From a bacterium (lineage in GTDB: Bacteria > SAR324 > NAC60-12): DNA of 64,000 nt. A program made the translations under genes and the position numbers. Every line of letters begins with the position of its first letter. The first letter of the stretch is position 1. Below are positions 1-64,000 of the stretch, in pieces. The stretch covers positions 160,001 to 224,000 of the forward strand of contig CBDBHR010000025.1 of assembly GCA_965205865.1 (NCBI GenBank). Reading direction: 5' to 3'. Under the pieces are notes generated by a model. The model ran no database searches, was not told the DNA's origin, and worked only from the letters and a program-made list of their open reading frames with translations.

Positions 1-1446
1 CCGGACTGGTACGGCTTTCCAGAAGTAACGCACAAAATTGCGGCGTTCGTCAAAGCCTTTGATTCTAAAAACCATTCTTACAGACATACCAACATCGATT
101 TCTCCTACTTGGACATCGGTAAAATCTGTCATAAATCGTCCCCCTTTGTCAAATACAATCATCCCATAATGAGAAGGTGGGTCGATGGTATAGGTCAAAT
201 AATCCGCAGACCAACTTTGGATAGTGGCGGTTTCATTCACGAAACTGTAGGGCTCTTGGCTATGAGGGGCGGTACAGTCGGGATTCACGCAGACATCTGC
301 CCTGGGAAATTGCGGGGTGCCACATTTTGAGCAGATGCCGCCAATCAATCCCAAAAGCATATCTCGTTTTCGGTAAAGTACGGTTAAGGCGGTTTTATTG
401 TCTCGTTCTGCCCGCATTCCTTTTTCTATAGCAATCAGTCCATTGAAAGCCAGGAATTTTTGGTAGTTGCTCTCTCCCTGGCGATTTGCCAATGCTCCTC
501 GAATTCCTCTGGGCTTATGAAAAGATGCGAGATGTTCGCTGACACGGAAGAGCAGCGCATCACAGCCCTGACCAAATCCAACGACCATGATAATTTGTCC
601 CGCCTGCAGATCACCTTCGAGGGCTTGTAAAAGCATGATCAAGGGATGCGCAACTCCAGCGTCTCCGCAAGTTTTGCTCAAATTGCCACAGATGGCTTCA
701 CTGGAAATACCTGTCTTTCTTGCAACAGAATCCACTACGCGGCGAATGGTGCTGGGGAGAACGAAATGCGTGACGGCGGCGGCCGTTAGATTGGTTCTTG
801 CCAAAGCTTCGTTGATTGCTTGGGGGACGATTTTCGCGTACCCTTCATCTCGAATCCAGCGCTCTTCCCAGGCATAGTCATAAAACTGTCCTTCTCCGCG
901 GAAATGGTCCACGAAATCAACCGTGGTTGAATGTCCTCCCAGGTATTCCAAGAGAACCTGCTCATGACCCACAGTGACTGCAGCCGCTCCATCTCCAAAA
1001 GCCAACTCCTGAGGACTGGCCGCTTTGGTTTTCCGGTGTTCTGAAGCTACCACCATGATGTTCCGGTAGCTTTCTCCTTTGACCGCAGCCAATGCTTGCA
1101 TCAATGCCGAAGTGCCTGCTTTTTGTGAGGCTGTCACATCCAGGGAAGCCATATTTTCTCCCAACGTCAAGGCCTCTACCAGAATTCCCGCATTTTGCCG
1201 GTCCAGAAAAGGCAGGCTGGTAGAGACAAAATAAATTGCGTCGGGAATGCTCACACCGGTGGACAGACAATCCCGCGCCGCTTCCACCCCCATTGTCACC
1301 GCATCCTCGTCCCAATTGCACATGGACCGTTCATCCCTGGCTTTACCATGCAGCGAAGGGTCTGCCCACAGGTGTGCCTCTACAATGGATTTGCGTGCCA
1401 GTCGAAGACGGGGAATATAACCGCCAAACGAAGTTATTCCTACCAT
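1..1446 (-). CDS. HMG-CoA synthase-like (thiolase fold) protein with C-terminal Zn-ribbon/OB-fold (DUF35-like); 3' end runs off the window
   Basis: Absent from the ORF track because there is no stop in the window. Manual translation from ATG 1446 gives MVGITSFGGYIPRLRL...WDEDAVTMG, then CSKCGTPQFPRADVCVNPDC and a C-terminal RYFWKAVP. Confidence 0.85.
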   Translation of the reverse strand, partial: MVGITSFGGYIPRLRLARKSIVEAHLWADPSLHGKARDERSMCNWDEDAVTMGVEAARDCLSTGVSIPDAIYFVSTSLPFLDRQNAGILVEALTLGENMASLDVTASQKAGTSALMQALAAVKGESYRNIMVVASEHRKTKAASPQELAFGDGAAAVTVGHEQVLLEYLGGHSTTVDFVDHFRGEGQFYDYAWEERWIRDEGYAKIVPQAINEALARTNLTAAAVTHFVLPSTIRRVVDSVARKTGISSEAICGNLSKTCGDAGVAHPLIMLLQALEGDLQAGQIIMVVGFGQGCDALLFRVSEHLASFHKPRGIRGALANRQGESNYQKFLAFNGLIAIEKGMRAERDNKTALTVLYRKRDMLLGLIGGICSKCGTPQFPRADVCVNPDCTAPHSQEPYSFVNETATIQSWSADYLTYTIDPPSHYGMIVFDKGGRFMTDFTDVQVGEIDVGMSVRMVFRIKGFDERRNFVRYFWKAVPVR

Positions 1447-1799
1447 ATTGCCTTGATTCTTCTATTACCAGCAAAATCTGCGGGCGCCATTATTTAAAAA
1501 TCCCAGGATATGAAATATATCCATTTTTCCCATTTTTACCCATTGTCTCATTTGGAACCGGAATTTTATATGAGTATTGATTAACTCCAGTACGAATAGA
1601 ATTTGTTATTTTAACAAAAAATACAAGGGAATTTATAGAGAAAAGGGATTGGCCAACGAATTTAGTGGATTTGCTTGTTTCGAATGGTTGTTTGACGTAC
1701 AAAATGCCAAGCATTATCTGCCCGTGGGAGTTTGACAAACAAGGGTAGGTTCGTTATTTTGAAATACCAAATCATTGTTGCTGAATTGAAAGGCGCGCT

Positions 1800-2621
1800 G
1801 TGGATTCCTTTTTCACGTTACATCAAACCGAAATCCGCTTAGCTTGCTTTTTGGGGCTTTTTTTTGTATTGGCTCTCTCAGAAATCCGCAAGCCTCGCAT
1901 ACACTTGACGGTTTCCAAGGCATCCCGCTGGGTCAGCAATTTGGGGTTGACAATATTGAGTTCCCTGGTTGTCATGATTCCGGGGTTATTGACCCCTGTA
2001 TTTGTTGCCCATCTTGCGGAACAATGGCATTGGGGGATTCTACGGCAGGGGGAAATACCAGAGCCTCTCAAAATCGTGGTTGCCATTCTTTTGCTGGATC
2101 TTGTTATTTTCGGGCAACACGTACTCTTCCACAAAATTCCACTCTGTTGGAGACTGCACCGGGTCCATCACACAGATATGAATTTTGACGTGACCACGGG
2201 CGTGCGTTTTCATCCTTTTGAGATTCTGCTTTCCCTGCTAATCAAAATATTGGCCATTGTTGTGATTGGAGCGCCGCCACTGGCCGTTTTGCTTTTTGAA
2301 ATCTTCCTCAATGGTTCCTCCATGTTCAATCACAGCAATCTCTTCCTACCCCCGACAGTGGACCGCATTGTCCGGAAATTCATCGTCACCCCGGACATGC
2401 ACCGAGTCCATCACTCGGTGATTCCGTATGAGACAGACAGTAATTTTGGATTCAATTTTCCCTGGTGGGACTGGTTATTTGGCACATATCGTGATCAACC
2501 GGAATCCGGACATGAACAAATGACCATCGGACTGGAAGAGTTCCGTAATACTGACTCCCTGAAATTACCCGGATTGCTGATTCAGCCTTTTATCCAAGTG
2601 GTTCAGGAAAAACGGTATTGA
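1800..2621 (+). CDS. Sterol desaturase / fatty acid hydroxylase family membrane protein
   Basis: His boxes HVLFH, HRVHH, FNHSN and HRVHHS; NFGFNFPWWDWLFGTY; hydrophobic helices. Confidence 0.9.
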   Translation: MDSFFTLHQTEIRLACFLGLFFVLALSEIRKPRIHLTVSKASRWVSNLGLTILSSLVVMIPGLLTPVFVAHLAEQWHWGILRQGEIPEPLKIVVAILLLDLVIFGQHVLFHKIPLCWRLHRVHHTDMNFDVTTGVRFHPFEILLSLLIKILAIVVIGAPPLAVLLFEIFLNGSSMFNHSNLFLPPTVDRIVRKFIVTPDMHRVHHSVIPYETDSNFGFNFPWWDWLFGTYRDQPESGHEQMTIGLEEFRNTDSLKLPGLLIQPFIQVVQEKRY

Positions 2622-2735
2622 CGGTCAATATCCTGAAGTTTGCGCTTGGAAATCGAAGAGGATTTGATAAAGTGTTTAAAACCAATGAAAATGTGGAAAA
2701 CATTTATCAGCTAATTTTAAGAAGTCAGGAGCATT

Positions 2736-3197
2736 ATGAGTGAAAATGAAGCAAAAGAATCGATTCAAAAGGAGAAAGAAACTGTCTTGCATAACATGAA
2801 AGAGCGGATGGGGAAATTGACCGTGATTTCCCAAACCATGTTGACGGAAGCTCAAGAACGGGTGAAAACAGATTTGTCCGTTTTGGAGAAAAAATGGGAA
2901 ACTGCTCGGGGCAGCTTAGAAAAAATCGGAAGTACCACCACATGGCAGGAAATAGCCACCGGCTTTGAAGAAGCATGGGAAGATTTGAGCCGGCACTTCG
3001 GTAAGGCTATCTCTCGCTTTAAAAAAGAGGGCATCTCCTTTCGGGATCAATGGAATTTTTACCAGGACTCTTCTCAGAAATGGCGGTGGCGTAGATCCGA
3101 TTTGGATGACCAAATAGTCGGGACTTCCCATACTGGCTTTTCCACACGAGAAGCCTGTGAGGAAAATGCCAGACGCCATGGTTATGAAGGGAATTGA
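2736..3197 (+). CDS. Coiled-coil protein with C-terminal DUF1508/YegP-like domain
   Basis: SD AGGAG; C-terminal WNFYQDSSQKWRWR...IVGTSHTGFSTREACEENARRHG fits the DUF1508 pattern. Confidence 0.6.
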   Translation: MSENEAKESIQKEKETVLHNMKERMGKLTVISQTMLTEAQERVKTDLSVLEKKWETARGSLEKIGSTTTWQEIATGFEEAWEDLSRHFGKAISRFKKEGISFRDQWNFYQDSSQKWRWRRSDLDDQIVGTSHTGFSTREACEENARRHGYEGN

Positions 3198-3226
3198 AAG
3201 CGTCAGGGATGGTTGGCCAGCCTTCC

Positions 3227-3703
3227 CTATGGCAGATTGGCATATTTGCCTTGCGCAAATAGCAGGGGCTTCCCTTCTCTCTGCTCAAAGCGTAACACCT
3301 GCCCCAACAGGATCACGTGATCTCCTCCATCAATACGTGAACTGATCTCGCATTCGATTGATGCCAGCGTATCTGGTAGGATAGGGCATCCGTTTTCTCC
3401 AATTTGCCAGGAAAGACCATTGAGGTGGCGCTTATTGTCCGGATCCGCAAAGCGGTTTGACAAACCCAGTTGGGAGTCGGAGAGGATATTGACGGTGTAA
3501 TGAGTCGCGACTGCAAAGGTACCATAGGAGGACGAATCCCTTGCCAGACTCCATAAAACCAGCGGCGGGTCAAGAGAGACGGAGGCAAAAGAATTTGCGG
3601 TGATTCCGATGGGGTCATGGCCTTCCGAGGCAGTGGTGATGATTGTCACTCCAGTGGCGAAACATCCCAGCGTATCTCTCAGTTCTCGCGTATCAAATTT
3701 CAT
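3227..3703 (-). CDS. Flavin reductase family protein
   Basis: LGCFATGVTII, TANSFASVSLDPPLV, GGDHVILLG. Confidence 0.92.
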   Translation of the reverse strand: MKFDTRELRDTLGCFATGVTIITTASEGHDPIGITANSFASVSLDPPLVLWSLARDSSSYGTFAVATHYTVNILSDSQLGLSNRFADPDNKRHLNGLSWQIGENGCPILPDTLASIECEISSRIDGGDHVILLGQVLRFEQREGKPLLFAQGKYANLP

Positions 3704-4027
3704 GCAATCTTCTCTGTTTGTTCCCTGACGGCCTTTTTACGAACACAGGACTCTGATTCCCGAAAATATACCAGCCAACTTCAGAGATTTTGATGAAATA
3801 TAACTGATCCTGAATGCTGATGTAAAGCGATTATATAAATTCCGGGGAAAATAACCGCTTTCATTTGAACTGGACTGTGTTCAAAATATGAAGAATAAAT
3901 GAACCAGGACCAATCCATCCCCATCATTTTTTATATTTTATGAGAGAGCTTTGTTTAAACCGACATGGTATTATACCTGGACAATTCGGTCATTTGACGA
4001 GTTTCGAGATTAAGGAAAAGAGAAGTG

Positions 4028-4049
4028 CGATAAAAAATGCGATTTATCG
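4028..4049. promoter_or_regulatory. Palindromic operator candidate upstream of the cox promoter
   Basis: CGATAAA-N8-TTTATCG, 9 bp upstream of the -35 box. Confidence 0.45.
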
Positions 4050-4058
4050 AAAATTGCA

Positions 4059-4087
4059 TTGACTCCCCTGCAATAATGAGTTATAAT
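4059..4087 (+). promoter_or_regulatory. sigma70-type promoter of the cox operon
   Basis: TTGACT-N17-TATAAT. Confidence 0.7.
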
Positions 4088-4236
4088 GAGCAAAAGCAAC
4101 CCTCAAAAGGATTGCATATAGTTGGTTGAGTTCGCTTTAAAATGTTTTATCAGCAATGCCACCGCTTGCGTTGCTGTTGAATATTGTGTGCCAGAATCAT
4201 CACTTTCAAAACGTTTTAACAGAGAGAGGTATTTCT

Positions 4237-4707
4237 ATGGGAGTAGGTATCAGTGTTACCGTGAACGGTCGGGTTCATCAAAAAGAGGTCGAACCTCGTA
4301 TGCTCCTGGTTGATTTTATCCGGGAAGAAGTCGGTTTGACCGGAACAAACATTGGATGCGACACATCCCAGTGCGGAGCTTGCACGATCCACATGGATGG
4401 CATGGCCGTTAAATCCTGTACCGCTCTGGCGGTTCAGGCGGATGGCGTAGAGATCACGACTATTGAAGGACTGGCAAAAAACGGGGAATTGCATCCCATG
4501 CAACAAGCTTTTTGGGACCACCATGGTTTGCAGTGCGGATTTTGTACGCCCGGCATGATTATGGCGGCGACCAAAATGGTCGAACGCAATCCCAATATCA
4601 CCGAAGAAGAAATTCGGCATGGATTGGAAGGGAATATTTGCCGGTGTACAGGATACGATAATATTGTCAAAGCAATTCAAGCTGCATCTGCAGCAGGAGG
4701 TGTCTAA
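4237..4707 (+). CDS. coxS: CO dehydrogenase/xanthine dehydrogenase family small (2Fe-2S) subunit
   Basis: [30 protein letters not shown] 4237 follows GAGAGG. Confidence 0.92.
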
Positions 4708-7058
4708 TGGGTAAATATGTTGGTCAGGAAGTCAGGCGGGTGGAAGACCCGAGATTCATAATGGGTAAAGGGAGGTATGTTACCAATTTAAACATACGGG
4801 GAATGGCATACGCAGCAATTTTGCGCAGTCCACATGCCCATGCGAAAATTCAGGGAATTGATGTGGCAGACGCCAAGCAATTGAAGGGTGTGGTTTCTGT
4901 TTTTACCGGACAGGACTTGGCGGATGCCGAAGTGGGCACTCTCCCTTGTGGTTTTGTTCCACCGGATATCAAAATGCCAGCTTATCCGGCATTGGCCACG
5001 GAAAAAGTTCGTTACGTCGGTCAACCGGTGGTGGTGGTCATTGCGGAATCACGTTACATTGCGCAGGATGCATTGGATCATGTCTATGTGGATTATGAGG
5101 TACTCGATGCTGTTGTGAATGCCAAAGAAGCTACAGCAGATGGCGCACCTCAGCTTCATGAAGACGTCTCCAACAACACCAGTTTTTTCTGGGCTCTGGG
5201 AGACAAAGATGCGACAGATAAGGCGATAGCGGAAGCGGATAAGGTTATTGAACTCGATTTGATCAACCAGCGTCTCATCCCCAATGCTATGGAACCTCGG
5301 GCCGTGGTAGCGCAATGGGATGACTTCAGTGACGAAATGACGGTCTGGACAACCTCCCAGAATCCGCATGTGATCCGTATCTTGATGAGCGTATACACAC
5401 TCTTTATTCCGGAAAACAAGCTACGGGTAATTTCTCCTGATGTGGGAGGAGGGTTTGGCAGCAAAATATTTCATTATCCGGAAGAAGTCGTCATCCCCTG
5501 GGCTGCTCGAGAGATCAACCGACCCATCAAATGGGTCGCCATACGTAGTGAATCTTTTGTTTCGGATGCGCATGGCCGGGACCATGTCACCAACGCCAAA
5601 TTGGCTGTCAAGAGCGATGGGACCTTTAGCGGATTGAAAGTCACCAACTACGCCAATATGGGTGGTTATCTTTCCCTCTTCGCCCCTATGATTCCAACAG
5701 CACTCTATATTACGCTCTTTGCGGGATTGTACAAAACACCAGCGATCTATGGCGAGACCTATGGGACGATGACTAACACCACCCCCGTGGATGCATATCG
5801 TGGCGCAGGACGTCCGGAAGCCAGCTACATGCTGGAACGTTTGGTCAGTAATGCCGCGCAAGAACTGAATCTGGATGCTATGGAAATTCGTCGTAAAAAT
5901 CTCATCCAACCGGATGAATTTCCTTACCAAACCCCTGTCGCGCTGGTCTATGACAGCGGGAATTATCCTGCCCTTTTTGATAAAGCAGAAACTGTTTCCG
6001 GATACCAGGCGATGCGGGAAACACAGAGACAGGACCGCAGTGAAGGCAAACTGGTAGGGATTGGCATCAGTTCCTGTATTGAAGCTTGCGGAGTTGCCCC
6101 TTCGAAAGTCGTCATCGGTTTAGGCGCGGGTGTTGGTTTGTGGGAAAGCGGCACTATTCGTGTACATCCCACTGGCAAAGTCAGTGTCTTCACTGGAAAT
6201 CACAGCCATGGTCAAGGACACGAAACCTCCTTTTCCCAAGTTGTTGCCGATCAATTGGGAATTCCCATGGAAGACATTGAAGTCATCCATGGTGATACCG
6301 GTCGCACGTCTTTTGGATTGGGAACATATGGAAGCCGTAGCAATGTCGGAGCCGCAGCCCTTGTCAAGAGTGCGGAAAAAATCCGCGAGAAAGTGACTAA
6401 AATTGCAGCTCATCAATTGGAAGCAGCCGTGGAAGACATGGTATATGATCAGGACAACGGCAGCATTTATGTGAAAGGCGCTCCTGATAAGGCAAAAGCA
6501 TTTGGTGAGATCGCCTTTGCCACGCTTACGGCGCATGAGCTTCCTGAAGGAATGGAACCGGGTTTGGAAGAGACCAGTTTTTACGACCCGGAAAATTTCG
6601 TCTTTCCCAATAGCGTGCATGTCAGCATGGTTGAGGTGGATCCGGATACTGGAGAAGTGACCTTGAAGGACTATACCGCAATTGATGATGTCGGCAAAGC
6701 GATCAATCCCATGATTGTCAAAGGTCAAATTCAAGGTGGTATTGCCCAGGGGGTCGGTCAAGCTTTGTGGGAGCACGCCATTTATGATCAGGAGGGGCAA
6801 CTGCTTTCCGGGTCTTTGATGGATTACGCAATGCCCAAGGCGAGTGGGTTGGTAAGCTACAAAGTGGATCGTACGGAAACTCCGTCTCCTCACAATCCAT
6901 TGGGAGTCAAGGGCGTGGGGGAAATGGGAACTATCGCCTCTACTCCTGCCGTTGCCAATGCAGTGATGGATGCTTTAGCGCCCTTGGGAATCAAGCACGT
7001 AGATTTGCCATTGACTGCTGAACGAATTTGGAATGCCATCCATAACAGTGGAAATTAA
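4707..7058 (+). CDS. coxL: Molybdopterin large subunit, form II CoxL-like
   Basis: Active-site loop AYRGAGR, VGGGFGSK, HGQGHET, GVKGVGE; S-L-M gene order. Confidence 0.88.
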   Translation: MGKYVGQEVRRVEDPRFIMGKGRYVTNLNIRGMAYAAILRSPHAHAKIQGIDVADAKQLKGVVSVFTGQDLADAEVGTLPCGFVPPDIKMPAYPALATEKVRYVGQPVVVVIAESRYIAQDALDHVYVDYEVLDAVVNAKEATADGAPQLHEDVSNNTSFFWALGDKDATDKAIAEADKVIELDLINQRLIPNAMEPRAVVAQWDDFSDEMTVWTTSQNPHVIRILMSVYTLFIPENKLRVISPDVGGGFGSKIFHYPEEVVIPWAAREINRPIKWVAIRSESFVSDAHGRDHVTNAKLAVKSDGTFSGLKVTNYANMGGYLSLFAPMIPTALYITLFAGLYKTPAIYGETYGTMTNTTPVDAYRGAGRPEASYMLERLVSNAAQELNLDAMEIRRKNLIQPDEFPYQTPVALVYDSGNYPALFDKAETVSGYQAMRETQRQDRSEGKLVGIGISSCIEACGVAPSKVVIGLGAGVGLWESGTIRVHPTGKVSVFTGNHSHGQGHETSFSQVVADQLGIPMEDIEVIHGDTGRTSFGLGTYGSRSNVGAAALVKSAEKIREKVTKIAAHQLEAAVEDMVYDQDNGSIYVKGAPDKAKAFGEIAFATLTAHELPEGMEPGLEETSFYDPENFVFPNSVHVSMVEVDPDTGEVTLKDYTAIDDVGKAINPMIVKGQIQGGIAQGVGQALWEHAIYDQEGQLLSGSLMDYAMPKASGLVSYKVDRTETPSPHNPLGVKGVGEMGTIASTPAVANAVMDALAPLGIKHVDLPLTAERIWNAIHNSGN

Positions 7059-7070
7059 AGGAGGTGAGAT

Positions 7071-7925
7071 ATGTACCCAGCAAAATTTGATTATTACCGT
7101 GCAGTATCCGTAACAGAAGCCCTCTCGTTGATGCAAAGACACGAAGGCGCCAGGTTTTTGGCAGGTGGCCACAGTTTAATTCCCGTAATGAAGCTGCGGC
7201 TGTCAGATCCGGATGTCCTTATTGATATTGGGCGCATTGCCGAATTAAGAGGTATTTCCGCTCGCAATGGTACGGTCCATATTGGTTCTTTGACACCCCA
7301 CGTCGAGCTTGCTGATTCGGGCATAGTCCCAACAGGGATGTCCGAAGCTGCAGGAGGAATTGGTGATCCTCAGGTACGCAACCGGGGAACTATCGGGGGG
7401 AATATTGCTCATGCCGACCCGGCTTCCGATTGGCCGACTGTCTTGACGGCATTGGAAGCTACCATACATATCCGGGGAACTGCTGGAGAACGCACCGTGA
7501 GGGCCAGTGAATTTTTCGTCGACCTTTTTGAGACATCTCTGCAGGAAGGTGAATTGATCACAGGTATTTCGGTTGTCAGTCATGGTACTGGAACCGGTTC
7601 TGCTTATGCAAAGATGTTCCATCCTGCTTCCGGGTATGCCATTGTAGGCGCCGCTGCGGTAGTGACGGCATCCGGTGGACAATGTAGTTCTGCCGGCGTA
7701 GCAGTCGGAGGGTTGACCAATTCCGCAAAAAAAGTGCCATCAGTGGCAGCAATCCTTGCAGGGAAAGCCTTGAGTGAGAACAATTTTGCTGCTGCTGCTG
7801 ATTCAGTATTGAATGATCTTGGTGATGATATCATTGGCGATTTTCACGCCAGTGCCGATTATCGCAAAGCCATGATCAAGGTGTATGTTAAGCGAGCTTT
7901 GAGCGTTGCTGCAGAACGCGCCTGA
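7071..7925 (+). CDS. coxM: FAD-binding medium subunit
   Basis: LAGGHSLIP, QVRNRGTIGGNIAHADPASD. Confidence 0.92.
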   Translation: MYPAKFDYYRAVSVTEALSLMQRHEGARFLAGGHSLIPVMKLRLSDPDVLIDIGRIAELRGISARNGTVHIGSLTPHVELADSGIVPTGMSEAAGGIGDPQVRNRGTIGGNIAHADPASDWPTVLTALEATIHIRGTAGERTVRASEFFVDLFETSLQEGELITGISVVSHGTGTGSAYAKMFHPASGYAIVGAAAVVTASGGQCSSAGVAVGGLTNSAKKVPSVAAILAGKALSENNFAAAADSVLNDLGDDIIGDFHASADYRKAMIKVYVKRALSVAAERA

Positions 7926-8000
7926 TTGGCAATCTTGTTCTTTGGGCACATCCGATACAATCGGTTCTGCCTGGAAGTGGGCAGAAGGCAGAGGTAACCC

Positions 8001-8918
8001 TTGAACCCTCATCAATACTTTGAGTCCATCGATCAAGTGCAACATTCGTTGCAATCGCAAAATTACGTGTCGGATCGTAGTCTGACCACTTCTATTTACC
8101 TGGCGTTGAAACTGGGAAAACCGCTCTTTCTGGAAGGAGAAGCTGGTGTTGGAAAAACGGAGATTGCCAAAGTCCTTGCTACCATGCTCGAACGTGCCTT
8201 GATTCGTTTGCAATGTTATGAAGGGTTGGATGTCAACACTGCTGTTTATGAGTGGAATTATACGCGGCAAATGCTTGAAATTCGACTCTTGGAAGCAACA
8301 GGAGAGGTCAGTCAGAAACAAGCCCTGGATAAAATTTTTGGTCCGGAATTTTTACTCAAGCGACCTCTTCTGCAAGCGATTGAACCGATCAACGGCGTGG
8401 AACCGGTTTTGCTGATTGATGAATTGGATCGCGCCGATGAGGAATTTGAAGCATTTCTTTTAGAACTCTTGTCGGATTTCCAAGTCACGGTTCCGGAAAT
8501 TGGAACGCTCAAGGCTGAAAAACCGCCGGTGGTGATTATCACGTCCAACCGGACCCGGGAAATCCATGATGCCTTGAAACGCCGTTGCCTGTATCACTGG
8601 ATCGGCTATCCATCCTTTGAAAAAGAATACAATATCGTACTGGCTAAAGTGCCTGAAGCTCCGGAACAATTGGCAAAAGAAGTTGTGGTCTTTGTCCAGG
8701 AGTTAAGGCAGGTCGAACTGTACAAGCTTCCGGGAGTGGCCGAAACGCTGGATTGGATCTCTGCGCTTGTGGCACTGGACCGGGAAGATCTCAGTGAAGA
8801 GGCGGTCAACGACACATTGGGAGTATTGCTCAAATATCAGGACGACATCCTGCAGACCCAGGGAGCCCTTGTCCAACAAATCATGGGCCGGGTCAATGGC
8901 CATGCCGGGGAAGCATGA
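8001..8918 (+). CDS. coxD: MoxR-family AAA+ ATPase (CoxD-like)
   Basis: GEAGVGKT, RLQCYEGLD, LLIDELDR, TSNRTREIHDALKRRC. Confidence 0.9.
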   Translation: MNPHQYFESIDQVQHSLQSQNYVSDRSLTTSIYLALKLGKPLFLEGEAGVGKTEIAKVLATMLERALIRLQCYEGLDVNTAVYEWNYTRQMLEIRLLEATGEVSQKQALDKIFGPEFLLKRPLLQAIEPINGVEPVLLIDELDRADEEFEAFLLELLSDFQVTVPEIGTLKAEKPPVVIITSNRTREIHDALKRRCLYHWIGYPSFEKEYNIVLAKVPEAPEQLAKEVVVFVQELRQVELYKLPGVAETLDWISALVALDREDLSEEAVNDTLGVLLKYQDDILQTQGALVQQIMGRVNGHAGEA

Positions 8919-10105
8919 GTGAAAACGAGCAGGGGCATTTACTGAGAAATTTCCTGTTATTTGGGAGGTTACTGCGTGGATTGGGTGCGCCAATCACCCT
9001 CACGCAGATTTTAGATATGGTGGAAGCTTTGCGCCATGTTGAGCTGCGCTCTCGCGAAGATTTCAAAAACAGCGCCCGCACTCTCCTCATAAACAAGCAC
9101 GAATACATACCTCTCTTTGACCGGGCATTCGACTTGTTCTGGCAGGCCCGCGACGAAGGAAGGCTCCTGAATTTGGATCTGAGAAAGCTGGCTCCTCGAC
9201 CTCCGGAATTGAAAAAAGTTATTGAGTTTACTCCCTTCAACGACAACGAACAAATCAGCCCTGAAAGCGAATCCAACGAAACGATAATTGACACCATCCA
9301 AACCTTCAGCATCCGGGAAGCGCTGCGTCAGAAAGATTTTGCCGATCTCACTCCAGTGGAACTCGAAGAAGTCAAACAGTTGATTCAGTCCATGAATTGG
9401 AACTTGGAGCAGCGGCGCACCCGACGAAGAGCTCGGGCACCACGCAAAGTCTATTTGGACATGCGTCGTACCTTCCGTCACAATCTTCGTTTTGGAGGAG
9501 AAATCCTTCAGTTAACCTGGCGCGACCGCAAATTGAAACGCCGTCCACTTGTGGTCATTTGCGACATCAGTGGTTCAATGGATCGTTACTCTCGGGTCTT
9601 GCTCAAGTTTATCTATGCTCTCAGCAACGGTCCGGACCATGTAGAGGCTTTTGTTTTCAGTACTCAGCTGACACGTATTACCCGTCAGATTCGCGGTCAT
9701 GATATCGATGATGCCTTGGATCATGCCACTGCCTCAATTCATGACTGGGCCGGGGGGACCCGGATTGGTGAAGTGTTAAAAACTTTCAATTATCAATGGG
9801 GACGGCGGGTGCTGGGACAAGGAGCCGTTGTGCTCATCATCAGCGATGGCTGGGATCGAGGTGACCCGCAGGTGCTTGGTCACGAACTGAGTCGCCTGCA
9901 ACTCAGTTCTCAACGTTTGATATGGCTCAATCCACTCTTGGGGTCCGCAAATTACGAACCCCTCACACGTGGCATGCAAGCAGCGCTTCCTTATATTGAC
10001 GATTTTCTACCAATTCACAATCTGGCAAGTTTGGAACAACTGGGATATTTGTTCGCGCGATTGGGAGAACGCAAACCCGCCCGTCGGCACCAAGCCGGTC
10101 TTTGA
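8915..10105 (+). CDS. coxE: VWA-domain protein (CoxE-like)
   Basis: MIDAS motif CDISGSM, GGTRIG, ISDGWDRGD, WLNPL; ATGA overlap with coxD. Confidence 0.88.
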   Translation: MSENEQGHLLRNFLLFGRLLRGLGAPITLTQILDMVEALRHVELRSREDFKNSARTLLINKHEYIPLFDRAFDLFWQARDEGRLLNLDLRKLAPRPPELKKVIEFTPFNDNEQISPESESNETIIDTIQTFSIREALRQKDFADLTPVELEEVKQLIQSMNWNLEQRRTRRRARAPRKVYLDMRRTFRHNLRFGGEILQLTWRDRKLKRRPLVVICDISGSMDRYSRVLLKFIYALSNGPDHVEAFVFSTQLTRITRQIRGHDIDDALDHATASIHDWAGGTRIGEVLKTFNYQWGRRVLGQGAVVLIISDGWDRGDPQVLGHELSRLQLSSQRLIWLNPLLGSANYEPLTRGMQAALPYIDDFLPIHNLASLEQLGYLFARLGERKPARRHQAGL

Positions 10106-10174
10106 ACCCCTTCGGATAAAACTCGGTTCAGGATTTCTAAAGCACTTTATTTGAGATGACTACCCTGGACATCG

Positions 10175-11617
10175 TTACCAGGCGTTGTAAGAAACAGAGG
10201 AATCGGAATGCAATTCGCCGTCCCGCGTTAAATGAGGAAGCAGCCATTGCGGAATGCCCAAAGCGCCGTTAAAATTTGTTTCTTGCAACAATGCGTTTTG
10301 GAGTTGGATGTCACGGATGCGGGATTGACGTAGCAAAGTCGAGGTCAGAGATGCACGGTTGAGATTGGCCTGTACGAGAAAAGCGCCGCTCAAGTCCGTC
10401 TGAAACAGACTGGCGCCGTGCAAATCGGCCTGGTAGAGAAAGGCACCCACGGCTTTGGCTCTGTCTAGATTGGTTTGGCAGGCAATCACGCTTTCCAGGT
10501 TGGCACCTTGCAAATTAGCCCCTCTTAGATTCGCACGGATCAACTTTGCATTTTTCAGATTGGCTTTTAGGAGCAGCACCCGCTGCAAATCCACTTGTTC
10601 CAAATTGCTTCCTTCCAAATTCGCCTTGCTCATATCGACGCCTTTGAAAGAAGATCCTCTCAAATTCAAACCCGACAAGTCAGCTTCCCTGAAATTGCAA
10701 TGGGAGTAGTCGCGCCGAGCACGGGGCGTATCACATTGTCCTTTGGGTAGTGGAGCTTTCTTTTTCATCTTCAGAGTTGCACCCCATTTCTGCGTGTCAC
10801 AAATAAAATTGGGAGTTGTCATTCTGGAAATTTGTTTTCCAGGAAGCGAAGATGTTTCTTTTTGGAGGTCAGCGGCAGAGATTTGATGCTTTAAAATAGC
10901 AGATGAGTTGGGAATTTGCTCCTGTTTATTGAGCTTCGTAAACCGACGCCTGGCATTCAAATCACCGTTTTCAATCGCCTTGCGATACCAAAAGATTGCC
11001 TTTTTTTCATTCTTCTCAACATTTATTCCCCGTTCATACATCAGCCCTACATAATACTGGGCGGGTGGATGGGATTGCAGGGCTGATTTTTCAAACCATT
11101 TGAAAGCTTCGGCGAAATTCTGAGCTACTCCTCGACCAAAATAATACATAAACCCCAGGTAATACTGGGAGGCCGCATGACCTTTTTCAGCAGCATTGAA
11201 AAACCACTCTACCGCATTCGCATAGTCCTGGGAGGTCCCTTTCCCATAATAATGCATGAACCCGGTATAATATTGAGCCTCTGTGTGGTCTTTCCTGGCA
11301 GCTTGTTCAAACCACTGGTGGGCAATATTGTAGTTTTGGGCAACACCACGCCCATGGTAATAAATCAAGCCCATCGCATATTGAGCAGAAACATTTCCCT
11401 GTTGGGCAGCATTTTGATAGCGCTGCAATATGATCTCATATTTTGGCGAATTTTCACTGTCCGGAGACTGGGAACTCAGGGAGGACCGGCTACTGGCTTC
11501 AGCATTTTGGGTTTGTCCCCAAACTTGGCAGCTTCCGATGCCAAGAAACACAAGAATCAAGCAAAGTTTCTTCAAAATATTGCAATCTCGGATCAGGATG
11601 AAGACCTCTCCCGTCAT
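10175..11617 (-). CDS. Exported SEL1-repeat plus pentapeptide-repeat protein (start may be TTG 11575)
   Basis: Signal-like N-terminus; four AQYxxGxxYxxGxG SEL1 repeats; long A(N/D)Lxx pentapeptide tract. Confidence 0.85.
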   Translation of the reverse strand: MTGEVFILIRDCNILKKLCLILVFLGIGSCQVWGQTQNAEASSRSSLSSQSPDSENSPKYEIILQRYQNAAQQGNVSAQYAMGLIYYHGRGVAQNYNIAHQWFEQAARKDHTEAQYYTGFMHYYGKGTSQDYANAVEWFFNAAEKGHAASQYYLGFMYYFGRGVAQNFAEAFKWFEKSALQSHPPAQYYVGLMYERGINVEKNEKKAIFWYRKAIENGDLNARRRFTKLNKQEQIPNSSAILKHQISAADLQKETSSLPGKQISRMTTPNFICDTQKWGATLKMKKKAPLPKGQCDTPRARRDYSHCNFREADLSGLNLRGSSFKGVDMSKANLEGSNLEQVDLQRVLLLKANLKNAKLIRANLRGANLQGANLESVIACQTNLDRAKAVGAFLYQADLHGASLFQTDLSGAFLVQANLNRASLTSTLLRQSRIRDIQLQNALLQETNFNGALGIPQWLLPHLTRDGELHSDSSVSYNAW

Positions 11618-11651
11618 AAACTGACCAGTTCTGATATAGCTGATGTCATAT

Positions 11652-13835
11652 TCACAGAGGTTCAGAAAAATCTGCTCCTCTTTTCACCGTTGTCGAAGGC
11701 AGCGCCAAGGGTAGTTCGATAACCATCTCGGTGAACTCGCCGGTTTCGGAGTGGACCTGGATGGAACCGCCATGTTCACGCACAATGTCATTGGACAGGG
11801 CAAGGCCTAGCCCTGTACCCTTGTCCGTCGGTTTGGTGGTAAAGAACGGGTTGAAGATTTTATCGATGATGTCGGAGGGAATCCCGCTCCCATTGTCTCG
11901 TATGCGGACTTCGACTTGGTTTTCTAAACGCCGGGTCACCAATGACAGCGTGGGGTCGTAGTTTTCGACGTCCGCCAATCCGGTTTGGGCAGCACGTCTT
12001 TTCTCGTCAGTGGCATGGCAGGCGTTACTCACCATATTTAGGAAGACGCGGCCCATTTCCTGTGGAACGACCTCGATCTTGCCCATTTCCGGGTCGAAAT
12101 CCATCTTCATAGTCATGTTGAAGTCCGGGTCGGTCGCTCGGGCGCTGTGGTAGGCGAGTTTTGTGTTTTGATCAAGCAGGCTGTTGATGTCAGTAGGCTG
12201 TGACTCACCCGATCCTCTTCCCATCATAAGCATGTTGCGCACAATCGAGTTGGCGCGGTCGCCGTGTTCACAAATGCGCTTAAAGTTCGCAGTGAGGTCT
12301 TGACAGATCTCGTTTATCAATTCCCGCTGGTCCTCACTCAATTGCTCTTTGTTTTCGGGGAGGGTCTCCAGCAGTTCTTCCAACAGTTCTCCCGAGACCT
12401 CGGAGAAATTTTTCACGAAGTTCAGTGGATTCCTGATCTCATGGGCTACTCCCGCGGTAAGTTCGCCGAGCGCTGCCAGTTTCTCACGCATGACGATTTG
12501 GTTCTGGGCCTGACGCAAATCCGCCAGCACCTTTTCAAGTTCGGAATTCTTGCCCTGTAGTTCTTCGGCCAGCTTCTCCACCAAGTTCAGGCGCTGGACC
12601 TCGAGGGCGTGTCGGCGGAAAACTTCAAGGGCCGCGGCCATGTCAGCGACCTCGTCGCGTCCACCGATATCTACACTGGTTTCCAAGTCGCCATCGGCCA
12701 TGCGGCGCATTCGATCCGACAGCCGTTCGAGGCGCCGTAACAACACTCGACCGACGAACAAATAGGCGATCAACGCCGCCCCGATGATGCTGATCACGTT
12801 CAGCGCAAGAAGTAAACTGCGTCCTGTGAGGATGGCTTGGTTAGATGCGAGGGTGGCATCCTGGGCGCGGGCGCGGGCGGAGTTCACCAGACCTTCGACT
12901 TCAGCTACCAAATCGATAGCGAGGCTGCGATTGCGGGCGAGTAAATTTTGCTGGCGTCCGGCTAGTTTGAGCTCTCGGACGCGCATATCGAATCCTCCCT
13001 GCTCCCCCAGACCCAACAGGAATAACTGGGGCAGGACCACGGCGATCTGGTTGTGCGAAGGAGCTGTTCCGAGTGCTGCCAGATTCCACTTGATCCTGCG
13101 TGCTGCCGCTTCGAAGCGCTCCCGCAGGGGTTCGATCAAAGGGGCGTCCAAAAGATTGAAGCCGCTGGTGAGAAGTTGGATCGCGATGGTGGCGTCCGCC
13201 TTCAATTCGACCAGGTGGCGATAGCGGTCGAACTCCTCCTCCGAGAAGTGTTGCTCTCGCGATGCGGAAGATTCTCCAAGGTTTCGGTATCCGGTCATTG
13301 CGTAGAAAAACTGATCGTCGATGGCCGGAACCAGGATGCCTATCAACTGGTTGCGCATCTCGGCCAATTCCAAGCGCAGAGCTTCGCTACTCTTTGTCAG
13401 CATAAAACGTTCGGCTACCGAATCCTCAATTGCCTCGATATTCGATATCAGCAGGTTAGCTTGGGAACGAATGCGTTTGAAGTGCTCCGTTTCTCCACCT
13501 TGTCGTACCAAGGCTGCCAACTGTGCTTCAAAGGCGCTCCGTTTTTCGGAGATTTCGGTCGCGACCCTGGTAAACTCCTCCGACGTCGCCGCGGTCGTCA
13601 GACGGGGGGCAGCAGCCACCAAGGCGCTGCTCTGCTGAGCGACTCCGAAAGCTGCCGCCATCTCAGGTACGCTGCCGTCATTCACACGGCGCTGGGCGTC
13701 GCCCACCCGGTTGAAGGAGAACCAGCCGATCAAACTCGCGCTCATGGTGAGAACGACGGCTCCACCGATGCCCAGGTAAAGCTGTGCCGCAATACGGAAG
13801 CGACCCTCTAGCAGATGTTTCAATAGACCGCTCAT
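11652..13835 (-). CDS. HAMP-domain sensor histidine kinase with large periplasmic domain
   Basis: Two TM helices, HAMP, H-box AGVAHEIRNPL, DNGSG, FFTTK, GTGLGL. Confidence 0.92.
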   Translation of the reverse strand: MSGLLKHLLEGRFRIAAQLYLGIGGAVVLTMSASLIGWFSFNRVGDAQRRVNDGSVPEMAAAFGVAQQSSALVAAAPRLTTAATSEEFTRVATEISEKRSAFEAQLAALVRQGGETEHFKRIRSQANLLISNIEAIEDSVAERFMLTKSSEALRLELAEMRNQLIGILVPAIDDQFFYAMTGYRNLGESSASREQHFSEEEFDRYRHLVELKADATIAIQLLTSGFNLLDAPLIEPLRERFEAAARRIKWNLAALGTAPSHNQIAVVLPQLFLLGLGEQGGFDMRVRELKLAGRQQNLLARNRSLAIDLVAEVEGLVNSARARAQDATLASNQAILTGRSLLLALNVISIIGAALIAYLFVGRVLLRRLERLSDRMRRMADGDLETSVDIGGRDEVADMAAALEVFRRHALEVQRLNLVEKLAEELQGKNSELEKVLADLRQAQNQIVMREKLAALGELTAGVAHEIRNPLNFVKNFSEVSGELLEELLETLPENKEQLSEDQRELINEICQDLTANFKRICEHGDRANSIVRNMLMMGRGSGESQPTDINSLLDQNTKLAYHSARATDPDFNMTMKMDFDPEMGKIEVVPQEMGRVFLNMVSNACHATDEKRRAAQTGLADVENYDPTLSLVTRRLENQVEVRIRDNGSGIPSDIIDKIFNPFFTTKPTDKGTGLGLALSNDIVREHGGSIQVHSETGEFTEMVIELPLALPSTTVKRGADFSEPL

Positions 13836-14995
13836 GGCTGTATTTCTTCCCGTAGCGTGTCAATCGAGCGATAACGGCCATCCATACCGATCACAGTGAG
13901 GAAAACCGCATCCGAACCCTGGTTGTCATTATCTCCATAATGGAGCTTAAAACCGTCAAGGTCGATGATTTCAGCACGCCGCAAACCGTTGAGCAAGCAA
14001 GTTCGATTAATTTCCGGACCACAGCGTTCGAGGGCAGCGATGGCCAATCGACCTGCCAAGTAACCTTCGAAAGAGACGAAACCGGGAACCAGCTTGGAAT
14101 CGTAGGCTCTCAGAGCCTGGCGATAGACCGCAGCGACCCGGAGCGTGTCGTCCCTCGGAAAAGGCACTACTTGGGTGACAAAGACCCCGGTTCCGGCGGG
14201 ACCGAGCATCTGGGCCAACGCGTTGCTACCCACGAAAGAGATGGTCATGAAGACAGGCTCCCAACCCGTGTGCCGCGCCCAGGCAATCAGCGTCGCCACC
14301 GGCTGGTAGGCCCCGATCAGGATCACCGCGCCCGGGTTGGCGCTGCGCAGATCAAGAAGAGCCGTCTTCACGGCAGTGGTATTTCGTGGGTACGCCCCAA
14401 TCGCCACCGGCTCCAAGCTGCGTCGCTCGAGTGCTTTCCGAACACCGAGATATCCAACCAGGCCGAAAGAATCATCCTGGTATACCACGGCGATGCGTTC
14501 GATTCCCAAATCCATTGTCAAGCGAGCGACCATGGTCTCGGTTTCCTGGTCGTATGACGCTCGCAGGTTGATCACGTTTTGTAATTTTGCCTGGCGCAGG
14601 AAGGCAGCTCCGGTAAAGGGAGCAATGTAGGGCACGTTCGCAGCCGCGGCCACAGGCGTGGCAGAACGCGAAGTAGGCGTGCCGACGGCGCCTATCAGCG
14701 CGAAAACTCCTTCCTTCTCGATTAGCCGGCGGGTATTGGCGATAGCGGCTTCCGGTTCATAGGCATCGTCAAGAGACAACAGTTTCAGCAGCCGACCGTG
14801 GACACCGCCCCGCTTATTCGCTTCCTGAAAAGCTGCCTGAATACCATACCGCATGTTCTTGCCCAGTTCTCCGGCAGGTCCACTGAAGGCAGCGGATTGG
14901 CCGAAGAGGATGTGTTTATCAAAGATTCCAGCTTCTTCCGCACGAGTTCCCGTCACCATGCTGAGCGCTATAAAAAGCACAGCTGCGCATCTCAT
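13832..14995 (-). CDS. Periplasmic solute-binding protein (branched-chain amino acid/LivJ-like fold)
   Basis: Signal peptide; GQSAAFSGPA, DDAYEP, GAVGTPT; ATGA overlaps with both neighbours. Confidence 0.88.
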   Translation of the reverse strand: MRCAAVLFIALSMVTGTRAEEAGIFDKHILFGQSAAFSGPAGELGKNMRYGIQAAFQEANKRGGVHGRLLKLLSLDDAYEPEAAIANTRRLIEKEGVFALIGAVGTPTSRSATPVAAAANVPYIAPFTGAAFLRQAKLQNVINLRASYDQETETMVARLTMDLGIERIAVVYQDDSFGLVGYLGVRKALERRSLEPVAIGAYPRNTTAVKTALLDLRSANPGAVILIGAYQPVATLIAWARHTGWEPVFMTISFVGSNALAQMLGPAGTGVFVTQVVPFPRDDTLRVAAVYRQALRAYDSKLVPGFVSFEGYLAGRLAIAALERCGPEINRTCLLNGLRRAEIIDLDGFKLHYGDNDNQGSDAVFLTVIGMDGRYRSIDTLREEIQP

Positions 14996-15414
14996 GCATT
15001 TCTCCGTTTAATCAGGGTCAGGTGGTTTCTGTCCTGCTCACGCCGATAGTACAGTTCGTCCATTATGGAACGCACCAGATGGATGCCGAGACCTCCTATC
15101 GGGCGATCTTCAATCACCGCTTCCAGGTCGGGCCCGGGGGCGTCGCTCAGTGGATTGAAAGCTCGGCCATCGTCTGTAATCTCAACGGTAAGGGCGTTTG
15201 AATCCCAGGCCAATGTGACCTTGATCTCATGGGTCCGATTGCTTTCGCATCCATAGTTCACGATGTTCGCTCCCAATTCCTCGAGGACGAGGATGACCTG
15301 GTACGCCAGATCGGGCGACCAATTCGCAGTCTGCGCGAATTCTTCCACGCTGTCACGAATTCGCACCAGTCCTTCGAGATTCGCTTCAACACACAGGGTC
15401 TGTTCCACGCTCAT
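14992..15414 (-). CDS. RsbW-like anti-sigma factor / Ser kinase (HATPase_c_2)
   Basis: LEELGANIVNYG, DDGRAFNP, RPIGGLGIHLV. Confidence 0.9.
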   Translation of the reverse strand: MSVEQTLCVEANLEGLVRIRDSVEEFAQTANWSPDLAYQVILVLEELGANIVNYGCESNRTHEIKVTLAWDSNALTVEITDDGRAFNPLSDAPGPDLEAVIEDRPIGGLGIHLVRSIMDELYYRREQDRNHLTLIKRRNA

Positions 15415-15426
15415 GTTTCGGTCTCT

Positions 15427-15463
15427 ACACCCCCTTTGCCAAAAAGGGGACTCAGGGGGATTT
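15427..15463 (-). repeat. REP-like GC hairpin overlapping the 3' end of the phosphatase gene
   Basis: Minus strand AAATCCCCCTGAGTCCCCTTTTTGGCAAAGGGGGTGT; supplies the last codons (KSP*). Confidence 0.45.
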
Positions 15464-16612
15464 TAAGAGGGTCAGACAGGTGATGTCGTCGGACTGGGGT
15501 ATTTCACCCGTGAAGGCATGTACGGCTTCGAAGACAGCTTGGTTCGCTTTTTTTGCGTCGTTCGACCGCGCTCCCGCAAAAATCCTGCGCAGGCGTTTCA
15601 TCCCAAATTCCTCTTCTTGTTCGTTCATGGCTTCAGTGACGCCATCGGTGTAGAGCACGAGGATTTCGCCGGGCGACAAGGAGATCACGTTTTGTTCGTA
15701 GCGGATGTCCGGCATCACTCCCAAGGCGATTCCGCCGGTCTGGGGGAGCACGGTCGAACTTCCGTCCACATGGATGATTAGCGGGGAATTATGCCCCCCG
15801 TTGGCGTACGCGAGTTGGCCGTTTGCCGGGTCAAACACGGCATAAAACATAGTGACGAACATCGTCACGTTGTTGTCTTCCTCCAGCAGCCGATTGACCT
15901 CGCCCAGGACTTCACCAGGTTCCAGGCTGCCAATGGCCGCACCTTTCAATAGGGTGCGACTGGACATCATGAACAAAGCAGCCGGGACCCCCTTATCGGA
16001 GACGTCGGCAATCGCCAAGCCAATGCGGCCGTGATCCAAGACCACCACATCGAAGAAGTCTCCACCCACTTCGCGCGCAGGTTCCATATTTCCGAACACC
16101 TGATAGCCAGGTTTCTCGGGGAAACTGGTTGGCAGGATCGACTGCTGCATCTGGCTTGCGACGTGAAGTTCGTTCTGCAACACTACCAGCTTGTCTCGTG
16201 AGGCCAATGCCTCGCGCCACAAGGTCAGTTGGCGCAGGGTCCGGTTGATGGTGACCCGCAGATCCTGGAAGTCGATGGGTTTGGTGATGAAATCGAATGC
16301 TCCCCGGTTCATGGCCGTTCGGATGTTTTTCATGTCTCCATACGCCGAGACGATCACGGAACGGACGTCGGGGTCGACTTTTGGAATCTGCTCGAGAAGA
16401 GTGAGGCCATCCATTTGTGGCATATTGATATCCGTGAGCACCATGTCGATATCTTGGTCTTGGTTCAGCAGTTCGAGAGCCTCGACGCCGTTGTGAGCAA
16501 AGGCGAAAGAGTAGAGACCGTCGCGCACGTCCCGGCGCATGCGTTGCCGCACGAGATGTTCGAGGTCGGGTTCATCGTCTACAACGAGGATCTTGTATTG
16601 TGCTTGAATCAT
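15452..16612 (-). CDS. Response regulator receiver fused to SpoIIE/PP2C phosphatase (RsbU/RsbY-like)
   Basis: ILVVDDE, LTDINMPQMDG; VGGDFFD, ADVSDKG, YTDGVTEA, DDIT. Confidence 0.93.
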   Translation of the reverse strand: MIQAQYKILVVDDEPDLEHLVRQRMRRDVRDGLYSFAFAHNGVEALELLNQDQDIDMVLTDINMPQMDGLTLLEQIPKVDPDVRSVIVSAYGDMKNIRTAMNRGAFDFITKPIDFQDLRVTINRTLRQLTLWREALASRDKLVVLQNELHVASQMQQSILPTSFPEKPGYQVFGNMEPAREVGGDFFDVVVLDHGRIGLAIADVSDKGVPAALFMMSSRTLLKGAAIGSLEPGEVLGEVNRLLEEDNNVTMFVTMFYAVFDPANGQLAYANGGHNSPLIIHVDGSSTVLPQTGGIALGVMPDIRYEQNVISLSPGEILVLYTDGVTEAMNEQEEEFGMKRLRRIFAGARSNDAKKANQAVFEAVHAFTGEIPQSDDITCLTLLKSP

Positions 16613-16782
16613 TTAACGTTATGGATAGTGATTGGCTGTACTGGTACATGACAATATACGTATATGCGTATCGTTCCCACGTTCCTTGTCCCAAAGGCCA
16701 CAGAAAGTAAGCATTCCGACTGGAATCGTGGAAGCGATAATTTTCCTGCTTATCGTCGTGTAGTACAACTCTGAAATAAAAT

Positions 16783-17121
16783 CTAGCCACCGAGTGCGGC
16801 GAGCGCTTCCGGCCGGGTTTCGTGGACCGGAATGATCCTGTCAAAACCACTGATCTTGAAGACCTCCCTTATGGGATCGGAGAGCGAGCAGAGTACAAAT
16901 TCCGCATCACGTTTCCTGAGAGTCTTAGCGATCAGCAAAATGACCCGAAGTCCTGCGCTACTAATGTAGGAGAGGTCTTCAAGGTCCAAGATCAAGCTGC
17001 GGTCGTCGTCTCTGATTGCAGCACTCAGGGCATTCTCGAACTCGCGAGCATTGCCACCATCGATCCGGCCTTCCACCTTTGTAATCAAGGTTCCATTTTT
17101 TCGTTCTACGTTAATCCGCAT
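16783..17121 (-). CDS. STAS-domain anti-anti-sigma factor (RsbV-like)
   Basis: GRID and phospho-Ser motif LSYISSAGLRVIL. Confidence 0.93.
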   Translation of the reverse strand: MRINVERKNGTLITKVEGRIDGGNAREFENALSAAIRDDDRSLILDLEDLSYISSAGLRVILLIAKTLRKRDAEFVLCSLSDPIREVFKISGFDRIIPVHETRPEALAALGG

Positions 17122-17799
17122 TGGTCTTTTATCCTGATATGTGTGAGTTATTTCGAATGGATTGGGGTGTATCTGCCTGGCAGGAAGCGCACCGAGAGAA
17201 AGACCAGGATTTCGATCTTCACCATATGTTCATTTCACAATTGTCAGAAGCGCTATTAGCAATATCTCTGAACCAGATCTTGTAAAATTGAAAAATAAAG
17301 GCTGCATGCTTCCATCTCTTTATTATGCAACAAAGCTAAGATAAACTACGGAACCTGTCCTTGCAACATATTTCTTGTCCTGCTTTGATCGATCTGAAAA
17401 GTCTGGTTTTTCTCTTCGGAAAATTCGCTTTCGTCAGGTATATCACCTTACCGCCGATGGAGTGAAAGGAGTTATATTAAAATTCGGGGGATGGCCATTC
17501 AGGCGGCGATCCTGTTTTTAGCAATTTCATCGACAAATGGTACTCCCTATCAACGCGACAAAATTCTTCCAGTCTTCGACGCCACTGATGAAAATAAGAA
17601 GCGCACGGAAACCTGACTGGAGCAGAACAATCATCACGGAAATGAACCGCCGACCAACCGAGGACGGAATACAACATTCAGATGGAAACCGACAATCCGC
17701 AATTGTCCCGTGCTGAAATTCGTGACGAATCGATCGATTTGGGCGCCAGAATCATCAACACGATTCCCATCCAAACCTTCATTCTCAATCCGGATGTGA

Positions 17800-18669
17800 T
17801 CAGAGCGTGATCTTCGCCTCCCTGGAAGACGAAAATATTTTTTTAGCCCAACGGCGCTGGCAGAGGACGACCGTGTAAGTCAGCACCGACAGCATCACAA
17901 TGGGAGGGGTGCCGGGCCAATCCAGATGATAAGCCAGCATCAACCCGATGATGCCCTGCAAGGCTCCCAGCAAACCACCGAAGAGGAACATCTGCCATAA
18001 ATACCGTGCCACGAGCTGGACCGTCGCCACCGGTACGATCAGGATGGCCAGGGTCAGGATCAGTCCGACGGCCTGGAAACAGAGGAGCGTAGCCACGCTG
18101 ATCATCAACTCGAGCGCCAGACGGGTCGGCATCACCGGCCAACCCCGCCGGGCGGCATAAGCAGGGTCGAAAAGGAAAATCTTGATAGGCGCGTAAAAAA
18201 ACAGCAACAACAGGAAGGTCACTACCACCACTCCCCCTGCAAAGAGATTGTCCGTCCAGGAAACAGCCAACAGATCCCCCAGAATGAAATGGTCCAATGA
18301 AATGTCGAGTTCACTGCGATAGAGACGCAGCAGGATCAACCCCAGGGCAAAATTGAATCCGATGACGATCACGCTGCCAGTGGTGTGGTCGGTGCGCCGG
18401 TGCCAGGCGAAGGCCAGGATGAGCAGACGCGTTAAGATGATCGCCAGCAGACCTCCCAGTAAAAGGCTCCACGAGGAGCGACCAATCCAAACGTAAGCCA
18501 GGATCAGACCTGGAAGGAGACCATGGGCCAGGCTTTCCACCTGCAGGGCTGAACGTTGGGTGACGACGATGGAACCGGCCATACCCCCCAGCAACCCCAG
18601 CAGGACGATCATCACCAAAGCGGTCTTCATGAAATCGTAAGTCCAGGGAGATGTGAGCCAGTCCATCAT
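17800..18669 (-). CDS. Zn/Mn ABC transporter permease
   Basis: SLAHGLLPG, FDPAYA, QAVGLIL; ATG 18669 overlaps the ATPase stop codon. Confidence 0.88.
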   Translation of the reverse strand: MMDWLTSPWTYDFMKTALVMIVLLGLLGGMAGSIVVTQRSALQVESLAHGLLPGLILAYVWIGRSSWSLLLGGLLAIILTRLLILAFAWHRRTDHTTGSVIVIGFNFALGLILLRLYRSELDISLDHFILGDLLAVSWTDNLFAGGVVVVTFLLLLFFYAPIKIFLFDPAYAARRGWPVMPTRLALELMISVATLLCFQAVGLILTLAILIVPVATVQLVARYLWQMFLFGGLLGALQGIIGLMLAYHLDWPGTPPIVMLSVLTYTVVLCQRRWAKKIFSSSREAKITL

Positions 18670-19391
18670 GCCGGTAACGCCTTTTCGGAGGAGAGTGGGT
18701 TCTTGTTCTGCGAAATGAGTAGATGCTCGAAACGATCGTATCTGAAAACCAGGACTTCGTCGAAAATATCGGGCACGCTTTCCCAATCATGATGGACCAC
18801 CAAAAGGGTTTTTCCGTCCCGCACCAGGTCTTTCAAGATGTCGACGGTCAGGGCTTCTCCCTTTTCATCGACTCCCGCCAGGGGCTCATCCAGAAAAAGC
18901 AGTTGGCTGTCTTGCAGGAGCAATCGGGTCAGGTAGACCCGGCGTTGTTCGCCTCCTGACAGGCTGGCAATTTGCGAGTGTTGCAGGTGCGTTATACCCA
19001 TCCGGTTCATGAATGTCCGGCCCCGTTCCGGGTCAACCCGTCTCTGCCAGGGCCATTTGAATTGGAAAAACAGGGAACTGCCCGCGGCAATGAATTCCTG
19101 TACAGTGATGGGAAAATCGGAAGGAATATCCAGGTGCTGCGGAAGATATCCCACCTGGTGTTTGACCTGGTCAAATGATTTGCCGAAATAGGAAATCTCT
19201 CCGTAGTAGGGAATTTCTCCCACCAGCGCCCTGAACAACGAACTCTTGCCGCATCCGTTTGGACCCAACACCCCGATCAGTCGACCATGAGGGATTTCAC
19301 AATGGCAATGCAGGGTCGCCCGTTGAGGGCCAATGTCGAAATGGACACCGGAAACGCATAAGGAACAATCCGTGGTTTTTATTTCAGTCAT
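18666..19391 (-). CDS. Zn/Mn ABC transporter ATP-binding protein
   Basis: GPNGCGKS, LSGGEQRR, LDEPLAGVD, VVHHD. Confidence 0.92.
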   Translation of the reverse strand: MTEIKTTDCSLCVSGVHFDIGPQRATLHCHCEIPHGRLIGVLGPNGCGKSSLFRALVGEIPYYGEISYFGKSFDQVKHQVGYLPQHLDIPSDFPITVQEFIAAGSSLFFQFKWPWQRRVDPERGRTFMNRMGITHLQHSQIASLSGGEQRRVYLTRLLLQDSQLLFLDEPLAGVDEKGEALTVDILKDLVRDGKTLLVVHHDWESVPDIFDEVLVFRYDRFEHLLISQNKNPLSSEKALPA

Positions 19392-20427
19392 ATAATTTGT
19401 ACGCCTTCCTGAATGCCTGAGAGAGAACTCGAATGTTTTCCTTCATAAAACCTACATACGTCCCCGCCGGCGTGCCGGGCGAGGTCAGGTTTCCGGGGTT
19501 CAACGATTCCTGGATGGTAATTTCGGCTTCTCGCGCAATTTGAGCCAGCAATGGGCTGACATGCTCTTCCGGGAAAATAACCCGTACCTCTTCTTTTTTA
19601 ATCTCGGCAATGATCTTCTCTAACATCCGGGGACCCAGTTGATCCTCACCGCCAATCCCATGAGGAGCCAGAGTCCGGAAATGATAGGCCCTGCCAAAAT
19701 ATTCGAAAGCCAGGTGGCTGGTGACCAAAAGTCGCCGGGACTGTGGAATGAACGCCAATTGTTCATGAATCCAGGCGTCCAAACGTTGGAGGATCTCTGT
19801 ATATTCCAAGGCGTTTCCCCGGTAATATGCCACATGTTGCGGATCCCGTCTTGCCAGTTCTTGCGCAATGAGATCAGTCACCTGAATCATCATCGACACA
19901 TCGTGCCAGACATGGAGGTCCATGTCACCATTCGTGGCATCAGTTTGTTGATCTTCCTCCTCTTCATGCTCTTCGATTGTTTCCATCTCATTGGAGTGAT
20001 CTTCCTCCCCTTCATGGTCTTCCTTTATCCCGGGTAACAATTGCTGTAAATGCTTGCCCAATTGCAATTGCTTGTCATCAGCAATCCGCTTCAAATAGGG
20101 ATGCAACCAGGTTTCCAGAGGCAATCCAAACCAGACGAGCAGGTCCGCTTCGCTCATACGAATCTGGTCCCTCATCGTGAGCTCGATGTCATGCAGATCA
20201 ATGCCGCGTGAAGCCAGAGCATGCGCCTCGACCTGTATTTTTCCCACGTTCCTGACGACGTCTTCCAGAATGCTCCAGGACGCAATTACCTTCAAAGGAG
20301 CGGCTTCCGCCCAACCGACGAACGCCAAAAAGATGACTAAAATTGTTGCGCTCCGTTTCCATTTTCTTAAAATCATGGCTGTCTTCCATAGGCCAAAAAT
20401 CAGATAAACATGTTTTTTTAGATTCAA
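19384..20427 (-). CDS. Zn/Mn ABC transporter substrate-binding protein (TroA/ZnuA family)
   Basis: DLHD, acidic/His-rich loop, DLHVW, TSHLAFEYF; true start may be a downstream ATG. Confidence 0.88.
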   Translation of the reverse strand: MNLKKHVYLIFGLWKTAMILRKWKRSATILVIFLAFVGWAEAAPLKVIASWSILEDVVRNVGKIQVEAHALASRGIDLHDIELTMRDQIRMSEADLLVWFGLPLETWLHPYLKRIADDKQLQLGKHLQQLLPGIKEDHEGEEDHSNEMETIEEHEEEEDQQTDATNGDMDLHVWHDVSMMIQVTDLIAQELARRDPQHVAYYRGNALEYTEILQRLDAWIHEQLAFIPQSRRLLVTSHLAFEYFGRAYHFRTLAPHGIGGEDQLGPRMLEKIIAEIKKEEVRVIFPEEHVSPLLAQIAREAEITIQESLNPGNLTSPGTPAGTYVGFMKENIRVLSQAFRKAYKLYD

Positions 20428-20857
20428 TTATTTTGCAAGTAATTTATCGTGATTACAAATTTTTACAAGAAAATTATAATAATCAAATCCAAGGCAAAGT
20501 GAGACCTTCAGAAAACGGGAAAAATGGAGCAAAATTCATCTCGAGATACTTACGCTCGTTACCAGAGATTACCCTGATAAAAGGTCTTTACATTCAGATT
20601 TTAAGATATTAAAAGGTTCACTCATAGAGTATCTTCAATTGAACCGCGATAGTGACCCATGCGCAGCGAGTAGGGAAGGGTCCCATTCTGCAAAAGCGAT
20701 TACTATTTTACCCACCGATACCCGTCAAGGGCCAGCAAATGGCTTGTCGAAGTGAGCTATTGATGGTTCAACAGGATTCGCAAAATATTGGTACGAAAAT
20801 ACGCCACCTCGCTGCGATCGGCAGTTTTTTAAAAATCAAGGAAATCAGAAAACCACC

Positions 20858-22216
20858 ATGCAGCAAACTGTTCGGGAAGCTATTGATTTTGCTTTGACCC
20901 ATGGATTGATCAAGTTCAATCAGCGATTTGAACTGAACCACGCGCCTTTTTCGATGGTCCCCTACGAAATCTCGACAGAAGTGCTGGAACAAATGATCGT
21001 TCTGACACCCTTGTTCAATGAGTTAATGTTCAAAGTTTCCAGGGATGACGGATTTTTACGTGAATCGTTAACCCCAACTGCCCGAACCGATTCCTTTGTG
21101 CGGGAGTTGCTTGCCATCCAAACCCAAAATCGGGGGACGCAATCCACTCGACTGCTGATCAACCGCAATGACTTTTTGCTCAGTACGACGTCGGATGATT
21201 GCGGATTGCCAATACCGAAGCAGGTTGAATTCAATGCGATTGCTGCAAGCTATCCCTACTTAAGTAGTCAATTGAGTCGATTGCACTATTTTTTAAATGG
21301 AATCCAAGGTGGCAAAAATAACTTGGTGGACAACGATCCGATCAGCGGTATTGTGGCGATCATAGCCGAGGCTATCAGACACTATGACGCGCCTCGATGT
21401 TGCCTGTTGACGATTGCGCAGCCTCGAGAACAAAACATCTTCGACCAGCGAGGGAGCGAGCACATACTGTGGGAGGAATTTTTCATTCTCACCATGCGCA
21501 TGTCCCTGGAGGAAGTGGCCCAAGAAGGAATTCTGAGGGAAGGACATCTGGTGGTACGAGGTAGAATTGCCGCAGTTACTTATTTTCGGGCAGGATATAC
21601 TCCCAATGATTATCCTACTGCAGAAGCCTGGAATGGCAGACGATTGATTGAAGCATCATCTACCATTGCGGTCCCCAGCGTGGCTATGCAATTGGCAGGA
21701 TTAAAAAAAATCCAACAAATGCTTTCCGCACCAAAAATTTTGCGAAATTTTGTCGATGAGGACCGTGCCCGACAAATTGAACCGACATTTGTCGGACAGT
21801 ATTTACCGGATGAAATGATTAAACACGAAGGGCAATATCAAACTGCAAGTCAAGCTGCTTGTCGTTCTCCAGAAAAATTCGTACTCAAACCTCAGCGGGA
21901 AGGAGGGGGAAATAATTTTTACGGCCGGGAAATGGTTGAAAAACTCCGGTCTCTGGACCTGGAAGCTGCTCAGGCATACATTTTAATGGAACGGATATAT
22001 CCACTGCCGCATCAAACGCTTATATTGACTGAAGGTCGGGTCCAAGAAACAGATGGTGTCAGCGAAATTGGACGATTTGGCGTCTGTCTGGCCGAAGACG
22101 AAGAAATAATCGAAAACCGGGATGTAGGTTATCTGGTTCGCACCAAGGCTGCCCATCAAAATGAAGGTGGGGTTTCAGCAGGATATGCTTGTTTGGACAC
22201 GCTGCGTCTCAAGTGA
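20858..22216 (+). CDS. Glutathione synthetase, eukaryotic type (GSS/GSH2-like)
   Basis: KQVEFN, NIFDQ, YFRAGY, QLAGLKKIQQ, FVLKPQREGGGNN, YILMERI, GYLVRTK, EGGVSAG; 452 aa. Confidence 0.9.
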   Translation: MQQTVREAIDFALTHGLIKFNQRFELNHAPFSMVPYEISTEVLEQMIVLTPLFNELMFKVSRDDGFLRESLTPTARTDSFVRELLAIQTQNRGTQSTRLLINRNDFLLSTTSDDCGLPIPKQVEFNAIAASYPYLSSQLSRLHYFLNGIQGGKNNLVDNDPISGIVAIIAEAIRHYDAPRCCLLTIAQPREQNIFDQRGSEHILWEEFFILTMRMSLEEVAQEGILREGHLVVRGRIAAVTYFRAGYTPNDYPTAEAWNGRRLIEASSTIAVPSVAMQLAGLKKIQQMLSAPKILRNFVDEDRARQIEPTFVGQYLPDEMIKHEGQYQTASQAACRSPEKFVLKPQREGGGNNFYGREMVEKLRSLDLEAAQAYILMERIYPLPHQTLILTEGRVQETDGVSEIGRFGVCLAEDEEIIENRDVGYLVRTKAAHQNEGGVSAGYACLDTLRLK

Positions 22217-22273
22217 AATTTATCCATTCTTACTGGCAGAAAAAAATTTCTGAAGATTTATGTCGAACTCAGG

Positions 22274-22936
22274 TTAAAATATGTCAAAAAGCGACGTCAA
22301 TTTTTTCAAATTTTTCGATACCCAGTTCTGTTTTGCGACATTGAAGTCGTCCTCGAATTCATCCAACATCAAATCAGTCGATTCTATCACCATTGTTTTA
22401 TAAGCCGACTTTTCCATATCATCCGCGTCCAATTCCTTATGAACCCTTCCTCTCCACAACAAGCTCCCTGTGAATGCGTCCACCAGATAGAATTTGATTA
22501 GGAACTGCGCGCCCGCACTACATTCGGAGCAAGGAATCTCGTCCATCTGAATAATAAACAACTGCTCCACTTCTAATGTTTCGCCGAGATGAGAAGAAAT
22601 ATTTTTGTCAGAAATTCCCGATAAAGCAAATGTTGATTCGAGTTGGACCATCCGGAGTTGAAGCTGTGGGTATTGCCGAAGAAAAGACTGAGTCTGAGCA
22701 GCGAAATAAAACCTGGAAAATTCCGAAAAATCATTCAACCGTTGCTCCACCCTTTCCGTCACTGCTTCAAGTAACGGCGCTTCTACGGAGTTTGAGGATT
22801 TTGCCGCAATCAAAGCAACATTTTTGCGCAGATGTGGACTTGTATCCGGGACTACATAGCCCCTATAATCCGAACACGAGGAAAGTATGAGAAAAAATCC
22901 TATCAAGATATTCCAACCGATTTGTCCCGCTCTCAC
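22274..22936 (-). CDS. Putative lipoprotein
   Basis: Signal peptide with LSSC lipobox; LVDAFTGSLLWRG. Confidence 0.65.
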   Translation of the reverse strand: MRAGQIGWNILIGFFLILSSCSDYRGYVVPDTSPHLRKNVALIAAKSSNSVEAPLLEAVTERVEQRLNDFSEFSRFYFAAQTQSFLRQYPQLQLRMVQLESTFALSGISDKNISSHLGETLEVEQLFIIQMDEIPCSECSAGAQFLIKFYLVDAFTGSLLWRGRVHKELDADDMEKSAYKTMVIESTDLMLDEFEDDFNVAKQNWVSKNLKKLTSLFDIF

Positions 22937-23223
22937 GTTGTTTTCCCCCTCAAAGTATAAAACTCATTGTTTCGTTTTATGATTCCAGCGTTGCTCATTG
23001 CTGCAGTTTTGTATAACGTGATTCTATGGACGATCAGACAATACCCTTGTCGATACATTGACCGTCTTATTCACAGATTTGCTGCTTGGACGGTTGCATG
23101 AGCAATTTGTATCTAATGTATATTGTATTTTAGCGCCATGAAAGAAAAACAGGCTATCATGTTTTTCTGCGAACTTCTATCATGATGCGGCACCCTTTAA
23201 ACCCAAGAGTCGCAGGTTCCAAT

Positions 23224-23301
23224 GTCAACCCGGACTTGATCCGGGATCCAGTCTGCGTAAACTCTTGAAAATACTTTGGATTCCCGCTTTCGCGGAAATG
23301 A
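23224..23301. repeat. REP/RPE-like palindromic element
   Basis: GTCAACCCGGACTTGATCCGGGATCCAG...TGGATTCCCGCTTTCGCGGAAATGA; two internal hairpins with complementary ends. Confidence 0.7.
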
Positions 23302-23462
23302 ATCAAAGATTTCCTGACAGGCTTGATAATTTCAATGACTTACGGGAACTTACAACTGTCGAGCTTTATTGTACAAGAGGATATTATTCTGAACTGAAAA
23401 ATTAACAAATGCGATAAATGTTCATTTTTATCAAAAACAAGAAATGAAGGTGGACTCCTTTT

Positions 23463-23491
23463 TTGACAAAAAGGGGGGTGAACTTTATCAT
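23463..23491 (+). promoter_or_regulatory. sigma70-type promoter upstream of nadK
   Basis: TTGACA-N17-TATCAT. Confidence 0.65.
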
Positions 23492-23560
23492 TGTGTTTTT
23501 CTTATCCGGAATGAACGTTACGAAAGTAAAAAAATTTTCAGTCATGACAAGTTTGCATGA

Positions 23561-24367
23561 ATGACATCAACCATGTTTGAATTAAAAACCGTTGGTTTGT
23601 TTATTGATCACAGGCGCCACTTTGAAGTCAGTCAATTCTTGCAGGATTGGTTCGCGTCTCATCGGATTGCCACAACCCTGCTCAGTTGGGACATTCCACC
23701 CAGTAAGGAACTGGATCTCATCATCACTATAGGAGGCGATGGTACGGTGCTGTACGTTTTGGGGCAATTTCCCGTCTGCCCTGTGCTGGCATTCAATTTT
23801 GGCACCATAGGATTCCTGACGGCCGGCAATGAGGAGGAAATGCGAGCCATCTTGGAAAAGCTCCTCAATGAGCAGTGTTTTATCAGCGAGCGCTCCACTC
23901 TTGAATGTCTGTATGGCGGAGAGCACTTTTACGCGATCAACGAAATGGTGATTAAAGGAATCAATCGATTGCTTTCGGTGGATTGCTTTGTCAATAAAGC
24001 CCATGTACGCCATATCTGGGGGGATGGCGTCATTGTAGGTACGCCTACCGGGAGCACTGCTTATTTACTATCAGCAGGGTCTTCTATCGTCATGCCGGAG
24101 ACACGCTGCTTGATTCTGGCGGGTTTGAATGAACACAATTTTACATCCCGTCATTTGGTGCTCAATCATGATGCTCAAATCCGCCTTGTCATCACACCCC
24201 AAACCAAGGAACAGGAAATTTATCTTTCTGTTGATGGTAAAAACAAAATTTCCCTTGCTGTCCATGACGAACTTTTCATTTGCGAAGCAAAACAACGCGT
24301 CCAGTTGGTTTTTCCGGAAGAACATTATTTTTTCCGCAATCTTTCCTCACGTCTTTCCTGGGAATAA
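23561..24367 (+). CDS. nadK: NAD(+) kinase
   Basis: GGDGT, GTIGFL, INE, GDGVIVGTPTGSTAYLLSAG. Confidence 0.93.
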   Translation: MTSTMFELKTVGLFIDHRRHFEVSQFLQDWFASHRIATTLLSWDIPPSKELDLIITIGGDGTVLYVLGQFPVCPVLAFNFGTIGFLTAGNEEEMRAILEKLLNEQCFISERSTLECLYGGEHFYAINEMVIKGINRLLSVDCFVNKAHVRHIWGDGVIVGTPTGSTAYLLSAGSSIVMPETRCLILAGLNEHNFTSRHLVLNHDAQIRLVITPQTKEQEIYLSVDGKNKISLAVHDELFICEAKQRVQLVFPEEHYFFRNLSSRLSWE

Positions 24368-24380
24368 GGGAGTCCGCATC

Positions 24381-24980
24381 ATGTCAACCATTGGAATCGC
24401 AACCAAAATCGGCTGTTTACCAAGAAAATGGAGCGTCTTTTTCATACTGGCTCCACTTTTCATGCAAATCGGCTGCTATTCTCCACAACTGGATTATGAA
24501 TGGGGATTGTATACCCGCCAATTGAGAGGAACTATGCTGGATGAGAGGGGGAGCGAGTTATCCCAACAGGGATTCATAATTGCGCGCTCCTACTATTCCC
24601 AATTTTTCGAGACTGCTGAAGACCGTCCATTTTATTTTCCACGGGCAAGTTTGATATTTCCGGATTCCGAGGGAAGATTTACCATCCCTTTCGATTGGAA
24701 GGCTGTCCGCATGGATTTGACTTTTGTAGCCTCCGGTTACGTCATGAATAATTTGTCGTTTCAGCGGCAAATCGGCATCGGAGACCTGTTTTATGAAGTC
24801 TCCATGAAAAAAACGGCAGGATGGCAAGATCACTTATTTGTGACCGTTTCTCCCTTCCTGCAACAATTCATTCTGGAGCAAAATTTTCAAATGGCCCAAG
24901 CCCATCAATTGTTCCTGGGCGATTGGTTGAGTCAACAAAAAGAAAAAAACAAGCCTGTTTTGCATCATCCGGAAAGTTGA
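24381..24980 (+). CDS. Hypothetical protein, probable lipoprotein
   Basis: ATG 24381 after GGGAG; hydrophobic stretch ending QIGC. Confidence 0.6.
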   Translation: MSTIGIATKIGCLPRKWSVFFILAPLFMQIGCYSPQLDYEWGLYTRQLRGTMLDERGSELSQQGFIIARSYYSQFFETAEDRPFYFPRASLIFPDSEGRFTIPFDWKAVRMDLTFVASGYVMNNLSFQRQIGIGDLFYEVSMKKTAGWQDHLFVTVSPFLQQFILEQNFQMAQAHQLFLGDWLSQQKEKNKPVLHHPES

Positions 24981-25050
24981 AGATGCTGTAATAGGAACGG
25001 AAGTTGAGCGGCCATATCCGGAATTGTCTCTTTTTAGGTGAAAATAAGGA

Positions 25051-25908
25051 ATGTCGACAACAATGGGAATCCTGGGTTTGGGATATTTAGGCAAGCAACT
25101 TTGCAAACAGTCTTTGCCTTGCATATCCTGGGGATCTTACCATCGAAATCCTTCCTTGACGCTTGCCAATGCTCCCCCTCTCCGCCTGAAATTTCAATGG
25201 GAAAATCCTCAAACTTGGGGACATTTGCCTGAGAAAGCGGTCACTTTGATTTTAACAATCCCTCCTGTTTTAAAAGATCCTCTGGCAGAAACAGAAAGGC
25301 TCATTCATTGGGGAGAATGGATGAGGCGGAAGCGCCCACAATTAAAACAGATGATTTATATTTCTTCGACCAGCGTTTACCCGGATCAAAATCGGATTTG
25401 GAAGGAATCGGATGTTCTTGAACCCGATTCCCTTGCTGGGAAATTAAGATTGGCAACGGAAAAAATATTGGCCCGGTTTTTCGATTTATTCGTGATTCGG
25501 CCGGGAGGAATCTATGGTCCCGGACGCAATATCATTCAGCGTGTAATGGACGGAAAATCCATCTCCCGGAGCTATCGCCCCGTCCATCGGATTCACGTCA
25601 ACGATCTGGCTTGTATTGTGGAATTGCTTGTACAAACGCCGGGAGCGCCACGATGCCTTAATGCTGTGGATCAAACGCCCTCGCCTTCATTTGAAATCCT
25701 TGAGTGGTTCCTACAAAAAAAATGGATGATGCTTCCTGTTGGAATTGCGGGAGATTTTCAAGAAAATAAAGCCGAAGCCCAAAGGGACCCTATAAAGCGA
25801 CAACGCTTGATTGCCAACCACAAACTGTTGCATGAAATGAACTATTCTTACAAATTCCCGTCTTTTCGTGAAGGATTGGAAAACATTTTCGGATATTCCG
25901 CGCACTGA
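25051..25908 (+). CDS. Atypical SDR / NAD-dependent epimerase family protein
   Basis: GLGYLG, YISSTSVY, RPGGIYGPGR, RIHVNDL. Confidence 0.85.
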   Translation: MSTTMGILGLGYLGKQLCKQSLPCISWGSYHRNPSLTLANAPPLRLKFQWENPQTWGHLPEKAVTLILTIPPVLKDPLAETERLIHWGEWMRRKRPQLKQMIYISSTSVYPDQNRIWKESDVLEPDSLAGKLRLATEKILARFFDLFVIRPGGIYGPGRNIIQRVMDGKSISRSYRPVHRIHVNDLACIVELLVQTPGAPRCLNAVDQTPSPSFEILEWFLQKKWMMLPVGIAGDFQENKAEAQRDPIKRQRLIANHKLLHEMNYSYKFPSFREGLENIFGYSAH

Positions 25909-25962
25909 TCGATTGCTTCTCTTTTAGAAATGGTATTTGATAGAACGTCGAAAACGAATGGT

Positions 25963-26685
25963 ATGAGAACGCTGATTGCCAAAGGACTGAAAAAAAGTTT
26001 TAAAAGCCGCCATGTGGTGAAAGGGATTTCCTTCGAAGTCAAACAAGGAGACGTAGTGGGCTTATTGGGTCCTAATGGGGCAGGAAAGACGACTTCGTTT
26101 TATATGATCACTGGTGTAATCCAACCGGACGCAGGGCAGATCATTTTAGACTATCAGGACATCACTCGCATGTCGATGGACCGTCGAGCTCGGGTTGGAA
26201 TTGGGTATCTTCCGCAAGAACGTTCAATTTTCCGCAAGTTGACGGTGGAGCAGAATTTATTGGCGGTGATGGAACTGGTGAAAATGGGAAAAGCCGAGAA
26301 GCAGGCTCGTTTGGAAGAGTTATTGAAAGAACTGGGGATTGCGCATATCCGGCAATTAAAAGGCTATGCGCTCTCGGGAGGAGAGAGTCGTCGGGCGGAA
26401 ATCGCCAGATCTCTGGTGATCAATCCGTCTTTCATTTTACTGGATGAGCCATTTGCCGGAGTCGACCCCATTGCGGTGCTGGACATCCAAAAAATCATCC
26501 GGCATTTGAAAGACAAAAACATTGGAGTGTTGATCACGGATCATAATGTTCGTGAAACATTTGGCATTATCGATCACGGTTATATCATGAATGAAGGGAA
26601 ACTTCTGGCACACGGAACTCCTCGAGAATTGATGCAGAATGAACAGGCGCGCAAGGTCTACCTGGGTGAATTGTTCTCCATCTAG
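25963..26685 (+). CDS. lptB: LPS export ABC transporter ATPase
   Basis: GLLGPNGAGKTT, GYLPQE, LLDEPFAGVDP, ITDHNVRET; adjacent to rpoN. Confidence 0.95.
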   Translation: MRTLIAKGLKKSFKSRHVVKGISFEVKQGDVVGLLGPNGAGKTTSFYMITGVIQPDAGQIILDYQDITRMSMDRRARVGIGYLPQERSIFRKLTVEQNLLAVMELVKMGKAEKQARLEELLKELGIAHIRQLKGYALSGGESRRAEIARSLVINPSFILLDEPFAGVDPIAVLDIQKIIRHLKDKNIGVLITDHNVRETFGIIDHGYIMNEGKLLAHGTPRELMQNEQARKVYLGELFSI

Positions 26686-26774
26686 GAGTAGTGATTATTG
26701 ACTTTCATTATCAGATATTCCGTGCCAACATGAGAGAACAGACTAAAATGGAATTTATCTGAGGAAATGTACTT

Positions 26775-28427
26775 ATGGCCATGGAAATGAAGCTGCAATT
26801 GCGGCTTTCCCAACAGCTGATCATGACTCCTCAATTGCAGCAGGCCATTAAATTGCTGCAATTGTCCAGAACAGAACTGGAAGAACTGATTGACCAATCC
26901 TTGATTGAAAATCCGGTGTTGGAAGAAGGGATTGATATTGACAGCAATCCGCCACCGGAAGAGAAAATGTATGATTCGGATTCTCCGGAAATACCAGAAG
27001 AACCCGAATCTTTCGAAAGCGCAAAAGAAATCCAAAAAGAATTCCAAGAGACAGACGTCGACTGGCAGCAATACGCTGAATTCGGAGGGACCGAAACACG
27101 CCGAAGTCATGGAGAAGACGATTATCCTTCCATTGAAACCACTCTGGCTCAAAGCCAGACCCTTGGGGAGCACTTGATATGGCAAATGGATATGCTCCAT
27201 CTCGATGCCATTGAGCGGGAATTAGGGGCTCATCTCATCGGAAATGTCAGTGAAGATGGCTATCTCAGTATCAGTATCCGTGAGTTGTTCGAAACCAACC
27301 CGCAGTTGCTCGAGGCAATCGAAACCTGGGTTGGCAAACACCCTCAAGATACCTCTCAATTCGATCCCCTCTGGTTGGACAATAAAGACCAAAAAGTCAT
27401 CAATTCCAAAATAAAGTCTAAAAAAAAACAATCTTTCGTTTTTGAGGAGAAATTTTCCCAAGAAAAAGACATGGATGTGCTCCAAATTACTCCCGATGCC
27501 GCTTGTTTCAGTAGAAAAGTTCTAAATATCATTCAACAATTCGATCCTCCCGGAGTAGGCGCTCGTTATTTGCAGGAATGCCTACTTTTGCAGCTGGAAT
27601 TGCTGGGAATGAAGGAATCGTTGTGTTCTGAGATAGTGCAGCGAGACATGGTGTTGTTGGAAAATAAGGACTTGAAAAAAATTGCGCGCCGTCATAAAGA
27701 AGAGCTGGAGAACGTCATTGAAGCTCACAAATTGATTATGTCTCTTGAGCCCAAGCCCGGTCGCGGGTTCGGGCAAATTTCCTCTCACGAATATATTATC
27801 CCGGACGCCTATATTTATCATTCCAGCAATGGTGAATTTAAGGTGACTCTCAATGGTAGTGGAGTTCCTCGCTTGCGCATCAACCGGTATTATAAAAATC
27901 TGGTAGAGCAAATGGAAGAGGATGGAAATTTGACCAAAGAATACATCCAAGAGAAAATAAAAGCCGGCCAGTGGCTGATGAAAAGCATTGAACAACGGCA
28001 AAAAACTATTTACCGGGTGACCCAAAGTATTTTAAAATTTCAACAGGAGTTTCTCGAAAAGGGGATCCATTATCTGAAACCGCTGGTTTTGAAAGATGTT
28101 GCCGAGGATATCAACGTGCATGAGTCGACCGTCAGTCGGGTGACGACCAATAAGTACGTACACACGCCTCAGGGTATTTTTGAACTGAAATATTTTTTTA
28201 CAAGCGGTATTGAACAAGGGAGTGGAGAAAGAGTTTCTTCAAAAAGAATCAAGGACGTGATTGTACAGATGATCCAGCATGAAGATGTCCATTTTCCATT
28301 TACTGATATGCAAATTACAATTAATTTATATGACAAGTATAAAATCCAGGTCGCCCGGCGCACAGTCGCCAAATATCGTGAAGCACTTGGTATTTTGCCT
28401 TCTAACAAACGCAAGCAACTGTTCTAA
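26775..28427 (+). CDS. rpoN: RNA polymerase sigma-54 factor
   Basis: QQLIMTPQLQQAIKLLQL, HESTVSR, RpoN box ARRTVAKYRE. Confidence 0.97.
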   Translation: MAMEMKLQLRLSQQLIMTPQLQQAIKLLQLSRTELEELIDQSLIENPVLEEGIDIDSNPPPEEKMYDSDSPEIPEEPESFESAKEIQKEFQETDVDWQQYAEFGGTETRRSHGEDDYPSIETTLAQSQTLGEHLIWQMDMLHLDAIERELGAHLIGNVSEDGYLSISIRELFETNPQLLEAIETWVGKHPQDTSQFDPLWLDNKDQKVINSKIKSKKKQSFVFEEKFSQEKDMDVLQITPDAACFSRKVLNIIQQFDPPGVGARYLQECLLLQLELLGMKESLCSEIVQRDMVLLENKDLKKIARRHKEELENVIEAHKLIMSLEPKPGRGFGQISSHEYIIPDAYIYHSSNGEFKVTLNGSGVPRLRINRYYKNLVEQMEEDGNLTKEYIQEKIKAGQWLMKSIEQRQKTIYRVTQSILKFQQEFLEKGIHYLKPLVLKDVAEDINVHESTVSRVTTNKYVHTPQGIFELKYFFTSGIEQGSGERVSSKRIKDVIVQMIQHEDVHFPFTDMQITINLYDKYKIQVARRTVAKYREALGILPSNKRKQLF

Positions 28428-28445
28428 TTATTGATTAGGAGACTT

Positions 28446-29144
28446 ATGGGAATCTTATCTCGATTTATCAACGTGGTTCGTTCAAATCTCACCAGTGCCC
28501 TGGATAAAGCGGAAGATCCGGAGAAAATGCTCAATCAGATGGTCACGGACATGGAATCCCAAAAACGCCAGACTAAGTCCCAAGTCGCACACGTGTTGGC
28601 AGAACAAAAGAAGCTGGAGCGTGCCCTGACCAAAGAACAGCAAGAAGTTCAGAAATGGGAACAAAAAGCAATTCTGGCTGTTCAAAACGAAAAAGACGCC
28701 TTGGCTAAAGAGGCGCTATTGCGCAAAAAAGAGCACGCCACTCGAGCCGCTGAATTTGAAGAGCAATTGACAATTCATACCAAAAACACAGAGACTCTGC
28801 GTCAAAGTTATCAACAATTGGAAGATAAAATCGAGGAAATCAAGCGCAAGAAGGGTTTATTGATTGCCAAGCAAAAAACCGCGGAAGCGCAAAAAAATAT
28901 GGTCTCTACCATGGAGGGAATGGATGGCAAAGGTGCTATCGAGACTATCGAACGCATCGAGCAAAAAGTCGAAGACATGCAAGACCGCTCGGAAGCCTAT
29001 CTGGAATTGAGCCAGGAACAAGGTAATGACAGTCTGGAAAAACAATTCGCCACGTTGGAAGGTGGTACTTCCAATGTGGATATGGAATTGCTCGAGCTGA
29101 AAAAACGGGCTCTCCTCGAACACAAAGACGATTCCAGCAACTGA
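28446..29144 (+). CDS. pspA: PspA/IM30 family protein
   Basis: MGILSRF...LDKAEDPEKML, coiled coil; SD AGGAG. Confidence 0.92.
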   Translation: MGILSRFINVVRSNLTSALDKAEDPEKMLNQMVTDMESQKRQTKSQVAHVLAEQKKLERALTKEQQEVQKWEQKAILAVQNEKDALAKEALLRKKEHATRAAEFEEQLTIHTKNTETLRQSYQQLEDKIEEIKRKKGLLIAKQKTAEAQKNMVSTMEGMDGKGAIETIERIEQKVEDMQDRSEAYLELSQEQGNDSLEKQFATLEGGTSNVDMELLELKKRALLEHKDDSSN

Positions 29145-29573
29145 CTCGACCCTCACTTTCCAAAATTCTTCTCGAGGGAAAAGGGTGGGGATGCTTTTAA
29201 CGGTTATACCCGCCCTTGTTTAGCGAAACCGATTCCCGAATTTTACATTGTTCTTCCTGAAATGGGCTAAATCCCCAAGAGGGCAGGGTCAGTCTTTGCT
29301 GTGTCACTCGGCCATTTTTGGCAAACACTTGGATGATCAAAGGAGACCAGGAATCCGAACCGAAGTCTATTTGGCATTCGTGTTCTGAAAAAACACAGGC
29401 AATCCGCAGGGTTTGTTCTTCGTATCTACGTTCAAATAAAAAACAGTGCTCATCCTGGAAAACAAATGCAAAGGAAGCCACTTGTAATGCTGAAAGTATT
29501 GTATGTTTCTGAAAAAAGGAATATATATTTCTGCGGTACCGATCCCTCTTCTCCTTCTTTTTCTTATCAAAAT

Positions 29574-29650
29574 GGCAGGGTAGCTCAGCTGGTGAGAGCG
29601 CAGGATTCATAACCCTGAGGTCGGGAGTTCAATTCTCCCCCCTGCTACCA
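29574..29650 (+). tRNA. tRNA with CAT anticodon (probably elongator Met)
   Basis: GGCAGGG/CCCTGCT acceptor, GCTC/GAGC D-stem, TTCATAA loop, GGGAG-TTCAATT-CTCCC T arm, ACCA end. Confidence 0.92.
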
Positions 29651-29942
29651 ATAATATCAACAAATCAGCCATCAAACATCACTCTTCACCCTCGGAACGG
29701 CATAAGCAGTGGCACCTAAAATCTTCACCAGTTTTTTTCCAATTATGTTGCGTGTTTTTATTGAGAGGGCGGCTGACGTTTACCGGGATGCCATTTGAAT
29801 CCCGAGGTTTGAGCTGAAGTGATGTTGATAGACTCTTTGTGTTTGCGGTAAATTTCAATACGCAATCCACTGGCACACTCTCGCTCGAATTCACATTCAC
29901 CTCGGGCCTTTGAGCGGATAAACAGGATGCGCCAAAAGCATA

Positions 29943-31550
29943 TCAAGTACGAAAAAAGTCGTTCCCTTTGTCATCACAAATGATGAAGGCAGGGAAATTT
30001 TCCACTTCAATTTTCCAAATTGCTTCCATGCCCAATTCTTCAAATTCTTGCATTGTCACTTTTTTAATGCAATCCCTTCCCAATCGAGCAGCGGGTCCTC
30101 CTATTGAACCCAAATAAAAACCACCATATTTTCTACAGCTTTTGGATACCAAAGGGCTGCGATTCCCTTTGCCCAGCATCACTAAGGAGCCTCCTTCCTT
30201 TTGAAAAATTGGCACATAGGGATCCATGCGTTGTGAAGTGGTAGGGCCAAAGCTCCCTGAAGGATAGCCTTTCGGCGTCTTTGCAGGTCCTGCATAATAA
30301 ACGGGAAAGTCTTTAAAAAAATCTGGTATTCCATCTCCACGGTCCAGTCCTTCCTTTAGTTTGGCATGGGCGATATCCCTGGCAACAATCATTGGTCCAT
30401 TGAGCATGATTCTGGTGGCCACTTTCAATGCGCTGAGGGTCTTGCGAATCTCTTCCATCGGTTGATTCAAATCGATGACAATGGCTTCCTCCTTTTCCGG
30501 ATCGCTAAGATTTACCGGTAAAAATCGAGCGGGATCGATTTCCAATTGCTCCAGGAATATACCTTCTTTGGTGATTTTTCCTTTGATTTGACGGTCTGCC
30601 GCGCAGCTCACGCCAATGCCAACAGGACAAGAAGCCCCATGTCGGGGCATACGGATTACCCGCACATCATGCACGAAATATTTTCCACCAAATTGAGCCC
30701 CGATTCCTCCTTGCCGGGCCCATTGTTCTACTGTTGTTTCAAATTCCTTATCCCGGAATGCACGGCCATGAACATTGCCTGTACCTGGCAGGTTATCGTA
30801 ATAACCACAGGAGGCCAGTTTGACTGTCTTTAAATTGGTTTCCGCAGAAGGCCCGCCTATCACGAGGGCCAGATGGTAGGGAGGACAAGCCGCAGTTCCT
30901 AAGCTGTTCATGGATTCTTTGACAAAGCGTTCCATGGATTCGGGATTCAACAAGGATTTTGTTTTTTGGTACAGAAAAGACTTGTTGGCGCTACCACCTC
31001 CCTTGGCGATGAACAAAAATTCGTAGCTGTTGCCTTTCTTGCTCAGCAGATCAATCTGGGCAGGCAAATTGTTCCCCGTATTTTTTTCTTCATACATGGA
31101 AAGTGGCGCCAACTGGGAAAAACGAAGATTACGGTGCTGGAAAGTCTCATAAATCCCCCTGGACAAAGCTTCTTCATCATCGCCTTCCACTTGGACCATT
31201 TCTCCTTTTCTTGCCATTACGATGGCTGTTCCGGTATCTTGACAAGATGGGAAAACTCGTTCTGCCGCAATCACCGCATTTTTTAATAGCTCCATGGCAA
31301 CAAACTTGTCATTGGAAGATGCTTGTGGATCTTTCAGGATGTACGCCAGCTTTTCCAAATGGGAACTGCGCAGCAGGTGGGAGACGTCATCCAAGGCTTC
31401 TTTTGCCAGAAGTTCCAACCCTTTGCCGTCTACCATCAACACCTCTTGGTTTCCAAATTGCCGCACGGAGACGTAGTTTTTTGAGATTTTTTTATACTCC
31501 GTGGTATCTTCCATCTTTTCAAACATCGGTTGATAATAAAATTCAGTCAT
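29943..31550 (-). CDS. Class I Fe-S fumarate hydratase
   Basis: [40 protein letters not shown]. Confidence 0.95.
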
Positions 31551-31821
31551 GGCTTCGCTTTCTTTTCTAACGTTCAATCGACATTGGAGCTTTGCTGACG
31601 TCGACAATGCTTTCAATTTACCCGATCTTGCCGGAAGTTGACAGATTAAAGATCAGAGGCTGTTGTTAAATTAAAAATCAGCCCGCCCTTTCCAGGATTC
31701 GACAGTAGGTAAATCAGCAACTGTGGCAACATGGGAAAACCGGGGCGCCTGGAAATTTCATGGAGTTTTATTCATTGATAAAAAGATGTATTGGTGTTAC
31801 TTTTTCAATGTTGAAAAATGA

Positions 31822-33021
31822 ATGAGAGACAAAACCATGACAGGACCCCTCGACGGATACCGGATAATCGACACCACCCAAATGATTTCGGGTCCGGTTG
31901 CAACCCGCATTCTGGCAGACCAAGGGGCTGAAGTGATCAAAGTGGAAGCGCCCGGTCTTGGTGATCTTCTGCGTCACTTGGGAGACGACAAAAGCGGCAT
32001 CAGCTCCACTTTCGCTACCACCAACCGCAATAAGCGCTCGATTGTCCTTAATCTCAAGGAGTCACTGGGTCTGGAATTATTGAGGAAGTTAGTACGTACG
32101 GCAGATGTTTTTATCCAAAACTTCCGACCCGGCACCGCAGAACGTATGGGAATGGGAGAAGACGATCTGCGAATAATCAAAGCTGATCTGCTTTACGTTT
32201 CCATCAGCGGATTCGGAGAAAAGGGGCCCTACCGACACAAACGGGTTTATGACCCGATCATCCAGGCGCTTTCCGGGTTGGCGTCGATTCAAAAAAACAG
32301 AGATACTGGCAGACCACACATGGTCCGAGCCGTTATCCCTGATAAATTAACGGCCATCACGGCAGCGCAAGCAGTCACGGCAGGTCTGCTTTCCCGTGCC
32401 AGAACCGGCCAAGGACAGCATATCCGGCTTTCCATGTTGGACAGCATGCTTTCCTTCCTCTGGCCTGAAAGCATGTCTAACTACACTATCATCGAAAAAG
32501 AGCCCGGCCAGACTCGCGAAGAGTTGGCCCAGGATTTGATTTTTGAAACGAAAGACGGGTACATCACCGTTGGTACTGTTCAGGATGCGGAATGGAAAGG
32601 ATTGGCCACAGGTCTCGAACATCCGGAATGGCTTGAAGATCCACGGTTCAAAACAGCTGCAGATCGTCTAAAGAACGTTGTGGCACGTCTGGCTCTTACG
32701 GCTGAAGTGTTGAAAACGCGCACTACCGGCAAATGGCTGGAGGTGTTGGACTCCTATGAAGTGCCATGCGCTCCTGTTTTGAACCGGGAAGAAATCGTGG
32801 ATTCTCCTCAAGTGATTGCGAACGAGTTGATCGTGGAAAGCAATCATCCACGAATCGGCCGCATCCGCCAGGCACGGGGGGCAGCTCGCTTTGATCAAAC
32901 CTCGACCCATCATTTTCGCCCGGCCCCCACTTTAGGAGAACACACGGATGAAATCCTGTGCGAGCTCGGACTTTCCTTGGAAGACATCGCCATCTTACGG
33001 AGCAACCAGGTGGTCGCTTGA
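31822..33021 (+). CDS. CaiB/BaiF family (class III) CoA transferase
   Basis: LADQGAEVIKVE, NRNKRS, NFRPG, SISGFG, YDPIIQA, APTLGEHT. Confidence 0.93.
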   Translation: MRDKTMTGPLDGYRIIDTTQMISGPVATRILADQGAEVIKVEAPGLGDLLRHLGDDKSGISSTFATTNRNKRSIVLNLKESLGLELLRKLVRTADVFIQNFRPGTAERMGMGEDDLRIIKADLLYVSISGFGEKGPYRHKRVYDPIIQALSGLASIQKNRDTGRPHMVRAVIPDKLTAITAAQAVTAGLLSRARTGQGQHIRLSMLDSMLSFLWPESMSNYTIIEKEPGQTREELAQDLIFETKDGYITVGTVQDAEWKGLATGLEHPEWLEDPRFKTAADRLKNVVARLALTAEVLKTRTTGKWLEVLDSYEVPCAPVLNREEIVDSPQVIANELIVESNHPRIGRIRQARGAARFDQTSTHHFRPAPTLGEHTDEILCELGLSLEDIAILRSNQVVA

Positions 33022-33049
33022 AACGGACAACGACAGTCATACAACGATC

Positions 33050-34636
33050 ATGACCGACGCATACTGGAATCAACCATATCCTGCAACACGTCGCCCCATT
33101 CTTGCCAGAAACGTTGTTGCGACTTCGCAACCCCTCGCCGCCCAAGCCGGTCTGGAGATGTTCCGCCGCGGTGGCAATGCAATGGACGCCGCGCTGGCAA
33201 CTGCCATTGCTCTCACGGTTGTGGAACCTACCTCCAACGGCATTGGCAGTGATGCGTTCGCCTTGTTCAATCAGGGAAATCATTTGCTGGGCCTGAATGC
33301 TTCCGGGAAAAGTCCCGGGGGTTGGTCCCGTGAATATTTTTCCAAATACGCGGAGATGCCGTATAAAGGCTGGGACACGGTCACGGTCCCCGGCGCGGTA
33401 TCCGCATGGGTCGAGTGTTCCCAAAACTATGGGAAATTGGAGTTTGTTGAATTATTTGAACCTGCCATTCGCTACGCCAAGGAAGGTTTCCTTGTCTCTC
33501 CTGTGACCGCAAACAGTTGGGCAATGCAGGTCGATCGTTTTCGTGACCGGCAAGATTTGTTTTCAACGTTTGCGCCAAACGGACGAGCTCCCCGACCTGG
33601 AGAACTCTTCAAGTGTCCGTATCATGCCACAACCTTGGAAAAGATTGCCGGAAGCAAAGGAGAAGCTTTTTATCGAGGAGAACTGGCTGAAAAAATTGTT
33701 ACCCATTGTAAAGCCCAGGGAGGCGCCATGGAACTCGAGGATTTGGCCTCGCACCAGCTTGAGTGGGTCTCGCCTCTCTCCATTGATGTCCATAATTTCG
33801 ATCTTTACGAAATCCCCCCCAATGGCCAGGGTTTGGCCGCCTTGATTGCTCTCGGAATTTGCCGGTACTTCAATCTGAAAAACCTGGCGCCCGAGTCTGC
33901 CGATGCTCTGCACGTCCAGTTGGAAGCGATGAAATTGGCATTTGCCGATTTGTATTCGCATGTATCCGACCCTGCAACCATGCAGGTTCCTCCTCAAACT
34001 TTTCTGGAACCCGACTACTTGGAGCAACGAGCTGGGCAAATCAATATGAAACAAGCCGGCATTCGACAAACCGGCATTCCTTTGCAAGGTGGCACTGTTT
34101 ATCTTTGTAGCGGTGACCGGGACGGGATGATGGTTTCTTTCATTCAATCCAACTATGCCGGTTTTGGCTCGGGAGTGGTTGTTCCGGAAACAGGAATCAG
34201 TTTGCAGAACCGGGGAGCAGGCTTTGTCCTCGACAAAAATCATCCAAATTGCGTCGACGGTGGGAAACGCCCCCTGCATACGATCATTCCCGCAATGATT
34301 TACCAGGACGGTCGACCTCGATCCGCCTTTGGCGTCATGGGGGGACACATGCAAGCTCAGGGACACCTGCAGATGATGTTACGTTTCACGCTGTGGAATC
34401 AAAATCCCCAAACTGCTCTGGATGCTCCACGCTGGATGATCAATAATCCCGGTGAAATCTGGATTGAAGAAGGAATCACCTCCTCTGCCCTCGATGAATT
34501 GAGCAGCCGTGGTCACCAAATTACAGTCCATCCCAGGGGGCCCAATTTCGGTGGAGGACAGTGCGTTTGGAAGCTGGAAGATGGCTATCTGGGTGCCAGT
34601 GAGCCGCGAAAGGACGGACAAGCCGTCGGATTTTAA
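33050..34636 (+). CDS. ggt: Gamma-glutamyltransferase family protein
   Basis: GGNAMDAA, VVEPTSNGIGSD, PPNGQG, nucleophile GTVY, QNRG, KRPLHTIIP, FGVMGG. Confidence 0.92.
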   Translation: MTDAYWNQPYPATRRPILARNVVATSQPLAAQAGLEMFRRGGNAMDAALATAIALTVVEPTSNGIGSDAFALFNQGNHLLGLNASGKSPGGWSREYFSKYAEMPYKGWDTVTVPGAVSAWVECSQNYGKLEFVELFEPAIRYAKEGFLVSPVTANSWAMQVDRFRDRQDLFSTFAPNGRAPRPGELFKCPYHATTLEKIAGSKGEAFYRGELAEKIVTHCKAQGGAMELEDLASHQLEWVSPLSIDVHNFDLYEIPPNGQGLAALIALGICRYFNLKNLAPESADALHVQLEAMKLAFADLYSHVSDPATMQVPPQTFLEPDYLEQRAGQINMKQAGIRQTGIPLQGGTVYLCSGDRDGMMVSFIQSNYAGFGSGVVVPETGISLQNRGAGFVLDKNHPNCVDGGKRPLHTIIPAMIYQDGRPRSAFGVMGGHMQAQGHLQMMLRFTLWNQNPQTALDAPRWMINNPGEIWIEEGITSSALDELSSRGHQITVHPRGPNFGGGQCVWKLEDGYLGASEPRKDGQAVGF

Positions 34637-34729
34637 CTTGAAAACGATCTCCCTTGCGGACAATATGATGCCTTCAGTCCCCATTCGAAGCTTCCTGGAA
34701 AGAATTAACCCTGCAAAATAATCTCAAGA

Positions 34730-34828
34730 GGAGATGGATGCGTCACTGGTGGGCGCCCCGGGCTTCAAACCCGCGCGTGTGGTACTAACACTGTCACAGG
34801 TGAGTTCGATTCTCACACATCTCCGCCA
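34730..34828 (+). tRNA. selC: tRNA-Sec (TCA)
   Basis: GGAGATG/CATCTCC-G-CCA, TGGT D-loop, CTTCAAA anticodon loop, long variable arm TGTGGTA/TGTCACA, GTGAG-TTCGATT-CTCAC; 99 nt. Confidence 0.88.
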
Positions 34829-34991
34829 TTGAATTTTATTCAAAAATTGAAAAAATGAGAGTAAACACGGGGGCTGTCAATGCCCCTCTATTTCACTGTC
34901 AGAAATAAATAATATCTGAAAAGAAAATATATCCGCATGCGCACTCTTATTGATACTCTACAAATTTTGAATTGCCTTTAAATTCGTTGCT

Positions 34992-35366
34992 ATGAAAAAA
35001 AATGAGAAAACCGGACTGATACGAATCCGGAAAGCTTTTTTCTATTCATGGGATGGTTTGAATGCGGCTTTTCAGAACGAAGCGGCTTTCCGGCAGGAAG
35101 TATTGCTTGCCTGTTTGATGATTCCAATTCCTTTATTTCTCTCAATCAGTATTCCGATGAGAGCCATGATGATTGGCAGTTTGTTCCTGGTGCTGATAGT
35201 TGAAATTCTCAATTCTGCGATTGAAGCGATTGTGGACCGTATCTCTTTGGAACGTCACCCGTTATCAAAACGGGCCAAAGATTTGGGGAGTGCCGCCGTG
35301 TTTTTGAGCCTGATCAACGTCCTGGGAATCTGGCTGCTCGGATTTCGAGAATGGCTTCAACAATGA
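34992..35366 (+). CDS. dgkA: Diacylglycerol kinase
   Basis: EAAFRQE, VEILNSAIEAIVDR, HPLSKRAKDLGSAAV. Confidence 0.95.
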   Translation: MKKNEKTGLIRIRKAFFYSWDGLNAAFQNEAAFRQEVLLACLMIPIPLFLSISIPMRAMMIGSLFLVLIVEILNSAIEAIVDRISLERHPLSKRAKDLGSAAVFLSLINVLGIWLLGFREWLQQ

Positions 35367-35890
35367 ATCTAAACTATATTTTCGGATTACTTGATATATT
35401 TCAGTCAAGACATGTAGAGTTGCCCCGGAGCGGGATGCCGGACTAATTTCCGATCGTGCTGATCCAAGCCCTCATCAGGGTGGCAGGACGATCCTGATCC
35501 ATCTGAAAATGAATAAGCAGTGAACTAAAAGAAAACAGGTGAAAACGGACGTGAAATCGCAGGACAATGTTGCCATTGCTGGTTACGAAGCCGAACTGTG
35601 GCGCATGGCCGACACCCTGCGCGGCAGCATGGATGCCGCCGAATACAAGCACGTCGTCCTCGGCCTCATCTTCCTCAAATACATCTCCGACGCCTTCGAG
35701 GAAATGCGCGCCCGCCTCGAAGAAGAGCGCGCGCAAGGCGCTGACCCTGAAGATCCCGACGAGTATCGCGCCGAGAACATCTTCTGGGTGCCGGCCAAAG
35801 TGCGTTGGATACAGCTCAAGGCGCAGGCGAAGCAACCTGCCATCGGCCAACTCGTCGACGACGCAATGGCCGGGATCGAGCATGACAATC
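35362..35890 (+). repeat. Copy 1 of duplicated leader + hsdM 5' block
   Basis: Near-identical to 39702-40231 from AATGAATCTAAA onward, with scattered substitutions. Confidence 0.95.
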
Positions 35891-36307
35891 CGCAGCTCTT
35901 CTCCCTCTCCCTCGAAGGGAGAGGTCCGGGGTGAGGGTGCCGCCACGGAGCTTGCTCTTCTTTTTCCCTCTCCCTCGAAGGGAGAGGTCCGGGGTGAGGG
36001 TGCCGCCACGGAGCTTGCTCTTCTTTCTCCCTCTCCCTCGAAGGGAGAGGTCCGGGGTGAGGGTGCCACCACGGAGCTTGCTCTTCTTTCTCCCTCTCCC
36101 TCGAAGGGAGAGGTCCGGGGTGAGGGTGCCGCCACGGAGCTTGCTCTTCTTTTTCCCTCTCCCTCGAAGGGAGAGGTCCGGGGTGAGGGTGCCGCGATTT
36201 ACCGCGATATTCCCGGTTTTTGCAAAAGCGCAACCGTGAATTCGGACGTTGCCATCAAGAACAACTTCAAGGCGGTGGATTTCCCACTAGGAGGAAAATG
36301 CTCATGA
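35539..36307 (+). pseudogene. hsdM: Internally deleted, frameshifted hsdM
   Basis: Matches the N-terminal ~115 aa of the 39880 gene, jumps out of frame to the repeat region and [13 protein letters not shown], then to a C-terminal remnant. SAM-binding and NPPF motifs are missing. Confidence 0.9.
35900..36190 (+). repeat. Tandem array, five hairpin cores, 63-bp period
   Basis: CCCTCTCCCTCGAAGGGAGAGGTCCGGGGTGAGGGT cores separated by near-identical linkers. Confidence 0.95.
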
Positions 36308-36549
36308 CAGTCAATGAGTTGATCGAACTACTCCAAAAATATCCCGCCGGACTGCGCGTAGTAGTGAACGGTTACGAAGAGGGTTACGACGACCTCTCAC
36401 CGCAACAAATCTCTATTGCGACGATTTGCCTGAACACCGGGGTCCATCTCTGGCAAGGCCGGCATGGAGACCCGTCCTTCTCGATGGAAGGGACCACGGA
36501 CGAGGAAGAAACCGTCGATGCTCTGGTCCTCCGTCGCGAATCCAATTGA
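36304..36549 (+). CDS. Small hypothetical protein
   Basis: SD AGGAGG; ATGA overlap with the hsdM remnant; MTVNELIELLQKYP...VVVNGYEEGYDD. Confidence 0.7.
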   Translation: MTVNELIELLQKYPAGLRVVVNGYEEGYDDLSPQQISIATICLNTGVHLWQGRHGDPSFSMEGTTDEEETVDALVLRRESN

Positions 36550-36572
36550 TGGAGGCAATCCGAAGGCAGAAC

Positions 36573-36989
36573 ATGGTCGATCACGAAAAATTTCGAATGT
36601 CGCTCAAGCGACTGGAAGAGCAGTACGGGAATTACCCGGCACACGACACTTGCTTGCCCGATTTGATTCGGGAAGCTGTCGCAGAATCAGCAATCCAGCG
36701 TTTCGAGACCTGCTATGACTGTTTGTGGAAGGTATTGAGACGATACCTGATTGAAGAATTGGGTCTCGCGGAAACGCCCAACAGCCCCAAGCCCCTCTTT
36801 AAACTGACTCACGAGAACACTCTATTCGACGCATCACTGGAGCAATGGCTGATCTATGCGGACAGGCGCGTAGATACGACCCACGACTACAGAGGTGAGA
36901 AAACACAAGCCTGCCTGGACATCATGGACGATTTCATCGACGACGCCATCGGCCTCTACCAGACCATGAGCGGGGAGACATGGGGATAA
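36573..36989 (+). CDS. HEPN toxin (HepT/HI0074-like), copy 1
   Basis: [17 protein letters not shown]4HXY motif RVDTTHDY. Confidence 0.85.
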
Positions 36990-39203
36990 ACCGGCCCATC
37001 GACATCACGGCGGAGCAGCGCAAAACACTTCTGGCGTTGCTCGAGAAGCATTTACCGAACACGACCACCTGGGTCTATGGCTCTCGTATCCAATGGAATG
37101 CGCGGCCTCAATCCGATCTCGACATGGTGGTCTTCACATCCCCATCGCAAGAAAGCCACGTATCCGCGCTCAGGGAAGCTCTCGAAGAAATCAACCTCCC
37201 ATTTCGCGTCGATCTGTTCGTCTGGGACGATGTGCCTGAGTCTTTCCGAAAGCACATCAAGAGGGATCATATCGTGTTGATTGCAACCAACCATTCCGAC
37301 GGCTCCGAGAGCCACCTGGAAGTGGCGGACAAAGACCACGTGGTATTTCGGGAAAAAATGGGAAGAAAGCCTCAAGTAAATGGTGAGTGGCATAAGGGTT
37401 GGTGCGAACTGCCATTTAGCGAAGCAGTCCAACTCAACCCAACAGTCTCTATCAACCGCGGTACTGTTTACCCGTTCGTCGACATGAGCGCCGTAAACGT
37501 CGGTTCTCGCTTCGCATACGCTTCGGAGCAACGCCTATTCAAGGGAGGAGGCTCCAGATTCCGGAACGGAGACACCCTGATGGCTCGTATCACTCCTTGC
37601 TTGGAGAATGGCAAGATTGCGCGCTACCAAGCAGTCGACTCCGTCAGCGTCGGGCATGGCTCGACGGAGTTCATAGTCATACGTGGACGCCCGAAGATTA
37701 CAGACAACGATTTCGTCTACTACCTGACCAAATGGGAGGAAGTCCGCAATTATGTGATTGGGCAGATGACTGGAACCTCTGGCAGACAGCGAGTGCCCAC
37801 GGACGCTTTGGACCATCTGATGGTTCCCCTTCCACCCTTATCCGAACAACGCGCCATCGCCCACATCCTGGGCACGCTGGACGACAAGATCGAGTTGAAC
37901 CGGCGCATGAACGAGACCTTGGAAGCGATGGCGCGGGAGCTGTTCAAATCCTGGTTCGTCGATTTCGATCCCGTCCATGCGAAAGCCACCCTGAAACGCC
38001 AAAGCCCTCCGCCAAAACCAGACAAATGCGGAGGGACTCCTCTGGCACTACTTGCGCAACAAACAACTGGACGGTCACAAATTTCGACGTCAACAGCCAA
38101 TAGGCCCCTACATCGTGGACTTTGCCTGCATGCCCCGGAAATTGATCGTCGAACTGGATGGTGGCCAACATGCTAAACAAGAAGCCAATGATGACAAGCG
38201 TAATACATATTTAAAGGACAAGGGTTTCCGCATACTGCGCTTCCGGAACAACGAAGTCTTCGAGAATTGTTTCGGCGTACTGGAGAGCATTTATACCGCC
38301 CTGCATCATCACCCTCCCCTCGAGGGAGGGTCGAAAGACGCCAGTCTTTCGGGGAGGGGCTCCCCCCCACCGCATCAACCGTCGCCTGCCGGCTCGGTTT
38401 CTGCGACTCCCCCTCGAGGGGGGAGTGAGTGGACCCCGGAACGCGCCCGCGCCTATCTCGACAGCATGGACGACGACATCATGTCCCTGTTCCCCGACAG
38501 TTTCGAAGACTCAGAATTGGGAAAGATTCCAAAGGGGTGGGAGGTGAAGACGTTGGAGGAGAATGGAACGATAATCACGGGCAAAACTCCGAGCACTCGT
38601 AACCCGAATTTCTACGGAGATGACGTTCCGTTGTTGAAGATCCCCGATATGCGCGGAAAGATACATGTAGTGGAAACAAGCACGATGCTTTCAAGAGAGG
38701 GAGCGTCCTCACAACCGACAAAGGCCCTATCTTCCGGTAGCGTTTCAGTCAGTTGCATAGCCTCGCCGGGTTTGGTTGTCTTGAATCACCAAGAGACCCA
38801 TACCAACCAGCAAATCAACAGCATCATCCCTAAAGACAAGCGAGCTGGCAAATATCTATTCTGGACATGTAGAAGACTGTCGACAGAAATAATTTCGGGG
38901 AGTAGCGGAGGATCTATTTTTGGCAATATGAACAAGTCAACATTTGGCGCCCTACTAATCCTGAACCCGGAGTCAACGCTTGTTCGCATGTTTGATATTT
39001 TGATCACTCCAATACACAACCAAATACTATTGAATGAGCAACAAAAAATTCTACTAACACGCATCCGGGACATTCTGCTGCCAAAATTAATGTCGCGGAA
39101 ATATTCGATACTTTCGCATACAGTTATGGTCAAGTGGATGAAGGAACACTTTATCGATACGCGCAATCGAGGATTCCCGAATTGCAACAGCCGTATCTCC
39201 TGA
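36980..39203 (+). pseudogene. hsdS: MNT::HsdS(TRD)::DUF559::TRD fusion, frameshifted and 3'-truncated
   Basis: Split into ORFs 36980-38176 and 38052-39203 by a 116-bp deletion relative to copy 2; HsdS similarity ends at LLPKLMS (~39095). Confidence 0.88.
38309..38428. repeat. Inverted pair of REP-like double hairpins (copy 1)
   Basis: Homologous to 45069-45188. Confidence 0.85.
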
Positions 39204-39706
39204 TTCTGTCTACGATCAGCACCCATGCTCCTTATTATTTTCCGGATTCGATTAATTTCAATGGAAATGCAAACGCGAGAGCGGCCTATCATTATGCGGA
39301 CAATGAACTGGGGAAATTTATCCGGTTTTTCGACGATTCCCCATTGTTCGAGGATAGACTGCTTCTGATCACGGTGGACACGGCAACGGGATGGTGTCCT
39401 CTTTTCGGGAAAGATTCTGAATATGGAAGGATGATTCATTCCCAGAAAGTTCCTTTACTCTTCTATTATCAAGGACTAAAACACCCTGTGATTATTGATA
39501 TTCCTGGCGCCCACTATGATATTGCTCCCACTCTGTTGAATATTCTCGGAATTGAATATCAAGCTTCTTTTATAGGGAAGAATCTCTTTGAAAAAGAGGG
39601 TTTGACAGGAAGAGCCATTCTATTCAACAGAAGCTCCTATCGCGGTCTGTTGCAAGGGAGTTGTATTCATTACCATCAAATGCACTCTCTCCTTGCAATT
39701 AAATGA
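39095..39706 (+). pseudogene. Fragment of LTA synthase / sulfatase family gene
   Basis: STISTHAPY, YHYADNELGKF, KVPLLFY, HYDIAPTLLNILG, FIGKNL; no N-terminus; fused to the end of hsdS copy 1. Confidence 0.75.
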
Positions 39707-40231
39707 ATCTAAAACTATATTTTCGGATTACTTGATATATTCCAGTCAAGACATGTAGAGTTGCCCCGGAGCGGGATGCCGGACTAATTTCCGATCGTGC
39801 TGATCCAAGCCCTCATCAGGGTGGCGGGACGATCCTGATCCATCTGAAAATGAATAACCAGTGAACTAAAAGGAAACAGGTGAAAACGGATGTGAAATCG
39901 CGGGACAATGGCGCCATCACGGGTTACGAAGCCGAACTGTGGCGCATGGCCGACACCCTGCGCGGCAGTATGGATGCCGCCGAATACAAGCACGTCGTCC
40001 TCGGTCTCATCTTCCTCAAATACATCTCCGATGCCTTCGAGGAAATGCGCGCCCGCCTCGAAGAAGAGCGCACACAAGGCGCTGACCCGGAAGACCCGGA
40101 CGAGTATCGCGCCGAGAACATCTTCTGGGTGCCGGCCAAAGCGCGTTGGACACAGCTCAAGGCGCAGGCGAAGCAGCCCACCATCGGCCAACTCGTCGAC
40201 GACGCAATGGCCGGGATCGAGCATGACAACC
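39702..40231 (+). repeat. Copy 2 of duplicated leader + hsdM 5' block
   Basis: Near-identical to 35362-35890. Confidence 0.95.
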
Positions 40232-41628
40232 CGGCGCTCAGGGACGTGCTGCCCAAGGATTATGCGCGCCCCGCGCTTGATAAACAACGACTCGGCCAAC
40301 TCATCGACATGATTAGTAATATCAGAGTGGGTGATCAGGAAGCGCGCTCCAAGGACGTGCTGGGTCGCGTGTACGAGTATTTCCTCTCTCAGTTCGCCAG
40401 CGCCGAAGGCAAGAAAGGAGGCGAATTCTACACCCCGCGTTGCGTCGTCAAGCTTCTTGTCGAGATGCTCGAACCCTGGCAGGGACGAGTTTACGATCCC
40501 TGTTGCGGTTCGTCCGGCATGTTTGTGCAATCTGTCGAATTCATCCGAGCCCACGCTACCGGAAACGGCAATGGCGGGAAAATACCACGGGGCGCCAAGG
40601 CTGTCTCCATCTATGGCCAGGAATCGAACTATACGACCTGGCGGCTTGCCAGAATGAACCTCGCCATTCGAGGTATCGAAGGTCAGATTGCTCACGGTGA
40701 CACCTTCCACAATGACCGCCACCCCGACCTCAAGGCGGACTTCATCCTCGCCAATCCGCCATTCAATATTTCCGACTGGGGAGGGGGGCAACTCACTGAC
40801 GACAAGCGCTGGCAATACGGCATCCCACCCAAGGGCAACGCCAACTTCGCTTGGGTGCAGCACATCGTCCATCACCTCGCGCCCAATGGCACAGCCGGCT
40901 TCGTCCTGGCCAACGGATCGATGTCGTCGAACCAGTCTGGTGAGGGAAATATCCGCAAAAGCCTGATCGAAGCGGACCTGGTGGACTGCATGGTAGCGCT
41001 GCCGGGCCAACTCTTCTATTCCACTCAGATTCCCGCCTGTCTCTGGTTCCTGGCAAGGGACCGCCACACCTCCCGCGGCAAGGTGGGTCTGCTATCCGGG
41101 CGTGACCGGCGCGGCGAAGTGCTCTTCATCGACGCGCGCAAACTGGGCCGTATGGTCGACCGCACTCACCGCGAGCTGACCCATGAGGACGTTTCCCGCA
41201 TCGCCGACACCTACCACGCTTGGCGCAACTCTTCTCCCTCTCCCTCGAAGGGAGAGGGCCGGGGTGAGGGTACGACGACGAAGCTTTCTCCCTCTCCCTC
41301 GCAGGGAGAGGGCCGGGGTGAGGGTGCGACGACGGAGCTTTCTCCGTCTCCCTCGAAGGGAGAGGGCCGGGGTGAGGGTGACGCGATTTACCATGATATT
41401 CCCGGATTCTGCAAAAGCGCGACCTTGGATGAGGTACGCAAACACGGTCATACCCTCACCCCTGGCCGCTACGTAGGGGCAGAGCGACAAGAAGACGATG
41501 GCGAGCCATTCGAAGTCAAGATGGGGCGCCTCACCGCCCAGTGGCGCGAACAACAGTCTGAAGCCACCAGACTAGACGCTGCTATTGCCGCTAACCTGAA
41601 GTTACTCGGATTTGGAGAAAACCGATGA
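39880..41628 (+). CDS. hsdM: Type I R-M methyltransferase subunit M
   Basis: [37 protein letters not shown]. Confidence 0.96.
41233..41379 (+). repeat. In-frame tandem array, three hairpin cores, 54-bp period, inside hsdM
   Basis: CCCTCTCCCTCGAAGGGAGAGGGCCGGGGTGAGGGT-type cores encoding [13 protein letters not shown]. Confidence 0.95.
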
Positions 41629-43373
41629 CTTTCAGCGATAAAGAACTCAAACGTCAGCTCAGCCTTGGAGAGGACACTCAATGGGAATTCAAGCAGATCG
41701 TCTTTTCACAGAGTCGCCCAAGAAGTCCAAGCCGCGACGATCTGGCAGATGAGATTGCTGCTTTTGCCAATGCAGACGGGGGAGTACTGCTCTGTGGCGT
41801 CACCGACGAAGGCGTAATTCAAGGTATGTCTCGTGAAGAGATCGTCGAGTTGGATTCTTTTCTGGTCGAGGTTAGCTCCGACTCCATCAAACCGGCCGTT
41901 CGTATCAGCACCTATCACAGAGAACTGGATGGCAAGCGACTTCTCCTGGTTGAAGTACCTCAGAGCGGATCGCAGCACGACAGCCCGGGTGGGAGCTACG
42001 TTCGGGTAGGTGGGTCAAAGCGCCGAATGACAAGCGATGAGCGGTTACGCCTGGCACAGCAGCGTAGCCAAGCGCGATTCCTGTGGTTCGACAAGCAGCC
42101 CGTGCCCAACACCGGATTGGGGACGCTGGACAAAGCGCTTTGGAATCCATTGTTGAACGCAGAAGGCAGGGCCTATCCGGATACGGCGCTAGAAAAAATG
42201 GCTTTTCTCGGACGAGACGAGCACGGTACGGTGCGAGCGACCGTCGCCGGCCTTCTCTTTTGCAGCCACGCCCCGGAAGAATGGTTACCCAACGCTTGCA
42301 TCACCGCCACCTACTACCGCGGTACTGATCGATCCTCCGGCCAACTCGACACCCGGACGATCAGCGGCCCCCTCAATCGACAAATTGCCGAAGTGGTCGC
42401 CTTTGCCTTGCGTAATATGCGCGTTGGAGCCTACAAAGACCCGGCCCGCACGAATTTGCCGCAGTACAGTGCGGAGGCCCTGTTTGAGGCCCTCGCCAAT
42501 GCCGTGGCCCACCGCGACTATTCGATGCGCGACAGTCGGATTCGCCTTTCGATGTTCGCCGACCGTGTCGAAATCCAGTCGCCGGGCGCCTTGGCTAATA
42601 GTTTGAGGGTAGATGAATTGGAATATCGGCAAGCGACACGCAACGAGGTCCTTGCCTCGGTCTTTGGCCGGATGCCAACCAGCGGTATCCAGGGGGCGGG
42701 TGGTCGGCTTTTCATAATGGAGCGCCGCGGAGACGGTGTCCTCGTCATCCGGCGTGAAACCCGCGAACTGGCCGGGCGTTTGCCACGATTTGATTTGATT
42801 GGGGGTGCGGAACTTCGTGTTACTCTACCAGCAGCTTCCACCAAGCCCAGCCCAGCCCGCGTTCTCATTACCGTGCGCGCTGGTGACCAGCCGCTTGCCG
42901 ATGCGGAGGTACTGGTGCTGTTCCCGAATAAGACTTGGAAACGGGCTACGACAGATGCGCTGGGCGAGGTCATTGTCGGCCTTCATACGATTGATCTGCC
43001 GATGACCGTGTTCGCCGCTGTCCACGGCTTTGCCGCGCACTGCGAACACGAGTGGATGCCCGCAGAAGGTGTGCTCGCCATTGAACTGAAGCCACTTCCC
43101 GACGGGGGTGCCGTGATTTTTTCCGAAGGGAACGGCAAAATTCCGGGGCTGAATGGGTGGCTGAATCCGATTCGAGACACCCTCGATCGAACCTATCTCT
43201 ATGCCTCGAACATTGCCATTAACCAAGGCCAGCAGCAGCCGGTGCATTTTGCGCACGGCGAAGACCTACGGCTCACCGATGTCAATGGCGTCGAGATGAG
43301 CGGGCGAATCGTGGAGATTGTGGGCCGGTGCGCGCTGGTGGAATACCGCGCATATCCGGAGGAGAAGGTTTGA
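41625..43373 (+). CDS. AlbA_2 (Schlafen-like) + HATPase_c_4 protein with beta-rich C-terminal domain
   Basis: [52 protein letters not shown]. Confidence 0.82.
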
Positions 43374-43375
43374 GT

Positions 43376-43792
43376 ATGCTCAATTACGACAAGTTTTATC
43401 GGTCCCTCAAACGTCTGAAAGAGCAGCACGAAAATTACCGGCAACTCGACGTTTCACTACCGGAACTGACCCGGGAAGCTATCGCGGAATCAGCGATCCG
43501 GCGATTCGAGACCTGTTACGATAGTTTGTGGAAGGTATTGAGACGATACCTGATTGAAGAATTGGGTCTCGCGGAAACGCCCAAGAGTCCCAAGCTCCTC
43601 TTTAAACTGGCCCACGAGAATGACCTGTTCGACGTATCACTGGAGCAATGGCTGAGCTATGCGGACAGACGCGTGGGTACGACCCACGACTACAGTGGTG
43701 AGAAAGCGCAAGCCTGCCTGGACATCATGGACGATTTCATTGACGACGCCATCGGCCTCTACCAGACTATGAGCGGGGAAAAATGGGAATGA
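43376..43792 (+). CDS. HEPN toxin (HepT/HI0074-like), copy 2
   Basis: IRRFETCYD; RX4HXY motif RVGTTHDY. Confidence 0.87.
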   Translation: MLNYDKFYRSLKRLKEQHENYRQLDVSLPELTREAIAESAIRRFETCYDSLWKVLRRYLIEELGLAETPKSPKLLFKLAHENDLFDVSLEQWLSYADRRVGTTHDYSGEKAQACLDIMDDFIDDAIGLYQTMSGEKWE

Positions 43793-45966
43793 ACCGGACC
43801 ATCGACATCACCTCCGAACAGCGCAAAACCCTTCTCGCCTTGCTCGCAAGACATTTACCGAACACGACCACCTGGGTCTATGGCTCCCGCGTCCAATGGA
43901 CCGCACGCCCTCAATCCGATCTCGACATGGTGGTCTTCGCATCCCCATCACAAAACGGCCGGGTTTCCGCACTCAGGGAAGCGCTCGAAGAAAGCAACCT
44001 CCCCTTTCGCGTCGACCTCTTCGTCTGGGATAACATACCCGAACAATTCCACAAACATATCGAAGCAGAGTATGCTGTGTTGGTGGAGAAAGAGCAATTT
44101 GCCGACAGTGAATGTTTGCAAACCATTGGAGAATATTCACCGTTCTCCTACGGTAAAGGGCTACCAGATCGCAAGCGGCATCCATCAGGCCAAGTTCCCG
44201 TATTTGGTTCTAACGGCATAGTGGGATATCATGACATCTCATTGACCAACAGCCCAACAGTTATCGTTGGACGAAAAGGAACAGTTGGAGCAGTTCACTA
44301 CTCGCCGGTTCCATGCTGGCCCATCGATACAACATTTTTTGTGACAGACAGAGACTCAGAAATTCTCAGGTTCAAGTATTATACCTTAAAGAGCCTCTCT
44401 TTCAACAGCATGAACACCGACAGTGCGGTCCCTGGGTTGAATCGGGATGCGGCACATGCACTTTACGTGCGAGTACCCGCGAAGCAGGAACAACGAGCCA
44501 TCGCCCACATCCTGGGCACGTTGGACGACAAGATCGAGTTGAACCGGCGCATGAACGAGACCTTGGAAGCGATGGCGCGGGCGCTGTTCAAATCCTGGTT
44601 CGTCGATTTCGACCCCGTTCATGCGAAAGCCACCCTGAAGCGCCACGATGCCCATCACTCCCCCCTTGAGGGGGAGTCGATGAGGCAAGGGCGAAGCCCG
44701 CAGGCGAATCGGTGGGGGGTCATCAAACGCCAATACAGCCAACAAACCCTGCAAAACGCCAAAGTCCTCCGCCAAAACCAGACGAACGCGGAAGGACTCC
44801 TCTGGCACTACTTACGCAACAAACAAATGGACGGTCACAAGTTCCGACGCCAACAGCCAATTGGTCCCTACATCGTGGACTTTGCCTGCATGCCCCGGAA
44901 ATTGATCGTCGAACTCGATGGTGGCCAACATGCTAAACAAAAAACCTATGATGAAAAGCGTGATACATTTTTAAAGGACAAGGGTTACCGCATACTGCGC
45001 TTCTGGAACAACGAAGTATTCGAGAATTGTTTCGGCATACTGGAGAACATTTATGACGTCCTGCATCATCACCCTCCCCTCGAGGGAGGGTCGAAAGACG
45101 CCAGTCTTTCGGGGAGGGGGTCCCCCCCACCGCATAAACCGTCGCCTGACGGCTCGGTTTATGCGACTCCCCCTCGAGGGGGGAGTGATTTTCATGGGGA
45201 AGCCATGAAGGACGAATTCAGAGACAACACCCCCCAAGGGGGGAGTGAGTGGACCCCGGAACGCGCCCGCGCCTATCTCGACGGAATGGACGACGACATC
45301 ATGTCCCTGTTCCCCGACAGCTTTGAAGACTCCGAGTTGGGAAAAATTCCAAAGGGATGGGAGGTTGGCGTGGTCAGCCAACTCGCGGAAAGAATTCAGA
45401 ATGGGGGAACTCCAAAACGATCCAAACTAAGATATTGGGAGCGTGGAGAAATTCCTTGGCTGACCTCCGGTGAGGTCAGACAGTCTTTTATTCTCGGAAC
45501 CCAGGACTTTATTTCTAAGGATGGTCTTGCAAAAAGCTCAGCGAAAATGGTCCCACCACGTTCAATTCTGGTGGCTCTATACGGTGCAACTGCTGGGCAA
45601 GTGTCCATGAATTATCGGTCTCTTTCAACAAACCAAGCGGTGTCAACCGTAATTCCAAGTACGGGGAACAGGTATTTCTGTTTGGTAAGTCTCAAGTTGG
45701 AAGTGTCTGATCTTGGAAACAGAGCTGTGGGGTCGGCACAGCAAAACATCAGTAAGAAAGTAGTTGAAGAAACTATTGTTCTGCTACCTCAGATTGAACT
45801 TCGATCAGCATATGATTTTATGGTGGAGTCACTTTTTGATCGAATTTTCCACAATCTGTACGAAAACCAAACCCTCTCCGCCCTGCGGGACAAGCTGCTA
45901 CCGAAGCTGGTGTCGGGCGAAATTCGTATCGATGAAATTGAAAAACTGATAGAGACAACAATATGA
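43783..45966 (+). CDS. hsdS: Type I R-M specificity subunit with N-terminal MNT domain and internal DUF559 endonuclease
   Basis: [15 protein letters not shown] (GSX10DXD); TRD1; [22 protein letters not shown]559 [15 protein letters not shown]...VELDGGQH...LRFWNNEV; SELGKIPKGW; TRD2; RDKLLPKLVSGEI. Start may be ATG 43789 (ATGA overlap). Confidence 0.93.
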   Translation: MGMNRTIDITSEQRKTLLALLARHLPNTTTWVYGSRVQWTARPQSDLDMVVFASPSQNGRVSALREALEESNLPFRVDLFVWDNIPEQFHKHIEAEYAVLVEKEQFADSECLQTIGEYSPFSYGKGLPDRKRHPSGQVPVFGSNGIVGYHDISLTNSPTVIVGRKGTVGAVHYSPVPCWPIDTTFFVTDRDSEILRFKYYTLKSLSFNSMNTDSAVPGLNRDAAHALYVRVPAKQEQRAIAHILGTLDDKIELNRRMNETLEAMARALFKSWFVDFDPVHAKATLKRHDAHHSPLEGESMRQGRSPQANRWGVIKRQYSQQTLQNAKVLRQNQTNAEGLLWHYLRNKQMDGHKFRRQQPIGPYIVDFACMPRKLIVELDGGQHAKQKTYDEKRDTFLKDKGYRILRFWNNEVFENCFGILENIYDVLHHHPPLEGGSKDASLSGRGSPPPHKPSPDGSVYATPPRGGSDFHGEAMKDEFRDNTPQGGSEWTPERARAYLDGMDDDIMSLFPDSFEDSELGKIPKGWEVGVVSQLAERIQNGGTPKRSKLRYWERGEIPWLTSGEVRQSFILGTQDFISKDGLAKSSAKMVPPRSILVALYGATAGQVSMNYRSLSTNQAVSTVIPSTGNRYFCLVSLKLEVSDLGNRAVGSAQQNISKKVVEETIVLLPQIELRSAYDFMVESLFDRIFHNLYENQTLSALRDKLLPKLVSGEIRIDEIEKLIETTI
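44655..45188. mobile_element. Candidate REP-flanked DUF559 element inserted in frame in hsdS
   Basis: 25-bp inverted ends (24/25 match) at 44655-44679 and 45164-45188; 534 bp = 178 codons. Mobility is inferred, not shown. Confidence 0.6.
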
Positions 45967-46134
45967 GCGAAACAACAACACAGCAGGTTCCTGATAGCAT
46001 TCTTCCCTATCTCAATGAGATTGCGGAGCGTCTTTGGTCGGGGCGCGCAGCCGTTATGGTAGGGGCAGGGTTCAGCAGAAATGCCAAACCGAACAGTACT
46101 TCATACCCCGACTTTCCTGACTGGTCCCAGCTAG

Positions 46135-47966
46135 ACCCTAGCCGAAAAGGGTTTCGAAAATAGTAAATATAACCGATTGGATTCTATTTGATTCTCTATT
46201 TGATTCAATATGACGAGAAAACGATTTATTTTTGTTTTTTATTCGCCCACAGCACAGTTTTTATAGGGAAAAAATCTTTTTTGGACATACTTTCCTCGCC
46301 CCTGCTCATATTTCACACTCCCCCATTGAATATTCAGGCCGCTTGTTTGAGTTGTCTTTTTTTCAACTCAATCATTTTGCAAAAATTATAGGTTAATGCT
46401 TTTTCCAGCAACTCTGCCCGAACGTTTTCAATCCCTCTGCGCATAACTTGTCCGAAATGGAAACGATGCTTAAGATGAAACATCAACGACTCTGCAGCAG
46501 ATCTTCCATTTCGTGATTCCAAATAGATTTCACTTTCCCATTCTTCAATCGGGGTCATCTTTTTTCCCTTTGCCCCACTAATACTAAAAACCTTAACGCC
46601 TTTGCCCATCCACTTTTCTCTGATCGCCTGATTGGCATATCCATCATCAAGGCTCACTTCAGAGGGAATGGTGATGGTGCATCGCAAATGTTCAACAAGG
46701 GCAGGGTCGAGTTGCCCTGAATCAGCAGCATTGCCCTCCGGAGTAATTAACACGGAAATAAAACCATTTCCGCTCCTTCCTAATTGAGGCTTATATCCGA
46801 TAAGCGCTTCTCGATCTCCCTTTTGAATATAAGCCGAACTCTGATCGGAAAGACTCAATACTTTCTCAGTAGAAGGAACCTTCTTTTCTTCAAAAACTCT
46901 TTGATGACAGTAGATGATTACCCGTTGCAAATTAGAAATATCTTCATTCATCATTTCAATGAGGCGAATCAAACGCGTTTTCCGAGAAGGGGGGAGAAGA
47001 GCTTTTTGGGCACGGATATCCACCTTTGCCATTTCTTTTAAAAATTTCCCATGAGCGCTTTGAGCTTTCTTCAATAGGGTTTTGTAATGTTTTTTTCGCT
47101 TCGTTTTACTGTCCTTTTTACCTGTCTCAAAAGCAATCATCTTAGAGAGCTTATTCATCTCCTTGATGAGGAAATCAAAATTTCTTTCACTGATCTTAGC
47201 GATTCCAAATGTATCAAGGGAACGCCCTCGATGGTAGCTTCGCTCCACGAGACGAGTCAATATCGACGAATCAGTAGGCCAAGCTGTATTTCCTTTTACA
47301 GAGGTGCTATCCAGTTTTAAAATATCAAAATCGTCCAACTCTTCATTGAGAACCATTCGAATTTGAGCATCGAAAATAAACTGTCTGGTCTCGTTGCTGA
47401 CAGCATTGACATTATCAAGGATTGTACTCGCTCCCGGCATTTTCAATCCACGGTTGAGCAGAAGCAGATGCAGTGTGATTGACTCTGAAAGAAATATTTG
47501 GGCCGTTTGGGATTTGATACTTCCTAAGTATCCCCGAATCATCATAAAAAGGTAGACTAAAAAAGCCGACATCCGAGGACACCCTATTTCCAGCCTCAGT
47601 TCTTCCGGCTTCAATTCCTCATCTTCTACGGGAAGATGAGGAAGCCATGGATTCCGGGCTTCCTGCCATCGTTTATCCTCTAAACGCTCTTTCTTTTTAT
47701 TTCTTGCGTATTTCTCCAAATCCTGTTCAATTTTGTCCAATATCTCCGGCTCTCGCTCAGACAATTGATCAAGTTCTGATAAGAAATTTTCAAATTCTGT
47801 ATCAGGAGCGCTTAAAAAAAGATGTTTTTCTGCTCGAATGAATGGTTTCATTTTGGGTGCCATAATTCTTAATATTGAAGTTATTCACAGTTATTTCAAT
47901 GAATTATGGCACTTTTTAACCTCAAGTTAAAGATATAATTCTAAAAAATACCTTTTCGGCTAGGAT
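46135..47966 (-). mobile_element. Insertion sequence (ISNCY/IS5-like), 1832 bp
   Basis: TIRs ACCCTAGCCGAAAAGGG / ACCTTTTCGGCTAGGAT; 8-bp direct repeat CCAGCTAG at 46127-46134 and 47967-47974. Confidence 0.92.
46334..47863 (-). CDS. DDE transposase (ISNCY/IS5-like)
   Basis: LDSTSVKGNTAWPTDS, KVLSL, LDDGYA, RSAAESLMFHLK; lies between the TIRs. Confidence 0.88.
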   Translation of the reverse strand: MAPKMKPFIRAEKHLFLSAPDTEFENFLSELDQLSEREPEILDKIEQDLEKYARNKKKERLEDKRWQEARNPWLPHLPVEDEELKPEELRLEIGCPRMSAFLVYLFMMIRGYLGSIKSQTAQIFLSESITLHLLLLNRGLKMPGASTILDNVNAVSNETRQFIFDAQIRMVLNEELDDFDILKLDSTSVKGNTAWPTDSSILTRLVERSYHRGRSLDTFGIAKISERNFDFLIKEMNKLSKMIAFETGKKDSKTKRKKHYKTLLKKAQSAHGKFLKEMAKVDIRAQKALLPPSRKTRLIRLIEMMNEDISNLQRVIIYCHQRVFEEKKVPSTEKVLSLSDQSSAYIQKGDREALIGYKPQLGRSGNGFISVLITPEGNAADSGQLDPALVEHLRCTITIPSEVSLDDGYANQAIREKWMGKGVKVFSISGAKGKKMTPIEEWESEIYLESRNGRSAAESLMFHLKHRFHFGQVMRRGIENVRAELLEKALTYNFCKMIELKKRQLKQAA

Positions 47967-50900
47967 CCAGCTAGATGATTGTTTTACGAGAAGATCCACG
48001 GCAGAAAACCTGGTACTCGGAGCAAATATCTCAGTGTGCCCAAACTAGCGGATGCGGTGCGAGCCGCCTTTGGGCGGCCAGCACTAGACCAGCTATTACG
48101 CGAGGTTATTCCGAATCTGGAATACGAACCATCACCAATCCAAAAGCAGTTACTCAATCTACCTTGGTCGGATGTATTCACGACAAATTACGACACATTA
48201 CTGGAGCGGGCATGCAATGCAGTCATCTCTCAAAGATATGATGTGGTTGTCAATAAAGAGGATCTGACATACTCGCAAAAACCACGAATCATTAAACTGC
48301 ATGGTAGTTTTCCATCTGATCGACCGTTTGTCATTACCGAGGAAGACTACAGGCGTTATCCTGAAAATTTTGCCCCATTCGTAAATACTGTCCGTCAATC
48401 ACTCTTGGAAAATACGCTTTGTCTGGTCGGATTTTCCGGGGACGACCCCAACTTCGTGCAGTGGATCGGATGGATAAGAGATAACTTGGGTGAAAAGAAT
48501 GCTCCCAAAATATATCTCATTGGCCTGTTTAACCTGTCAATCGCGGAGAAAAAACTTCTTGAACAGCGTAACATCTTTCTGGTTGAAATGTCTGAATACC
48601 CTGACATAAAGAGTGAAAATCATTATAAGGCAATGAAACGATTTCTTGAGTACCTACACTTAAGAAAAGAGGATGATAATAATCTTGGATGGCCAAAAGA
48701 AAATGAACTTTCGCATCCAGATCAGGATACAGAAAAAATAGAACAGCTTTCGCGACTTCTCCCAGTCTGGAAAAAACAGCGTCTTTCATACCCAGGATGG
48801 GTAATTGTTCCCGAAGATCGACGTAGCGTTCTTTGGAGAGATACCTTTTCTTGGCTCCATTATCTCTCTGCGACAGACAACCTCCCTGAATTAATCGACC
48901 TCGAATTCGCCTTCGAGCTGAGTTGGCGCATGGAAAAATGTCTCTGTCCGGTCTTCAGTAACCAAGTAGCATTTTTTGAAGCGATACTGGAAAAGTACCT
49001 GCCCTATGACGATGTGGAAACAAAGACTGATTCATTTCACATGCGATCAGCCGAAGTGAATTCTCAAGAGTCTGATCGAATCGATGTCAGGGAAATGTTG
49101 CCACACCTGCTACTGTGGATGTTACGATTTTACCGCGAAGAAGGGTTGTTGGAAAAATGGGCAAGACTGTGTGAAAAGATACAACAAAATGTCGAGAATT
49201 TATCCGCCGGACACAAAGCGTATTTCTACTATGAACGGGGCCTTTATGCGTTGTTTGGTTTGAACTTGCGGGAACTCAAAGAAATTCTGGCAGAATGGCA
49301 GGTCAATGAATCGTTACCATTCTGGGAGGCCAAAAGAGCGGGATTGCTTGCTGAAATCGGGCAAGTGGATGACGCGAAAAAAATTCTTGAACGATCACTG
49401 AAAGATATCCGCTCCAAACTGAATCTGAAATCGATTACATCGGATTATTCCTTGGTTTCACAGGAATCTTTTATAATGCTCTTACTGCAATACGTGCAAA
49501 CATCCGTAGCTTACAACAATGTTGACCGGTCAGAAATTCAAGCGCTTCGCAATGAATTTTCAGAACGCTGGAATGCGCTCAACCAGTATAAATGCGATCC
49601 ATGGAATGAATTGAAACTTTTTAGAAGCACTCTCAAACAACCTCCGGTAAAGCAATCAGAGGTCACAGAAAGGAATGAATTCGACATCGGACGGGTCACA
49701 CGAACGTACCAATTTGGCAGTGGGAATAAGGAAACATTGATCGCGTATAGTTTTCTACGTTTTTGTGAAGATGCGGGCATACCTTTCAAAATACCTGGAA
49801 GCATTATTGGGAAAGAAGCCGCAGAAGGGACGTTATCCTGGATCATGGAGTCTTCCCCGTACTGGGCATTGGCAACCATGGTTAGGATTGGCGATGAAAA
49901 CGTCGTAGATCATATTTTCAACAGGGCGTCCTTATCTAAAAAGGAGACAGCTTTTGTTGACAGTCTTATCGAAAAATATCTCTGCTGCCTTGAGCAAAGC
50001 GTGGCAGGTATCCGTACAGGGAGTGGTTTTCTAATGGACAATTTTGAGAAAGTACTGGCGGGAGTCGTCCCCGAGATTTTATCCAGACTGTGTTGCAAAT
50101 GCTCACCTCAATCAAGAGACCGGCTTTTCGACTTTCTCTTTGGCGTTTACCAGTCGGACCATAGAGGTAAGTATGGAGAAATCCGCAAGCTGACTGAAAG
50201 GCTTTTGAGTGCTTTCCCGGCTCAGCATCGTTATGATTTGATTCCGAGATTGTTGGAGTTTCCTGTCGTTGAAAGTTCCGACCCCATCGAAGCAAGGAAC
50301 TTCATTAATCCGTTTCACTTTCTCAGTCTCGAAATAGAATGGACCGAAACCTGGGACAAGCCGATAATCCCGGACGAAAAAGTAAATATTTTCCTTGAGA
50401 GAGCATCATCTGAACACTCCTACGTGCGGAAATGGGCAACGCACGAACTTGGCGAGTTGCATATCCTGGGACTGTTAACAGATAGTCAGATGGATAAATT
50501 TGCTGAGTCGCTCTGGAGTAACCTGGGTGATTTTGATCTCCCAACTGAAACCGATTACTATAAATTTGCCTTTCTGGAAATGCCTCATCCTCCGAGCATA
50601 GAGCCAATACTATTATTCAAAAACTATGTTGAAAGTGAGCAATTTCCCGTTCAGAAAAATCGCGAAGATCAAAGAATCACTTTTACTGGAGGAGATATCC
50701 CGCTCTGCAACGATATCGATAGAGCCAGCAAGCGTATCGAATGGTCCGAAGACGATGTCAATTCCATACTGGATCGCCTTGTTGAATGGTGGGACGCTGA
50801 CAAGGAGTATTTGAAAGCAGACGACCGCGCCGCCCCATTTGGTTCTCTCGCAGATGAATTCAAAGCGAGGTTTGCGCGTTTGGTGGACGTCTTGGCAGCC

Positions 50901-51891
50901 GTGATTACTCCCAATTTCAATCCGAGTGAAGAAGATTACAGAAAAAAGACGTTAGGGCGCCTAGTCATTGAACTTCTTGACTATGGGATTCCTGCGCTTC
51001 GTCTGCAGAGTGCCTGTCTTCACCTATATCCCGAATGGAAAGATGACGTTTTCCAGAGAATCGAAAACGGAATGACTTCCTCCGATCATGCAACAGTTAT
51101 CGACTGTCTTGAAGCATTTTTGGTCATTGCGGAGAGAAGCGAGTCGGACGCAGATAAAAACGACTTTTCAAGAATCTTGCACGTGTTGGCTCAGATGGTT
51201 CGCTGGCAAAAGAATACGGGTCTGGCGAGCGCACTCTTCACTATCGCTCAACTGACAAAAAAATTTCCTTGGGTCTTTACGGAGGAATTTGAACGGTTGA
51301 CGCTTATGGGGTTGCGTAACATTGCCAGGGATACCGCCACAAATGTGGATGGCGTTGACTTTGCTGATAAGTTGGAGATCCGGCGTGCGGCGGCAAGCCT
51401 GGCATATAACTTATTCGAGCACTACACCAGGCAGGGCAAACCTGCTCCTGATGCGATAACAGAATGGAAGAAAATTTGCCTGTCAGACAATGAATTCGCC
51501 GAAGTCAGAAACCAGTGGATACGACACTAGCTCTGATCTCAAGAAAGCAACCGTAAGGTAAGAATGGAGTCAGCGAGGAGCATCTCTACCTCCTTTTAAA
51601 GCAGTTAGATATTAAATCATTCCGTGACGGGAATTGTTCAATATAAGAAAGGCAGAAATTCTTAAAGCTATATCCTTTGTTCTCTCATGAGCCTGTTTTT
51701 CAAATTTTTTGTTAATCTCATGCAACCTATGTTTGCAAGAGTACGAGTAAATTCGGAAGAATCCCGATCCTCTCCACCTCGCGCGATACGCTGCTGCCGA
51801 AGCTGGTATCGAGGAAAATACGGGTGAAACACGAGTCGATTCTTCAACCCCTTAAACCAAGTCCAGATAGAAACGAACAAAAGGAAAGGGA

Positions 51892-52917
51892 ATGATGCTG
51901 ACTGAACCACAAAAAAAGTGTCCGATTTGGCCAAACTATATCGCGACCATTGACTACTCAAACAACAGTATTCGCGTAGAGTCTGCACGAGCCGGTGGAT
52001 GTTACACGATTACCAACACTGCAAAGGAGATGTTAAATGATCTGGACGACTTGTCGAAGGTACGCTTGACTACCCTGCTCATTAATCAAAGAGAGCAAGG
52101 ATTGGAGATTCCGGAAGTTACACACATATTGATAGAAGATGCAAAATCCGGGACTTCTCTTCTAGCTCACGACCGCGCAGACAGGCTTCTCAAATACTTT
52201 GTGGGTTGCTCGGGGATTGTAGGTAACGAAGTAAACATTAGATACAATACTCCTGAAATATGGAGTGCAATCCCTGGGGCAGAATCAACGAAGTTGGATG
52301 AAGTCTTCTCTCTGAAATTATGGGGGGCAATGGCTTGGTCCGAATCAACGGAGTTTCAAGAAGTCTTCTTCCTGACCACATACTTAAAGGAGCAAGGCTG
52401 GATCAAAACAAATCATACGTTTGGTGAAATGGGGATTTGCGTGTCAATTGATGGATACAGACACATCAATGATTCGATTACAACAATCGATCCGGCTCAG
52501 GCATTTGTCGCCATGTGGTTTGATGAAGAGATGACGATTGCGTACGAGGAAGGAATAAAGAAGGCGGTGGAGTCAGCCGGCTACACGCCTATGAGAATTG
52601 ATAAGAAACCGGATGTCAACAAAATCGATGATGAGATTATCGCTGAGATTCGACGCTCTCGATTCCTGATAGCGGATTTCACGCATGGAGACGACGGCGC
52701 AAGAGGTGGCGTCTACTTTGAAGCGGGATTCGCATTCGGCCTTGGGCTTCCCGTGATTTATACTTGCCGAAAAGATATGGTAGACCAACTTCACTTCGAC
52801 ACGCGGCAATACCATCATATCGTTTGGGAGCAGCCTGCCGACCTGCGGCGTGATCTGAAAAACAGAATCCAAGCGTTGATCGGAGAAGGTCCAAACAAAG
52901 GCATCCCCGTCACTTAG
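51892..52917 (+). CDS. Protein with C-terminal nucleoside 2-deoxyribosyltransferase/TIR-like domain
   Basis: QAFVAMWF, RID, IIAEIRRSRFLIADFT, GVYFEAGFAFGLGLPVI, HFDTRQY. Confidence 0.8.
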   Translation: MMLTEPQKKCPIWPNYIATIDYSNNSIRVESARAGGCYTITNTAKEMLNDLDDLSKVRLTTLLINQREQGLEIPEVTHILIEDAKSGTSLLAHDRADRLLKYFVGCSGIVGNEVNIRYNTPEIWSAIPGAESTKLDEVFSLKLWGAMAWSESTEFQEVFFLTTYLKEQGWIKTNHTFGEMGICVSIDGYRHINDSITTIDPAQAFVAMWFDEEMTIAYEEGIKKAVESAGYTPMRIDKKPDVNKIDDEIIAEIRRSRFLIADFTHGDDGARGGVYFEAGFAFGLGLPVIYTCRKDMVDQLHFDTRQYHHIVWEQPADLRRDLKNRIQALIGEGPNKGIPVT

Positions 52918-52996
52918 AGAGCAGAAAACAGCAAAGTGTATAACATGGGTGGCCATGGCATGAGATGATACTGAATCCATAGAAAAGGAAAACCGT

Positions 52997-54718
52997 ATGA
53001 TTGATCCAATTCATTCTTTAGCGTTTGCACTCCAATCCAATCGTGGCATTTACGCTGTCTTGCTTGGATCCGGTGTGTCTCGTTCGGCGGGTATTCTGAC
53101 AGGTTGGGAGATTACGCTCGACTTGATTCAAAAAGTTGCAGTTCTGCACGGTGAGACAGTTGCCTCCGAACCAGAGAGTTGGTATCAGGAGAAATTCGGA
53201 AAGGAACCCGACTATTCCGAGCTTCTTGATAACCTCGCTATAACAGCGGCTGAGCGACAACAATTATTGCGTTCCTATTGGGAGCCGAATGAACAAGAGC
53301 GTGAGGAGGGATTAAAACAACCCACTGCGGCACACCATGCCATTGCAGCGCTGGTTGCACGAGGTTTTGTCAAGGTCATTATTACGACGAATTTCGACCG
53401 CCTGATTGAAAGCGCATTGAGGGAGCAAGGTGTTGTACCAAAGATTATAAGTTCGCTTGACCATGTGCAGGGTATGCTTCCACTTATCCACACAAAATGC
53501 TGCGTATTCAAGATTCATGGGGACTATCTCGACACCCGTATTTTAAATACACCCAATGAACTTGCAGCCTTTCCCCATGAGTTCAACCGACTTCTCGATC
53601 GCATTTTCGATGAGTTCGGTCTAATCGTATGCGGCTGGTCAGCGGAGTGGGACGGGGCGTTGCGTGAGGCAATCTTCCGGACTCCATCGCGACGATTTAC
53701 GACCTATTGGACGGCAAGGGGTGAACTCGGGGATGAAGCTCGACGACTGGTTGAACATCGTGATGCCCAGGTGATTTCAATTAAGGACGCTGACACATTT
53801 TTTCATACCGTCCATGGATTTGTCGAAGCCTTGGAAAAATTTTCAAAGCCACATCCGTTAACGACAGAAGTTGCTGTCGCGAATCTTAAACGTTATCTCT
53901 CCGAACCTCGATATCAGATACAGCTAACCGATCTGGTCATTGAAACTACAAATCGAGTGGTTGAATCAACGTCTAGTGAAGCTTTTTCAGTATCAGGACG
54001 TCCAACGAAGGAATCTTTAACGGAGCGGATGCTTGCCTACGAAGCGATCTGTTCAACTCTACTGGCGATGGCAGCAGTAGGAGGTTACTGGGCGAAGCAA
54101 GATCAATATCGTATTTGGCAAGATGCCCTTATTCGTCTCAGTGAAAGGAACCACAGCAGAGGAGATCAGTCATGGCTTGTTTTACAAAAATATCCGGGAA
54201 CACTCTTGCTTTACTCCTTGGGTCTCGGGGCAGTCGCGAAAGATCGAATTGAATTTCTGAGAGAGATTTTTCTTACTCCGATCCATCAACAAAATAGTGT
54301 CGATCGTCTCGCAGTTGATTTACTTTCGCCGAGTCGTTTGTACTCTGAATTGCGAGCTGATTTCCAGGAGAATGAAATGTTCCTTAATAATCGTTTGCAC
54401 AAAGAGTTAAAACAATATACTACGCGACTTATTCCGAACGACGACCGATACACGGCGATCTTCGACAAGCTCGAGATTTTACTGGCACTCAATCGTAAGT
54501 ATAGTTCTGGTTGGTTTTCAGTGGGCAGATTTGCGTACCAATTCCAGAATGCAAAGAAAGTCTTTCAGGAAATAGAGGAATCCATAACACGGTTGCAAGA
54601 TAAGTCACCTTTCGTACAATGCGGAATCTTCGGAAAAAATGCCCAAGAATGCAATCAGCGCCTTGATGAACTGAAGAATTTTATTGCCGGCCTCACTCCT
54701 TTAATAAGGTCTTATTGA
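52997..54718 (+). CDS. SIR2-like (SIR2_2) domain protein
   Basis: LLGSGVSRSAGI, TTNFD, KIHGDY, CGWSAEWD. Confidence 0.88.
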   Translation: MIDPIHSLAFALQSNRGIYAVLLGSGVSRSAGILTGWEITLDLIQKVAVLHGETVASEPESWYQEKFGKEPDYSELLDNLAITAAERQQLLRSYWEPNEQEREEGLKQPTAAHHAIAALVARGFVKVIITTNFDRLIESALREQGVVPKIISSLDHVQGMLPLIHTKCCVFKIHGDYLDTRILNTPNELAAFPHEFNRLLDRIFDEFGLIVCGWSAEWDGALREAIFRTPSRRFTTYWTARGELGDEARRLVEHRDAQVISIKDADTFFHTVHGFVEALEKFSKPHPLTTEVAVANLKRYLSEPRYQIQLTDLVIETTNRVVESTSSEAFSVSGRPTKESLTERMLAYEAICSTLLAMAAVGGYWAKQDQYRIWQDALIRLSERNHSRGDQSWLVLQKYPGTLLLYSLGLGAVAKDRIEFLREIFLTPIHQQNSVDRLAVDLLSPSRLYSELRADFQENEMFLNNRLHKELKQYTTRLIPNDDRYTAIFDKLEILLALNRKYSSGWFSVGRFAYQFQNAKKVFQEIEESITRLQDKSPFVQCGIFGKNAQECNQRLDELKNFIAGLTPLIRSY

Positions 54719-55229
54719 ATTTTAGTAAGTTCGATTAATTCTGAGATGGCGACAATGTCTTTTCTTGGAAAGTGGGAACAAGGGTTTTTAGCTCCATAGT
54801 AGCAATTCCCTACACGACACGACCCGGGTAGTTTTTCGAAGATAAGATTATAGAATGGAGCTACCGCCAAAAATGAACTTGGTTGAATTTACTCAAGAGA
54901 AACGGTACGAGAGGCGGAGTAGATGAATAGACCGGAATTGCGCATACTTGACCTGCCAGTTATCTTTACATATCATGAGGATTCGCTGTAAACTCTGCAT
55001 TGCGACACCGAGCGCTACTGTCTATCGTATGGACCGGCTCGCTGGATTTGCGTAGAAAACTGAAGAATCACACACTTGCAGTGATTGGCCATGGTAAAAA
55101 GCTTATAAGATCCCATGACCACTCTGCCCGAAGTGACTTCGAGCACGCCTTGCTGACTTGACTGAAGGGCTTGGCCTGAATGCAACCGCCCATCGGGACC
55201 GGCCACGTGTAGATAAGGAGATCAATATA

Positions 55230-56351
55230 ATGGTTGAGCATATTGATATTAAAGAGAAAACCAAAGCTCTTGCTGAAGTTGAAATCGAGGGTCTTGAAGA
55301 CAAAGAGGAAGCGTCATGGGGAGACTACCCGATAGACACGCTTCATATTCGGCACGATATTCGCACAGTCTTTGATGTGTTGCGACGAATCAAAAGTCGG
55401 ACCTTTGTGATGGACCCGGAGTTTCAGAGAGATTTTATATGGGATATTGACAAGCAGAGCAAGTTCATCGAATCCGTGCTGATGCGGATTCCTCTGCCGG
55501 TTTTCTACCTGGCGGAAGACAACCAGGGACAGGTGGTGGTTGTGGATGGTTTACAGCGCTTGTCGACTTTCAAGAATTTCGTTGATGGCAAATTACGTTT
55601 GAAAATTCCAGGTCACGGCGAACTGAACGAAAAAAAATTTGGAGACCTGACGCCAAAGCTTCAGAATCGCATCGAAGATTGTAACCTGATCCTCTACATC
55701 ATTGATGCGAAAGTGCCTGAGCGCGCATGCCTGGACATTTTCGATCGAGTAAATAGTGGCGTTCCCTTGACGCGGCAGCAGATGCGCAACTGCCTTTTCA
55801 TGGGTCCGGCGACACGATTCCTGAAAGAAGAATCCCGTACCGAAACCTTCCTGGAGGCAACCGGAGGTAGCCTGAAAAAAGAAAAGATGCGTGACAGGGA
55901 ATTCGTGAACAGGTTTTGCGCATTCCAACTTCTCACTCCCGACAGGTACAAGGGCAGCATGGACGATTTCCTGGCAGATGGATTGAGAGATATGAACAGA
56001 ATGCAGCCAGAGGAATTGGAGAAGCTATCCAAGCAGTTTCAAACGGGGCTGGCTAACAATTTCAAGGTGTTTGGCAGGCATGCCTTCAGGAAACATCACA
56101 GCAGAGAAGAAAACCGTAGTGTGATCAATGCTTCGCTCTGGGACGTGATGTCGACCGGGCTCTCGCGCTACTCGCCGGGTTTGGTTGAATCCCGGGACCA
56201 AGACCTGCGACATCGGTTCTACAGGTTGATGAAAGACGAAACATTCCAGAATGATATTACATACGGTACGAACGGTTTGCGACAAGTCAAACAGCGCTTC
56301 CAGGCTGCTAATTTCATTCTTCAGGAGGTGTTCAATGATCACTCGGATTGA
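55230..56351 (+). CDS. DUF262 (ParB-like) protein, Menshen NsnA-like
   Basis: PEFQRDFIW, FIESVLMRIPLP, VDGLQRL, IFDRVNSG; ATG after AAGGAG. Confidence 0.85.
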   Translation: MVEHIDIKEKTKALAEVEIEGLEDKEEASWGDYPIDTLHIRHDIRTVFDVLRRIKSRTFVMDPEFQRDFIWDIDKQSKFIESVLMRIPLPVFYLAEDNQGQVVVVDGLQRLSTFKNFVDGKLRLKIPGHGELNEKKFGDLTPKLQNRIEDCNLILYIIDAKVPERACLDIFDRVNSGVPLTRQQMRNCLFMGPATRFLKEESRTETFLEATGGSLKKEKMRDREFVNRFCAFQLLTPDRYKGSMDDFLADGLRDMNRMQPEELEKLSKQFQTGLANNFKVFGRHAFRKHHSREENRSVINASLWDVMSTGLSRYSPGLVESRDQDLRHRFYRLMKDETFQNDITYGTNGLRQVKQRFQAANFILQEVFNDHSD

Positions 56352-57465
56352 TCTGGAGAAATTCAAGTGCTTCGATATTCTCAAACTCCCGTTGGGTTCG
56401 CTGACGGTACTATCAGGCGCAAATGCCTCAGGAAAGTCCTCGGTCTTGCAGTCTTTCGCATTGTTGCAGCAGACCATGCGCGAGAACGAGTGGTCGAGGA
56501 CTCTCATCCTCAATGGCACGGTTGCGCAACTTGGTACAGTCCTGGACGTCGTGGACAAAGTACATGGTCGGCATGAGTGTAGTATTGGATTGATAGATGG
56601 AGACTCTAGTTACCGGTGGACTTTTACGGGAGACCGTACTGACATGTCCATGCCTGTTGAGCGTGTGGTCGTCGATGGAAAGACGTTCGACAAACCGGAT
56701 CGACTGCGCTACTTGCTTCCTACCGAGAACAAAACGTCTTCGTTATCCCTGCGTCTGCGAGACCTGACATACATCACGGCAGAAAGGCTCGGTCCCCGTG
56801 AAGTTTACAACCTGTATGATCCACAGATTGCTCCGGTGGTGGGTTCGGCCGGCGAATACGCTGTCAGTGTTCTTCATTCAGGACGCGACGAAAAAGTCTG
56901 CCCGGAACTGGTCCTTCCGGATAACCCAGTTACGCTCCTGCAGCAAACGGTAGCACGAATGCGGGTCTTTTTTCCGGGTTGCGGATTGGACATCCAACCG
57001 GTGTTCCACGCGAATGCGGTGACAATTGGATTTCGCACTTCGGAGAATACGGACTACCATCGTCCCATTCATGCCGGATTCGGTCTCACCCAGATTCTGC
57101 CAATAGTCGTCGCCTCGCTATCCGCCAGACGAGACGACCTTCTCCTGATCGAAAATCCGGAGGTTCACCTTCATCCGGCCGGGCAGGCGCTGATGGGAGC
57201 GTTCATGGCCGAAGTGGCACAGGCGGGGGTTCAGGTGATCCTGGAGACTCATAGCGACCACGTGTTGAACGGTATCCGGCGAGCTGTAAAGGCTGGAAAG
57301 CTTTCCTTCGAGCACGTTGCTATCCACTTCTTCAGGCCAAGATCATCCGATTCTGCGCAGGTAGTCAGTCCTGTTTTGGACAGTACAGGCAACATAGACA
57401 TGTGGCCGGAGGGTTTTTTTGACCAATTCGACAAAGATATGAACCATTTTGCCGGATGGGAGTAG
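56335..57465 (+). CDS. ABC-type ATPase with DUF3696, Menshen NsnB-like
   Basis: GANASGKSS, GFGLTQILP, IENPEVHLHP, ETHSDH, WPEGFFDQ; ATG after GGAGG. Confidence 0.87.
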   Translation: MITRIDLEKFKCFDILKLPLGSLTVLSGANASGKSSVLQSFALLQQTMRENEWSRTLILNGTVAQLGTVLDVVDKVHGRHECSIGLIDGDSSYRWTFTGDRTDMSMPVERVVVDGKTFDKPDRLRYLLPTENKTSSLSLRLRDLTYITAERLGPREVYNLYDPQIAPVVGSAGEYAVSVLHSGRDEKVCPELVLPDNPVTLLQQTVARMRVFFPGCGLDIQPVFHANAVTIGFRTSENTDYHRPIHAGFGLTQILPIVVASLSARRDDLLLIENPEVHLHPAGQALMGAFMAEVAQAGVQVILETHSDHVLNGIRRAVKAGKLSFEHVAIHFFRPRSSDSAQVVSPVLDSTGNIDMWPEGFFDQFDKDMNHFAGWE

Positions 57466-57469
57466 GAAT

Positions 57470-58417
57470 TTGGATTTTATTGTTAACGACCTGTCTTTCC
57501 ACGGTCAGTTTTTTAACATCACGACATTCCTTCAGTCACTTGGACGAGTCCTGAGGATGCGAACGATAGCACGGCGCTTTGGTCGGGAATTGTATTGTCA
57601 CAGAAATATCGCTTCGACTTGCGTCATGCCGAACATGTCGTTGCAGAAGGCAATTCAAAGATTGTCGCAAGACAAGCGTCGATCAATAATGGTGTGGCTG
57701 ACGAAGAATGGACCGTTCTGGGAAGATGAGCGAAGTCATGGGTCGGATGATTATCTTGAATGCAAGGGGGAAGTAGTCACGGACACCGCCGTTGGAGAAG
57801 CTGCTTACTGCTGTCTGAACCTCAGTGAACGCCATCTCGTGAGTCTGGTGCCTTCGTCATGGGATTTCTCGCCTGTCGTGGTGAAGTGGTACAGGGACGA
57901 TGCCGATGTCCGGGAAGTCTTGGTCGCTAATTACCGTAACTCCACCGAACTGGAAGACATACTCAGATCTGCTCCTGCTGCCATCAAATCGTGGAAAGAT
58001 CTGGAACAATCTTCAAGATCCCGCTGCTCACATCTGACCTTCTTGGCAGATTGCTTTGACCCTCTCCTCGGCCACCCTTTCGTAAACAGTGCTGCACGTC
58101 TTGTATCGAGACAGTTGGAGACGTTGGACCGGTTCAAAGCTGTAAGGGGAAGGAATTCCACAGAGGGGAACAGACTTTACCAAGATCATTTCACGGGAAC
58201 AAGGGCGTGGTTCTCGGACTCGTCAGATACCGAGAAAGTCGAGTTTCGAAACAAGTTGACATTCCAGCATCCGGCCAATACGCAAAAAACATTGTTTTGT
58301 ACGTGGCACGGGAAAGTTAACTACCATACACCGATCCGTATTCACTTTTCATGGCCTGTACAGGCTTCGGAACCACTGTACGTGACTTACATTGGACCAA
58401 AGCTCACCCTTAAGTAA
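57470..58417 (+). CDS. Hypothetical protein, putative NsnC-like effector
   Basis: TTG after GGGAG, 4 nt after the ATPase stop; C-terminal WHGK...RIHFSW...YIGPKL. Role assigned by context only. Confidence 0.65.
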   Translation: MDFIVNDLSFHGQFFNITTFLQSLGRVLRMRTIARRFGRELYCHRNIASTCVMPNMSLQKAIQRLSQDKRRSIMVWLTKNGPFWEDERSHGSDDYLECKGEVVTDTAVGEAAYCCLNLSERHLVSLVPSSWDFSPVVVKWYRDDADVREVLVANYRNSTELEDILRSAPAAIKSWKDLEQSSRSRCSHLTFLADCFDPLLGHPFVNSAARLVSRQLETLDRFKAVRGRNSTEGNRLYQDHFTGTRAWFSDSSDTEKVEFRNKLTFQHPANTQKTLFCTWHGKVNYHTPIRIHFSWPVQASEPLYVTYIGPKLTLK

Positions 58418-58595
58418 GCGCCTACTGTCCCAGTCCGGATCATGGGTATGATTCACGATGTGTTCAGGTCATCATTGGAACTCGACATGAACTCCACATG
58501 CAATTGGATTGACACGCAAACCAACCGATGATTTGGAAAGAAACAGCTACACTGGAATCAGGGATGACTTGTTGCCTTCCGGGAAAAATTGAACC

Positions 58596-61500
58596 ATGAC
58601 CACCATCACCGAATCCGATGTTGAACAGAGCGCGCTGGGCTGGCTCGAAAGACTGGGCTGGAGGGTTGTTCGGGGAGGCGACATCGCCCCCGGCACCGTC
58701 AATGCGGAACGTTTCGACTATGGGCAGGTGGTGCTGGAAAGACGTCTGCGCGATGCGCTTGCACGGCTCAACCCGGATCTTCCCGCCGTAGGGTTGGACG
58801 ATGCCTTCCGCAGGCTGACTCGCGCGGAGGGAGCGACGCTCGAAATCCGCAACCGCGCGTTCCACCGCATGATCGTGGATGGGATAACGGTCGAACACCG
58901 CGTCGACAACGGAAGAATCCGGGGTGCGCAAGCCCGCGTGATTGACTTCGACAGTCCCGCCAACAACGATTGGCTGGCGGTCAAGCAGTTCACCGTAGTC
59001 GAGAACAAGCATGAACGGCGTCCCGACCTGGCGCTGTTCGTCAACGGCTTGCCCCTGTGCTTGATTGAACTGAAGAACCCGGCAGACGAGGAAGCGACGA
59101 TTTGGACTGCCTGGCAGCAACTCCGGACCTACAAAGCCGAGTTGCCGTCGCTGTTTGCCATGAATGCGGCCCTGATGGTCTCGGACGGTATGGAAGCGCG
59201 GGTCGGCACGTTGACTTGCGGACGGGAGTGGTTCAAACCCTGGCGTACCATATCGGGTGAGACGCTGGCTGATGCTCACCTGCCCCAATTGCAGGTGATG
59301 CTGGAAGGTATTTGCGAGCCGCGCCGGTTCCTTTCACTGGTTCGTGATTTTATCGTATTCGACGACGATAGCAGCGGCATGCTGGTCAAAAAGATGGCAG
59401 GCTACCACCAGTTTCATGCAGTCGAGGTGGCGGTCGCCGAGACCCTGCGCGCCACCGAGTTGCAACAAGAGATCGAGCAGGTCTCTGATATAGGCCGCTA
59501 TAAATCGGGTCGTCAACCTGGAGGCGCGCCTGGCGACCGGCGCATCGGCGTAGTCTGGCACACCCAGGGTTCGGGCAAGAGCCTGACCATGGCCTTTTAT
59601 GCCGGGCGCATCATCCGCGAGCCGGCGATGGCCAACCCGACCGTGGTCGTGCTCACCGACCGCAATGACCTGGACGACCAGCTCTTCGGCACCTTCGCCC
59701 GTTGTCGTGACTTGCTTCGCCAACCACCGGTACAGGCCGAAAACCGGGCCGACTTACGCGACAGACTGGCGGTCGTATCGGGCGGCGTGATTTTCACCAC
59801 CATCCAGAAGTTCTTCCCCGAGGAGAAGGGAGACCGGCATTCCATGCTCTCGAAACGGCGCAACATCGTGGTCATCGCGGACGAAGCGCACCGCAGTCAA
59901 TACGACTTCATAGACGGATACGCGCGCCACATGCGAGATGCCCTGCCCAATGCCTCCTTCGTCGGCTTCACCGGTACTCCGATTGAACTTCTGGACGCCA
60001 ACACCCGCGCCGTATTCGGTGATTACATCAGCATTTACGACGTCCAACGCGCCGTCGAGGACAAGGCGACGGTTCCGATCTATTACGAGAGCCGGCTGGC
60101 CAGGTTGACACTGGACGAAGATGAGAAAGCGAGCATCGACCCCGAGTTCGAGGAGGCCACCGAGGGTGAGGAGATCGAGCGCAAAGAGAAGCTCAAGACC
60201 AAGTGGGCGCAACTCGAAGCAATCGTCGGCGCAGAAACGCGGCTCAAGCTGGTTGCCGGGGACATCGTCACTCATTTCGAACAACGCCTGGAAGCCCTTG
60301 AAGGCAAGGCGATGGTCGTCTGTATGAGCCGTCGCATCTGCGTCGATCTCTATGGCGAACTGGTGCGATTGCGCCCTGACTGGCACAAGGAAAACGACGA
60401 CAGCGGAAAAATCAAGGTGGTGATGACCGGCTCCGCATCAGACCCATCCGGCTGGCAAGCGCATATCCGCAACAAACTCCGGCGCGAGGCTTTGGCGAAT
60501 CGATTCCGTGACAACGACGATCCACTCCGTATCGTGCTGGTGCGTGACATGTGGCTGACCGGGTTTGACGCGCCGAGCCTGCACACCATGTATATCGACA
60601 AACCGATGCGCGGTCACGGGTTGATGCAGGCAATCGCCCGCGTCAATCGCGTGTTCAGGGACAAGCCAGGTGGGCTCGTGGTGGATTACCTCGGCCTTGC
60701 TCATGAATTAAAACGCGCGCTGGCGACCTACACCGAAAGCGGCGGCATAGGACGCACCGCGGTCGACCAGACAGAAGCGGTGATGGTGATGCTTGAAAAA
60801 TACGAGATCTGTTGCGGCCTGTTCCACGGATTCGACCGCTCCGGGTGGATTACCGGTACGCCGGCGGATCGGTTGAGCCTGCTGCCGGGTGCGCAGGAAC
60901 ACGTCCTGAAACAAGAAAACGGCAAGGACCGTTACCTGCATTCGGTACGTAATCTCTCTCAAGCCTTTGCGCTTGCCGTGCCGCATGAAGACGCGCTGCG
61001 CATCCGCAACGAGGTGGACTTCTTTCAGACCGTCCGGTCGGTGCTGTCCAAGCGAGCCACAGGCGATGTACGGCCGGAAGAAGAACTCGACCACGTGGTA
61101 CGCCAGATCATCTCGCGCGCTGTGGCGTCGGAGGGGGTGATCGACGTCTTTGCCGCAGCCGGATTGCAAAAGCCGGATATCGCGATACTGTCCGACGACT
61201 TCCTGGCCGAAGTGCAGGGCATCCCCCAGCGCAACCTCGCCGTGGAACTGTTGCAAAAACTGCTGAAGGGTGAACTTGCTACCCGCCGCCGCAAAAACGT
61301 GGTGCAGGCGCGCTCTTTCGCGGAAATGTTGGAACAGACGCTCCGCCGCTATCAGAATCGCACGGTCGAGGCGGCCCAGGTCATCGAGGAACTGATTCAC
61401 CTCGCAAAGGATATGCGCGAAGCCAACCAGCGAGGCGAGAAACTGGGTCTCGCGGAGGACGAACTGGCCTTCTACGACGCCTTGGAGAGCAACGATAGCG

Positions 61501-61739
61501 CCGTCCGGGTGCTTGGCGACGAGATCCTGCGGACGATCGCGCGCGAACTGGTCGAGACCGTACGCAGCAACGTGACCATCGACTGGACCATGCGCGAAAA
61601 CGTGCGCGCGAATCTTCGCGTGTTGGTCAAACGCACTTTACGCAAGCACGACTACCCACCGGATAAGCAGGAAAAGGCGACGCGGACCGTCCTGGAACAG
61701 GCGGAGGTTCTCTCCGGAGGGTGGGCTCTCTCGGGATGA
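58596..61739 (+). CDS. hsdR: Type I R-M restriction subunit R
   Basis: [57 protein letters not shown]. Confidence 0.97.
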
Positions 61740-61817
61740 CAAAGGATTTATGGAAAACAAGTTGACTATTCAAGAAACGTCAAACAAATTTATTGGTTTC
61801 AAGCTCATCGACAAGAA

Positions 61818-62339
61818 TCACAGCCTCATATAAGTTTCTGTCACTTTAAATTTCTCTTCGTTTATTATGCCTGTGTAGGTTAATTGAATTCCATTGTCGA
61901 TCAACTTGTATATTGCGTTTTCTACTTTTGCCCCTCCACTGATAGAAGGAGGTGGTAAACAACCTTTTTCCCGAAGGTCGACGCTGATTACCTCGCCATT
62001 TTCATCGAGTGTAATTTCAACAATATCGTTAGAAGAGCAGTCAATTACAAAAGACTCCTCTAGAAAAAGTATGTTCGCCATCCCTCCCGATGTTGCGGAA
62101 TATTTTCCCTTTCCCAGCCATTTAAAAGTAACATGTAAATCCCCCTGGATTGTTGGGGCTATCGTTCCTATTTCATTGTTCTCGAGAACAAATGCCGACA
62201 GCCTGTATTTTCCGTCAGGGATCAATTGTTTCTCAGCAGGTACCGGTTCGGAATCGCCTCCCCCGCCTCCTGCACAGGAAAACAAAAATAACGCAAGAGC
62301 AACCAATCCTAAGTTCCTTAATTTTTCAAGTCTTTTCAT
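61818..62339 (-). CDS. Hypothetical lipoprotein
   Basis: SD AGGAG; lipobox LFSC followed by a Gly linker. Confidence 0.75.
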   Translation of the reverse strand: MKRLEKLRNLGLVALALFLFSCAGGGGGDSEPVPAEKQLIPDGKYRLSAFVLENNEIGTIAPTIQGDLHVTFKWLGKGKYSATSGGMANILFLEESFVIDCSSNDIVEITLDENGEVISVDLREKGCLPPPSISGGAKVENAIYKLIDNGIQLTYTGIINEEKFKVTETYMRL

Positions 62340-62652
62340 AACGCATACTCCTTTTATTCATGAAATGTAACTATTCAGGTGCGAAAACACTGGGCTAGAG
62401 GTCGACAGAACCTCTATATTGCGTCAAAATACATCAAAAGTGGATGATTTAGTGCGCTTTTTCAAAGGGAAATGCCCGCAAGCCCAGGAAACCCGCACCT
62501 GAATAGTTACCATGAAATTATAAATCTACTGATTTTTAGACACGACCAGTGCTCTTTAACCACTGAAATTCCACAGACATATGACCTTTGCAAAAAATTA
62601 TGCAATGGCTTGAAGGGCTGATTCTATCAAAGTTCGTTTACATATCAAATAC

Positions 62653-64000
62653 TCAATGCTCAAGAGATTTTTTCAATCTGCGCAGCATTGCATCAATCGT
62701 GGTGAATTTTTCACGGGGCTTTCCTTTTGACGATCCTGCTTCGATTTCGGCATTGTCTATTTTTTTCCAGTCTGCAAAGGACACCCAGGCAATATTTTTT
62801 GATTGTAGCCATGCTTGGACTGCTTCAGGTTTAAGCGCCTCGGTTGCTTCCGCCTTGCGATCCTCGTAGTCCACTAACAATGCCCGGACTGTCTCACCGG
62901 CATCAGGCTTATTGGTGCCAATCACCCCGGAAGGCCCACGTTTTGCCCAGCCTACCACATACTCGCGTGGCCTCACGGAATTGCTTTCCGCATCCGTCAC
63001 TCGCCCCTCCCGATTGGGGATGACGCCCTTTCGTTCATCAAAAGGCACCCCCTGGAGAGGCACTCCTTGATAGCCGATGGAACGAAAAACCAGGTCCACT
63101 GACATTTCTTTGAATTCATCCACCGGTCTGGCTTTGATGCGGCCTCCTTCATCCTGGAGCAATTCGTTTTTAACCAATTTGATACCGGAAACCCGTCCAT
63201 CTCGTTCAAAAAGCTCCACCGGTGAGTATTGGAACATCAAGTATAATTGACGGGGTTTTTCCTTGCCGGTAAATTCAGCCATCTTACGCATGATTTCAAT
63301 ATTGCGTACGACGTCTTTGCGCTTGGTGGTCTGTAAGACATTCTCACTGGCCGGGTCCAATTTCAGTACTTCGGGGTCCACTAAAGTCACGGTTTGTTCC
63401 AATTCCAGCAATTCCCGCGCTTCCGGAGGCGTGAATGCGGCCTGAACGGGACCGCGGCGGGCGATCATGTAGATTTTCCGCACTTGACTTTGTTTCAATG
63501 CTTCCTGCGCATAATCGGCCATGTCCGTATGTGCCAACTCTGCCGGGGTCTTTGCCAGGATGCGGGCGACATCAACAGCCACGTTCCCCATTCCGATCAC
63601 GGCAACACTGTCCACCGACAAATCGAAAGTCCTGTCCTGGTAATCAGGATGTCCGTTGTACCAGCCCACGAACTCCGTTGCCGAATAGCTGCCAATCAAT
63701 TCTTCTCCCGCAATGCCCATTTGGCGGTCCGATTGCGATCCCACTGCATAGATCAGGCTGTCATAACGTTGCAGAAGTTCTTCCCGGCTGATGTCTTTCC
63801 CAAAGGTCACGTTGCCCCAAAATCGAAATTGGGACCGCAATGCGGTTCTTTCGTAAATCCTGATCACGTTCTTGATTTTCTGATGATCCGGCGCCACTCC
63901 TCCCCGCACCAGGCCATAGGGGGTGGGCAGTCGTTCGAACATGTCCACGTCAATATGCGCGTCCTGCTTCAACAAATCAGCAACTGCATAAAAGGCGGCG
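62653..64000 (-). CDS. Ferredoxin/adrenodoxin-NADP+ reductase (FprA-like); 5' end lies outside the window
   Basis: PYGLVRGGVAPDH, FVGWYNGHP, IGMGNVAVDVAR, RSIGY, GWAKRGPSGVIGTN. Confidence 0.93.
   Translation of the reverse strand, partial: AAFYAVADLLKQDAHIDVDMFERLPTPYGLVRGGVAPDHQKIKNVIRIYERTALRSQFRFWGNVTFGKDISREELLQRYDSLIYAVGSQSDRQMGIAGEELIGSYSATEFVGWYNGHPDYQDRTFDLSVDSVAVIGMGNVAVDVARILAKTPAELAHTDMADYAQEALKQSQVRKIYMIARRGPVQAAFTPPEARELLELEQTVTLVDPEVLKLDPASENVLQTTKRKDVVRNIEIMRKMAEFTGKEKPRQLYLMFQYSPVELFERDGRVSGIKLVKNELLQDEGGRIKARPVDEFKEMSVDLVFRSIGYQGVPLQGVPFDERKGVIPNREGRVTDAESNSVRPREYVVGWAKRGPSGVIGTNKPDAGETVRALLVDYEDRKAEATEALKPEAVQAWLQSKNIAWVSFADWKKIDNAEIEAGSSKGKPREKFTTIDAMLRRLKKSLEH

Follow-up and report, generated by a model that had tools for sequence, protein, structure and literature searches.

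A DUF559 nuclease domain bracketed by inverted hairpin repeats lies in frame within the centre of an hsdS gene in the window (the whole 64,000-nucleotide stretch analysed here), and the data support this insert as a discrete cassette. The reading we favour, with a probability of roughly 60%, is that it represents a widespread DUF559 cassette bounded by repeats of the BoxC/PIT/"intrastrand triplex motif" (TM) class, tolerated by the host protein as linkers plus a domain, with a partnership between nuclease and repeats that resembles that of REP sequences and RAYT. Such a gene-plus-repeat unit may lead to the enzyme responsible for a repeat family that has long lacked an explanation. A previous sequence-only reading of this locus, which proposed a REPtron-like element driven by DUF559, is confirmed in its observation and supported in part of its interpretation.

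The host protein is encoded by a 727-aa frame that comprises, in order, a Polbeta/MNT nucleotidyltransferase, the first target recognition domain of HsdS (TRD1), the central helix, the cassette, TRD2 and the C-terminal helix (Table 1). It was assigned to HsdS on the basis of its two TRDs and conserved helices, together with the hsdM and hsdR genes in the window; Pfam recovers Methylase_S as two stretches of the ORF, and the conserved helices occupy residues 234-273 and 671-710 of its AF2 model. The full-length model, set aside for fold search, has a mean pLDDT of 66.5, with confident host domains and values below 50 at residues 291-386 and 405-488 of the insert. The N-terminal nucleotidyltransferase had gone unmentioned in the sequence-only reading; the same fusion with HsdS is present in most of the top homologs. 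Further defence genes sit between hsdS and hsdR.

Table 1. Features of the window in order of position
Feature	Position	Strand	Remarks
Tandem array of five 63-bp classical TM units	35904..36176	.	upstream of hsdS'
Paralogous NTase-hsdS' with the same cassette	36980..39203	+	broken; absent from the sequence-only reading
Paralog units U2' and U3'	38309..38428	.	4/122 nt differ from copy B
hsdM	39880..41628	+	same Type I system
Three classical TM units	41230..41379	+	in frame near HsdM C-terminus
NTase-HsdS fusion ORF	43783..45966	+	727 aa, open throughout
N-terminal nucleotidyltransferase domain	43783..44097	+	Pfam PF18765, aa 29-104; fused in frame with HsdS
HsdS central conserved helix and left host flank	44488..44654	+	6/158 nt differ from paralog
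U1	44655..44719	+	hairpin 1 CTCCCCCC/GGGGGAG, hairpin 2, mirror G-block GTGGGGG; translated HSPLEGESMRQGRSPQANRWG
DUF559 core	44746..45063	+	Vsr-fold PD-(D/E)xK, aa 322-427
U2	45069..45120	+	hairpin 1 CCCTCCCC/GGGAGGG, hairpin 2, mirror block GGGAGGG
U3	45122..45188	-	reversed unit, right-hand inverted end of cassette; blocks like U1
60-bp extension	45189..45248	+	small hairpin and degenerate hairpin 1 copy; ends in another GGGGGGAGTGA copy
Right host flank, TRD2, C-terminal conserved helix	45249..45966	+	flank WTPERARAYLDGMDDDIMSLFPD…
hsdR	58596..61739	+	own HSDR_N nuclease domain

The insert measures 534-594 bp and, as the sequence-only reading had it, is free of stops and contains a complete DUF559 domain in the central spacer of HsdS (Pfam E = 1.9e-41; 140.7 bits for the PF04480 profile against a cut-off of 20.6). 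The estimate of about 200 extra codons was likewise correct, because the host anchors are 235 aa apart in this allele, as against 23-38 aa where the site is empty. The outer ends, described before as inverted repeats matching at 24 of 25 positions, form arms at 44654-44679 and 45164-45189 that are 26 nt long and 96% complementary. A search with the cassette-end 25-mer, allowing up to 3 mismatches, returned three matches in the window, at 44655-44679 (+), 45164-45188 (-) and 38404-38428 (-), and 0 of 100 shuffles gave a match.

All three double-hairpin units around DUF559 were found as described, and each contains a C-block followed by two G-blocks, the first complementary to the C-block and the second a mirror of the first. 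The terminal G-run mirrors the purine arm of hairpin 1, a feature absent from the sequence-only reading, which called the units REP-like; the double hairpins are real, but the units are not REPs with a GTAG head and have instead the three-block layout of BoxC/PIT/TM repeats. Judged by their sequence, the cassette units are TM repeats in layout with a covarying hairpin added in loop 2: in place of the short second loop (N3) of the Escherichia coli consensus, U1, U2 and U3 have hairpin-forming spacers of 35, 21 and 36 nt. Folded as single-stranded DNA with tools that allow Watson-Crick pairs only, U1 reaches -15.0 kcal/mol (z = -1.84), a value equalled or bettered by 11 of 200 shuffles because its hairpin 2 is weak; U2 reaches -16.6 kcal/mol (z = -3.66) and the minus strand of U3 -24.8 kcal/mol (z = -6.32), with none of 200 shuffles as good in either case.

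The repeats are under constraint at the level of DNA. Across 45 units, 97.7% of the cells are paired, compared with 34-52% after sliding of the partners. Both sides have changed in eight pairs, and the covariation score was reached by none of 500 shuffles; hairpin 2 indeed differs in sequence while staying paired, as had been noticed earlier, in units that fall largely into two subfamilies, so that few independent events lie behind its covariation. One unit is translated as HSPLEGES… or as ITPPLRGS… depending on the locus. Because hairpin 2 covaries and the units are read in different frames among loci, the sequence comparisons support the view that the repeat-coded parts act as elements of DNA rather than as peptides.

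To our knowledge, DUF559 is a very large family without an assigned role. Purifying selection acts on the DUF559 core (median dN/dS of 0.13 over 164 pairs), and standalone DUF559 genes have the same repeat flanks and are equally constrained. All 71 aligned cores have D366, E377, D379 and H383, some of which are probably catalytic. The core matches PDB 3HRL (E = 1.6e-29 over 94 residues), an "endonuclease-like protein" that shares the conserved Asp, Glu-x-Asp and His positions; 3HRL stands alone and has no stated function, whereas the domain described here is embedded in HsdS. The suggestion that it provides HsdS with an extra nuclease found no support, and the hsdR of this locus has a nuclease domain of its own.

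Empty-site alleles of HsdS, which the sequence-only reading had proposed to look for, do exist, and the same position occurs empty, hairpin-only and filled. PF04480 is carried by 104 of the best 120 HsdS homologs listed. At this HsdS position, 33 distinct loci comprise 16 with short centres (23-30 aa), 2 with hairpins only (L150 and L151), 1 with a GIY-YIG domain and 14 that are filled. An unbroken centre of 38 aa (…RREHPDW(S/T)NAQVSRAA…), similar to the flanks of filled alleles, was found at ten metagenome loci; a metagenome scan for the DNA of the empty alleles P0059, P0063 and P0073 did not return them and yielded other centre variants instead. L150 lacks the DUF559 gene between two G-rich blocks and is therefore a deletion derivative. 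The paralog hsdS' in the window extends this series, with a 116-bp deletion (equivalent to 44646-44761) that eliminates U1 along with the beginning of DUF559 and causes a frameshift, a replacement of the invariant Trp408 by Arg, and a 3' end that continues into sulfatase-like sequence.

The repeats are tied to DUF559 elsewhere too, as the sequence-only reading would require: at 80 loci drawn from many phyla, DUF559 genes are flanked by the same repeat class in inverted polarity. A Y/R hairpin (stem >=7) lies within 200 nt upstream at 63 of these loci, downstream at 68 and on both sides at 56, and hairpin density is 5.02 per kb near DUF559 versus 0.11 per kb far away, an approximately 45-fold difference. 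Upstream units are forward in 46 cases, reverse in 8 and ambiguous in 18; downstream, 48 are reverse, 9 forward and 26 ambiguous. A third block accompanies 155 of 157 DUF559-adjacent hairpins (one mismatch allowed), and it matches better as a mirror than as a direct copy in 116 comparisons, worse in 9 and equally well in 61. At least six phyla have the cassette with these units; it is also found in frame in a YkuD transpeptidase and a DUF1156 methyltransferase, and fused to LipB.

The predicted genome-wide co-occurrence tends to hold between genomes, and within this one the repeats are not tied to DUF559. At least three TM-pattern matches were found in 13 of 14 relatives with DUF559 versus 5 of 27 without it, a count that overstates independence because the 41 relatives are kin to each other; the five DUF559-less relatives still have 5-39 matches, four of them being <90% complete and one (G005) 94%. 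The DUF559 model had no match in the E. coli control genome. In the genome studied here, 82 TM units stand against 2 DUF559 copies, both within hsdS genes and only the HsdS fusion intact, and none of its 15 Y1_Tnp matches is at the cassette. BLAST between DUF559 loci of one genome revealed no recent transposition of the gene: no near-identical DUF559 copies occur within a genome, the closest pair having 77% identity over 251 nt, and identities of 84-94% are confined to repeat pieces. In a tree of 79 DUF559 cores, standalone copies nest within the HsdS clade. Parsimony places 5 changes of the HsdS label on this tree, but only 1 is required by well-supported branches, and repeated moves of DUF559 into and out of hsdS are therefore only suggested by the tree.

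In REP/BIME or REPIN systems with their RAYT (Y1/HUH) transposases, inverted hairpin repeats flank one enzyme gene that hardly moves, and many copies lack the gene. The cassette shares with them the inverted copies on both sides of a gene and the many solo copies, and the ratio of TM units to DUF559 in this genome resembles REPIN-to-RAYT numbers. The flanked gene, however, encodes a Vsr-fold PD-(D/E)xK protein rather than a Y1/HUH enzyme, the repeats consist of a Y/R hairpin and a mirror block without a REP head, and the cassette can reside in frame inside proteins. Rickettsia palindromic elements are in-frame palindromic repeats in protein genes, for which we know of no associated nuclease gene; they are similarly tolerated in coding sequence as extra peptide segments, but their sequence is unrelated to the cassette units. 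Inteins also resemble the insert, although Pfam found only DUF559/MTES_1575 within it and no splicing blocks (Hint). With the ShiLan element (PMC11855218), the cassette likewise shares a stop-free insert in a restriction-modification-type gene, a predicted looping out of the host fold and presence/absence polymorphism; the ShiLan nuclease is an HNH enzyme in another frame, whereas the DUF559 nuclease shares the frame of its host gene and the insert ends in repeats.

The closest relatives of the units are the TM repeats, first reported in the 1990s and present in >260 genomes; according to Holder 2015 (PMC4666352), which reports neither a function nor a mobility gene for them, their consensus is CCCTCNCCC-N3-6-GGGNGAGGG-N3-GGGNGAGGG, and E. 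coli K-12 has 23 copies with no mobility gene found nearby. The C-rich block, the complementary G-rich block and the further G-rich block are common to both, as are abundance, a frequent arrangement in arrays and a link to local rearrangement. The units beside DUF559 differ in their 35-36-nt second loop with its own covarying hairpin, and whereas the E. coli copies are given in that paper as intergenic only, the present units lie in frame within genes and enclose a nuclease gene.

Occupied and empty alleles of one conserved HsdS site are also what a homing-endonuclease element for the hsdS centre would produce, with DUF559 cutting empty alleles, repair copying the insert, and the repeats acting as passengers or recombination aids. 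The presence of GIY-YIG, another homing-type nuclease family, at the same position in L161 (E = 3.7e-15) fits this scenario, as do L205 and L176, which resemble GIY-YIG footprints. Moreover, a table in a review places VSR/DUF559 with a group I intron homing endonuclease (PMC3424549), and ShiLan is a recorded case of a homing insert that lies in frame, without splicing, in a methylase gene. Homing is nevertheless unlikely in our view, given that DUF559 with the same flanks occurs in many unrelated genes and intergenic sites with no shared target, that repeats of fixed polarity stand beside nearly all copies, and that standalone copies nest inside the HsdS clade. We place no more trust in domestication, whereby DUF559 would serve the Type I complex, for example as a DNA-binding or nicking module, and the repeats would be tolerated linkers piling up in a permissive loop. 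The frequency of the architecture among the best homologs, the purifying selection on a core that keeps its catalytic-type residues, and the survival of DUF559 in this genome solely as the HsdS fusion would agree with such a role, but the same HsdS subfamily has empty and hairpin-only alleles, an hsdR with its own nuclease is present, standalone genes with the same flanks are just as constrained and the paralog has lost its DUF559 frame.

The Y1_Tnp matches of this genome, and its TM units at many loci without DUF559, could reflect an independent invasion of REP-like repeats moved by the Y1 (RAYT/IS200-type) transposase, with the adjacency of DUF559 due to coincidence or a shared site preference; the enrichment of hairpins beside DUF559 across many phyla, their inverted polarity and the recurrence of the same-unit cassette in at least six phyla make this highly improbable. 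A comparably slim chance is left to an inversion switch, in which the 26-nt inverted ends would flip the cassette and turn HsdS off or truncate it (phase variation). The near-perfect complementarity of the ends is compatible with such a switch, and predicted inversion targets show an enrichment of "DUF559 domain-containing protein" (odds ratio 14.3; PMC9881135), in a study that has nothing more on DUF559. However, no strand-changing joint at the cassette ends occurs among the assembled contigs, and no recombinase gene was found among the ORFs scanned beside hsdS.

Under the preferred reading of a TM-bounded DUF559 cassette, a Vsr-fold nuclease gene between inverted repeats sits in the loop after the central helix of one HsdS subfamily. 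Because the cassette is read through in frame, the repeat DNA would become Pro/Gly/Ser/Arg-rich linkers and DUF559 an extra folded domain. It would travel with the conserved hsdS centre, recombining between hsdS genes and crossing phyla, and would decay through deletions between its own repeats. The nuclease and the repeats most likely stand in a REP/RAYT-like relation, in which a genome has a single nuclease gene and many repeats without one, and the enzyme would act on the repeat in its folded form, probably as a nickase. Binding or cleavage of the repeats by DUF559 is an inference, as is the way in which new copies arise, and the nuclease may be what drives the repeats; our literature search found no paper describing the DUF559-repeat pairing or a biochemical link between them. 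More tentatively, and at somewhat less than even odds, DUF559 could be the missing partner enzyme of BoxC/PIT/TM repeats, recognising the folded hairpin-plus-mirror-block end and spreading or maintaining the repeats. If so, the cassette would define a class of prokaryotic mobile elements that uses no known transposase or recombinase family. With ends that lack stops in two of the three frames, such an element can insert in frame into restriction-modification and housekeeping proteins.

The fixed polar pairing of DUF559 and TM repeats across phyla makes both puzzles accessible to simple biochemistry. The HsdS case offers a natural allele series (empty, hairpin-only, filled and broken paralog) and a host protein in which the nuclease exists only as a fusion. 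It also gives evidence that nuclease domains and repeats land in the central loop of HsdS, with implications for the diversification and decay of Type I specificity genes.

Excision, circles and inversion left no usable evidence in the assembled contigs of runs X1, X3, X5 and X6. The summed depth of the assembled contigs is 10^3 to 5x10^4 over repeat bins versus about 10 on unique parts. Contig joints from 44679 to 45122, 45151 and 45152 have sides of <30 nt and may stem from other loci, and contigs linking 45189 to 44654-44660 via 25-34 other letters were rejected as probably other repeat arrays. Classical 3-nt-loop TM units are present elsewhere in the window and fit the published consensus both in the five-unit tandem array and near the HsdM C-terminus; a CRISPR reading of the array C30 was ruled out, as its 63-bp units repeat in full. 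The 60-bp extension of the cassette is missing from the window paralog and from relatives' contigs of runs X3 and X5, and is present in P0012, a protein of another genome.

The 727-aa frame at 43783-45966 (copy B) has no interrupting stop, and Pfam profiles recognise in it a Polbeta-type nucleotidyltransferase (NTase; aa 29-104), two Methylase_S stretches and DUF559 at aa 322-427 (E 1.9e-41). Three repeat units, U1 to U3, enclose the DUF559 core, and the 26-nt outer arms of this cassette (44654-44679 and 45164-45189) are 96% complementary; the 25-mer singled out in the sequence-only reading has three matches in the window and none in 100 shuffles. As single-stranded DNA, U2 and U3 form two adjacent hairpins far above shuffled sequence (z -3.7 and -6.3, respectively), and the two-hairpin fold of U1 is weakly better than shuffled sequence (z -1.8). 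The earlier description of a DUF559 domain within hsdS, bracketed by inverted double-hairpin units, is thus borne out by the open frame, the Pfam match, the complementary arms and the folds of U2 and U3, with U1 weak. In the AF2 model of the fusion, confidence is good for the NTase, for both target-recognition domains (TRDs) and for the C-terminal helix, but low for the repeat-coded segments, which have no secondary structure. At both hsdS loci (43328-44097 and 36426-37290), an NTase_sub_bind (HEPN-like) gene is followed by an in-frame Polbeta/MNT NTase-HsdS fusion, and the N-terminal NTase (PF18765) is present in most top HsdS homologs as well.

Positions in the window of the cassette units, the second hsdS gene and the classical triplex motif (TM) units
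Feature	Position	Orientation	Location
U1	44655-44719	forward	
U2	45069-45120	forward	
U3	45122-45188	reverse	
NTase-hsdS' paralog with second DUF559 (copy A)	36980-39203		
Five classical TM units of 63 bp in a tandem array	35904-36176		upstream of hsdS'
Three classical TM units, in frame in HsdM	41230-41379		directly after N6_Mtase domain

Each unit comprises a pyrimidine arm, a loop, a complementary purine arm, a spacer and then a G-rich block mirroring the purine arm (GGGGGAG and GTGGGGG in U1 and U3; GGGAGGG and GGGAGGG in U2). For the E. coli BoxC/PIT/TM repeats, Holder et al. 2015 (PMC4666352) gives the consensus CCCTCNCCC-N3-6-GGGNGAGGG-N3-GGGNGAGGG, describes the repeats as intergenic and tied to rearrangement, and reports neither transposase nor integrase close to them. 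Classical TM units matching this consensus form are present in the window; the tandem array upstream of hsdS' sits in a 246-aa open frame without a real family match. The DUF559-side units differ from the classical ones in their second loop, which spans 21-36 nt and forms a hairpin of its own. Across 45 such long-loop units, aligned from the window, another locus of the same genome and other genomes, hairpin 1 and the mirror block hardly vary, and 97.7% of the cells in both hairpins are paired, compared with 34-52% when the partners are slid. Hairpin 2 does vary while keeping its pairing, as had been proposed from the sequence: 8 of its 10 pairs are changed on both sides and the covariation score was reached by 0 of 500 shuffles, the independent events being few because much of the covariation separates two subfamilies. 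One and the same unit translates to HSPLEGES… at loci such as L047 and L048 and to ITPPLRGS… at loci such as L044 and L050, its third frame carries, directly from the sequence, a TGA within the hairpin loop, and the reverse unit is translated as TPPQGGSDW, LPLKGGVI, or DSPSRGE and then a stop, depending on the locus. The repeat is constrained at the DNA level and not as a peptide.

To survey the pairing more widely, 80 DUF559 loci were scanned, with one genome per species, from Nitrospirota, Binatota, Latescibacterota, Chloroflexota, Acidobacteriota, many Pseudomonadota and others. Hairpins with pyrimidine and purine arms (Y/R hairpins; stem of at least 7) lay within 200 nt of the DUF559 gene upstream in 63 loci, downstream in 68 and on both sides in 56, with a density of 5.02 per kb in this vicinity (157 in 31,252 bp) versus 0.11 per kb further off (34 in 309,587 bp). 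With one mismatch allowed, 155 of the 157 near hairpins carried the third block. Where the purine arm lacks mirror symmetry, the mirror match was better than the direct one 116 times, equal to it 61 times and worse 9 times. Upstream units were forward in 46 cases, reverse in 8, ambiguous in 18 and without polarity in 1; downstream units were reverse in 48, forward in 9, ambiguous in 26 and without polarity in 1. Among 41 relatives of the window's genome, three or more TM-pattern matches were found in 13 of 14 genomes with a DUF559 match but in only 5 of 27 without; because these genomes are kin, this co-occurrence, which the sequence-only reading had proposed as a check, is a tendency, not a test. 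Four of the five TM-bearing relatives without DUF559 are <90% complete; the other, G005, is 94% complete.

When 201 Nitrospirales genomes were searched with the empty-allele centre, 35 matched at E <=1e-15, and together with earlier loci these gave 33 distinct HsdS centres: 14 of 23 aa (…AKAEGRDPGLPKPLAD), two short ones of 29 and 30 aa, two with repeat units only (L150, 91 aa; L151, 106 aa), one with a GIY-YIG domain (L161; Pfam E 3.7e-15) and 14 filled ones of 195-273 aa, with one to several units per side. Locus L150, which lacks DUF559 and the U2 pyrimidine arm between two G-rich blocks, derives by deletion from a filled allele. Filled-type flanks without the domain also occur in proteins P0059, P0063 and P0073, reading …KRRAGAGNEWTLERARAYLD, and in P0080 and P0108, which keep one hairpin. 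Ten further loci, from a metagenome scan, share a centre of 38 aa, …AAVRREHPDW(S/T)NAQVSRAA…, similar in sequence to the filled flanks and devoid of repeat traces, which we take as the likely unoccupied form of the target subfamily. Empty-site alleles, sought in response to the proposed insertion, were thus found both as short centres (23-30 aa) and as these ten loci; comparison of the HsdS allele forms revealed no evident target duplication. The GIY-YIG nuclease domain (L161:1615-2016, from a Nitrospirales genome) keeps the reading frame at this HsdS site and is enclosed by duplicated PVRAKA segments. Metagenome alleles L205 and L176 look like a GIY-YIG footprint (…AARTQTGDPVRAKA…), additional short inserts (L180, L182, L211, L176) share a recurring HALSKVEG segment, and the L209 centre holds a lone classical TM unit. 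The HsdS central loop seems to act generally as a landing site.

A profile search of the whole genome gave two DUF559 matches, both within the window. BLASTN finds no similarity between the two TRD stretches of copy A and those in copy B, and the two copies differ at 6 of 158 nt in the central helix, 4 of 122 in the repeat units and 26 of 303 in the DUF559 core; near-identical centres beside unrelated TRDs fit recombination or duplication via the conserved hsdS centre and give no sign of two separate insertions. Copy A is a decaying remnant, since a 116-bp deletion between short direct repeats has removed U1 and the DUF559 start and shifted the frame, the otherwise invariant Trp408 is Arg, and the 3' end continues into sulfatase-like sequence.

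The DUF559 core matches PDB 3HRL (E 1.6e-29). With D366, E377, D379 and H383 among the invariant positions of 71 aligned cores and a low dN/dS (median 0.13, maximum 0.36; 164 pairs in a close clade), the domain has presumably been kept functional, whether standalone or inside HsdS. A tree built from 79 cores unites the 15 HsdS-borne copies with 7 others in a single clade (SH-aLRT 99) covering at least six phyla; the context label requires 5 parsimony changes, only 1 of them forced by well-supported branches. Within this clade, the near-identical cores of L054 and L057 (branch lengths 0 and 0.024), from a Nitrospirales and a Binatia genome, suggest recent inter-phylum transfer. This three-part cassette also occurs in frame within a YkuD transpeptidase (P0221) and a DUF1156/N6-methyltransferase protein (L111), and it is fused to LipB (P0233). 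In the same genus, a 1890-aa frame (L014, G001:C1:736323-736559) holds only the C-terminal part of DUF559, with 62% identity to query residues 113-191, and a hairpin unit.

We favour, with a probability of about 60%, a cassette with a REP/RAYT-like partnership of nuclease and repeats. The observations are that the unit is discrete, that its ends are inverted, polar and constrained at the DNA level, that the nuclease is under selection, that presence/absence variants and deletion derivatives exist, and that many gene-less repeats stand against each nuclease gene; the whole genome has 94 Y/R hairpins, 82 with a perfect mirror block, versus two DUF559 copies. In RAYTs and REPINs, the enzyme gene is stable and the repeat population more homogeneous; here too, DUF559 copies within genomes are old, the best pair sharing 77% identity over 251 nt, and the repeat pieces are more alike (84-94%). 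The Vsr-fold domain would recognise the folded end, as a hairpin or a hairpin plus third strand, and nick there, which would spread or maintain the units; in the window's genome, the sole intact DUF559 would be produced as a segment of HsdS.

The rivals to this partnership are movement of the repeats by Y1 transposases, of which the genome encodes 15 homologs, a site-specific homing element, an inversion switch and domestication of DUF559 within the Type I complex. The extra nuclease role once suggested for HsdS gained no support, hsdR (58596-61739) having its own nuclease domain. In the open full text retrieved, with subscription journals not covered, we found no description of DUF559-repeat pairing, either in work on triplex/BoxC repeats and endonucleases or in that on in-frame endonuclease insertions in HsdS; the nearest concept there is the ShiLan in-frame homing insert (PMC11855218). 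Among the papers listed that mention DUF559, titles and abstract openings showed none concerned with repeats. VSR, DUF559 and DUF2726 stand together in the table of a review (PMC3424549), which also names a homing endonuclease of a group I intron, and a survey lists a 'DUF559 domain-containing protein', uncommented, among predicted inversion targets (PMC9881135). One apparent mention of DUF559 concerned another family, DUF5590.

Beyond the hsdS genes, U1/U3-type units form only one array in the genome, of about 13 units with a 63-bp period (L011, G000:C30:1064491-1065410), between a split N6-methylase gene and a PLD-helicase gene of 1200 aa, the C-terminal end of which is translated through HSPLEGES units; L011 is a second defence locus invaded by this repeat. 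A stretch of about 25 kb at G000:C29:722638-745882 contains five frames of 335 aa that match Y1_Tnp. The gene starting at the hsdS stop codon appears IS-interrupted (45964-51530, with a DDE_Tnp_1 ORF at 46334-47863 on the minus strand); beyond that IS lies a 1183-aa SIR2_2 frame, and additional SIR2, GmrSD_N and AAA_15/DUF3696 genes precede hsdR. In four metagenome runs, summed contig depth reached 10^3 to 5x10^4 at 44470-44777 and 45086-45239, compared with about 10 on unique parts; sequences of the hsdS centre and repeat units are common to many genomes or loci in those samples.
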